A DNA stretch of 54,891 bases, the filler included, from Sphacelaria rigidula (taxonomy: Eukaryota), in assembly GCA_964200075.2 (NCBI GenBank). It is 5 parts of 5 records of this genome, joined end to end, with 100 filler letters (N's around TTAATTAATTAA, not from the genome) between each part and the next. Parts side by side here need not be neighbours in the genome. Positions count along the whole stretch, not along the records: positions 22,000 to 32,897 come from CAXNAA020005717.1; 4 more parts are not named here. One strand, 5' to 3'. Below, one piece after another: positions 1-54,891 of the stretch. The translations under genes and the position numbers were made by a program. The notes under the pieces are model-generated. The model was not told the origin of the DNA. It ran no database searches and worked only from the letters and a program-made list of their open reading frames with translations. Every line of letters begins with the position of its first letter. Position 1 is the first letter of the stretch.

Positions 1-2157
1 GCACCATCGCTGAAAGTGTGAGGAAATCACTGTTTTAGGCTTGAACCTCATCTCAAAGTTAAACCTCAATTCGCACAATTTGTTGTTTTGTGTTGTTCCA
101 TCATTAGAATTGATCACTCTAGTGTACCATTTCATAGTTCAAACTGTTGGCAGCTAACTCCTCCCCGACCATCGGGGTGGGAGGCCACGTCTTCTGCGGG
201 TACCCACATGCCGAGAGAGAAGCTGTCTCGCGGTATTGTGTTGCTGCCCCTACGGCTATCCACCATAGGGTAAATGTTAGCCCAGACGTCCACAGGGCGT
301 CGGGCTCCTTTGTAGTCGAGCATAGCTATTCCACTGTGGACCATGACCACAGGGAACCCTCGCTTTCCGTTGCTCCACGGGTGGGAGAAGGATCCCCGGC
401 AGTGACCCGGTCGGTCAGTCAAGAGCTCACACCGTCACGAATACTCCCGCGAACTTCCCAACAGCGACAGGTCATGACTGTACGCCTCAGGTATAGGATG
501 TGCCGCTACCGCCCTCTGCCCCTCCCGTTGCCCCCTGAGCCAGCACCAACAAAGAGGTCGAGGCGGAACGTGTTGAGCCACAAGTCAACCCTGCCAACTG
601 TCGGTTCGTCGTCGCGTTCACGTGCGGGTCCGCCACTGGCGATCCCACACCACGACAGTCTCCCGCGGGTAACAGACGATTCGTCCCCTGAGGTTCCAAG
701 TTTGGCCCCCGACAACGTGTCTTCCGATAAATTCGTGGGGACCATGTCTAATTCCACTGCATGTCTTGATGTTGATGACGTGAGTTCCGCTGGTGCAGCC
801 ACCGGAACCACGTCCGACGACGATAAACCGTTGACCCCTCTGTCCACTACTGCAGATGATCCGGCGGACACATTGCAGAGTACTGAAATTCATGCCGACC
901 CCGCCCTTGAGACATCCAGTACCAAGCCGGCAGTGCATGCCCCCTCATGCCGACATCGCAGCCGACCCCGCCTTTACCACGACGGTCACTACTAATAGTC
1001 GCACCCCCATAGCGGTTTACGCGATACGTAGCCCTGACGCCCCAACATTGGAGAACACCCAAGACCAGTGCCCACATCCCCAGGCCCCACAAGACCACCC
1101 CGGAGTATAGTTCAGTGCTAAGTTCAGGAGGTACGGCGAATACATATCGATTCGTTGCCGAGAATTGATCCGGACCTTACGAGTGGCGTTGTCACCTTAG
1201 ACGATTCGTCTTTTACAACTTGAGTTAGACTTAAATATAGTGGATCCTGTGCAAGCCATCCACTTGTGACCCTGGTATTACCGGACTCGGGCTTCCCTCA
1301 GACCTTTCCCACCGCTAGTTGCTGGTAGGACATGCTCCGCACCGGCACGGCCGATGACAAATGTCTGCCCCCTGTCCACTGTCCCCCCCACGCACCTTCG
1401 GTGGCTCCGGGCAGGTTCTACTCTTGAGTACCACCCGGGCTGTGCGATTGAGTGTTCAGTTCTTCAACGATACGCACCCCATGGCACGACCTTCTGTTTC
1501 GGCTTTAATTATTCCACACAATGTCATGGCATCCCATGTTTTGTTGGGCAGAGAGTAGCTGGTTGCATTTTCCGACACATCTGTTCGGACAGGAAGGTGA
1601 ATTGTGAAGGACGGACGCCAGCAATATTTTTGACGTCTCCGCATTGATCGAGTACCCAACCAGTTGTTGAGGTATGCTTCGGCTCCTCTTCTACGTACAC
1701 TTCTTCAGATATATCTCCCCGCACCAGTACCACTTCCCCAACTGAGGTCGAGCAAAATGCTGATTGTAATAGACCAGTTTCAGCTGATACAATGGTTGTG
1801 ACCGCGTCGAATGACGACGCGGAAAACGACATTCCTCAAAAATTGTTGGATTGTTGGCAGCCTGAGCAGCGACCAAGCTTTTGCGACTATGGAATGACGT
1901 TCCACCACATCTCTGTCACATCACCTTCAATCTCGCCGGTGCTGGTTGGACTACAGCGGCCATCGACAAAACACAAGATGTTCTAATCTGCTATGCCGCG
2001 CGATTTCCACCTCACCTCTGGATTTGGGTCGATGCACGATGGCCCCGTTTAAAATCAACGTGCCATAAGGAACGTCCCTCATCGCCACACGCCCGTCTCG
2101 CACAAACCCGCTCCAGGCTGATCAAGTACAAGTAGTCATAATTAGCTACCTAGCGGT

Positions 2158-2545
2158 GGAGATCATTTACGTACGCCTCCAAGACTCCAGGTTTGAGCAT
2201 GAGTCGACTGACACCAAGACTCCGGGTTTTGGCATGAGTGGGCTGACACAGAAAAAACGTCCGATTTGCGCATGACTGGGCTGACACCTCCTGCCCCGAA
2301 AACGGCGCCCGGTGGCTTACCCCCTCGATCCCTACTCTTGGTTTCTGGGAATGCCGACACCAATACAAGAATCATATTTGGATAGGGTCTTTTCTGTGTG
2401 ACGGGCCCCCGCATAAATGCTGCCGCCGCACCGGAGCTCATCGCCCCCCCACTTGTTTTCATTGTACAAGTACGCGATCTCATTTCGAGTAGAACGAGAG
2501 TGAACGGAAATAAAAATTACGTTTTGTTTTTTCTGCCAAGATAAG
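2158..2545. mobile_element. Non-coding insertion at the RT/RNase H deletion point, with three ~30-36-nt tandem subrepeats
   Basis: Gypsy homology stops at ~2157 and resumes at ~2560 in the pre-integrase region (EPTCRAAIL, compare EPLCRAAIR at ~39270). Subrepeats ending CATGAG/CTGGGCTGACAC lie at 2179-2287. Confidence 0.45.
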
Positions 2546-3562
2546 GCGCGAGAACAATTAGCCGAGCCTACGTGCCGCGCAGCAATACTTCACCTGTTCC
2601 AAAATTGCACACTTCCATTCCCCGCTGCGGATGTCCTGGAACCCGTCGGACGGCGCCGGGCACCCATGCAGGATAACGTTGTTGAGCTGACCGCACAAGC
2701 AAAGTGCTCATGGATGATGAAAGCATTGTACTTTTAATCCGCAAACCCACGCGGACACCTCAATCAGACCGTCCTGCCGTTAGATATGTTCGACTACTCG
2801 GTCAATAATCTCTTTGCACGTACGTGCCGATGCTGCTGCGACCATGAGTCCTGCGCGAGTGCCATTCTAATATCTCGACCGATATGATAACAACTCGGAC
2901 GATCTAGTTCCTCGAGCGATTCTACTGGAGGGTAGGAATCGACGAAAGTGTCCGTTGGTGGGTACGTTGTTGTTTGATTTGTCAAGTGCGCAAGACGTCT
3001 CCCCAGACTGCGTTGACCAATCATGTCCATACCGCTCCCCAATGGGCCCGGTGAAGTTATATCTTGGGACTATTTCGGACCGTTGCCACTCATAGAGAGT
3101 AGCAACGAGTACATTTTGTTGATAACTGATCGATTCAGTTGTCACTCCGTCATGCATGCCGGACCCCCGGAAGTTGTTGTCCGTCAATGGCAAACATTTT
3201 CCCGGCAAACTTTCTACTACGGTCAGTACACCGCTGGGTTCCCATCGCATCTTTGTAAGTCCGTACCACTCCCAAACGAACCGTGGAGCGGAACGTGTCA
3301 ACCATACGATGGCACAAATGCTTTCAGCCGTCACTAACGAACGGCAAACAGATTGGGAGCTGCATCTGCCCTTATTTCAACTGGACTACAACAACTCGGT
3401 CCACACCGCCACCGCCCTTGCACCAAAAGAAATCCACATTGGTCGCATGCCGCGGTTGCCGTTGACCATATTCGAGCACCGCAACGTGGGCGATCATCAG
3501 AGTTTGGCCGGGATATCAGGGAGTATCATTACCTTTTGAGTCATCGTCTCCGGTTGGCATAA

Positions 3563-5467
3563 TATGCCGACACTGCCCCCATCCGCGCTGCCCACAGAAG
3601 ACACTACGCCGGGAGGGTTGCTGGTTCGGGGTCCGGGAGACACGACCGAAAAGATCAGGACGGGTGCTTCACGGACTTTCGGCTACAAGCTGGAGGTGAG
3701 AACAGCGCTGCATGGGGGGTGATGAAGACACGGTGATCCCGTCGTCCTCTTTTACCGCCGTTTGCGTCCTGATATGTACGCGAGTGTCTCATGATTTGAA
3801 GGGATTTCGGGGGTGCACGAAGGAAAAATCCCGCGCACCCTTGGAGATGTAGTTTGATTTTATACTGCGTAGTATCGAGTTTTATTCCCTCCCGCTTTAC
3901 CGTACTTTGTGAAAAAAACATTTTTTTTCGGGGCCAGTTATGGATGCGTGCATATCGCGATGTCCCGGGGACACGCGGCTTCGGGAACAACTACACATCG
4001 TGGTTTTGAGACCCCTGTCTGAGCGCTGATTCCAACCACCGCCCCTCCTCCGTATCCCGAACTGACTTTCTCATGTTCGTTGCCGCCGGCCGTCTCTACC
4101 TTGTTCACCGTTGATTTCCGTCGCAGCGTTCGACGTTCAATCAGATGAACAACCTGTTCCTCATCACGAAGCCCGGCCAGCAGATCGTTTACCCAGAAAT
4201 CCCCTTGTTGGGAAAGTATAGGGTATACAGCACGCCTAGAGAGGCTATAGGTTCGATACCTCAAGAAGTCCTGGATCAGCAATATATTCGCCTTGTATTG
4301 GTCGCATCCAATAGACAACCAAGGCGCCTCGTGGAACTCGGCAGGGAAGCCTGCCAGCCGGGAGCAGCCCTGTATTTAGAGGTGTCAGACACCTGCCCAT
4401 TCCACCATTAGGAATGGGATACAGGCGGGGAGGGGATGTGATGAGGGTAAGGTCGAAAATACCACACAAGGGCCCCAGGGACTCGTACATTACCGCTGCG
4501 ATAGGCAGCGCAGATCGTACGTAGCACGCTGTGGTAGCCAGTGTGCAAGAGAGTCGAGAGAGGAACGGGAGGCTCGCGCGATGCAGCCTATCGCGGTCAG
4601 TCCCGTGGATTTGGTCGTAGGTGGGCCGGGATTTGAGCAACGGTGGCTGAGGGTCAGACGCGACACAGGTCGAGATGAGTTGGAAGACGAGGTAGCCCCC
4701 GATGATGACCATGACGACTGTGATGCTGGAAGTGATGGCGATGATGATGGTGGTGATTGCAATAGCAGTAGGGATGACGGTGGAGTCTCGAGTTGCAGTG
4801 GCGCAGTTGAAGAGTGAAAGCATACAGGTCGAATGTGGACGCGAACGTACAGTTCAGGACGGGGTCGAGATGCCGTCATGTAGCATGGATGGGGTGTTGC
4901 GATGGGGTGTATGACGGGACCGTACGAAGCGATTTTGGGGTGGATGCAAACGATTCTTCTTTCGACTGAGACATTGCTGCATCATATATGCTCAAACCGG
5001 ATTGGAAAGCTCGCCCGGTATTTGCAGTACGGTGCATTCGTGCAATCTATTGTTCAAATTGTACATCGACCGTCGAAGAAGGAGACCAGTGATGCTTTTT
5101 TAGGTGCCCTTCTTCAGGACAGTGAACGCCCAATCATCCGCTCGGCACATCACTGCGTTGGCAGTGATATCCCCCTAGCACGTCGCTGACGAGCAACTCG
5201 ACGCCTGAGATTTTCTTCTGGACATGGGCCTCGAGACAAACAAAAGCGAGAACATCGTCGACAATCAAACAAACGTTGTTATGGTCCGTCGCCCGCAGCT
5301 AACCAGGGATGAGCGGCACGTGCAACCACGGATGCACTTCCTACTCCTCCCTAGAATTGCACATCAGCGCCGTCGTGCGGTACTCCTGAGAGTTTTTTGT
5401 CATTCAACGGCTAGCGTCTTCAAACTTCATTTCATTCACCAACCTCATTTAATAGAATCCCCTGTCA
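3563..5467 (-). mobile_element. ~1.9-kb nested insertion splitting the integrase; probably a truncated antisense LTR-element fragment
   Basis: The integrase frame ...RLRLA (ends ~3559) continues as YDLVREQ at 5468. The insert begins TGACAGGG on the minus strand (LTR-like TG start) and has a protein-like minus ORF at 3938-4318. No clean TSD or matching left terminus. Confidence 0.55.
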
Positions 5468-6649
5468 TATGATTTGGTGCGCGAGCAAAATCAAATCAAT
5501 TTGGCAAAAGCGATCAGTGTCAATACCACGGTGGATGCGGTGATGCATAAGCGCCCAGTGTGGAAGGTAGGTGCGTGGGCGTGGGTGTACAACGATGTAC
5601 AGACAATTCGCCGAGGAGCCAGCGCGAACAAGGATTCGCCGGATAAGGTGTTGAGGGCCAAGTTGTCCCTCGATTGGACCGGGGCGTGGAAACGTTTGGG
5701 CGTTGGGACAAGTGCTGCAGCAGCGGATGATGGACCTATCCAGGAAAACCTTTTGTACCTCGATTTTCCCACGGATGGGGCTGGGCCTCCGCAGAAAAAC
5801 CGCGTGTCTGTCTGGCGCTGTAAACCTTGCACCGCCCCACATGACACCACTGATACGTCCAAATGATTGCCGTTAGGACTCAGCCAGTACGTATTGACGA
5901 GACACGCCACTAAGTCGCCGCCTTTTCATGACACGGCTGAAGACGTTCACGCCCCCGTCAAACGCGTAGTAGTCGATCATATCAGCGGACACCAACTGAT
6001 CCGCGGTCGTGGTGGTAAAAGAGCAGTGATGTATCAGACGCACTGGAAAGGATTGATGCAGATCACGTGGGGACGGGAAGTTGACTTGCGGCATTTCGTA
6101 GACAACTTTTGTTGCACTGGGTAGGCGATGTTGCGCAACACCGTCCGTTAAACCGAAGATACAGGTCTATGCGGAAGGGCGCGGCGGCACGGGAGTTGGC
6201 CCGGGAGCATTCGGCCTGGCTCGTCATGGCTGGCTATAGCCTTGTTGCGTATGCGCAATACTTGCTTTCTTTTCGCAGGAAACGTCTACCGAAAGGCGCG
6301 TACTTCTGGTACAAGGCGCAGGACTCACTCTAGCGGCTGGGTAAGATTAACTTACCAGCACCCGACTCCGACAACTCCCACTACATCCGCTTCCTCGATG
6401 ACCCCGGCCCCCTGAAGCTCATTTTAGAACGATGCGTACTACACGCTGCACAGATCGTCGTCCGCTCGCCGCGGGTCCTGGTGTCTCCAGCGCCATGACG
6501 ACGGCAACATGGACGACGCTTTTCCCCGGAATACCGACAGTTCATGGAAGGAAGACGAGTATTGATACGTTCTGTCCTACGTCCCCCGTACAGCGTCGCC
6601 TAGCTGCTTCGACACCATGGCCGCAAACCCCCCCTTCCTTTTTGTTGCG

Positions 6650-6850
6650 GTGTATGTGAATGTATGTGTGTATGTGTGTATGTGTGTATGTGTGTATGTG
6701 TGTATGTGTGTATGTGTGTATATGTGTATGTGTATGTGTGTATGCGCATATGTATGTGCGTGTATACGTGTATTTGTATGTGGGTGTATGTATACGCATA
6801 CGTGTGTATGCGTGTGCGTGTATGCTGATGTGTGTGTATGTGTGTGTATG
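6650..6850. repeat. (TG/TGTA)n compound microsatellite
   Basis: Directly visible. Confidence 0.95.
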
Positions 6851-7426
6851 GTGGCGTTTCCATACCATTTTGGAGGCGTCGCACACCGTACGTCGGTTTG
6901 ATCTGGTTTTGTTCGAACACATTCATGTACCACGACAAGGTGATCCAAGCGCATTGGAACGAGCTTTTTTTTTCAGTTGGCTCCACCCAACTGTCATAGC
7001 CCGCCGTACGGTATTTGTGAAGACCCCACATGGAGATTTTACATCCAACAACCCACCTGAAATTGGTGACCGGATGAAATACTTGAGAGCGTGTGTATCT
7101 TCATCGTATGGAGTTGTGAGTTGGAATATTCCGCAGCTTCACCCTTCCGTCCTCGTTTGACTCGACATTTATGGAGAACTGAGACCATGTTGTAGTCTTT
7201 ACCCCCACTGTCGTCATCCATTCTGTGCTGAGGTACCCACTGCAATTAATTGCTCCTTGTTGGCTGTGAGATCTCAGCCACCTTCTTCTCTTGTTCACTG
7301 TTTTGGTTTTTCTTATTTTTGTTCCTGCGTCTCTCCGACCTTTACGAAAGCCAATACAGGCGGTTCTAGTGGCCTGTCGGACCCGAGACGACCCGTCCCT
7401 TCTTTCCAGCCCAATATCTGCGAAAA

Positions 7427-7812
7427 TGGATGACCGATACCCCAAGGGCTTTCTTAGCAAATTGTCATGTGTCGGTGTCCATTACACTTTTTTTTTTCTC
7501 GTTTCTTTTATTTTTCTCGTTTTTATTCCTGCGTCTCCACGACGTTCACCCCCTCGTGAATCCTTGGATCCGAGACACCCCGTCTCTTCTCCTCAAACGA
7601 ACATTTGTGCCAACGGATGACCGATTCCGCATGGGCTTCTTCAGTGAGTGTTCCTTGATATAACCGGCTGTGTGTTCGACATTTTTGCCAACGGATGATC
7701 AATACTCCAAGGGCTTCCTCAGCAAATTGTCACGTGTTCCTGGGTATGGCAACTGTGGATTTTGTTGTCGGCGTGTGCAAAAACGGATGACCGATCCCCC
7801 GGGCTTCCTCAG
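7427..7812. repeat. Four dispersed direct copies of a GGATGAYCRAT..CC..GGGCTTYYTYAG motif
   Basis: Copies at ~7428, ~7615, ~7693 and ~7785; the preceding TTCCTGCGTCTC...CCGAGAC blocks are also duplicated (~7322, ~7526). Confidence 0.75.
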
Positions 7813-8199
7813 TACGCGTGGCGCGGCGATTATCGCTGCACGACCCTGGAGCTTCAATCGGCCACTGCTGCCGCTCCTGGATCCTATCCCGCGAGCTCTC
7901 TCGTTGGTCTTTCCACTGGTATGAGTTTTTGCATGCACCACGTCGATGTTGAAGGTGATGTCTTCTTGGTCGTTATGCCTTGGCGGCCCCCCTTGAAACC
8001 GATTAACGTGACATCTTACCACGAGTTCCGCGCTCTCCCTCCTGTTCTTCGACAGGGGGTACTACGGCTCCCGTTGCCTAGGGAATAGCCTGGTTTGTGT
8101 CGGTTTTCAGAGTGTTTGATCGTGAGACCATCCGGGTAACGCGCTGATTTTATCGGTGGCGCGTAGATTGTTTGAATTTCATGTTGGTGGATTGAATTT

Positions 8200-8800
8200 G
8201 ACCATCCGGGCGACATGCTTATATTAGAGGTCGTGGTTAGCAGGCCAGGGACCTCCTTTGTGTGTACCGGAGACTGGCTAATCGCGCACCCGCATGGATC
8301 CTGCGCCGAAGCTGGAATTCTGTTGTTTGCCATCAATAGGGAATTCCCTATTGCCCTTTGTTTTGTTTTATCTTACCCCTTTTTGTGGTATGGGAGATGA
8401 TAGTGAAACGTGAGCGTTCGAAGCTCTTCGAGCGTCTGCATGATCACGCTTCAGAGTGGGCTATTGTTATGGTCTTTGAAGGGACTGGCGTCGATGAGGT
8501 ACAGCAACGTTTTGGACGTACATATCTTGGAGTAAATCAACGTTTGGGTATGGATCTTGATTAGCCGTCGAGAGCTAGTTTGTTGGAAGATCCAATCTGA
8601 TGATCTGAATAGTCGATAAGAGATACAGTATGGTTGATGTCTACTGCACATCGAATGGTCATGTGCACAACAGATAGTGTTCCCAAAACGTCCGTTGGAT
8701 GGAGGATTTCTGCTCTTTGGTTATTGTATCATGATTGGATACGGATATAATTCCTGCGTATGGTAGTCACACGGCCGTCCCGAGCACTCACCATGAGCAC
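8200..8800 (+). pseudogene. Possible highly decayed non-LTR reverse-transcriptase relic
   Basis: Ordered weak motifs PHGSCAEAGILLFAI, a frameshifted WY-GDD (~8385-8400) and TYLGVNQ resemble LINE RT domains 4-7. Confidence 0.3.
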
Positions 8801-10052
8801 TCTATCTCGGGCCCAGGACATCATCAGCTTTTGCCACCGTTGCTCTGATTTCCAAGTGAGTCCTTACCAGCGAGCTTTATAGTCGTGGGGAAACCACTTG
8901 CTCTGGTTCGTATTGTAAACTACAAGGAGATAACCAATTTCTGTAAACATATGGATTTGAACTACTTCTGCGATTCGGATCTGGGTTGGGTGTTGCCGCA
9001 TAGCTGTGCATTGCAACGGGCGCATACGACTCGAACCTCTGCTCGTGAGAACATAACAAGACGAAGGTGTACTGAGGCTGCCATCTGCAAGGCGACTGCG
9101 ACGAAGTACATAATATACCATCAACCACCGAGGATACGGAAACTTCATGCTGGATTAATTTGTTTGCCTCAACCTGTAAGCCCCTGCCTTGCGTGTCATT
9201 CCGATCACAGCATACGACAAAAATGCCTGAATCAGCAAACATACAGCTGCACAGATGTAACAGTGGATCGTAGAAAACGAGGTTCATACAAAATATGGGG
9301 TTGAAGTGGCATTTCTCTTTTGCAGGGAAGACGCGAAACACTTGCGACCGAGCGAAGCCATCTTCCCCTCCAAGCATCCGCAGCAGTTGAGAAGCTGTGG
9401 CTAGGTGCACCTCACGAATGCGGTGTACACGCATGTCGATGACGATACCATCAGAGAGAAACAACTACAGAGAAGAAGCTCCTCGCCCGTGTCCTTTGTG
9501 TGTCCCCGCTCGGCGATTACCAAACTCTCGGGAGACGGGCATCATCGAACATACCAGCATGTGCCATTTTTTTCATGCGCCAGAACATCGACGTGCGGAG
9601 AGATTCCGTCGTCTCTTCTTGCCTGTCGCCAACGCGAAGATCGATTTCTCTCTGCCTCTCGTTTTGGACAGGACGTGCCTCTGTGCGCTGGAAACCCTGC
9701 TGAAAGAGTAGGGCAATGTTCCCGTCACCGCTACTACTGTTCTCTATCACACACATGCCAGCAAGGACGGTGCTGCGGCAATGACAGATATATCCAATTT
9801 GAACTTAGGGGGGGTTATTCATCGTTGATTTTCGCCGACCTCCCTCAACGGGGTGGCCGAGCAGAAGGGCGTGCCCCACGCCAGTTGAGGGGGGTGTATG
9901 AGAGATCAGACACTTGTAGAAACCTACTTGACATGTGGAGTGAAAAACGATATCTATGGTGGCGACCTAGCTGTTGCTAGTGTGGAGCATAAGAGTCCGT
10001 CCATGCTGCAGTCTGGAGCACACGCTGGTCGCGTGAACACCTCGGTACAGTA

Positions 10053-10828
10053 CGAGTAGCTTCCCATAAGTAAAATTCATTCCGATGTTGGGAGGACGTG
10101 GTCACGGTAACAACATGCACCGAAGTCGCAAGACCTGTGAGAGCTAGTGAGCTTGGTTTTCATGATCTGCATCCACAAAATCAAAACGGTTCTTAAAACC
10201 TGAGGGAGGACGGCTTCCCTGTCCCCCAGCCAGGCATCGATGAACGAGGGAAGACTTTTACAGGCGGATACAACACACATGGGGGCCCGGAGAAGTTTAT
10301 TTCCATCAAAATCTGTGTTTTCCAAGCTGCAAAGTGTTCCACGCGCATTGTTTTCTAATACGAACGGTAACTCGTCGATTTATGTTCCGTTGTTCAAGCC
10401 CTTCCTGATGCTGATCCCGGAAAAGTTTCGTATTGCTGTTCGATGGTTTCTTCGGATGTTTAACTGGACCCGAAGCGGCCACCTCCCCTCAGGTTTTGAT
10501 AACCGTTTTGATTTTGCGGATGAACTTCATGAATATGAGACTCTAAAGCTTTGACAGATGTTGCTACTTCGGTGCATGTTGTTACCGTGACGACCTCAGA
10601 GCGGCCGGGAGGACGCGCGGTAGAACAAGGAAAGATAGCAATAATCCCGTTTGCCTGCCGTACTGCCGACAGCGTCGCGTGAAAGCCACAAGACCCTTGC
10701 TGTCGGCGGTTGATGGGTGTGGGTCTCAAATGCAACGACAAGTGGTTGACCGTAGAGCACTCTCGTCCCAGCTTGTAATGCATGATCTCCTGACGTCGGA
10801 ATGAATTTTACCTATGGGAAGCTACTCG
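10053..10828. mobile_element. Non-autonomous Tc1/mariner-type element (MITE) with ~43-bp TIRs and TA TSD
   Basis: Left ta|CGAGTAGCTTCCCATAAGTAAAATTCATTCCGATGTTGGGAG; the right end reverse-complements to ta|CGAGTAGCTTCCCATAGGTAAAATTCATTCCGACGTCAGGAG. No transposase ORF inside. Confidence 0.88.
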
Positions 10829-10900
10829 TAACAGCCGATTTTATATTTTGGGGTTCATACAAAATATGGGGCTGAAGTGGCATATCTCTCTTGCACGGAA

Positions 10901-11000
10901 NNNNNNNNNNNNNNNNNNNNNNNNNNNNNNNNNNNNNNNNNNNNTTAATTAATTAANNNNNNNNNNNNNNNNNNNNNNNNNNNNNNNNNNNNNNNNNNNN
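10901..11000. other. Artificial contig spacer (44 N + TTAATTAATTAA + 44 N)
   Basis: Identical spacers occur four times; the linker has stops in all six frames. Confidence 0.98.
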
Positions 11001-12063
11001 GTACTCTTTTGTTGCTTGCCTTATTCGTTTGATCATCGACCACGCATCCCTTTCGAGACGGAGCACCGTTCCTACTCCTAATAGAGACACCCCCAACATT
11101 CTGGCGCTCATTACGTTTCATTCATACATTGAATAAAAACCTCCTACATATCTTACCCCGTCCTGTTTTGTCGTCTGTGGCCCATTTTCATCTCCTAGTA
11201 TAACCATCGTTTTCTCCCCATTGTCTAATGGATTCAAAACAATTTCATGCCACCTTCGTTCACGTCCGGCATTTCCCTCTCTAGCACGTCCCGTTCCTCC
11301 TTGTATAGCTTACCTTCTGCGACTACATGACTTCTGCTTTCTTTTGCTTCGCCGCAGAGGCAGTTCTGTGCATATACTTCTTCCTCCACACGACTACTGC
11401 CATATCTCCTTCTTTTTGGCAAGACCAGGTCCCCCACCCCAAATCTCAGATTCAGATTTTTCGCCTCGTCCATGGGGCCATGAAGACATGTTTTTATCCC
11501 GATCACATCCCTCAACCCACCGTATATCTCGAGGTGTTCTTCCTCGTCTACCTTGCGTCTGAGAGCTCACTTTCCCCTTATTCCTAGCATGTCTCTTCTC
11601 TCGTCTTGTACCCCGCGTCTTCACTTATGGACAGAATTTCGTCTTGGTTTCCTATCTCCTTCCATGCTTTCTCGACTGCTTTATCCCACCTTACGGCATG
11701 CCCTTTGGTACTTTTCTTCCATATGGCCTCATCAACTATAGCTGGCAGTCTCTTTCTCTGCATGTCTTTTACGCTATATTGCTACCTCAATTTCCTCATT
11801 TCTCTGTTTGTTGTAAGTGAGTACACTCCCAACTCTGCTCTCAATGCTGTATTACTCGTCGTTTTCGAGCATCCGAGTATCTTCTTGGCTGCTGCCATCT
11901 GTACTGTTTCTAACTTCTTCATCAATTTCACGTTCCCCTCCCATACTTCTCCTGCATTTTCCAGCTTTGGTACGATCACGTTGATCAGGATACATATCTC
12001 AATCCCAGTGTCTACATGCGAGTCTCTGAGGACTACGCCCATCCTTCGCATCTGTGCCTTACG
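11001..12063 (-). mobile_element. 5'-truncated, degenerate LINE (post-RT region, Cys/His knuckle, 3' terminus)
   Basis: ORF 11782-12051 VIVPKLENAGEVWEGN...LETVQMAAAKKILG...ALRAELG; ORF 11234-11515 CLCGEAKESRSHVVAEGKLY (decayed CCHC); terminus ...GCAAGCAACAAAAAGAGTAC at the contig start. Confidence 0.88.
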
Positions 12064-12660
12064 CTTTTTTATTTTTTAATTCACGTGTGCGTCCCAAGAA
12101 CATATATGGGGAAGAGGGAGAGGGGGGTGCGATAGTACCGAAGTATGCACGGCTACTCACCCGGACTGTAGTGTCTTCACTTATCAGAGACAACGCTCGG
12201 TTCGCGACATCTTCATTTGTGCTAGATATATGTAATCGAGTGGTGACTATCGAAATTACAAAAAGACGCGCGGCTGCATAAGCACTTGATGTGGTTTTAT
12301 CACGCTCACACAAAACGTGTTTGACGCCCGATATTTTCGAAAATGAATAAATAATGCAGGTCACGGACACGCCCGCACAGGTGACCAACAAACTCGGGAT
12401 ATTTTGATGATACGCTAAAATAACAGCAATCGGAGTCAACATATCCACTCTGCACACGTAAGGCGTAATTTACTTGAATGGCATGTCAGGAACATATACA
12501 GCTGATCCATAACACACAACACGTGCGTCACAACCACCAACCACCAAGTCACGCCTGACTGGACACGCGGAGTCAGACAAGGAACAACAAGAGCGATCTA
12601 CAGAGCGGACACACCAGGGCACAGCTAAACGACATGAGCAGCAATGTCCAGTCGACGTAC

Positions 12661-15600
12661 ATCCGAAGGCGAGTCCTGGGCCTCAGAAAACAATGCATCC
12701 AGTGGGCCGGAAACAGGTAAAGAGGTCACGCGCTCCGGCAAGACGTTCCGAAGTACGGGTGGGATGATCGTCACGGCCGCACCGACACCTAGTAAAGTCG
12801 TAAAGTACTGCTCGTGAAAGTCAGGGTTTGGCCAAGGTGTGCAACGCGATTGCGGAGCATTCGCGGGGATCGAAGACGACGGCATCAGCGGCGGCGGCAG
12901 GAGAGGGAGGGACGAGACGGGGGTGTTCTCAGGACAATAACTGATGATCACAAAACATAGATGCTGTAGCTTGACATAATCCTCGTGCGCGTTGTGGACC
13001 CTGGCTTACTCAGGCCGCTTCTTTTAGACTGAAAAAAATCTCTCTGAGAACTGCCGTTTTGAACCCTTCATCACGGATTTTTGGCGGAATACGGGTCTTG
13101 GCGGATTGGGCCTCCTCGGGAAGATTTGCTATATGTTTCACGAGGATTCTAGCGTACTTTTCCGATTGCTCGTACGCCCAAGCTTTACTTTTGACAGGAT
13201 CCTGATTTTTTGCCGTCGCCCCCAAAATCGTCCAGTTGTCTGAAAAAATACGTACTTTTCCCCGACAGCTCGAAGTTTTGGGGGGCGACTGGAAAAATCC
13301 AGATTCCGGCCAAGAGTAAGACTGGGCGTACGAAAGATTGGACAGGCGCGCTGGAATCCTTGTGAGGAATACAGAAAATCTTCGCGAGGACGCCCAATTT
13401 GCCAATGCCCGGATTCCGCCAATATTCCGCATTGAAAGGTTTACAAGGGCGGTTCTCGGAGAGTTTTTCTTTTAGTCTATCAGAGGCGGCCTCAGCTACT
13501 TGTTTGAATCTCCATCATGACAGGGGGGGAAGGGTGTAACTTGGAGGGTGCCGTAACTTGGAAGCCACGGATACGGCATCCCACGGACCAAGAGATGTGA
13601 GGGCAAGGAATAATGAGTTGACTTGTGTTGCATGAAACATCGCACTCTGTGTCGAGGGACAAGCAGCCAAAACATGATCTTTCGGACACGGTATGCGTAT
13701 TGAGTGCAAAGTGCGCTGGAGTGAAAACGAGCGATTCCTCGGTGACTGACGGCGACAAACCTACCTGTTGCGAAATGGAGGGTAGATCGCACTCACAGAT
13801 GACTTGCGTTGATGTGTCGGGTATACTGGTGACCGGTCGCCCCGGTGGCTCAGTTGGTAACTTCGAAATCTTCTGACGTTTGGGTCGTGGGTTCAAATCT
13901 CGGAGCAATCTGGGTTTTTTTCTCACACAGTGCCCAACAGTGGATAGCGACCATGTCATGGGTACACGAAATTTGACTTCACGGTCGACGAGGGAAAGGG
14001 AACGCTTAGCCCCTCTCGCGATAAAAAATAAAGGCAAGCACCGCAGAAGGAAGGTGGAGAACTAAAACAGACAAACAAGAAAAAAACTCGTGTGTTGACC
14101 TTCTTCTTGTGTGACTCCGGCTGGTGTGCCCATACAAACCGAAAGGTGTAGACCGGCGTCCAGAAAAGATGGGACGACAACACACTGTTGGAAAAAAGCA
14201 ATGCACGTCCACGTCGTATTTGAAGGAGAGGGGTGCAATTCCTTGGCAGATACAACGTGGCGTCGGTGTTGCGTGCGACAACCACACGACCGACTCGTGG
14301 CCAACTGTTACATCCGTCATAATTTAACGCGTGAGACGCACCTACCGTGTTTGTCTGGATATTGCAACTCCTGCAATCAGGTGGCAAGTATGCACAACTC
14401 CTGCAATGTCGAAACCTAGGCCACGCTGCCGACAGGTTTAGTTTTAAAGTTTATCTCGTCAAGCCAATCCATGAACACGATCCTTGATGCCGCTTCTTGA
14501 TAATATCGGTAACGAAAAACGTATGGTAATACCTGGGGGTGTTTTTCCCTTGACAACTACGGTACGGATGGCGTTCAACTGAAGCAACGAACAACCCACG
14601 CAAACTCGTGGTCGGGAGTTTTTTCAGGCGCCCATTGGATCGCCTCCTAAAGGAGCGCAACTGAAGGTGAGGTTGTACAAACATTTTGTGTCGCGCCGTA
14701 AGGCGTGCTTTCCGCAACTTCGCCCTCACCTGGTACGCCACCCCAAAACTTATGTTGGTGTACTTGAGGACTAGAAATATGCCGAAAAGAGACACAGAGC
14801 TCACTACCGGGGCCGTGAAGGCCTGCTTCGTGGTGATAACCGTTCGTTCCTGAAAACGCACAACGACAAAGTAAAGGAAAAGCGAACGGCGCCACCACTA
14901 GTTCAGCGCACTGCACAGCCCTCATGTGCCACATTCGTACTTCATAGATCGGAACGCCGGCGCAAGGGACACGGCTAATAATCTTGGACGCTGACATACT
15001 GAGTGGTGTAGCACGGTGGACAAAACAATGTAGGTGGACAAACCTTGTGCCTCTACATGGGCACGTCAACGTCAGGCAATTCCGGCAGGAATATGGGTTT
15101 ACATACATACGGAACCGGAACCTAGGCAATTTCATTACTCGGGATATCTCGATATTCCAGCCATGACGACGCACGGTCTGTCCTGCTTTGTATCGACGCT
15201 ACTCCTCACGAGCCCTGGCCGTTCTACTCTCGTTTCTGCGCACAACTCTTTCCGGACCACATCTTCAATTCGACAGTTTTTTCAAAAACATGCTGGATAT
15301 TCCAAAATGGGGTCCATCACCAATAATGCCAAGTCGTGCCTATCAACCGAGCTTTACGTCAAGAGCACAAGCCGCCTCACATAAGGGATGTCCTGGCGCT
15401 TGGATCCAAGGTACACTGTGCTGACCGCCAGCAGGCCGAAGTACAGGAAGGACGCGTACTTGTACTGGATCAACAGGGTTGGGAGTAGCTGCAACGCGAA
15501 CAGAGTGATGTATCTGTTGTGGACGAAACGGGCACATTGCAATTGCGTGAACGAATGGAGCAGAGGAGAGGCCAAGACAACCATGCCCATTCTCGAGGCT

Positions 15601-17068
15601 GCCACACCTATGGTCCCTATTTTTCGACATGTACGGTTACGGTGCACTGATATCCGCAGTCGAGAACCCTGCAAATGCACACGTTGCGCATGGCACCTCA
15701 CGCATTTTCCTTGCTCGAAGGTTCTCGGCAGGCCTTGGTTTGGGATTTGGCTCACAGGCAGTTGAGGTTTTTGGAGACAAAACAAGCAGATATGGGTCAA
15801 GCACGGATTTTCAGAAGCGGGTAGGCGAGAGCGAGACTGTGGAGTGTGCCCCAAGGAAAATGTGCGCCCACAGAGCTTGAATCGGCACATGCAACACCGA
15901 TTTTATAATAGCACGAACGCGTCCTGCGCATGGCGACGACTAAGTGGGACCGTCCGGGCTCTCGACTTCCGAGCTTCAGGGTCCAAGCTAAAATCGAGTA
16001 TGTTTCAACAATGATCTTCTGGTGACGGGTTTCCGTAGAGTCTAGGTTGTTGCTGGACTGGAGTAGGTGCTCTTGCTGTCCGACCTAGTGTGTGTTAAAC
16101 ATTGTACGTATACGAAATATTCTCAGGCGTACCATGAAACATTTTCGTCCAAATTGCAAGATGTGTTGAAACGGCAGCAGAAACGGTCCCTCGTCGTGGG
16201 AGCAGGGGACACCTCAATATCTGCCACAAAGCAATGTGCAGTGTTCACTTCCGGTATACGCAAGTATAGGACGACGTCAACACCAGTATTCGCGGGAAAT
16301 AGCGCCGCAACTCACCCATCAAAAGTCGAATACAGACACTGTGCATCCAGTAAATGCTGGATTGTTTTCATAAATCATCATCCACACAGCACCGTGAACA
16401 TTTAAAATTGAAACTGTTCAGCGACGGACGGGCTTACAGTACCATCATCTTCTTTCGGTCGTACTTTCCCTGGGGGCCGACTGCACGAGTATACAGCTTT
16501 CAACCACAGTCGTCCTCTGGGGTGTGGTGGTTATGAGGGCGCGAGCAAGCAGGTGAATATATTAGGCTAGTATTGCCATACCATGCACCCGAGAGCAACT
16601 GCAGCGTTACTGAGCTATACTCTTGGACCTGTGAAAGAGAACCAGCGCAGTTGGTATACGCACATTTCAATTCTCAGCGTCAAAGTTTGGTATCTTTCTG
16701 ACTCGACACCAATGACCGCACACACATCACCGGCGTCAACACATCTGGATCCCACCAAGGCATGACAGCATGACTCACATGCCTTTATCCTCTTCCACAA
16801 GCCGCGCCTCAACCGCCTCTGGCTCGACTTTCCCCTCAGTCCCTTTCATCACCAAAGGTGTCGTTTCTCTAGTACTACTCCCCGTAGCTGTCATGGTCAC
16901 ACCGCACCCCCCACGCTGGCGCACTATCCTATGGCCTGTCATGATACTGTTCCTGGCGGCAGTTGGAGATTTCTGAAGGCCCTGGTGAGTGAATCTGGGG
17001 GGTGTAAAACAAAGAACATTGCCCAGGGATGCGAATAGCACTATCGGGATGCATCTTGAGCCCCTCAT
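12661..17068 (-). CDS. Signal peptide peptidase-like (peptidase A22B) protein with bipartite plastid-type presequence; 5' part only
   Basis: Phase-consistent GT-AG exons 17068-16779, 15513-15381, 14849-14730, 12807-12661 give MRGSRCIPIVLFASLGNVLC-FTPP...EEDKGIYITLFALQLLP...STVYLGSKRQDIPYERTVITTKQAFTAPVVSSVSLFGIFLVLKY...YFTTLLGV, matching the SPP N-terminal pattern (YxGS...IT..A..P..S..LFG.F...K). Catalytic YD/GxGD/PAL exons are not in the contig. Confidence 0.8.
13013..13491. mobile_element. PIF/Harbinger (Tourist-like) foldback MITE with TCA TSD
   Basis: TCA|GGCCGCTTCTTTTAGACTGAAAA ... TTTTAGTCTATCAGAGGCGGCC|TCA; the two halves are imperfect reverse complements along almost the whole length. 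Confidence 0.85.
13839..14185 (+). mobile_element. tRNA-derived SINE
   Basis: Head GCCCCGGTGGCTCAGTTGGTA (A box) and GGTTCAAATC (B box, ~13890) without an intact anticodon arm; the body and tail have a second copy at 50447-50650. Confidence 0.8.
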
Positions 17069-17459
17069 GATCTGCGAACGACAGGGAAAGGGTAAGGCGA
17101 ACAAGAACACGTGTTTGAGGATGCAATGACTTTCATGTTTCTCCGCACTATACTAGTAAGATAATTACAGTACGTCCCGTTGGTGGATTGGAATGATCGC
17201 ATAATTATCTTCTTTCGTGTTATCGTCACATTGTAAATATCGCACATCTCTCGTCTCCTGCAACGTGGTTATCGACGAGTTATTTTTGGGTACAGAAAAT
17301 TTACGTGTCACAGAGGAGGATACTCTCTTCAGAGGTAGAATGTGTGTGATGCATTTGACAAGTTGTGCCGCATTAGACTTGGTCATACTTTTTGGGTGCA
17401 TGATTTTTCATGAGCTGGTTGCAATCCCAATCGTTAGAGGAGGTAGTGCTGAGAACATC

Positions 17460-17770
17460 ATGATGCCACGGTTACTGTCTTGCACGGTTGGTATTGCTCT
17501 GGCATTTTTCATATTCTCCGTCGAAGGTACCGCGTTCGTTGTTCCGTGCTCGCTGCCGCGTATTGTATCGCGCTTCAGGCCAATAGGCACCGCGTTGCCC
17601 CCTACGAAGACAGCTCTTGAAGCATCAGATAACACAGCGGATGTCGACATAGATGCTCCTGTAGTTGCTGTAGAAGGCGGAGTTGACGTAACGATTAAGA
17701 GCGAGCCGTGTGAGGGCTACCCCAACTGCGACGGAGCATACCGAGACAAGGGTTGTGATGGTTCGGGTAG
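17460..17770 (+). CDS. First exon of a putative plastid-targeted small Cys protein resembling SPA/FIP-type DnaJ-like Zn-finger proteins
   Basis: MMPRLLSCTVGIALAFFIFSVEGTA-FVVP (signal peptide plus ASAFAP-like F), basic S/T/P transit region, then CEGYPNCDG...GCDGSGR ending at the donor AG|GTGAGT. The expected following GG...WWPIK.YRPCP exon was not found in this contig. Confidence 0.62.
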
Positions 17771-20419
17771 GTGAGTGCTGACAATGGAGCATATGTTCAG
17801 TCCTGTGTGTTGTGGTGATACGTAATCTGACTTGGTTCACTGGATTCGTCCTGTAAGTTCCAGTTCAGCCACGGAACCGGTCCACTGAGAATAACCCCTG
17901 CTTGCGTCGACGACTCGTACCGATTCTGAGCAGTGCGGAACTCTGCCTGTATTTGCGCTGCTGGGATTGCTGTGGGGTATGTAATCGAGCTCATGTCTCG
18001 AGAAAACTCGCGTTTTCGAATATCTTATGCTCGGTCAAAGTAGGACTTCGTTTGTTCCTAGTGGGCCGAGTCTGTATATAGCATGGGCCATGAAGACATT
18101 CGCCGACTATCAACCCTCTGCAGGCTCGGGTGTAGTCGGACGCTGAACGGGTAGACTTGTAAGAAGAGTGGAATGTTTGTTTTCGATGCGGAGTTGACGC
18201 CAGCATAGCACAGGCTGCTGTCAAGCATGTATCACGCATCGTGTTCATGCTCGCTCCGCAGCCAGCATCACGTTGCCATCTCCGGACAGCAAAACAACAG
18301 CACTAGCCTTGCACGCACGAAGATATCAGTAAACACAGCTGATGCATGAGCACAGAAACATGTACCCTCGTCCCCTCAATCATAGCAAAGGGTACAGGAC
18401 TGTTGTCTCGAACATGTTTTTTCGCCACTCTCTTTGGTCCCAGTCCATATCCCGTTATCTTTTATTCTGCGCCTACAGAAACCACATTCACAACTCGTGG
18501 GACTCTCAGGGGCAACATATGGAGCAGAAAGTATGACCTTTCAAGAGTCCTCCGCCGAAGTATAATAAAACCAAAATATGCCGGAATGCCCGCCCAATAT
18601 TTGTGACCGTCCGCAATTGGCCCGCATATAAAAGTCATTGCACTTTAGAGTTTTAATTTCTCGACAGTGAGCACAGTCACCCTCCATGGAATTTGGTGCA
18701 CTAGTTGGACACAAGACAGGGAATATATGCACCGGAGAGCAGCTCCTTTCGACCACCGAGCAAATGAAACAAAGCGAATACCGTCGATACGCCCTCAAGA
18801 CGGGTATATCACAGCTCAGATCCTGTGCACTGTGACTGACTGCATATCTGGACATGGTGGTTCACCCACGTGATGATCACCTGGGAGGGTGCAGTGCTGG
18901 CAAACGAGCATAGATCAGTACTGGCGCACCCTCTGGGTGATGACAATTTGTAGAAAATTCATTCCGGTATCGCCTGTAGAGATGTCCAGCGCGGGAGGCA
19001 CGGTCACACGCACGCTGTCGTCTCTGCAATGCCGTGAAACTTCGGTCCCGTGCCATGTAAACCGCAATGAACAAGCCCACGCGTCTGGATCTGAGGTTGG
19101 GCGTTGCAACATTGGTCGAGGGGACGAAAAAAGCTGAGATTCAGTTCCGACACTTTTCTTTCTTGGCGCAGGACTACCAAGGGCTTACTGTTTTTAAAAC
19201 TGGCCAAAAAAAGACACACGTCGTCGTTCTTGGCCTCATCATGGTATTTTGGTCAGCAAGGTTGCACACGTGCAGACAATCAAGGTTTGAATTTTCTAGC
19301 GACGAATAGATGTGCTAAGTGCCCAAAAACAGGTACAAGAGTAGCTTACATCTACAAATTGTGGGCAAGCAATGGCGACGCACAAGGGAAGTATGATGGA
19401 GAAGAACAAGTACACCTTGCGGTTTTGGGCCAACGTAGGATGCAAAACAGCTCTAGTGGATAACTCGCACCTTCGCAGCTGTGGCGGGCACCATCCACTG
19501 ACTTACTTCGGTTATTCATGAGCGCATCCAGGAATAACCGTGGACTTAAACGGGAGACACACTGCCCTTCGTTGACACCGACTTATTCCACCGCACTATG
19601 GTGGTATCGCCGCTGTATTGTGGACACCTATCTCCCGCTGGAGCACATCTGTAATGCTTGGAAGTAGCATAAAATATACCGCGGATATCACCCCCGCTGA
19701 ATTCACCGAACTGCATCTTGGGCTACATGTCTTGAAAGTTGAATTGAGTGCTACCCCTGGTGGATCTGTGGAAAAGGACCATCACAGCGTGCGTTCAGTG
19801 AAAACAACTGAAATCGAATCTGGTACATTTTCGTTCGCGCCGCGAGGAAAACTCGACCATGCCTACACCCTCAAGTCGCCATACGGGAAAAAGGTGTACT
19901 CTATCCTGAACACTGCGCCAGTTTTCTGCTGGGTGGCGTATGTCGCCTCATGTCGTTGGAAAATTCCGGAGCAGCTCTTGTGTTTTCGTGTGTTTGTGAT
20001 CTGTTTTGAGCTCTCGGGGTGTGGGGAAGCGCTGTATTGTCTGTATAGCGTGTACCGCATTCTGACTGAACACATTTCCTGCTTTACTTGCAGGCGTCGC
20101 AAAAAACAAAGCAGACACCATGAAAACCTCGAACAGTAGACTGACGAATGCCAACATGAAAGCTCCAAAATGGATTGGGCTCCGAGTTGCCGGACCATCC
20201 AAGTCCACTGGGCATTCTTGGGCTCCTGAAGGGTAGAGCTGGACGCGCGGTGATGGGCAGCGCCTCGTGAGGTGTGCTCATACAGATAACTTGCGACGGC
20301 CGTGTGTATCTCGTGACTGGAGAACAATAGTAGCTCACATGCCTTGCAACCAATCAGCACATGGGAAAAATACGCGTCATGGAAAGTAACGGCGGGAAGT
20401 TTTCACGGGGTGCGGCGGG

Positions 20420-20982
20420 GGGGAGGGGTGTACCCATGATGTTGCATGTCGTTGTCATATGACCATTGACCTCGCATTCCTACAAAGCCGGGACGGGGCA
20501 CCCCGGGTTTTCTCCGGACCAGGCTCGCAATCAATCACCAAGCGCGAAGCGCCGTGATGTGTTTGGCGAGTCGCAAGAAGGGTAAGCTGCATCCTGCTGA
20601 GATTGTTCGGCTTGAAGCGTACTGATGATCTTGCACTCGGATGACAGCATCCAATGCACTACTCCATTTTCTGGTATCGCCATTTCCAGAGACAGCCCCG
20701 GCTTACACGCTGCCTCATGGGTGTCTCACTATTCAAACACCACGTGGTATGATTATCTCCTTTGCGCGGAGTTGAGGTACTCCCACACCGCACAACATGG
20801 TGTAGCTCGACCACCATCATGGTCACCGCAAGGGAACGCTAGCGCGGGAAAAAAAGCCCACCTGGATGCCTAGCTTACACTGTGAGTGGCGTGTTTTACA
20901 GCGTCATTACCAACCGACGCCAACCCCATAGGACGTCCGTCCCTACAAAGCCGGGACAAAGCACGCCAGGTTTCGGCCGGCG
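20420..20982 (-). mobile_element. ~465-bp-unit repeat element with LINE-like 3' tail (one unit, partial repeat and tail)
   Basis: Homologous to 31938-32897, 48800-49372 and 54800-54891; CCTACAAAGCCGGGAC recurs at ~20479 and ~20942; ends ATGGGTACACCCC on the minus strand. Confidence 0.85.
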
Positions 20983-21751
20983 GGGGGTGGGTGGGATATT
21001 GATGCTGCACAGTAAATCCATGATGGTTACCTTTGGGTTGGAAACAGAAGTTTATTTGTGAGTCGCTGTCGCCAAAGTGGACTACGAGAATCAGATGTGA
21101 GTGCGGTACCTGACTGCAGGTGGTGGCGATGACCTTTGCCGAGTTCAGTCAGTGTCAGAGCCCACCGTACCTTTTTGGCTGTGCTGCACCGTATGGAGGG
21201 GAGTGCATCACCATATGCCACGGGTGAGGCATGCCCCAACGTGCCGGGTCTGTTTGTGCTGCAGCTTCCTCGCAAAGTCCGACCAGCGAAAATTGACATG
21301 ATGAAGAATGGCCGGATTACGACTCGTGGTACACTCTGTACAGGCACAGGCGAGAGGTGATTTATGTCGTCGCTGCACGACCGTCTACAGTGTCGTGCCA
21401 AGCAAAATTGCCGATGCTTTTCACACGGCCAGTACAATCTGATATGTCCACCAGCTTACCAACTGGAAGCTAGCCATGACCGACCTGCAAACTGGGTATG
21501 GTCCGGGTTAAAAATGGTAAGCACGTCGAACGAGCGGGTCATACGAACGCGCAATAAAAAGTATAAAATCAAGCGTTCACGATGTTTTTTGTATCGGTGG
21601 CACGAAGCGACTTTCTACATGTAGGTAGGTATTCGTATCCAACGTCTATGGCTTTTACCGCGAAAGTATTAAGTGCTGCGGTGCAGCCGACAGGCGTGTG
21701 CCATAGACAGGAGCGGTGAGGGTGCAGCGCGAGCGGAAGTACCCGCACTCC

Positions 21752-21899
21752 CATGCTCCTTCTAAAACAATGCGTGGTCAAGAGTCAAACCACTAAGGCA
21801 AGCAACGAATGAGTACCCCCCCCACCCCCCCCCACCGGTGCTCCGTCTCGAAAGGGATGCGTGGTCAATGGCCAAATGACTAAGGCAAGCAACAAATGA
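21752..21899 (+). mobile_element. Two tandem extremely 5'-truncated LINE 3' ends separated by a C-run
   Basis: TGCTCC...TGCGTGGTCAA...ACTAAGGCAAGCAAC(G/A)AATGA twice, matching the reverse complement of 11001-11068. Confidence 0.85.
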
Positions 21900-21999
21900 N
21901 NNNNNNNNNNNNNNNNNNNNNNNNNNNNNNNNNNNNNNNNNNNTTAATTAATTAANNNNNNNNNNNNNNNNNNNNNNNNNNNNNNNNNNNNNNNNNNNN
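21900..21999. other. Artificial contig spacer
   Basis: N44-TTAATTAATTAA-N44. Confidence 0.98.
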
Positions 22000-22009
22000 A
22001 ATGATAATG

Positions 22010-22050
<41 letters not shown>

Positions 22051-22068
22051 GATAATAATAATAATAAA
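22000..22068. repeat. (AATGAT/AAT)n microsatellite
   Basis: Directly visible. Confidence 0.95.
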
Positions 22069-23313
22069 TGATACCGGCCACATCCCCTTCGCTGTCGGAT
22101 AGTCTGAAGCACAGAAAAGTGAGTAGTGCTTCGCGTACTGGCACGGCGGAGCAATTCGTACAGGTGCTTTCAGTACAAAATTGCGTGTTTCCTTCCTGTG
22201 TGACACCACAACAGCATACGACCACGCCGTCGATGGTTCTTGATTGGTATAACGCATATTTCCACCAGTACGCAGAGGTATCGCTCGTGCACGGTACTAA
22301 TCAGCCGCGGCGAACTGCCGCGCCTCCTTGTACGTGCCGGGTCTAGTGTCATGTTGACTTGCCATGATACGCAAGCAATCATGCTGTATAAACCATTGGT
22401 CCGCTGAGTCGAGGGTGGATTACCCATATGCAGTGCATTACCCATGGGGAAAAAATACGGGTAACACAGGCCTAATGAACATGAAATGGCAGAATTCAAC
22501 TCTTTGCCGAGTATTCGTCCCACATTCACTCGAGGGTGGATAATATATAACATATTGTGCACTGCAGGCATCTTGCGCGCATTACAGGTCTGGGAAAAGT
22601 GTGTGTGGTTCAGGCCCCATTACTGCAGATTAATCAACCTTGTTGACTTAGGTAGGTCCCGCATTCATCCGAAGGTGGTGAACATATAGACCGCAAGATG
22701 AGTCTGAGACCGAGACATTCGTCTTTCTGGATCATGCATACTTTTTTCACTTGAAATTAATGCCGATCAGAAGACTAACCTTGCGGTCTGAGGGTTCAGC
22801 ACGCTCACGGAGCTAATGCCTAATTTTCGCACTGGACGCTGGTCGATCCTACAGTTAGCGGAGCAACCTGCGACCAAAACAACACGTGAAGCCACGTCAC
22901 GTCAGCTTCCGCGGAGGTACATTTTAGCTTCCTTTGTAGACTCTGACTCATTGACGAGAGAAAACATCTTTCGAAGCTCTCTGATAATGAGCCTTATCAC
23001 GGTTGTGGAATGTGCTCTTTGAACATACTCCCAACGACTAACCCGTTGTAATATTCGTCCTTTCACCGGCTGGGTTATTACAGTGATAAGGATTCACGCA
23101 GTCACGTTTAAAGTAGACGTTATGCCGATTCCACAAAGGTCTAAGAAGCCCACTCTCAATCCAGTGCTGCATTATCAATCTCGCAAAAACCTTGTCGAGC
23201 GTGAAAGATGTCCCACAGAAAACGTTCCCTGTATTTGTTTTTGTTGCTATCGATTATTTTCACGTTTGCCCGCAATGCCGTCCATCTCTGCACCCCAACA
23301 GGTCTCCTCCGGA

Positions 23314-24300
23314 ATGGCTTTGGTGGATCGTAACCTACTACTCTCCCTGTATGGGTCGACGGGTGGTGCTAAATTCAACTACCGGCGCCGCGTGGTCGAG
23401 TTAAATCTTGGCAACAGCAACCTTCAAGGTATCTTCATTGCCGAATATTGGAACGAGGACCGGGTTCTATCGGTATTTCGAAATATTCAAGGATGTACAC
23501 GTTACACGTTTACGTTTACGTTCACGTTACGTTCATCACGTGAAAATTTTCAGCGTTCCCTTTCGTTACTTGTAACGTAATATGAAACGTTTCGTGTAAC
23601 GTTCGAATGTAAAGTTTCATTAGTGAGTTTGGCGAACAAAAAAAATGGCCGGAAAACCGCGGTGATCAGGTTTTGGAATTGGGATGTAAGGCCAGAATAT
23701 GACGATATGACGTCAAATTGATTTGAAGATTTCCAATTAACACCTGACCTGCTATTATACACCCCCCAAAGCGTCGAGGCCCAACTCGGAATCAGGAAAC
23801 GGAACTAGACACGAGACACACTGCCCCATAACGACCAAGCTTACAGAACACAGTCGTAGGACAAATATCGTGAGTGGGGCGATGGCGGATACTGTGAACG
23901 CCCGTGACGGCGCTGGTGATGGCAGCTCGTTCACGAGGGTTTGAAATCGCGCCTCGCCCAGATGAAAAGCTTTTTGATACCCCTTCAATATCCAATTCCT
24001 GGTCGCCTTGGCCCACACATATTCTACTGAACCGTCGAGCAGGCCCGTTTCCACAATATGTCGACTAAAGTCCTCGTCCGTTGCGTACTCCTCATACGCC
24101 TGTAGAATCAAGCCTATGCCATGGTAATCCCTAGAAGTCCCTACATGAGTCCTGACCCCGGTCATGCTAGCATGAATCGGAAGTCCTATACACCGGGTGC
24201 ATTGTCGGGAAAAGTTGTGAGCCGGTCATGGCCAGTTGAGACCAGGTATCATTTATGGAGTTGAACACATTCTTGCACACTCACACACACGAAAAGAGAG

Positions 24301-24338
<38 letters not shown>

Positions 24339-27300
24339 ACGAGGTGACACGTCCTAATCCCACCTCTTTACCACGCAATGAGGCGTGTGACCCCCAGCAG
24401 ATATATATATATATATATATATATACTATGTATATATATACTGCAACCATCATATCGGGTACACCTCGAATAACAGAACCGTATGACTTCTTTCCTTGTT
24501 GTGCCCACGGCGGAGCGCAAGGCAACTCGTGCTCAAACCGTGTAAAGCTTGCGTCGGGTATGTTGTATGTTGTCGCCTACTTTGGTGGTTCTTGCTGTGT
24601 AGGACCATGTAAGGCGTAGTTCAAAACACCCCCAAGATCGAAGTTTTTCAAAACTAATCAGGCTAGTCGCTGCGGGGACTCTGACCCTGACTCTAACCCC
24701 AACATTAACTCTAATGCAAACCCTAGCCATGAACCCCTTCAAACTTCGTTGCGGTCCCCTGAGTACCGATTCTCCAACCCACTGAAAAACCGTTCCCAAC
24801 ACGCTGGCAACCCCCAGCAAGTTGGAGGAGCTAGCGTGGTACACGATCAACCTCTCGGGTAGGTGAAATGCGGTGCGATTCGCGATTATCCCCCTACAGT
24901 CTGAAAGGGTTTGCCACCCCTCTCTACGTGGGGATTCATCCGTCTTATTCGACAGAAGTGCGACGAGTATGAAGTCGTCGTTCGGTCTCGTGGACGCACC
25001 TGAATTACTCGTCTGCAGGTGGTATCCCTCCTGAGCTAGGGAAACTTGGCGCCCTGCGGGTTCTCCTGTTGTCCCGGAATGAGCTGACTGGTGAGTGCAC
25101 ATGGACAGAGAGTCGAGCACAGATGCCCCGATGTATTCCAGAGCACCTCCAAACCTGTTGTCGTGCTCACGGAGGCGCGTAGGCTACGTCACGTTGGAGA
25201 AACTCTTCGCTCGCGTCGGGTATGTTGTGTATTGATGACAATGTTGGTTGTTTCTCGCTGCGCAGGGCCCGTCCCCAACACGCTGGCAGCTCTCAGCAAG
25301 TTGGAGGAGCTTGACTTGTCCAGGAACAAGCTGTCAGGTGGGTGGAGTGCGGTACGATCCGAGATGATTTGCTGGGAATGTACAAGGGTGTCCCACCGTT
25401 GTTTAGGCGTGGCCTCTCCTGTTTCAATCTGACAGGAGTGCGACGAGTATGAGGTCGTCGTTCGATCTCGTGGACGCACCTGAATTACTCGTCTGCAGGT
25501 GGTATCCCTCCTGAGCTAGGGAAACTTGGCGCCCTGCGAGTTCTTTATTTGTTCGAGAATGAGCTGACTGGTAAGTGCACATGGACAGAGAGTCGAGCAC
25601 AGATGCGCCGATGTATTTCAGAGCACCTCCAAACCTGTTGTCGTGCTCACGGAGGCGCGTAGGCTACGTCACGTTGGAGAAACTCTTCGCTCGCGTCGGG
25701 TATGTTGTGTATTGATGACTATGTTGGTTGTGATTTGGCCCTGCGGCACGTTTCGACCACATGGATTGTGGCGGTGTATGCAAAGGTTGTGATTGCTTGT
25801 GCTCGGCCCCAGGCACTGAGAAACCAATCCGCCCGTAGGGCTGTGTCGCCCACAGCCCATGCGGAGCATAAACGTGTCGGACAAAAGCGGGATCAAGGGG
25901 CCGACAGCACCGCGGGGCAGGAGGGCCTCGCAGAAACCCCTCCTTGGTACGGCAATGCGATCGGTGCACCCCTCACCATACTCCATTATCATGTCACACC
26001 GCTTTGTCCAGTTCGTTTCCACTCCTTTCCAAAGTGTACCAACATCTGACTACCATTGCTGAAGGTGGCCACAACCACCTTCTGACCCACCACACGGCAC
26101 AAAATCGAATGGCCGAAGAACGTGTTGAACGGTTGATTTCACCTCTGAGTATTATCAATGTTGAGTGGTCCCGCACGTTGCTAGTTTTCCACGCATCTTC
26201 ACATCCAAGGTGTCACTCGTTGGAATTCCGGGGCGTATGCTGCTCGTAAAAGGGTGTCGGTGTACCCACCTTTCGTGCATCGCGCGTACTATTCCTCCCT
26301 CACTGTCGGTATCAATACGCAGCAAACTTGGCCGTGAACCTGGCTCTGTCATGGCCGAGCATGTGACAACCTGCCATGCTCTGATTGCGGGTGTGATTGA
26401 GATGCTAACATACTGTTGTAGGCGGACGGGTCCTTTGGGTTGTGCTAGTTCGTGGTGTCGCGTCGGCGACCTCAAGCGCCATGTTTTCAAAGTTCGTGAG
26501 GGAGGCAGTTCAATGTAGTCTCGTGTCGACGGAAAATTGCAGTCAACGTTGTCGTATACTTTCCGGCACGTCCGAAACGCGTGTGTCCGCTGGACTTGTG
26601 TTATTTTTTTAACGTGGCGACGAAACTTTTCTATTCCCTTCATAGGGGGACCTCGGGAAAATGAGACGCTTTCGGCGTGGAAAACCCGGATGCAGGCGGA
26701 ACTTGTCGAGAAAAAGCACGCAAGATTGCAGGGTCAACGGGCGAAGGAGACATCTGCCGCTCTCACCGGACGCTTAACCTCGTCGGCGAGAGGACACGCC
26801 GAGCAATTACTCGAAGTGCAGGTCGCGTCCTTTGCAGAGTTGGATGAGCTCACTAGAGAGAATCACGCAACCCTGGAGGAAGTTAAAATTCTCCTCCGAG
26901 AACCTGCCGGCGGTAACTTTCTTCCTGACGATGTGCTCACGGATGCAGAGAAGCTGCAGGAGCTCGACAGGCTGGTAGCAATGGCAAAGGCTCTAGGCGA
27001 GGTGGCGGTGAGCGCTACAAAGTAGATATTTGTTGGCATACAGCAGCAATGGGGAAAAGCCCATCTGACGTTGTATGGCTTGATGACGGATTGCGTATGA
27101 CGTCATCTTGCTTTGTGGCTTTCGGCTTTGGCCTCACGCAATGTGCCTAGTATATCCAGGGCTGTTATGACTTGACGCTGGTCGTGCAAATGCTGTCCGA
27201 GTGCGAGTGCGCAGTCGAGACACACCGAAGAGGAGGACACACGATGGAAGATGATGGCCTTGGACCCGGGTTCCAAGGCATACTACACCGCCGTCAGGCG

Positions 27301-30300
27301 CGGCTTATGTAACGCTTACCTCGCTGCCAGCGTCGTTGACAGTGGCCTTGTGTCCACGAGCGAAATCGGTGTCATGGGCAAGGTGGGCAACGTGGGTAGG
27401 TTTGAGCCTGCAAGAGGTGTGTTGACCACAATGAGCCGCCACAGTTGAACTTCGGCGCGGGAAACAGTTGATGCACCTTTCTCGCGATATTGATGTAAAC
27501 AAAAAGAGATTGTTTTCCGCCATACAAGGCGTCCAGAGTTACACGAGGGGGTGAACAAGAAATAAGAAAGTTATATGTTTTTTGTACCGTGCCCATTGTG
27601 CCTGCGTGCCAATCAAAGAACAATACGTTTTTTTCCTTTTTGCAGGCAGGGACGGCCTTGAAACTGATTTCTAGCGCAGTGCCCGTGATCGGCGGACTAG
27701 CCAGCTTGGCGGGTGCAGCGTTGAAGGTTGGAGACTGCTACCTCCAAACTCAACGAGTGGTGAAGGTGATTATGTTCTCATGCATATGGTGCATCGGATG
27801 GATTTCAACGTACTGCTTGTATGCCCAGCCTGCGATGGTGTTGATGGGTCATTGCGCGAGCCCACTCGTTTTTTCATATTCGGCAGATCACCGATTTGGC
27901 ACCGGATGCGGTTGAGTGTTCTAAGCTGACGAAGATGCTAGCACTACGACTCACCGACGCTCTCGTAGACATCACCGTCGCCACGTCGCACGGCTGGCGG
28001 GAAGGTGAGGACAATATTTGGAAATGAGCTCGGGTTCAAGCGCCCGTCTTTCCCTGACCAAACAGCACCTTTCCGCATTGCTGCCTGGGTATTATCAGGC
28101 CAAAGTCGCTGATTTTTACCAAAATACGGGACCTCCCTTGTTGAGATCAGGGGGGGAAACATGTGTGATACATATCACACATGGCGTGTACCCGCAGAGG
28201 CCGTGGTAATTCGACCACATCCTGCAGAGGTGAAGCTGCACAGCACGGTGGGCTTCACATTCCTCCGTGCTGTGCTCCTGCACAGCACCATGGGGGTAAT
28301 GTGTAGGTTTTGGGTAATGCGAGGGCGTTCTCGTGCTTGCAATGCACATTTGCAACATGTGCACGGAAAGGGGACGGACCTTGCTTTCCTCTGCCATGTG
28401 AGCTTGTGCAAGCGAATCGATCCGGCAGGGGTTCTGTCGTGAGGTGTCAGGTACCGAGCATGGACCGTGTGTTGCATCTCTCGTGTTTCAGGCGGCTTCG
28501 AATCAAGTGAGGGTTATGGCACCTTACCAGACGGTGCGAGCGAGGAAGCCGTCATGGAATGGTTCATCGAAAACGTCGTGAACTGCGTGTCTAGCAAGTG
28601 CGGAACAACGTCTGGGACCCATGAGGAGCAGGTGAGTGAGTCATACGTGGTAGGACCTCGGCGCTGCGACCTTGTTTGATCCGGAACACGAATATTCGGG
28701 TACGATAGCCATACTTGCTCGACGTCGTTCATGTGCGCCCCCATGTCTCTTCAGGCTCGGAGGCGGCTCGGCAAACGACACCTTCACACGCTTTTGGAAG
28801 CGGTGGGTCGAGATTGCCTTCAGGGTATAAACAGCATCGAAGGAAAGGTAAAATACGGATGCGTCTGAAAACCACGGGCGTTGTTTATTTTTCCGTTCAC
28901 CAAGCCGCCGTATTTTTCATAGGCTTCGGACAGCGTCACTACTGACATTTTGATCGGGGCCAACAACGCTGACACCCCTCTCCGTGTAGGCGACACCCTT
29001 GCCAACTGAGCACAGAGACCACACGGTGACGGGAGAGCGGTGTATGCAAGGGACCATTAGGCGAAAAGGTTTCCGTTATTCCACTCGTTTCCTCGAACAC
29101 ATGCTGTGGTTCATACGACGATGTAGGTCGAACGGCTGGTGAAAGTGGTAATTCCCGAGGCCGGCACGAGTCCCACCGCGACCTCGAGTGCGCCCGAGAG
29201 GTCGTCGGTGCGATTTCCTGTATCAGCGTCACCCCACGACGGCATCTTGGATCGGGAAGTGGATTTTTCTGCCATGAAGGCAGAGCTGGAAGCATTGAAG
29301 CTCGCGGACGAGAGCCTGCAAAGAGAATTTGAAGCGTTGAAGTCCGAGAAACAGAAGCTGCAGAGTAGGGTGAGTGGAACCAGTCATTGCCGTAAAGACC
29401 CAGGACGTCTTGCGTGCTTGATGCGGCGCCTCTCGCCAGTGATACCTAAGCAGCTTTCGACACGACGAGTCTGGTGACTTGAAAGTATAGCCAACTCTGT
29501 ATATAATTCATGTTGACGTGGCTCTCTTATTTCCTTCTGTTCCCTCCGCCTAGGTGGTCGCCATGGAGAAACGTATCTCAAAGCCTCAGGCGGAGTCGGG
29601 CGATTCGGTGGATGCTGGTGAGTATAGCTGCTGTTTCACGACCACCATCCATCACGAGAATCCATGTGAATGTAGGAGAGTGGTCGCCGAAAGTTCCATC
29701 TTCCCCCTCGTAGTACTGTCTTGTGGACTCCTGTATCCTCGCTCGGTTTCCTTTCCAACGGTTCGTAGGATTTGTATTTTCTAGGGTGTGCACTGTGTAC
29801 CGTGCAAGCCAGACATTTTCGTTTCCTCCCTCCGTGCTCTATAGACGCATCGAGATACTCGTCTCTACGCTCGCCCCACTTACTCCCTTTGTCGCCCTTT
29901 CGCTCTAATCGACAACCACTATTCGAAGGAGGAGGGCAGCTCCTCGCTCAGAAGCAGAAGACCAAGACCAAGACCATGGAGGAGTTCAATCAGGAGATGG
30001 AGAACCCAGGTTTGATACAGAGGGACATTGGCAAACTCACTTGGGCTTAGTACGCTGTCTCGGAGAAAATATCACCAAGGCCACCGAAGGCACGAACTGA
30101 TCCGGCACTCAACCTCATTAATTCTCAGTACGAACAACTTGTCGAGGAGGATTCGTGATGGGTGCCAGCGCGAAGTGACTGCACTTGATAGCGTTGTCCT
30201 CGTGACAGGGGGATTCGGCTTAAATTAGTGACCAATGGTGGATTGAGGGAGTTTATCCCAAGAGGCGCCCTGGGTTGCTCGCGACCATCCCTTCGTCGCG

Positions 30301-30762
30301 ACGATATTTCATGCCCGGCGTCCTCACGAAACAGGCTTGAGTGACTTCCCGTGGCAGTACTCGTACATGCAGTTGTTTCCACGCTTATTCTCTTTTGTGT
30401 CGTGTCGCTCACACGACTCTTTCTTCCGTTGCCTTTTCCGACCGAAAACTTGCAGATCTTGCTACAGACCGGCAAACTGACAACCCCGACGAACCTTGGG
30501 TCACCCTGGCTGATCGAGAAATGGTGGAGGGAGAGATGAAATATCTGGACGAACGAGTTTCTGCACTTGAAAAAGAAAACCGAGGTAAGCTGAGCCCTGC
30601 CATTGCACTTTTGGAATATGTGCTCTCAGTATTGTCCATCATGAAGGCTACGCACAGACACGTTAGGTACGAAGAGTGTTCAGTCATGTGCCTTTTCCGC
30701 TTGAACTCGTGCCGTTTGCAGGTAAGAAGGGATTTCTGTCACGCTGGCGCCGCCATCGCTGA
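23314..30762 (+). CDS. Leucine-rich-repeat protein (brown-algal one-LRR-per-exon type) with uncharacterised helical/coiled-coil C-terminal region, ~629 aa
   Basis: GT-AG exons 23314-23428, 25019-25090, 25266-25337, 25499-25570, 26646-27007, 27215-27382, 27646-27765, 27887-28004, 28492-28631, 28755-28847, 29127-29369, 29554-29617, 29929-30009, 30456-30584, 30722-30762 are phase-compatible and sum to 1890 nt. N-cap MALVDRNLLLSLYGSTGG...RVVELNLGNSNLQG; plant-type LRRs GGIPPELGKLGALRVLLLSRNELT, GPVPNTLAALSKLEELDLSRNKLS, GGIPPELGKLGALRVLYLFENELT; ends GKKGFLSRWRRHR*. Confidence 0.85.
24285..24440. repeat. (CA)n and (TA)n microsatellites in intron 1
   Basis: Directly visible at ~24302-24335 and ~24401-24440. 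Confidence 0.9.
24787..24858 (+). pseudogene. Disabled 72-nt LRR exon (splice acceptor lost)
   Basis: VPNTLATPSKLEELAWYTINLS aligns with exon 25266-25337 at offset 479; the GT donor is retained but AA replaces AG upstream and LRR consensus residues have decayed. Confidence 0.75.
24790..25731 (+). repeat. Tandem duplication with a ~480-bp unit carrying two LRR exons and two introns
   Basis: 24961-25251 and 25441-25731 are near-identical at offset 480. Confidence 0.95.
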
Positions 30763-31337
30763 ATTTGCATGGCAGCCGCGGAATCTGGACCGAGCGAAGA
30801 GCAGTGGCGATGGAGCATCTCGTCGAGCATTGGGCAGCCACGATTTAGCTCTGTTTTCACACGCCTCCAGGAGGAAACGCCTGTGGGGGGGATCGTAACC
30901 CATCCTGGCGTCGAGGCGGCACGTATTTTCCCATCGACTCGTTCTCGATTGGAGTCGAGCAGTGAATCTTGATCACCGACCAGATTGTTACGGAGTTGCG
31001 CCCCCAGACTTAGCGCTTGGTCGTGACTAAACGGACGTGCGGATAGCTCTTTGGGTTGTTCAACGTTGGTAATCGCGTTGTGCTCCTTGCATGCATGTAG
31101 ACAGCCGTTACACGGCTGTCGGCGTCATTGTTGATGGGTGGATTTCTATTTGTGCACTACACAGAACAAGACCCAGAAGTGGTGAGCGGGGAGGATGGGA
31201 TGCCGCGTATCAAGCGAAGGTCGTGTTGGGATCGAAGATTTATTGTTTCGTGGTACAAGTGCCAAGGGAAGAGGAGTAGGCCACAAGCGGTGAATCGAGG
31301 TAAAGGACAAGCTGTAGGCATTTAGGGATCGTGGGCA

Positions 31338-31520
31338 GGGGGGAGGGGGGGGGGGGGGGGGGGGGGGGGGACCGCAGGAAAAAGGGGAGGAAAAAAAGAA
31401 AAAGCGCCGGCGGAAAGGCGGGGTGTCTCTCCTGTTNNNNNNNNNNGGAGAGGTGTGGTTATGATGTGGGTGGGGGGGGTGGGGGGGGGTGGAGGGGGGT
31501 GGGGTGTGGTGGGGGGGGGT
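31338..31520. repeat. G-rich low-complexity tract with a small internal N gap
   Basis: Poly-G runs; sequence quality probably poor. Confidence 0.8.
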
Positions 31521-31937
31521 GCGTGGTGAGACGCATGAAACACGGCAGGAAAATCAGCAGAAGTAGCCGACGAAAGGCCGGTTGTCTCTGCTATTTGATG
31601 TTTTATGAAGAGGAACGATCGGATCGATTGTCTGGAGGTGACCTACATTTGCTTCGGCCGTATCTCCCTCTCTTGTCTTTTGCTTCTCTGTTCTGAGTGA
31701 GTTACAAGTTTGTAGTACAAAAACCGTCTCAGTATGTTCGGTGCTGGGGTGGATGCCTGAGCGGCGGACAGCCACCGAAAAAGAGCCCCCCCTGTCTAGC
31801 AGCGGTGAAACGACTAACGCAACCAATGAAAAATTACTTTCCCCTTTGTAGGGGAAGCGTGGAGAGGTCGTCTCGAAGATAGGCGAGCCATTTCCTCATC
31901 TTACACGATGGGCGTGTCCCCACCCCACTTTTTTTCA

Positions 31938-32897
31938 GCCTGATCCAGCGAGAACCTGGCGTGCTCCGCCCCGGCTTTGCAGGGACGTACCCCCTTTGGG
32001 GTTGGCGTCGATGACGCTATAAAACACATCATTCACTGCGTAAGCTAGACAACCAGGTTACCGATTTTTTGCGCACTTGCGTTTTTTTGCGGTAACCATG
32101 ATAGTAGTCGAGCTAAATCATGTTGTGCGGCGTGGGAGAACCTCAACTCCGCATAATGGTGATGATCGTAATAAGTAGTGTTCAAATAGTGAGACACCCA
32201 TGAGGCAGAGCATAAGCCGTGGCTGTCTCTTGAAGTGGCGATACCAGAAAATAAAACACCTCATTGTTGGCTGTCATCCAAATGCAAGATAATCAATAGG
32301 CTTTGGGCCGAACAATCTTAGCAGGATGCAGCTCACCCTTCATGCGACTCGCTGAACACATCACGGCGCTTCGCGCTTGGTGATTGAGTGCGAGCCTGGT
32401 TCAGCCTGGTCCGGCGAGAACCGGGTGTGCTCCGTGTCGGCTTTGTAGGGGTGAACCCCGATGGGGTCGGCGACGGTTGACGACGACGCTGTAAAACACG
32501 CCTCTCACTGCGTAAGCTAGACAACCAGGTTACCGTTTTTTTGCGCTCTTGCGTTTTTTTTTGCGGTAACCATGATGGTAGTCGAGATAGATCATGTTGT
32601 GCGGTGTGGGAGAACCTAAACTCCGCACAATGGTGATGATCGTACCACATAGTGTGTAAATGGTGAGACACTCATGAGGCAGTATGTAAGCCGTGACTGT
32701 CTCAGGGAGTGGCGATACCAGACAATAGAGCAACTCATCGGAGGCTGCCATCCAATGCAAGATAATCAGTAGGCTTCGGGTCAAACAATCTTAGCAGGAT
32801 GAAGCTGACCGTTCATGCGACTCGCCAAACACACCACGGCGCTTCGCACTTGGTGACTGAGTGCGAGCCTGGTCCGGCGAAAACTCGGCGTGATCCG
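31938..32897 (+). repeat. Head-to-tail tandem array of the ~465-bp unit (two full units and the start of a third)
   Basis: GCCTG(G/A)TCC(G/A)GCGA(G/A)AAC starts at 31938, 32404 and 32867 (periods 466 and 463). Confidence 0.92.
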
Positions 32898-32997
32898 NNN
32901 NNNNNNNNNNNNNNNNNNNNNNNNNNNNNNNNNNNNNNNNNTTAATTAATTAANNNNNNNNNNNNNNNNNNNNNNNNNNNNNNNNNNNNNNNNNNNN
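32898..32997. other. Artificial contig spacer
   Basis: N44-TTAATTAATTAA-N44. Confidence 0.98.
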
Positions 32998-34103
32998 GTT
33001 TTGGTGGCTTTGTTTTACAGCGCCGTTGCCACTCGACGCCAACCCAAGAGTCTAGAGGTGAGCGGAGGGGGGGGGGGGTGTCTTCAGGGGGGCGGCAGAA
33101 TCACCGAAGCCGCCCCACACTCGAGGTTGGGTGGTGGTTTCGCAAGCTGCAGTAGCAGCGCCAGTCTGCTCCATGTATTCCAATGTTGATCCTCGAATGA
33201 GTATTTGCGGGCTTCCGTTGTCCAACAAGGGTACGCATTTCGTAGGCGTGGTGGCGTTTGGACCAGAGTGGATCGCGATGCATATAGTGAAAGTGGCCGG
33301 ATCCACAGACACTTCACCGCCAACAAGGTCCGGACCGTGTTCCGGCAAGGTAAATTGGTCAGGGTAAGCGGGGCTGACAGCAAAAACGGACGGCGGGTGA
33401 TCTGCCGGTGGGTCAGATTCCTCACCAGAGAAGGGGGTGGACGGTATATTATTCCCAGGTGTGGCACGGTTCGACTGATAATTAGCGATTTCGTAAATGA
33501 CCGTCTTGGGTTGACAGGGATCAACATCCCTGCGGGATCCACGTTGCACGGGGCTGGAGTTGTCGATTGAAGAAGCAGTGACGTCAGAAATATTGAATTT
33601 TGTTTCCTCCGTGATACTTGATAGGGCCGTCGAGCTCAAAGTCGTCGCATTTTGCAGATGTTGAGGTCGAGGCTTTCCGCTCGAGAGAGGTGTACATGGT
33701 GATGCGCGCGCGTCCTTGGGGGCATGCTTACGGGGCTTCCTCTTCTGCCGGGACAATGGTCGGGGAACTTCCAAAACATTTTCGGATGAGACCACAACTG
33801 CGTCCAGTCGGGTGGACGGGGTCAGCATCGGGGCATGATCGAGCAAACCTTGTGGACTTTCCGTAGGCAAGCTTGGCTAGGGAGTCCTAGTCGAAGGTAA
33901 TTTGGGGCGGGTGATATTAGAACCGGCCAAGGGTAGTTCCATGCATGTTGAAAATTGCTGGGGAAGAGCTCGATCCAACTGATTGGGAACTACATGATCC
34001 GATGTGGTCAAGTTCAAATCAGCAACACCTGGGTCAGCTGACAAAGGCTTGTTACCACCTGTGCGTGCGGTCGCTGTGAGACTCCTTCGCCTCAGGGAAT
34101 GGA

Positions 34104-34483
34104 GGCTGATGGATCTATGCAATGTTTTATGTAATGAGATCTGCCAGCCCTCTACTCAAAGGAGATCTCCAAAACGTTGGGCGCCAGTTGCGTCCGCCAA
34201 CTGAAGGATATTGCGAACGGTACGGCGAATGGATGTGTTGAGAGCAGAATTAAACTGTCCCGAACCTTTGTTATCTGTGTGAGGGAAGCAGCAGTGTCGG
34301 GAGAGCGGCGGCTGATGGATCTATGCAATGTTTTATGTAATGAGGTCTGCCAGCCCTCTACTCAAATGAGATCTCCAAAACGTTGGGCGCCAGTTGCGTC
34401 CGCCAACCGAAGGATATTGCGAACAGTACGGCGAATGGATGGGTTGAGAGCAGAAGTAAACTGTCCCGAACCTTTGTTATCTG
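34104..34483. repeat. Direct duplication of ~174 bp with period 206
   Basis: GGCTGATGGATCTATGC...CCTTTGTTATCTG at 34104-34277 and 34310-34483. Confidence 0.95.
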
Positions 34484-36419
34484 CAGCAGGCATGGTTTGA
34501 ATATACCAAAGCTTCTTCACATCCATCTGAATGCCTTGTCTCTGTATTGCAGCTACTCGAGCAGACTCGACTTTAGCGGAAGCTGCTCTTTTACAAGCTT
34601 CGAAACATCCTTTGTCAGCCACGGCGGTTGCTAAGGCCCGGGATGCAGTGGAAAACAATGGACGATCTGGTGTGTCCGTATCAGATAAATCTAAAATGAC
34701 ACCCGAAACACCGGTCAACTTAGGTATCACTTGCCTAGTTGTTGCCGAACCCGAAGGGAGCAGGCCTGTGTCAGACCGGTTCCAAGATTTCCCGGAAGAT
34801 CCGGAAGAAGTGCCTCCGGTTTTATTTCGGTTCGGACCGCGGGTTTGGCGGCCCGAGCGGTTCGGTCCAGATCCGCCCGAGGAGGATCCTCCACCACCAT
34901 GGCGGCGGCGTGAGCGTTCTCCATCGTTGTCGTCGTCGCCCCTCCACTTATTTTTCCCGCCGCGGCAGTCGGCAGTCGTCGGAGTCCAACCTATGTCATT
35001 GTGATATTCTTCGGCCATGTCGGCGTCCGGATTAGAGCGGCGGACGTTGCGTAGTGCCGCAAAGAGGTCTTGTACCGCCGCGACATACCGAGCTTGGTCT
35101 GGTCTGGCGCCGATGGTCATGTGTAAGACCAGTAGATCCAAGGTGAGGGACGTCAAGCCGCCGTCGGGGAAGATACCGTCCTGGTCCACAAGTAGGCCCA
35201 CAACCCGATGTATCAGGCTGGACAGCAATTTCCAGGTGTCATAGGAACAGCGCAAGTGGTTCGGGCTATGGTATGGGCCGATGTATTCGATCTCTGCGGG
35301 TGAGGGAAAGGGCTGTTGTGGGAGGTCCGACGCTGCCAGCGGAGGTGGCGGTTGGGGGCGGGGGTGTTGGGTCCGCCTTGGTGGTGGCTGCGGCCGCAGC
35401 GTAAGAGGGTCTATCAGTCTTCCGCGGAATGCGGTATGAAGAAAGAACGGTTCTGGGCTGAGCCGTGTGCCTTGAAGGCGGGTGAGAATGGCGGCCACTG
35501 AACAGGTCGTCGGAGGGCGAAGGGAAAGCCTGGTGGTTGGCGAGGCGGGCCACAGACGTTGCGGCGTCGTGGGCGGTCCGTCGGACATGGTCTTCCAAGT
35601 CCTGGACTCGTTTCTGGGCTGCCTTAGCGGTAGCGCAACCCTCATGAAGGGCTCGTTGAGCGGCGTTGCTGGAGTATTGGGCTTGAGAAACCCGCCGCTG
35701 TATATCCTTGTGCGCTCGCGCATAATCCTCCGCGAGTAGGCGTTCGGCGACGGCGTCGGCCTCGCGTTATTTGGCCAAGATGTCCTTTGCCAAGGCTGGC
35801 GCTTCCTGGTCCTAGTCCGCGATGAGCTGGAGTTGTTCCGAGCGGGGGCGATTTTTGAACAGCCTAAAGAAGAGGCCTGTCGGGCAATACTCGTCACCGA
35901 GCGGAAGGGGAACCTCCTGAGACGGGGCAGGGGACAGGGATCCGGGACGGGATTGGTGGTGGACCCGCCGTCGGCGTTAGCGTCGGCGGCAGTTGGGGCG
36001 GCAGTTGGGGCGGCAGTAGTGGTGGGAGCGGGGGTGGCGGTGGCAGCAGCGGCGGGAGTGGTAGCGGCAGTGGCAGCGGCGGTGGCGGCAGCATCGGCGG
36101 CGGTGGTTCCTTTGTTTTCTATGGTGCTCCTTTTTAGTGCTTTCTTCGACTCCGTCAGTTATTGTTGAAGAGAGCGCGAATAGTCGCAGCGTCAGAGCGG
36201 GACGGAGGGTCGCGGTCATTGCGGGTTCGTGGGTGGTGCGATGAATTTCGGCTGGATCCCTCGATTTAGGATTCGAGAGCCGGTGAGATGTCCGAAAATA
36301 TATTTTGGATGTAGGCAGCATGCACGGTATTATCATTGCGTAAGTGACGGCGGCATGACCGGGGCGAAGCAGGAGGGGTGCGCGCGGTCGCTTGATCGGC
36401 ATTCTTCGAGCGCGCTGGG

Positions 36420-36600
36420 GCGCGATGAATTCGATCTGTGCCGCGATTTATCATAGTGGGTACGGTCAAGACCGGCATTCATCGGACGCGTGAGAGCGCG
36501 CGATGAATTGGAGCTGTGTCGTGAATTACCTTTGTATGTGCGGCTGCGATCGACATTTTTTGGGCATGTGAGGGCGCGCGATGAATTGAAGCTGTGCCGG
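36420..36600. repeat. Three ~77-bp-spaced copies of GCGCGATGAATT.GA.CTGTG(C/T)CG
   Basis: Copies at ~36420, ~36499 and ~36576; weaker copy at ~36236. Confidence 0.75.
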
Positions 36601-37729
36601 GGACTGTCCTTGGGGATGCGAGCACGGGTGACGTGGTCGTGATCGACTGTCGGTGTGCGGCGCCGTCCGGGAGCACGAGCAAGACTTTGGTGAGAAGTGG
36701 AGGAGGGGCTGGACTCGGGTTCGTTCAAGCTCTCATGAGAGACGAACGGAGAACGCGGTGTTGCCGATCGGGGCGCCAAACGTACGGGCGCGGGCTCAGT
36801 ATTTGCAGCGTCATCATTGAATGGCACGTGAGCGGAGACCGCTTGTTCTTGGAACGCGGCGTGGTAGACAGCCATAAATGTCTCGATTAGAACTGGGACT
36901 GGCGTGCCCGCTGGCGCCGAAAAAGGGCGAGGTAGATTCTACAGGGCAGAATGCATGGCCGCGACCGCTGGTTCGAGACTGGACTGCGAAGTACGGCGCA
37001 TTGGGCTGCTGAGAGTCGTAGGATTGGGGTTCGTAGTGAAGGCAACCCGCGTGACAGTATCTCGTGCTCCGGAAGCGTTACGCTTCGTCGGGACGGAGTC
37101 GTCTCGAGATTTGTCCACCGTCGATCGACGGGGTGCCACCGTTGAAGCAATCGCTTCAGGGCCATGCTGGATACGTGTGTTCAGGGGCAACGACTCAGCT
37201 GGGGGCGCATTCCTGTCTTCGGATCCCATATCGGGATCCGAAAGAACAGGCCGCAGCGAGGAGGTGCTACGGAATCTACCGTTATGGGTTCACTGACATG
37301 TCTGTCAGGAGCCAGTGACTCAGCCGGTGGCACAGCCCTGTTCTCTGAGTCGTCCAAATTGGTACTGGATAGAACAGGTCGCGGCGTCATAGTCTTTTCT
37401 TCAAGCCCCGAAGGACGAGCAGCGCTCGGAAGTTGGTCTTTAAATCTCGAAGATCGAGCAACGCTCGCGTATGACCGCCGAGTAGTCGAAGGTGAAGCGC
37501 TGCTTATATCAAGAGATTTCGTACGTCCAGTAGTTAGGCTCCGTGTCCGGTGAGGCGATTGGTTTCCCAAATGAGGGGAAGTGTCGGCGACATTTCTGTG
37601 CGACATGGGGCTAGGCGTACTCAACCACTGGAGGATGTTTGCTTTGAAACGTAGGAGCAATGTGTGTGTGGTCGTCGGGCTCGAATCAAGGAAGCGAGAC
37701 ACCGAAAAATGCTAGGTGCGACTGCCGCA

Positions 37730-40700
37730 TCGAGCACATCATCATGTACCTAGATGATGTATCGCTTTCGATGCCTCACCTATTGCACACATCCGCACTC
37801 TACGAAAACTTTTCTTTCGCCCACGAACACACGATTCAAAACTGTCTCCACCCAAAGCTCGCCTTGGCGCGACTGACTTGGATCTTCTGGGGCATTCCGT
37901 TTCTCCAGCAGGCCTACATCCGGATACAAACAAAGTCAGAGCGATGACTGACTTGCCGATGCCGACCAACATTGCTTGACTTCGCTCATTGTTGGGCGGA
38001 CTATCCTACTACCGCAAGTTTCTGCCGGATTTATCCAAACGGATTCGCCGCCTTACTGAGTTACTAAAAAACAAAGCCGTGTTTGCCTTCACCACCGATA
38101 TGGAGAATATCACCCGCGAGTTGCTGAAAACGCTTACCGAAAAGCCGGTACTCTGTTTTCCTGATTGAGAGGCAGTACAAGATGGCTCTTGCCTTTTCCA
38201 ATTCCACACTGACGCCAGCACAGACGAATTTGGAGGAGTTTTGAATCAACCTCAGGTTGATGGCTCCATTCGATCCATCCTCTACATCGGCCGCGCCACC
38301 CTGCCCAACGAGGCCAACTGGAGCCCACTAGAATTGGAAGGCGGAGTAATCACCTGGGCCATCAAGCGCCTTCGACAATATCTGTTTCACGTGCCCTTTG
38401 AGATCTATACGGATCATGAAGCACTCAAACAATTCGCCAAGGTTGGCGAACACAACCGCGTTGGCTGGCGAACACAACCCGCGTGTACAACGATGGTTGG
38501 AGTTTCTGACAGCATACCAGTATACCATTAAGCACCGTCCCGGCAAAACCAACGGGAACGCTGATCTTCTTTCCCGACTACCCCTGCCGCCTACGGCCGC
38601 AGAATTTCAGCCCGGCTTGCCGTTTAACGGAACCCGATGAACCTGGGACTTGCCCTGTTAGACGTTTTTCAACGCCCGTTCATGCCGTTGACCTACAGTG
38701 CCCCAAGACTGGTATGCACATGGGCGGTCTTCGCTCCTTACCATATGACGCAGTCTTGGGTGGGTTCAAGCCCACTACCTCCGATTTTGTCGATTTCCGC
38801 ACTTTTGGTACTCGCGCGAAGCTTTTCACGTAGGCACTTTCGGCCATCCACCTAATCTCCGACAATGCGCACTTCCGGTCTGCCGCCCGCACCACCCCGC
38901 CGAGTGCTCCGCCGCCACCGATAACATATACAAATCCCACGAGCCACGCAGCACCGGTCCAACGGACCAATACCCAACGCCCCGCGAAAACTACTGCAAC
39001 GTGCACCACGCGCCGCGGACAATCTTCGCCGCGCACTGCTACAACCCCGCCGCCCATACCGGTGCCACCTACAGCTACCGCTTCCGAGCATGGAGCCGAG
39101 GACATAGACCCTGCTCCCGGGGCAGATATTGACGTCGGCATTTCTGCCCCGTCGCCTATTCCCCCGCTGCCTACCCCACCATGTTTGATCGGCTCTCCAG
39201 CGGAAGGTCAACTACGCGAGTTTCTCGCCAGCTACTCTCACCGCAATTGGGCCCGCGAACAAAACGCCGAACCTTTATGTCGCGCAGCCATCCGGTACTT
39301 ACAGCTTGACTGCCCAGTCCCTTTTCCATCCGCCCTTCTGGCCCCGGTTGGCACACTGCCACCCCCAGATATCTCTGACGTATACTAACTCGTGCGTAAA
39401 GGCATCATTTTTACTACGGATGAAGGCATACAACTACTCGTGCGTCGCCCCACGCCTTTGGCGGGCGCACTTTCCGGCTCAACCACGGGACGCCACGCAC
39501 GACTACTCAATGACAAACCAACGCGCATATATGTCCTATTATTGATGCGCCCCTGGGTCATGAAAGGCTTCCACACGGACTTATCATATCACCTGGGCGC
39601 CACTCGCACCTTCACGCTCCTGGAACGCTTCTACTGGTTGGTTGGCATGGAAATTTCCACCCGCTTCCGGATTCGGCGGTGATTCAAATGCCAAGCTCGG
39701 AAAACTTCACGACAGACAGTACGCTGGCCCGTCATCTTTATGGGACTCCCCAACGCCCCGGGTCACCTTGTGTCCTTTGACTACTTTGGCCCTCTACCGA
39801 CCACAGGTCGCGGCAGCACCTACATCGTACTCTTCACTGACCGCTTCAGCCGCCACGCGTCCATGTACGCGGTAACCGCTGCTGATTCCACTGCCGCCGG
39901 AACCGCCGGTGTATTGATCCACGACTACATTAAGCACTACGGTTGCCCGAAACGACTCCTTTCAGACAATGGTCAGCAATTTTGCTCAGATCTCTCTGGT
40001 GGACTTTACAAGCTCCTGGGCATCGGCTAAATTGCCACGAGCGCCTACCACCCGAATGGTAACGGTGGTACCGAAAAGGTTAATCACACACCATGGCTCA
40101 GATGCTCTCTATGGTCGTCAGACTGCCAAAATGACTGGGACCTACATCTCTCGCACATCATGTTGTCTTACAACAACTCGGTTAACGCCACCACAGGCCT
40201 TTCTCCGAACGAACTCCATCTTGGACGTTACCCTCTGCTGCCCATCACCGTGTTTGAGCGTCATACGTTCGATGGCCACCAAGGGTTGGATCAGGATCAT
40301 ATATCCCATCACGAGCTAGCGTATTGACGACAACGCAAAGTGTTCATCCTCGTGCGCGAACAACACGCTATCAACACCTCGCGCCTTGAGAGATCTAACA
40401 CTGCGTTCTACAACCTCATGCACAAACGCCCCAACTGGAAAGTTGGTGATTGGCTTTGGATCTACAACAGTTTGTCGACCATCCGCCAAGGCACCAGCAA
40501 GGCAGCAAACGAAACAGTTCTGAAGACCAAATTGTCCCTCAATTGGACAGGACCATTCAAGATCCTGACAGTCGGACCGTCGCCATCATCACTGGATGAT
40601 AAACCCGTTGGTGATCAACTGCTTTATCTTGACCTGCCTCGCGACCTCCAAGGCAAAGACACCAAACTCAGCGTCTCCATGCACAGATGCAAACCCTGGA

Positions 40701-41440
40701 TGAACCCGCATGGTACAAGCGACACGCCCAAGTACTTGCCTGCCGGACTCACCCGTACGTTTTCAACAGCTACTCTAGCAAGTCCCCGCCCTATCATGTT
40801 ACCACCGACGACGTGACGGAACAGCCCCTCCGCTTGACCGTGTCTACCATCTCCGGCCACCAGATAACCCGTGGTCGAGGTGGCAAAATTGCCGTCATGT
40901 ATGAGACCCACAGGTAAGGTCTTCGGAGAGCGTCTTGGGAACGCGAATCTGACCTTCAATTGCACCGCCGTACAATCCTCCTGTACTGGACGCAATCCCA
41001 ACATCAGCATCTTGCTCACAACAAGAAATATCGCAACATGCGTCGTGGTGCAGCAGCCCGCGAACTTCACCGCGATCAAGGACTACGTTTTGTCGCCGAT
41101 GGCTACGAACTTGTACCCACCAAGACTTGCAAGGCAAAGTTATTCGCAAACCAGCGCATACAATCCAAGGGCAGCTAGCTACCCTTGGTTCAAAGGCAGC
41201 GACAACCTCTGGTGGTTGGGTCAGACCCGCTCAGCAAACCTGGTTTCTGCCGACACGTACATCGCGTGCTTCATCGATGACTCTGGACCCATACAGCTCA
41301 AGCTCCGGCCAGCACGATACACCACCAGCCCATCTGCCGCACGCGGATCCTGGTGTTTTCAGCGACTCAAGTCCAAAGGACTTCGCCGCGGTATCCAGCG
41401 CAACATCGACCACACCCACCACGTCCAGGCACCGCTTTGA
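37730..41440 (+). mobile_element. Degenerate Ty3/Gypsy pol: RT C-terminal half, RNase H, integrase and chromo-like tail
   Basis: YLDD at 37747-37758; YYRKFLPD; RNase H HTDAS...WSPLELE...IYTDH...NADLLSR; integrase VSFDYFGPLP...FTDRFSRH...LLSDNGQQF...AYHPNGNG. The RT-RH-IN order is diagnostic of Gypsy. Multiple stops and frameshifts. Confidence 0.93.
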
Positions 41441-41914
41441 ACCACGCTCCTTCACTGTAACATTTCTTTCTTTCTTTCTTTAGTATTTGCCCTTCCTTCT
41501 TCGCTAGGACCCGACTCTACGACATCCCCAACAGGACCACTTACATCGGACTGCGATCGGAGACTACTAGGAGCCACCCACCATCTACGACTACTGGCGC
41601 TTTAGTGTCCCCTTTTGGCTGGCGCTCGATTTCGTTGGATCACCGATTTTCAGACTTCGATTTCCTTGCTTCCGACCAACATTCGTTGGTCGCCACTGAT
41701 CTTGCCGTGTTCTCTTCCTTCGGAATCCCCCAGGTAGAAGCTCTGCTCCCTGTTGTACCTCGCTGGTTTTCCCGTCGTTTTGCTAGGACGCCGAAGCAAT
41801 TTGTGCTTCTTCATTGATCGCTAGCACGCAGAAGCAGTATGTGCTCCCGCGTTTCGAAGCAGTTTTTTTGCTCCTCGAAGCAGTATATGCTTCCCTTATT
41901 TTGAGGTTTGGGAG

Positions 41915-42363
41915 TGTGGGTACGGGAGTGTTTCCTTAGGTGTGCCTTATAAGCCGCTCATGACTCTGGGAGTAAAGAAAAACCTTAACTTTCGCTGCTT
42001 TTGAGGATAAATCATCGCAGCTGTAATAAAGATTCATCTGGGTAGGTAAGTGTCATGAGGACCATATCAGCCTGTTGTCATGCCGTCTCAGACCCGTCGA
42101 CGGATCCAGCTAGAGTGCATGGCATTTCAGGTTATTTCAAGACTGCAGGTCTGTTCAGAGTTGATCAGATACGAGTATAAATTCGTATATAGCGAGGGAT
42201 GATAGCCGATGGGTTCGCCCGTGGTGAGCACAACGCTTCATCCCGACAGGGATACCCTCACACCTTCTGTGAGACTGATTGATTGAGCGAGAGATTGAGC
42301 TCTGAGAAGTACTGAGGAGATTATGGAATCAAACATTCGAGAAGAAGCAATACCATACCTACG
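41915..42363 (+). repeat. Candidate 3' LTR
   Basis: Starts TGTGGGTACGG after GGGAG and ends CCATACCTACG (imperfect inverted terminus, 8/11); contains AATAAA and TATAAA. No second LTR is available for confirmation. Confidence 0.35.
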
Positions 42364-43894
42364 CGTGAAACTGATTTGATACCTCGGACACAGAACATAA
42401 GCGTCGTACGCTGCAGAACTGTTATTTACCGCCCAGCTGGTGTGTCAGCGTCTTGTTCGGTCCTCCTGCCTTGCCAGTAAGGCGTGTTTACCATACACCC
42501 GGCGTAACCCCGTTACATGCAGATCGCAAAGGTCGTACGGCTGATCGTCGGGCGGGCTTGCTGTATCCACCCGTGCTTTATTACCGCTGGTAATGCATAT
42601 GCCAATGACTTTTCCTTGGAATTGTTTGTTAGATCCTGGCCGAACAGCGTCATGATGTATCAATTGAGCATAGAGCAATAGTTACCCTTCCTTGCCAGCC
42701 GCACATGAGCGCGCACCCTAAACGAGAAATGATGAAAACAGCCGTAAAGAAGCGAAGTCATTGGGCATCAACTTCATGTCCCACCCATGTGCCCTGGTTG
42801 CTGCAGTCGAGCTACGGTATTGTTAACACGTATCATGTACTAGGCTCATACAGGTTCGCAGATAATGAACACTACTGTTCCTCCTATACTGGAGTCGAAT
42901 CTCACGGGTGCGGAAAATTGCTTCTCAGATGTATACCGGATTCTAATTCCACAAAAAAGTGATACCATTATCGATAGCACCGCGACTAGTTTAGGCGCCG
43001 TGCTCGTCCGTTGAGGATTCCTTTTTTTGAACGGNNNNNNNNNNGGTGTAATTCGTGCGCAAAAGACATGGTACGGGCACATTGCATCTTAACTCCCACC
43101 GGCAGAGTACTGTTATTTTTTATTTTCAGTGCCTACGTCACATTAGCTCGATTCCTTGAATACTCTAGTTCGATTCCTCCGAACCGTGGTCACGGGGTGC
43201 AAGGAGCATACCACTCATAACCATAAAACCAAGAGTTGACAGAGGGAGTCTTTACACAAAAGCGATATACAAAAAGAACGAGCCCACAAAAACCGATCGA
43301 ACTGCAACACGCTGCAAACTGGAAAATTGCCGGCGTGTGATCTAGATGACCAACTTGCCACCTACTGCTGTATACCTGTAGTAACAGGAAACGCGTGAAT
43401 CGAAATGCCACAGGGAATAATAACCAACCCCGAATAGACCTAGTAATGTTGGAAACGATCCCAGGTTCAAGGAAGTGAGGAAATGGCTGCATCACCGAGG
43501 CATCAATTGTAACATCAACTAACCTGACTCAACATCAGTATCAAGCGACTTGATCGCCCTGTTACTACTTCAGTTCAACTTCCCTGAGCTAATCCGAGTT
43601 CGAGAAACTTGATCTTCCCGCCCTAAAATCAGATAATTCGTCATGTGTCAACTAGCTCCATGTAGAACTCAGGACACGCTTCCTCCCCCCCCCCCCCCTC
43701 TTGGACCCCAAAAGTGTCAGGAAAAAAAAAAAGAGTAGGCACGGTTGGTGGAAATTGATTTTACCACGTTTCTGTACGAGCAAAGAATTATGAAGCTCGG
43801 GCACAGAAGACGACACAACGCCGGGAGAAACGGAGCCCAAAATGAGAAGAAACGAAGCCGCTAAGCAGTCACAGATGCTGCCGAAAGCTGACGT

Positions 43895-43994
43895 NNNNNN
43901 NNNNNNNNNNNNNNNNNNNNNNNNNNNNNNNNNNNNNNTTAATTAATTAANNNNNNNNNNNNNNNNNNNNNNNNNNNNNNNNNNNNNNNNNNNN
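43895..43994. other. Artificial contig spacer
   Basis: N44-TTAATTAATTAA-N44. Confidence 0.98.
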
Positions 43995-46596
43995 AAGCTG
44001 CTGAAGTCCATGTGCCCGTGATGGGAGGAGTCCACATGGCAATCTGATCTTGAGTGACAGACGTCTCTAGACTAGAGTCAAACTCATTCCCATTTTCAAT
44101 GAAATGACTCGTTAGACTTGAGTTTTACCTGACACTTGATCCGCAAGGATGTAGGAATAATGCGCATTTCTAAAGAGTAACCGATGGAAGGGATAGCACA
44201 TGGATCACATGTGAGTGGCAGGTTGACCGCCACACACGAGCGTGAAGCGGCTCTATGAGTCCTGTAGAATCGGCCAGATAGCCCAGACCATCGAACCCCC
44301 ATTGGACCTGTTAGAGGCTCCTGTAGTGCAGCGTTGAACGCTCAGTGGTCATGCATCTCGTGTTGTAGGATGCGCTACAGTAGAAGAGCCGTAGGTGAGG
44401 GCCAGGCGATCCGCGATGCCTTCGTGTTCAACTCATAATCCACGGCAGGTGAGCTTGAAGCTTGAACTGCGGATCGCAGGGTGGAACATCCCATCCCTAA
44501 CAGGTTTGTATAGAATTTGGTATCTACGGCAGATCTCGTCTGACAACCCAAAGTCGATTTCGCGTGCAGCAGGAAATCATGTTTTCGTGAGATAGAGAAT
44601 CTAGGATACGATTGAGAGTCTAAGTTAGATTGAGAGTAGGAAGTTATCGATCATGAAAATAGTTTCAGAATCGAAATGCCTCTGCGGATCCTTTATATGT
44701 TCCCTGTAGTAGATTGCCACTGAAGCCTTTGATATCCCTGGGTAGGGTATCAACGTGTAGCTATGAGCATACGACAGTTCTACAGGCGAAGAACAACACG
44801 CATAAAATGAAAAAATGGTCAAGTTGGGGCGGGTCTTCTGCATAACGAACAAGGCGCTTCGTACAAACACCCCATCATTTCTATGCTGCAATTGTCGCTG
44901 TACTATGGTGCGTTTGCATCCTGCCAGGACGGCTTGATCTACGCTGGGCATTGCCTGAGCTTTTGTACTGCAGCTGCGTTCTGCTTTGTGCAGAACTGGG
45001 GTAAAAAGACAGTGCTGTCTATACAACGTTCGAAAAGTCACGTGATGGCTGTGCAGCCGTAGTGTCTTCTTTGGCTGCTGTCGTTCAGGTGCAAAACTCC
45101 TTTCCAATTTTACGCTTTAAGGCACATTTGGTTTTTTGGAAAGTAGAACCAACACCCTCCCCGCAACATGCTTGGCAACAACCTAAAAAAACACGAAATC
45201 AACGCAGCACAGCAAAACAAAAAATATCAAACGACACCTGTTACGGTAGGATGGAGATCGCACAAACAATAGTACCCCAATTTGCGCATTTTCAATCCTT
45301 TCCATTCCTCCATGTTGTACCCTTTCCACCATTACTTCTTTCGAGGCGACCACTACAGACGTCACAAGGTAGGTGCACTCTTGCGCACACACCATTCAGC
45401 ACAGAGCACCTATCCGCCCAAGTCCCCTTGCTGCCTTCCCGCGTGCCTCCCGCCGGAGGCAAAGCCCGTCTCCAACGCAATATCCAGTTTTCCTGCCTCC
45501 ATCGCTGCAGGCCCGTGAGTTTTGACGCAGTGAAAACCAAGCCCGTGCGTGCATTGGTGTGTAGAGGTACGCTCGCGCGACCTGGTGGGACAATTTCTAC
45601 GGTTTAAAGGTACTTCGCTTTCGTTAAGCCCTGACGCTAACCCCTGCCCTCACCCTCACCCCCCACCTGAGGTATGCCGAGAACCCTCAAGCAAGGAGTG
45701 TAGATATGATATCCAAGGCAACGTGTGCATGGGCACAGCTCGAAATTAGTGCCGCTTTGAGCCCAAACGCATCCTGCGGACGTTTTGCGGACACCTTGGC
45801 CTATCCGCCCTCCACAAAGACGACTGTGACCATCAACAATAACATCCAGTGCTTGTTTAAACATGTATTTTGTCGACCACTTCGCGTGAGCTCCACTGGG
45901 TGTGTCGGTTACTCTTCACTGCTGCAGGCCTAGAAGTCGTAATACCACCGTTCCGTCTTGTTCCCAGTTTGGATCGGGTTTGCCCTTCAGAGCCCCCGGT
46001 ATCCCAGTCTCTGCCTTTGCTCCATAGGGATTACGCACTGCATCCACCTGTTCGTTGCGACAAACCGCGTGAGTTTGATGCGATCACGATGTGAGAATCA
46101 AGTGCATCGGCTAATTACATCCCTGCGGAAGAGTATGTAGACCGTGGAGATTTGTTCCCCTGTCCGTGAATTCGGTCGACGAAATGGTTCATACAATGGC
46201 CATCTGATCACGGCGCGAAAGTCTCGACAATTTCCGAATCAAGTGTATACTGCAAGCTTCAGTCTGTAATGGTTCGACGTGTTGATACATCGACTGAGCA
46301 AGTGGCTCGGATATGTATATATATATATACTACGTACATACTTTTTTATACATGAAATAGGGCAGTTCGGCATGTTTTGTACAAGTTACTGTATCTCTTT
46401 GTGTTGTGGACAAAGACAGTCCGCTCGAACTCCATTTCCTGATAATCATGTTTCCATGTAATGGCGAAAATTATAAGGGTGTTGCGATCTAGATATCCTT
46501 GTGTAGCAAAGCTTACGTGGTCGTCTTGGTGAGGTAGGAAAGTCGAACACGTGCCTTAGTGCTGCTAGTAAAAAGCTCATGATGATCGACTTCGGT

Positions 46597-46672
46597 GAGG
46601 GGGGGGGTGTACTCATTTCTTGCTTGCCTCAGTCGTTTGGCCACTGACCACGTATCCCTTCCGAAACATGAC
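46597..46672 (-). mobile_element. Isolated LINE 3'-end fragment with C-run tail
   Basis: GGGGGGTGTACTCATTTCTTGCTTGCCTCAGTCGTTTGGCCACTGACCACG matches 11001-11060. Confidence 0.8.
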
Positions 46673-46866
46673 GGGGGTATTGGACTATTCATTCTCGATT
46701 GTCTTTTCTCCCCCTTCAAGTACCAAGCCTTGTTTCGGTAGAATTTCCCCGCTAGCAAACCCCTGAAAAAAAACTCCAGAAAGGGGGGGTTATTGTGGGT
46801 ATTTCGATGCTGTGGGTAGCAGCATACTGAAAGCAAGATAATAAGCAGCAAGGAGATCATCTTCAC

Positions 46867-49800
46867 TTGTAAAAAGAGTTGAGCCAGAAGCACCCTTGGC
46901 GCCGAAGTCGAATCGAGCAAATCTTCAAAACGTGCGCCCCCCGCTACTTCTGCCCAGCCTCCACTGCCCAGTGCTAGTGCAAACGCGGGCTTGTGCGAGG
47001 GAGTGGACGCCCGCAGATAGTGGGGAAGTGTCTTTGACCGTCGATACATACATGTAAAGTAGTAGCAGAGTTTGTCGTGTTGGGTTGGTGTTCGGGCTGA
47101 TAGGTTATGCAGTACATGACAATACAAGTACGGCAGTAGCAGCAGCTGCTTGTGGCTGACGGTACGGCGCAGCTTGTGCCTGCCCGACCGACTGGGTTGA
47201 CCAACACAAATAATTGCTGCGGCCTTGTCAAAGTACCGAAGTCACCCAATTGACGAAGGCATGGCAGCACCACACTGGGGGAGGCCACCGCCACCGCCAC
47301 TGCCTGCAACACGGCTGTAATAGTGTTAAAATATGCACGCACACCGAACGCACAAGGCTCTTCCTAAGATTCTACCTGAGGGATCTGGCGCCAAAAGAGC
47401 TAAGCGGACTGTGGTGCTTGCTGGTATTTTGATTAAAAAAAAAAACGAATGAGATCGAAACTTGTGAGACGTTGAAGCGAGCCCGGTTCGATTATATAGT
47501 GGTGTGTATTGCTCCGTTGCACCGGTTGTGGCAGTGAATACGCCATGACTCTCCGTGTGTGTAGAGTACTATATTGTATCAATTCCACGGTTCGGACGAA
47601 TCATCACCGGTTCGAATCACCAAATCTACGGTTTTCCGGGCCTGATTGCTCAATAAGGAGAAAAGAGTTGACCACGGGTCAAAAAGGTCTACCGGCAATT
47701 TTTGCTCCATTCCACGTGCTTGGGGTGCGCGTACCTGGGTTGCCAAGCTGAAGAGAAAGCATGAGGATTGATTCGTCCGGTACGAATCAATTACACTAAA
47801 ATCAAGTAATTCCCAGACGAATCATTTATCCGTCTGGACCTTGATCAGTTCGGTGCAGTCAACAAAGTGAATACGGTAAGAAACGTGCGCGGTTTTCACC
47901 TGACGTTGACTTATTGGTCACGATTTTGGAGTAGATTTTCCATGGGTACGGTCCGCTTTCAGTGTAGGAGTACGTTTCGTATGTACCGGTACCTAGGTTA
48001 TGAATGCGGTCCACTCGGGCATGCTACTGAAGAAATATCGCCCGATCCGTGGTATGCAAGAAAATTCGTCACGGTTCCTGCGTATCGTTTGTTGTCATAG
48101 AAAACACGACGTTTATCCTGCACACTCGAATATAACCTCTGCGGGCACAATCCCATGTCGATGAGCTTGTGTTGCCGTACAGGCTAGACTTCAGGTGTGC
48201 AGTCGTACCTACCCACCACGACGGCGTGCACGCACCAAGACATGGCTGAATGGATGAACATCATGTCACGCATGGCATATTGTCATCATCCGTCGTCCCA
48301 GCTCTGCGGGAGGAAATATTCGTTTGATGACGTTCTCCATGGTGTTGTAAACAAGGTTTGATCGACAGTAAACATCATCGGACGCGGGAGACAATCGTCC
48401 TGCCCACTAGCATTTTCCGGTTCTCACCATTTTGAAGCACAATTCTGACGCCCAGTACTCGTCTAGTGAAGCCAGCTGCCCGGCGATGCTCAGGGTCCCA
48501 TATACGTCCGTTCCGCCGAACGCCGCTATCAACTGCCCCGACCGGGCGGTGAAATAGAGAGAGATCAACATCAGTAGGAACTGAGGGGAAAGGCTTCTGT
48601 ACAAGTGCTGCAGACATATTGAAGGTATTACCGTGACGCAGGATCTCTTGTGGATACTGTGACGATTGGAAGAGTCGATGAAAACTAGATTCGAAATCGA
48701 AGCATACAAGGTTCGAAAAACTGGACGAAAAACTAGGCTGCCACAAAACAACCACATGGACTATTGAAGATGCACGGCAGTCAGAGGAGGGCGAGGCAAG
48801 GGAGGGGGTACTCATATTGCATGCCATCGTCATATGACCATTGACCTCGTATCCTTACAAAGCCGGGACGGAGCACGCCGGGTTTTAGTCGGACCAGGCT
48901 CGCAATCAATCACCAAGCGTGAAGCGCCGTGGTGTGTTTGGCGAGTGGCATGAAGGGTGAGCTGCATCCTGCCAAGACTGCTCCGCCCGGAGCCTACTGA
49001 TTATCTTGCATCTGGGTGACAGCCTACACGAGTTGCTCCATTTTCTGGTATCGCTACTTCCAGAGACAGCCACGGCTCATACACTGCCTCATGGGTGTCT
49101 CGCCATTCAACACCACGTATTAATAGCACGATCATCTTCTTTGCGCGGAATTGAGGTTCTCCTACGCCGCACAACATGATCTAGTTCGACTACCATAATG
49201 GTCACCTAAAAAAAAAGAGGCAAGTACGCAAAAGAAATCGGTAACCTGGCTGCCTAGCTTACGCAGTGAGTGCCGTGTTTTACAGCGTCATCGCCAACCG
49301 AGACCAACCCCATAGGGGGGTTTCCCCCTAGAAGGCCGGGATGTAGCACGCCGGGTTCTCGTCGGACCAGGCTAGAGTCTGGGGGAGAAAGGGGAGTGAA
49401 GGTATAAATGAAACGGTTTGGTACCTGTCTGCCGAGCCCGTCGACGAGCACTGGGACGGCTGAAACGGTCCTCGCTCCCTCGTCGGACAAGTTGCCCCGC
49501 ATGCTCTTCGCCGCTTGGGTCACCAAGTTCCTACAACGAAGAGAAATGAAGGGGATAAGCGGAAACGTACCAACGAACGGGAATATACCGAAACATCGAA
49601 AGAAAAAAAAAGAATAAATATATTGTGTCTTGAAAGAAAAAACACAAAAAAACTCAACAAAAGGTTTCGTCTCATGGTTCGTTCTACCAAAAGGTACCAG
49701 CGAGGCATTCTGATAGATATATTCACAATGTTCCATGGTACACTGCAAAAAAAAATGAATCTTGCACATGGCACCTTGCACGGCATTCCGACACTGACGA

Positions 49801-52800
49801 CATCGACGGCTCTGAAAGATGGATATAGTACATTCTACCGTACCGTACTTCTCCTTCCGGTGCTCTTCTGTAGGCACGTGTATTGAGTCGGCCACCTTGC
49901 AATGAGTATTGGCCACCCTTTTGCATTTTCAATTCGCCGCTTTTGGCGCGATGCTATTCCCAGTGTGTTGGTTCAGCAATACGGTTTAGTGACCCAACGC
50001 GAAAACAACCCATTGATTTGATTGATCGATTGCCGCACTTCAACTCATCTCCCAGGAGTCATGATCCAGGCATGCTCATCATCCACATGATAAACGTACT
50101 CTAGACACAACAGACCTGAAACACTCGCTGAAGAAAAAGTGAAGGACGACACAACAGGTAAAACCGACAGAGTAGACCAAGAATAAAAAGGGAAAAGAAA
50201 GGAAGGCTCGAGTAAAACCGTACATCTTGTACGCGACAACCGAGTGCCTCCTGTTGTAGGCGTGAAGTCAATTGATACCCGTCGTTCCTGTTCGTTCGTC
50301 ATGCTTTCGCTGCAAGAACTTCATCAACACACGGAGATCTTGCAGTCATCGTGGGAAGATCCGCAATTACACCGTGCTGGCCAATCAACGCTTGGCAGCT
50401 TCTGCGACAATTATTTAATCGAGTGCAGACCTTCTATACACAATATGTGTGTGCTGTCGTCCCATCCATTCTGGATGCCGGTCTACACCTTTCGGTATAT
50501 GTGGGCGCACCAGCCGGGTTCACACAGGAGAAAGGCCAACAGAGGAGTTTCCATTTTGTTTTGTTTCTTGTTGTAGTTTTCCACCTGCCTTCTGCGGTGC
50601 TTGCCTTTATTTTTCATGGAGAGAGGGGTCCCTTTCCCTCGTCGACCATTACGCCGAATTCAATACAACCGATCCACCAGATGTACGGCAGGTCAATGTT
50701 TCGGCTTGCCTGGTTGTGCGCGTCTGTTCAACTACCGAAAAAACAATCTGCACTTGGTTTCTACGGGGTACCACACGCCTCAGGGACAGCGAGCAATCTT
50801 CAGCGCGTGATATAATAGGGCCGGAGGTGTATCTTGCTGCTCAATAAACCACGAAATGCGCAACACACGCACACGCACGCACGCACACACACACACACAC
50901 ACACACGAACGCACGCACTACAAGAGTGCCGACGTTTTCCGCACGCAGCTGTGATACTGCTGACCTCAAACAAGTTTTATCGGACTGAGGTTAGGTCTCG
51001 AGTAAATGTCTCAACTTACACCCCTCATGAGGCTTGCGGGCGGCAACAGCGCTTATATCGCGACAGACAAACGTATGGATAACAAAATATCGAGGACAAG
51101 TGAGGTTGCAGTGTTTCGTCAGTACGAGTAAGAGATGGCTATATCCCCTCACTTTATGGATTCTTGCATCTCCGTCCCCACCACTTTCAACGCCACTTCC
51201 TTGGACACTCCAATCTCTTCCGCCTTCGTCTTCAGCGTCTACCCGGACAAACAGCGCAAACGTGCCGTGGAGAAAATGGCAAACAAGATGGACAGGTACA
51301 GCGACAACCAGACACGCACCCATGAAAGCACGCACCCACATAGGCCGGTCGACAGGCAGGCAAGCAGACATGCAGACGCACAGGCATGTGGACATGGACA
51401 GACAACCAAGGCACAAGGACGCGCAGACACGGGGAACACAATCAAGACGAAGTTAGCTCGCAAGGCTGCGCGAAACTCAACCGCAACAAACACAACAAAC
51501 ACACCGACCACAACAAAACCAGAGCTGGCTTCCGTCCGGCACTTGCGAAAACATTCAGCTTCGTGCAAGTCTTTCTGACACCCATTGACGATTCTTGTTA
51601 TTGTGAATCGGCATCATTTTCAGTCATTTTCACGTCAAAATGACGCCGATTCACAAAAAACAAAAATCGTCAACGGCTTCCCAGAGGGTTCATAAACTCT
51701 CTGGAAAAAGATGTGCTGATGCACGAGGTATTTCCTGCCTTCCGACATGAGCTTCACCCGTTCCCTGGAGGACGTTCTTGCTATCTCACGACTGCTTGCT
51801 TCTTCCAAACGAAAGTCCCACGCTCACCTCTAGCTCTTCAGCAGAGAGCACTTCATTCCGAAACAGCAATGTCGTCGAACCATCTGCTGCAGTTTCCTAA
51901 TAACAACACGCGAAACAATAGGTTGGGCGGTGGGGAGGCCGGCGTCGTACATATTTGTTGCTTGCCGTATCGTTTGACCATTAACCACGCGTCCCTTTCG
52001 AAACCGAGGACCGTTCCTACTCCTAATAGAGACACCTCCAACATTTGGGCGCTCAAGGAGGGGGGGAGGGGGGGAGGGGGGGCGTGCTCATTTGTTGCTC
52101 GCCTTAGTCGTTTGACCATTGACGACGAATCCTCTTCGAGACGGAGCAGGGGAGGAGGGGGGAAGGGGGGGGTGTACTCATGATCTTGCATGTCTCAGCC
52201 ATCAGACCATTGACGTCTCCGGGTACGCCTTCAGGTAATCAGCACACCAACTCGCTTGCGAGGTAAGGTTTAAGTTGTTTTTCCTTCTTTGGTCAAGTAA
52301 CAAGGAAAAAAAAGTGATTCTCTTCGGCCCATCAGGAACCCGTTCGATTTTGCGAAATATCTCTCCGCGCCCAGCTGCTACGTGCTCGTACCACTGTCAG
52401 TTGCGACGTCGTGTCATTTACCAAAATCACTTTTACTGACCTGAGAAGATTATCCTGTTCAAAACCGATACACACGTTGCTTCTTGGCAAAACCACTCGC
52501 CGTATGACTTGGAAAGATTCTCCCCATGAAAACAAGTCGCGCGAAACAATGACACGTGTGTCAACACCAATAAAGAGAAGGCGTATCGCTTCTTCCGCGA
52601 GACTCGCTCGCTCTACCTCATACTGGACACAACCCATGCACGGCTCAGTTAATAGTACGAATCCTTGAAAACGGTCGTCGAGGACAGTACGACGTATCAT
52701 ACGGACAAGTTTCACGAAGCATAAACAAAAATACTAACATACATATCGTATATTCCTGCAAGCTATGTCGGCATCCATACCCATTTGCGGACGTAATCCC

Positions 52801-53748
52801 TCAGCTCAGTCTCGAACATATCTCTGCTAACGACATCGAACGCCTGCTTCACGGCATCGTCTCCCATCTCTAGTACACCGCACATCTGTCCGTTTGGGCG
52901 CATGCACAAGAAGCAAGCCGGTGGGCATCGACGAAAAAAGAGTGTATCTGTTAGACCACTCGGCTAACGCAATGGCAATGAATTCATTTGTCCCTTCAGT
53001 GTTTTTCGGATACGCTATCGAAGTGTCTTGGCCAACAAAACATGAGAAACACGTCAGCACAACACGTATTCCTAGATTTCATTCTCAAAAAGGATTATAC
53101 ATATCGTCGAGCAGGGCCGGCTTGTATATATATATATATATAAATGTATATTCCGAAACGCTTTCCCACGTATGGTCAACGTGAAAATACTTCACCGAAA
53201 CAACACAAAACGTACAGTACCACCACCACACACAGTAACCACGCCAAGCGAGGGCTGCACTTCATACCTTAGAGCAACGAATGCACTACGAGAGGGGCCA
53301 GTATTGGATGGGCGTGCGGGTACCGCGTGGGTTCGTTCTCGCGGACACGAAATTCCAACGCTGCCGTTGCAGTAATCTCATTACTACGGTGGTATCTGTA
53401 AGCAAGACCCACTCCATTGAAAACATATGAACACCACGTCCGCCTACAGAATTCGAGTAAGATCCAACAAAATGACACTGAGGAGCGCCAATCCGGAAAT
53501 TACGAACTTTTACTCTGATTTTTCCGTTTCTTGGGAAGTCTCTCTTGCAACCACGGCTGGATCCCTTGTGGACGACGATCAGTTAATTTCCAACAATCAA
53601 GTTGAGCGATCAATCGTTGGAAGTGAGGGAAAAGGCGGTGCAATAAATGTACGCATTTCAACATTAAAGTATATGTTCAACAAAAGAATTGTGTCCTTAC
53701 CTCAACGGTGCTGGCAGTCGGGTCCCTCATGCCTGCCTGGATTAGCCT
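46867..53748 (-). CDS. Multi-exon gene of unknown function (predicted alpha-helical protein), partial model
   Basis: Phase-consistent GT-AG exons 52622-52568, 51886-51828, 51238-51153, 49530-49425, 48532-48428, 47303-47237 and 46973-46894 (or -46867) give YEVERASLAEEAIRLLFIADGSTTLLFRNEVLSAEELETLKTKAEEIGVSKEVALKVVGTEMQESIKNLVTQAAKSMRGN...LIAAFGGTDVYG...; possible upstream exon 53748-53701 (RLIQAGMRDPTASTVE). Start and stop not resolved. Confidence 0.6.
48800..49372 (-). mobile_element. ~465-bp-unit repeat element with LINE-like tail (intronic copy)
   Basis: Homologous to 20420-20982; CGGACCAGGC recurs at ~48890 and ~49363. Confidence 0.85.
50447..50650 (-). mobile_element. 5'-truncated copy of the tRNA-SINE
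   Basis: Reverse complement of ~13982-14185 (GGTCGACGAGGGAAAGGG...GGCAAGCACCGCAGAAGG...GGTGTAGACCGGC...GATGGGACGAC). Confidence 0.8.
50862..50918. repeat. (CA/CACG)n microsatellite
   Basis: Directly visible. Confidence 0.9.
51945..52216 (-). mobile_element. Cluster of three stacked retroelement 3' ends (two LINE-type, one 465-bp-family type) separated by G-runs
   Basis: 51947-52055 and 52084-52148 match 11001-11110; 52173-52216 matches the tail at 20430-20470. Confidence 0.85.
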
Positions 53749-54799
53749 CTGTAGCAGCATCGGCGTACAGGGGTAGCACAGAAGTGGAGAGTTGAGGGTG
53801 AGGGAGTTAACAGAGAAGCCCTTATGACTTATGGGTCAGCTAACTACTAGGATTGACTGGGATAACTCTGTACTCCTTAACCACGATGTAGGCACTCTAC
53901 ACCCTGAAAAACAGCGCCGTCAACAGCCGGTGCAACGTGCTCTACTCCACTAGTAGTAATGCCTCACACTGCAGAGCTCTCGATGGTTACGGCAGGAAGC
54001 AAGCTTCTATCCTTAAATTGATGACGAATGGCCCCATGGGCACAGCAGGTGGCCTTATACACTGTGCACCTGAACGGGATAAGGCAATTCGCACAATATT
54101 AAATATGTATCTTGCGAGCCACTGGATTTGTATCCACGAAGCTGTAGTGTAGGGTCAGCATTTGAATCAAGTACATGATCCGACCTAAAGTATGTTCTGC
54201 GTCTTGTAACAATCATAGCACTTCATACACGGCCGCCCACTGCACCGATATTGCGTACACAACCGTTACTCTACATTAACCAAACCAGTTTAGAGTCATG
54301 CAACGATGGACGGGGGAAGGGGGAGGAGGGGCTGATTTCACGAAAAAACGGGCTCAAAGGTGTGTCGGACAGCCCAACACCCTCGCGGTGCGCTTGTAAT
54401 TGGGTAAAAACGGTATCAAGCGGTATGAGTGAGCGGTGTTTATCGGTAACAAGCGCGTTCGAATAGCCGTTGCTGCTTTCAACGACGATTTTCAGTGGAA
54501 CCTCGTCAAAAAATGGCCCCAAACATCCCTCCCCCCCCCTACCGTAGCATGACTAGGGCAAGCAACAAATGAGTACGCCCCCTACCGTAGCATGACTCTT
54601 CAGTCAAAATTAATCTGGGCGAAGTTCGAGGTTTCGAATTCCGACAGTTACAAAGTCCTTTCTTGGTTTCCGTCACCTGTTAGCGTGATTACATGACCAG
54701 GGTGGAAAATAACAAATATACGAAGGATCTCGACGGGGTTACAAGAGTGCCCCTAATATGCTCGAAAAAGCAGTGCACCGCAAGTATCGGGAGAGGAAG

Positions 54800-54891
54800 A
54801 GGGAGGGGGGGTGTACTCATGATCATGCATGCCATAGTCGTAAGACCATTGATCTTGCATCCCTACAAAACCGGGACGGAGCACGCCGGGT
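54800..54891 (-). mobile_element. Tail of another 465-bp-family copy, cut by the window end
   Basis: GGGGGGTGTACTCATGATCATGCATGCC...GACCATTGA...CCCTACAAAACCGGGACGGAGCACGCCGGG. Confidence 0.85.

Follow-up and report, generated by a model that had tools for sequence, protein, structure and literature searches.

In Ectocarpus, leucine-rich repeats (LRRs) of type I are encoded by exons of 72 nt with the pattern GxxPxxLxxxxxLxxLxLxxNxLx, which undergo exon shuffling and are also found as inactivated LRR exons within introns, and both intra- and intergenic recombination of the type I loci has been published (PMC3341825; this and the other papers are cited here for part of their text). The positively selected sites in these exons are the repeat positions 15, 17, 19, and 20 (PMC3341825), which correspond to 14, 16, 18, and 19 in the 23 aa numbering of PMC11378527. 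Type I exons are also used by 46 of the 164 LRR loci that are neither ROCO nor kinase loci, and somatic recombination has been put forward as a hypothesis for Ectocarpus (PMC3341825). Teng et al. 2024 described 72 bp LRR exons in the ROCO genes of four brown algae, where the symmetric exons give rise to splice variants with differing LRR content (PMC11378527). For the LRR exon arrays of Tetrahymena, recent clonal expansions have been described, with ectopic recombination or unequal crossing-over as the mechanism (Xiong et al. 2019, PMC6564038). Exons holding a single LRR, their shuffling, and hypervariability on the concave face have been published for Ectocarpus and for four further brown algae (PMC3341825, PMC11378527); the present locus extends the type I pattern to a species of the Sphacelariales and to a non-ROCO gene family.

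The locus analyzed is from Sphacelaria rigidula (assembly GCA_964200075.2) and lies in the part 22,000-32,897 (CAXNAA020005717.1) of a stretch of DNA of 54,891 nt, referred to as the window in the following. The gene model is given in Table 1. Exon 1 ends in a phase 1 donor (caag/gtatct), an alternative ATG is present upstream at 23275, and the open reading frame is unbroken from 23314 to 27007. Exons 2, 3, and 4 are each 72 nt long with cag and gt at their borders and introns in phase 1, each encodes one LRR of 24 aa, and all three have kept the eight consensus residues G1, P4, L7, L13, L16, L18, N21, and L23. The phase is symmetric, with an offset of 1 for all LRR exons including the inactivated one, and one base of the Gly codon resides on the upstream exon. 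The initial annotation had counted four such exons, but only three of the four are spliceable. The exon in intron 1 is preceded by ctgaa with no AG acceptor and by a TGA at 24783-85, and has retained its gtaggt donor together with P4, L7, L13, L16, and L23, with L18 changed to W and N21 to I; it is located in single-copy DNA (contig depth 72 in run X1). None of the three matches to the LRR motif in the window is on the minus strand.

Table 1 Features of the type I LRR gene in the Sphacelaria rigidula window.
Feature	Position	Strand	Description
Exon 1	23314..23428	+	Start codon, shortened LRR N-terminal cap, and first LRR, MALVDRNLLLSLYGSTGGAKF..NYRRRVVELNLGNSNLQ
Inactivated type I LRR pseudo-exon, intron 1	24787..24858	+	In frame, LRR-like, TVPNTLATPSKLEELAWYTINLS
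780 nt cassette block	24951..25730	+	Intron A 3' end, exon B, intron B, exon A, intron A, exon B, intron B 5' part
LRR exon 2 = exon B copy 1, type I	25019..25090	+	(G)GIPPELGKLGALRVLLLSRNELT; predicted exon, sequence-based
Variable patch copy 1	25059..25076	+	cgG gtt ctC CTG ttg tCc CGg = R V L L L S R
LRR exon 3 = exon A, type I	25266..25337	+	(G)PVPNTLAALSKLEELDLSRNKLS
LRR exon 4 = exon B copy 2, type I, last LRR	25499..25570	+	(G)GIPPELGKLGALRVLYLFENELT
Variable patch copy 2	25539..25556	+	cgA gtt ctT TAT ttg tTc GAg = R V L Y L F E
Exon 5	26646..27007	+	(G)GPRENETLSAWKTRMQAELVEKK...; linker and start of conserved C-terminal region
Remaining exons of the C-terminal region	27215..30759	+	tblastn HSPs of P0001

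Splicing of the last LRR exon into exon 5 is seen in contigs from run X6, which are probably RNA (no run is recorded as RNA, and X6 to X9 are guessed to be). The GT..AG joint from 25570 to 26646 is present in an X6 contig at a depth of 92.4, compared to 9.4 for the unspliced contig, and the phase fits. The next junction at 27007 is likewise found in X6, and loose ends of X6 contigs connect the 3' end of exon 3 to the start of an exon B sequence, while exon 4 is covered by contigs from both X1 and X6 with 0 differences. Among the contig joints listed, neither 23428 to 25019 nor 25090 to 25266 appears, so that splicing of the LRR part is not seen at its 5' end. The X6 contigs have no cover over the copy 1 patch or over 24004-24941, where the pseudo-exon lies, and are uninformative on expression there.

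The initial annotation had connected the array to the ROCO-LRR candidate receptors, a connection that the C-terminal part of the gene does not bear out. The public protein model P0001, labelled Sphacelaria rigidula, begins at 26690, downstream from the LRR exons, and its residues 1-106 are 100% identical from this position. Further tblastn HSPs of P0001 are located at 27215-27391, 27643-27768, 27884-28006, 28443-28853, 29127-29372, 29554-29619, 29928-30014, 30455-30589, and 30721-30759, and identity to the protein P0002 is 36-69% per HSP. A Pfam search with P0001 found no Roc, COR, or any other family above the curated cut-off, and no protein kinase family was found by Pfam in P0001, P0002, P0004, P0008, or P0003. 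The identity as a ROCO gene was rejected, since the last LRR exon splices to 26646, P0001 is without Roc and COR, and the homologues share a non-ROCO C-terminus. These homologues consist of a cap, LRRs, a GGP..NESL.AW linker, and the same C-terminal region, and the corresponding linker at 26646 in exon 5 reads GGPRENETLSAW. The gene thus fits an unnamed brown-algal family of LRR proteins with a helical C-terminus (defined by P0001-P0010 and P0131-P0143), in which an LRRNT-type cap is followed by type I LRRs, the linker, and a core domain with the motif AYYxxxRxGLxxAYLAASV.

The C-terminal region comprises a helical domain, which includes a hydrophobic helix rich in Gly, and coiled coils downstream of this domain. 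An AlphaFold2 model of the domain is all-helical (pLDDT 69, pTM 0.51). The ESM Atlas gave no credible match to it, with a pLDDT of 0.39 for its own model, a Foldseek search of the PDB with the C-terminal model yielded no match at E ≤ 0.001, and a wide VIA-align search returned only coiled-coil and helical-hairpin rows with Z ≤ 8.5, which is the range expected of helical models. In other organisms the same module is found behind arrays of NACHT-HEAT, TPR, and ankyrin type.

The LRR exons had been described as part of a two-exon unit of 480 bp. A period of this length is indeed present (spacings of 479 and 480), but the unit turns out to be a mosaic, in which a 300 nt block that is 95% identical between the copies stands against a remainder that is approximately 38% diverged. 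When 24951-25250 is compared with 25431-25730 (repeat family D1), 15 of the 300 positions differ, whereas the older part of the unit differs at 35 of 91 positions in intron A (0.385) and at 10 of 26 in the codons for residues 16-24 of exon A. Outside the variable patch only 7 of 282 positions in the young block differ, or about 2.5%, and the abrupt jump from 38% to 2.5% at position 24951 shows that recombination has shaped the block in any case. Tandem Repeats Finder called no array at this locus, and a blastn search of both units against the window found each other, a 40 nt remnant resembling intron B at 24547-24586, one 21 nt match with an E-value of 0.021, and nothing else.

The distribution of the 15 differences is very uneven, with 8 located in the patch, 4 in the 160 nt of intron after exon B, and 3 in the 68 nt before it. 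The initial annotation had counted the same 8 and 4, and it is correct that exons 2 and 4 differ exclusively in codons 14-20 and are identical in the rest of the exon. The patch, with 8 of its 18 nt changed, encodes the solvent-exposed xxLxLxx strand, and of the four sites known to be under positive selection, three are hit by the resulting amino acid changes L17Y, S19F, and R20E (PMC3341825, PMC11378527). Two of the codons have changed at several positions, ctg to tat (3 nt) and cgg to gag (2 nt), on the 2.5% background. Such clustering is more than chance would produce: in 200,000 permutations, at least 8 differences were found within one 18 nt window 3 times, within 21 nt 13 times, and within 24 nt 31 times. 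The bounds of the patch were drawn after the data were seen. The difference between exon (8 of 72) and intron (7 of 228) is significant in Fisher's test (p = 0.011).

The contig depth shows that the block is part of a multi-copy family. In X1 the summed contig depth is 452-811 over 25076-25745, compared to 171 in the bin 24942-25075 and 64-72 in both flanks, and X3 and X4 show the same contrast between block and flanks. From these depths we estimate a cassette family of approximately 7-12 copies. Multi-copy contigs matching 24986-25384 (X3, 9 differences) and 25222-25538 (X1, 7 differences) represent B-A-B arrays elsewhere in the genome. Here, too, the paralogous contigs differ chiefly in codons 15-20. 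In the X3 contig, these codons of the two exons hold 7 of the 9 differences (exon 7/144 vs intron 2/255, p = 0.013), which include a synonymous change at L16 and a 2 nt codon change from agg to ttg; exon 3 differs from its paralogue at repeat positions 15 and 20. The X1 contig alone gives no significant contrast (exon 4/112 vs intron 3/205, p = 0.25), and since it shares the exon 3 differences with the X3 contig the two comparisons are not independent. Intermediate patch haplotypes are present, LLLFE in X3 and ..LFR in X4, and the 5' part of the copy 1 patch is matched by the multi-copy X3 contig. The copy 2 patch occurs once in the window, and record 5 of X1 covers 25515-25578 at a depth of 53.6, which is the single-copy level. 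Searching the window for the patch sequences with up to 3 mismatches gave self-matches alone, and thus no donor with the copy 2 patch on another backbone. Among searches outside the window, the cassette ORF 25088-25432 gave 20 protein candidates with 0 at E ≤ 0.01, exon B with in-frame read-through into the intron (54 aa) gave 299 matches that were mostly long proteins, with the source-named rows bacterial except for one fern and of no use for finding paralogues, and a degenerate cassette pattern gave 0 matches in metagenome contigs.

Taken as one joint statement, we consider it somewhat probable that an expressed brown-algal LRR gene of non-ROCO type has its LRR part here, built from type I one-repeat cassettes, and that the backbone of these cassettes is homogenised through ectopic gene conversion or exon shuffling, with an old variable patch left in place. 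An older and far more diverged 480 bp tandem duplication would have been the starting framework, and the 780 nt stretch, belonging to the 7-12 near-identical cassettes, may recently have been homogenised or imported by ectopic recombination. The 18 nt patch would then be an island of old-level divergence, which conversion passed over or which now consists of a short tract taken from a different cassette, and selection for differing ligand-facing residues at positions 15, 17, 19, and 20 plausibly sets which mosaics persist. The exon structure, the splice to exon 5, the mosaic divergence, the multi-copy depth, and the patch variants in paralogues are shown directly, whereas we infer that conversion is the process, that selection acts as the filter, and that the gene product has a role as a receptor. 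In the patch, the Nei-Gojobori counts are 2.75 synonymous differences over 6.33 sites and 5.25 non-synonymous differences over 14.67 sites, corresponding to a pS of 0.434, which we read as equal to the divergence of the old intron, and a pN of 0.358. The synonymous sites of the patch are as diverged as the non-synonymous ones, and this argues for a different genealogy of the patch rather than for faster amino acid substitution. The probability of finding at least two synonymous changes in the patch at the rate of the young block is 0.017.

Alternatively, diversifying selection could have acted in situ, with point mutations in the ligand-facing codons becoming fixed rapidly after a recent duplication of the 300 nt cassette. 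As mentioned above, all three amino acid changes are at published positively selected sites (PMC3341825, PMC11378527), and among 96 unique repeats in the family (14 of the 19 homologues scanned, the remaining 5 having no regex match) the positions with the highest entropy are 17, 15, 19, and 20, in that order. Furthermore, the four haplotypes from X4, X3, and the window can be ordered stepwise as LLLSR, LLLFR, LLLFE, and LYLFE with no violation of the four-gamete rule. Diversifying selection had also been the suggestion of the initial annotation, but the pairwise omega does not exceed 1 (exon 0.78, patch 0.75), and the patch carries two synonymous changes where the other 51 nt of the exon have none. 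Codons changed at three and two positions on a 2.5% background likewise count against it, and the switch at 24951 calls for recombination anyway, so we regard selection in situ as unlikely, with some chance of being right.

A bolder form of the conversion reading is decidedly unlikely in our view. In it, brown-algal type I cassettes would evolve as a framework carrying a complementarity-determining patch: frequent ectopic conversion among a multi-copy reservoir would keep exon framework and flanking introns near-identical across loci, while tracts shorter than 30 nt would shuffle old alleles of six ligand-facing codons, possibly in a directed and possibly in a somatic manner. The sensor of this gene would be joined to a helical C-terminal module not described before, whose occurrence behind other repeat arrays would make it a candidate immune effector domain.

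The contrast between patch and intron would be unreliable if the interior of copy 1 (25006-25250) were a consensus contaminated by paralogous cassettes, or if the two units were collapsed or expanded alleles. The exact 3' part of the copy 1 patch (tcc cgg, 25072-25077) is found in no contig of the four runs, with ttc gag in X3, ttc cgg in X4, and no cover in X1, and the A at 25240 is equally absent from the contigs of the four runs; both copies are spanned by no contig, and a multi-copy block of this kind is hard to assemble. Contigs tend to drop low-depth branches. Such an assembly artefact has a small chance of being the explanation, since contigs with 0 differences (X1 24442-25005 and X3 24442-25015) tie single-copy upstream DNA to the copy 1-specific bases at 24956, 24973, and 24985, contigs from X1 and X4 (25702-26120/26122) tie copy 2 to single-copy downstream DNA, and an X4 contig of single-copy depth (37) carries a patch like that of copy 1 with one change. 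The joining of exon 3 to the start of exon B and of exon 4 to exon 5 in the RNA-like contigs points in the same direction.

About as small a chance is given to a decaying leader, in which selection has ceased to act on the LRR part and the differences in the patch are neutral relics without function. When exon 1 is aligned with the N-termini of the homologues, the cap has a gap of about 20 aa where the homologues carry the conserved W..NW.TDA.L..W.GV.VN, intron 1 is full of high-copy repeats, and the public protein model begins downstream from the LRR exons. Set against this are the three LRR exons, in which the eight consensus residues, the splice sites, and the phase have all stayed intact, the open frame into exon 5, and the approximately 10-fold higher depth of the exon 4-exon 5 splice compared to the unspliced form. 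With a shortened cap in exon 1 and an inactivated LRR exon in intron 1, part of the pattern may nevertheless be neutral decay.

Programmed diversification of the patch by a dedicated somatic or germline mechanism (cf. VLR cassette copying or hypermutation), which the initial annotation had offered next to selection, is highly improbable. In its favor are the shape of the pattern only, a sharply bounded 18 nt patch, and the somatic recombination hypothesis proposed for Ectocarpus (PMC3341825). Against it, the copy 2 patch is identical in the X1 and X6 contigs (0 differences, in contigs that drop rare variants), and no sign at the locus supports a targeted process. A deaminase-like bias in the patch, where 5 of the 8 changes are C>T or G>A, was dropped as the 7 background differences have a similar spectrum.

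In the portions of text cited, PMC3341825 does not discuss the contrast between intron and patch, and the term "gene conversion" is absent from it as well as from PMC11378527. The excess divergence of the patch is a genealogical mosaic, with an old patch on a young multi-copy backbone, and not a dN/dS signal, and this points to gene conversion behind what has been called "exon shuffling". Because the public protein model omits the LRR exons, the number of LRR receptors may be underestimated in genomes of this kind. The C-terminal domain, recurring behind other sensor-type repeat arrays, merits attention as a signalling or effector module.

In the vertebrate MHC, micro-conversion homogenises the introns while the contact codons stay diverse. 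Both the MHC and lamprey VLR cassette assembly, to which PMC3341825 refers, combine a conserved LRR or framework backbone with clustered multi-nucleotide changes, short and templated, at the residues in contact with the ligand, a likeness to our locus in pattern only. Unlike these systems, our locus gives no evidence that the gene is assembled somatically, that donor cassettes flank it in the germline, or that deaminases are involved. The Tetrahymena LRR exon arrays (PMC6564038) resemble the locus in having tandem intron-exon units, a fixed exon length, and a single intron phase, but differ in their 90 bp exons, phase 2 introns, exons that do not equal one repeat, association with a retrotransposon, occurrence in thousands of genes, and unrelated lineage. 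The exons of Teng et al. 2024 (PMC11378527) share the 72 bp length and the same four sites; theirs are from ROCO genes only, and "Sphacelaria" is absent from the text cited. The Ectocarpus arrays of ROCO and other LRR loci (PMC3341825) differ from our locus, which is from a Sphacelaria species, has no Roc-COR, only three live LRR exons, and no LRR exon on the opposite strand in the window. The initial annotation was right that the organisation and exon shuffling are known from Ectocarpus, where the same 72 nt type I exon is found in the same register along with intronic pseudo-exons (PMC3341825). Like the type I arrays of Ectocarpus (PMC3341825), the locus has one-LRR exons of 72 nt, a dead intronic LRR exon, variable positions 15, 17, 19, and 20, and an LRRNT-type cap, and it shows the same signs of exon shuffling in the pseudo-exon of intron 1, the cassettes at 7-12 times the single-copy depth, and the paralogous B-A-B contigs.

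The borders and phases of the LRR exons were read over 24300-26300 and checked with a script. Exons 2, 3 and 4 have cag directly upstream and gt(g/a)agt or gtgggt directly downstream, and all are in intron phase 1: each begins with two bases of one Gly codon and closes with a single base of the next. The initial annotation had counted four 72-nt phase-1 LRR exons, of which three are canonical (starting at 25019, 25266 and 25499), while the one at 24787 is an inactivated exon: it has no AG acceptor, being preceded by ...cactgaa with a TGA at 24783-85, and its structural L18 and N21 are changed to W and I. A six-frame motif scan of the 54,891-base window found canonical LRR repeats only in exons 2, 3 and 4, and none on the minus strand. 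The 24-aa plant-type LRR of this alga (LxxLxLxxNxLxGxIPxxLGxL) shows up to 72% local identity to very long multi-repeat proteins; the few with a named source are assigned to Gemmatimonadota, Chloroflexota and similar.

Features of the LRR locus and its downstream coding region
Feature	Position	Strand	Remarks
Exon 1, phase-1 donor	23314-23428	+	encodes MALVDRNLLLSLYGSTGGAKFNYRRRVVELNLGNSNLQ; corresponds by alignment to the homologues' N-terminal cap
LRR-like pseudo-exon, in frame	24787-24858	+	gtaggt donor kept
LRR exon 2 (copy 1 of exon B), 72 nt	25019-25090	+	border and phase script; encodes (G)GIPPELGKLGALRVLLLSRNELT
LRR exon 3 (exon A), 72 nt	25266-25337	+	border and phase script; encodes (G)PVPNTLAALSKLEELDLSRNKLS
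LRR exon 4 (copy 2 of exon B), 72 nt	25499-25570	+	border and phase script; encodes (G)GIPPELGKLGALRVLYLFENELT
Exon 5, phase correct	26646-27007	+	encodes (G)GPRENETLSAWKTRMQAELVEKK...
C-terminal region of the gene	26690-30759	+	P0001

Evidence for splicing came from the coded sequencing run X6, taken as RNA by guess: one of its contigs carries a GT..AG joint between 25570 and 26646 at a depth of 92.4, against a depth of 9.4 where the contig is unspliced. To the left of this joint the contig has 21 letters, among them the copy-2 codons ttc gag, and loose ends in X6 connect exon 3, at its 3' end, with the start of an exon B, and 27007 with a next exon. A protein search with exon 5 returned P0001, a public protein of 510 aa labelled 'unnamed protein product [Sphacelaria rigidula]', which matches the window at 26690-27007 with 100% identity and whose further exons run to 30759. 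Since this public model begins at Met 26690 and leaves out the cap and LRR exons, and the RNA-like splice connects exon 4 to exon 5, the LRR content of the gene is under-annotated.

In Pylaiella, Ectocarpus spp. and Nemacystus, the homologues carry, in this order, a cap, an LRR array of about 3 to more than 20 repeats, the motif GGP..(N/G)ESL.(A/L)W and the same C-terminal region. Relative to all aligned LRR-bearing homologues, the cap exon is missing about 20 residues, the W..NW.TDA.L..W.GV.VN block, through either in-frame deletion or decay of the cap. A ROCO-LRR reading of the gene was rejected: Pfam detected no Roc, COR or kinase domain in P0001 or the homologues checked, and exon 4 splices to a non-ROCO C-terminal region. 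Judged by its predicted domains, the gene falls among the "other" LRR loci that use type I exons, the published 72-nt one-LRR exons.

The C-terminal region itself (P0001) matched no Pfam family but 230 cluster representatives at E <= 0.001. Its core, approximately residues 100-230, includes a Gly-rich hydrophobic helix and is also found behind NACHT and HEAT domains in P0228, behind TPR arrays in P0254 and P0243, and behind ankyrin repeats in P0253 and P0278, all of them unnamed proteins from metagenomes or Logan. AlphaFold2 gave an all-helical model (pLDDT 69, pTM 0.51), which had no convincing structural neighbour, PDB included. As a lead only, the core may be suggested to be a shared signalling or effector module.

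When 24951-25250 was compared with 25431-25730, 15 of the 300 positions differed. Eight of these fall within 25059-25076 (repeat positions 14-20, hereafter the patch) and none in the remaining 51 nt of complete exon codons, while the intron has 4 differences in the 160 nt behind the exon and 3 in the 68 nt before it. The alignment thus bears out the originally reported counts of 8 differences in seven codons versus 4 in the following intron. Windows with at least 8 differences were rare among permutations (3, 13 and 31 of 200,000 for 18, 21 and 24 nt, respectively), and exon (8/72) and intron (7/228) differ with p = 0.011 in Fisher's test. The changes from exon 2 to exon 4 are L17Y, S19F and R20E, with synonymous changes at R14 and L16; ctg/tat differ at all three bases and cgg/gag at two.

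The surroundings of the patch are a mosaic. Repeat pairs of 300 nt at 95% identity and 100 nt at 79% identity have spacings of 480 and 479, so the proposed two-exon 480-bp unit stands as regards spacing but not as a homogeneous unit. In a gapped alignment of the units, divergence was 0.152 in exon A residues 1-15 (7/46), 0.385 in residues 16-24 (10/26) and likewise in intron A (35/91), but only 0.025 from 24951 onward with the patch excluded (7/282), and we therefore conclude that an old tandem duplication carries a young block. Its 5' edge, at 24951, is sharp, and its 3' edge lies at 25250/25730, the point at which homology stops. No array was called at this locus by Tandem Repeats Finder.

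The initial annotation had proposed diversifying selection, which the exon-B pair does not support. For the whole exon, Nei-Gojobori counts gave an Sd of 2.75 (20.33 sites) and an Nd of 5.25 (48.67 sites), with an omega of 0.78; codons 14-20 had a pS of 0.434, a pN of 0.358 and an omega of 0.75. The two synonymous changes in the patch compare with 0.19 expected at the young-block rate (Poisson P = 0.017), and its pS matches the old-intron divergence of 0.385. With omega below 1, excess synonymous change and multi-base codon changes, the patch therefore looks older than its surroundings; it appears to be a genealogical island with an older history, lacking a dN/dS signal, and not the product of accelerated amino-acid replacement after recent copying.

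Copy number was assessed from the summed depth of Logan contigs in four coded runs. In X1 the depth was 64-72 on both flanks, pseudo-exon included, and 452-811 over 25076-25745. X3 and X4 showed the same trend, with about 10-16 on the flanks versus 87-483 in most block bins for X3 (the last two bins 21 and 0), and about 28-32 versus 204-526 for X4 (one bin 8.6). These depths place the block in a family of approximately 7-12 copies with identities of at least 95%. Multi-copy contigs covering 24986-25384 (X3, 9 differences) and 25222-25538 (X1, 7 differences) show that there are B-A-B cassette arrays elsewhere. Substitutions in these paralogous contigs were again uneven and clustered. In the X3 contig 7 of 9 differences lie in codons 15-20 of the two exons (exon B S19F and R20E; exon A E15K, synonymous L16 and R20L), and only 2 are intronic, over 255 nt (p = 0.013); the X1 contig, which shares its exon-3 differences with X3, was non-significant alone (4/112 vs 3/205, p = 0.25).

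The suspicion that the two units are a mis-assembly was only partly removed. Zero-difference contigs tie unique upstream DNA to copy-1-specific bases (X1 24442-25005; X3 24442-25015) and copy 2 to unique downstream DNA (X1 25702-26120), but no contig of the four runs spans both copies. The copy-1 codons tcc cgg and the A at 25240 were in no contig of the four runs. A tandem arrangement at this locus is likely. Elsewhere in the window, stretches of 44 N, 12 bases and 44 N recur approximately every 11 kb (10901-11000, 21900-21999, 32898-32997 and 43895-43994), with 10-N runs at 31437-31446 and 43035-43044; these look like masking or assembly gaps with no biology.

Intron 1 contains very high-copy repeats at 23468-23601, 23736-23869 and 24138-24271, whose summed X1 depths of 35,134, 7,605 and 9,925 compare with a single-copy level of about 66. 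The first of them is ACGT-rich and of short period, and the contigs show many rearranged joints in it. Just downstream of two microsatellites, (AC)n at 24302-24336 and (AT)n at 24401-24440, a 44-nt remnant at 24547-24590 shares 77% identity with 25209-25252, the 3' end of intron B. It precedes an acceptor-like ...tgtgtag site and may be left over from an older, third cassette unit.

The best-supported explanation is concerted evolution within a multi-copy pool of type I cassettes, driven by ectopic gene conversion or exon shuffling, with conversion as the process that we infer. Such exchange would homogenise the exon framework and flanking intron across the cassette pool, while six ligand-facing codons of the putative receptor would survive as old alleles in mosaic form, left unconverted or swapped as very short tracts, and selection on binding specificity would be the likely filter. 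Sequential point mutation under selection is a live rival for the origin of the patch haplotypes, which form a stepwise series: LLLFE (X3, multi-copy) and ..LFR (X4, depth 37, approximately single-copy, from another strain) are intermediate between LLLSR and LYLFE of the window. Targeted or somatic diversification of the patch found no support in the sequence and contigs analysed here.

The concerted-evolution reading fits a known setting. Zambounis et al. 2012 (PMC3341825) define the type I exon as 72 nt encoding GxxPxxLxxxxxLxxLxLxxNxLx, and report inactivated intronic LRR exons, intra- and intergenic recombination, and positive selection at positions 15, 17 and 19, with lower support at 20; the organisation and exon shuffling that the initial annotation cites for Ectocarpus agree with this. 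Teng et al. 2024 (PMC11378527) recover these four sites in four brown algae (14, 16, 18 and 19 in 23-aa numbering) and describe alternative splicing of LRR exons. The term "gene conversion" is absent from both papers, and a literature search yielded no paper treating it in brown-algal LRR exons. Among 96 unique type-I-like repeats from homologues of this gene (14 of the 19 scanned, the other 5 having no regex match) the positions of top entropy were 17, 15, 19 and 20. Together with L17Y, S19F and R20E, this ranking shows that organisation and variability sites are as published. Compared with the published type I loci, ours lies in a different species and in a non-ROCO gene; the observation is real, with corrections, and is a new instance of the published system.
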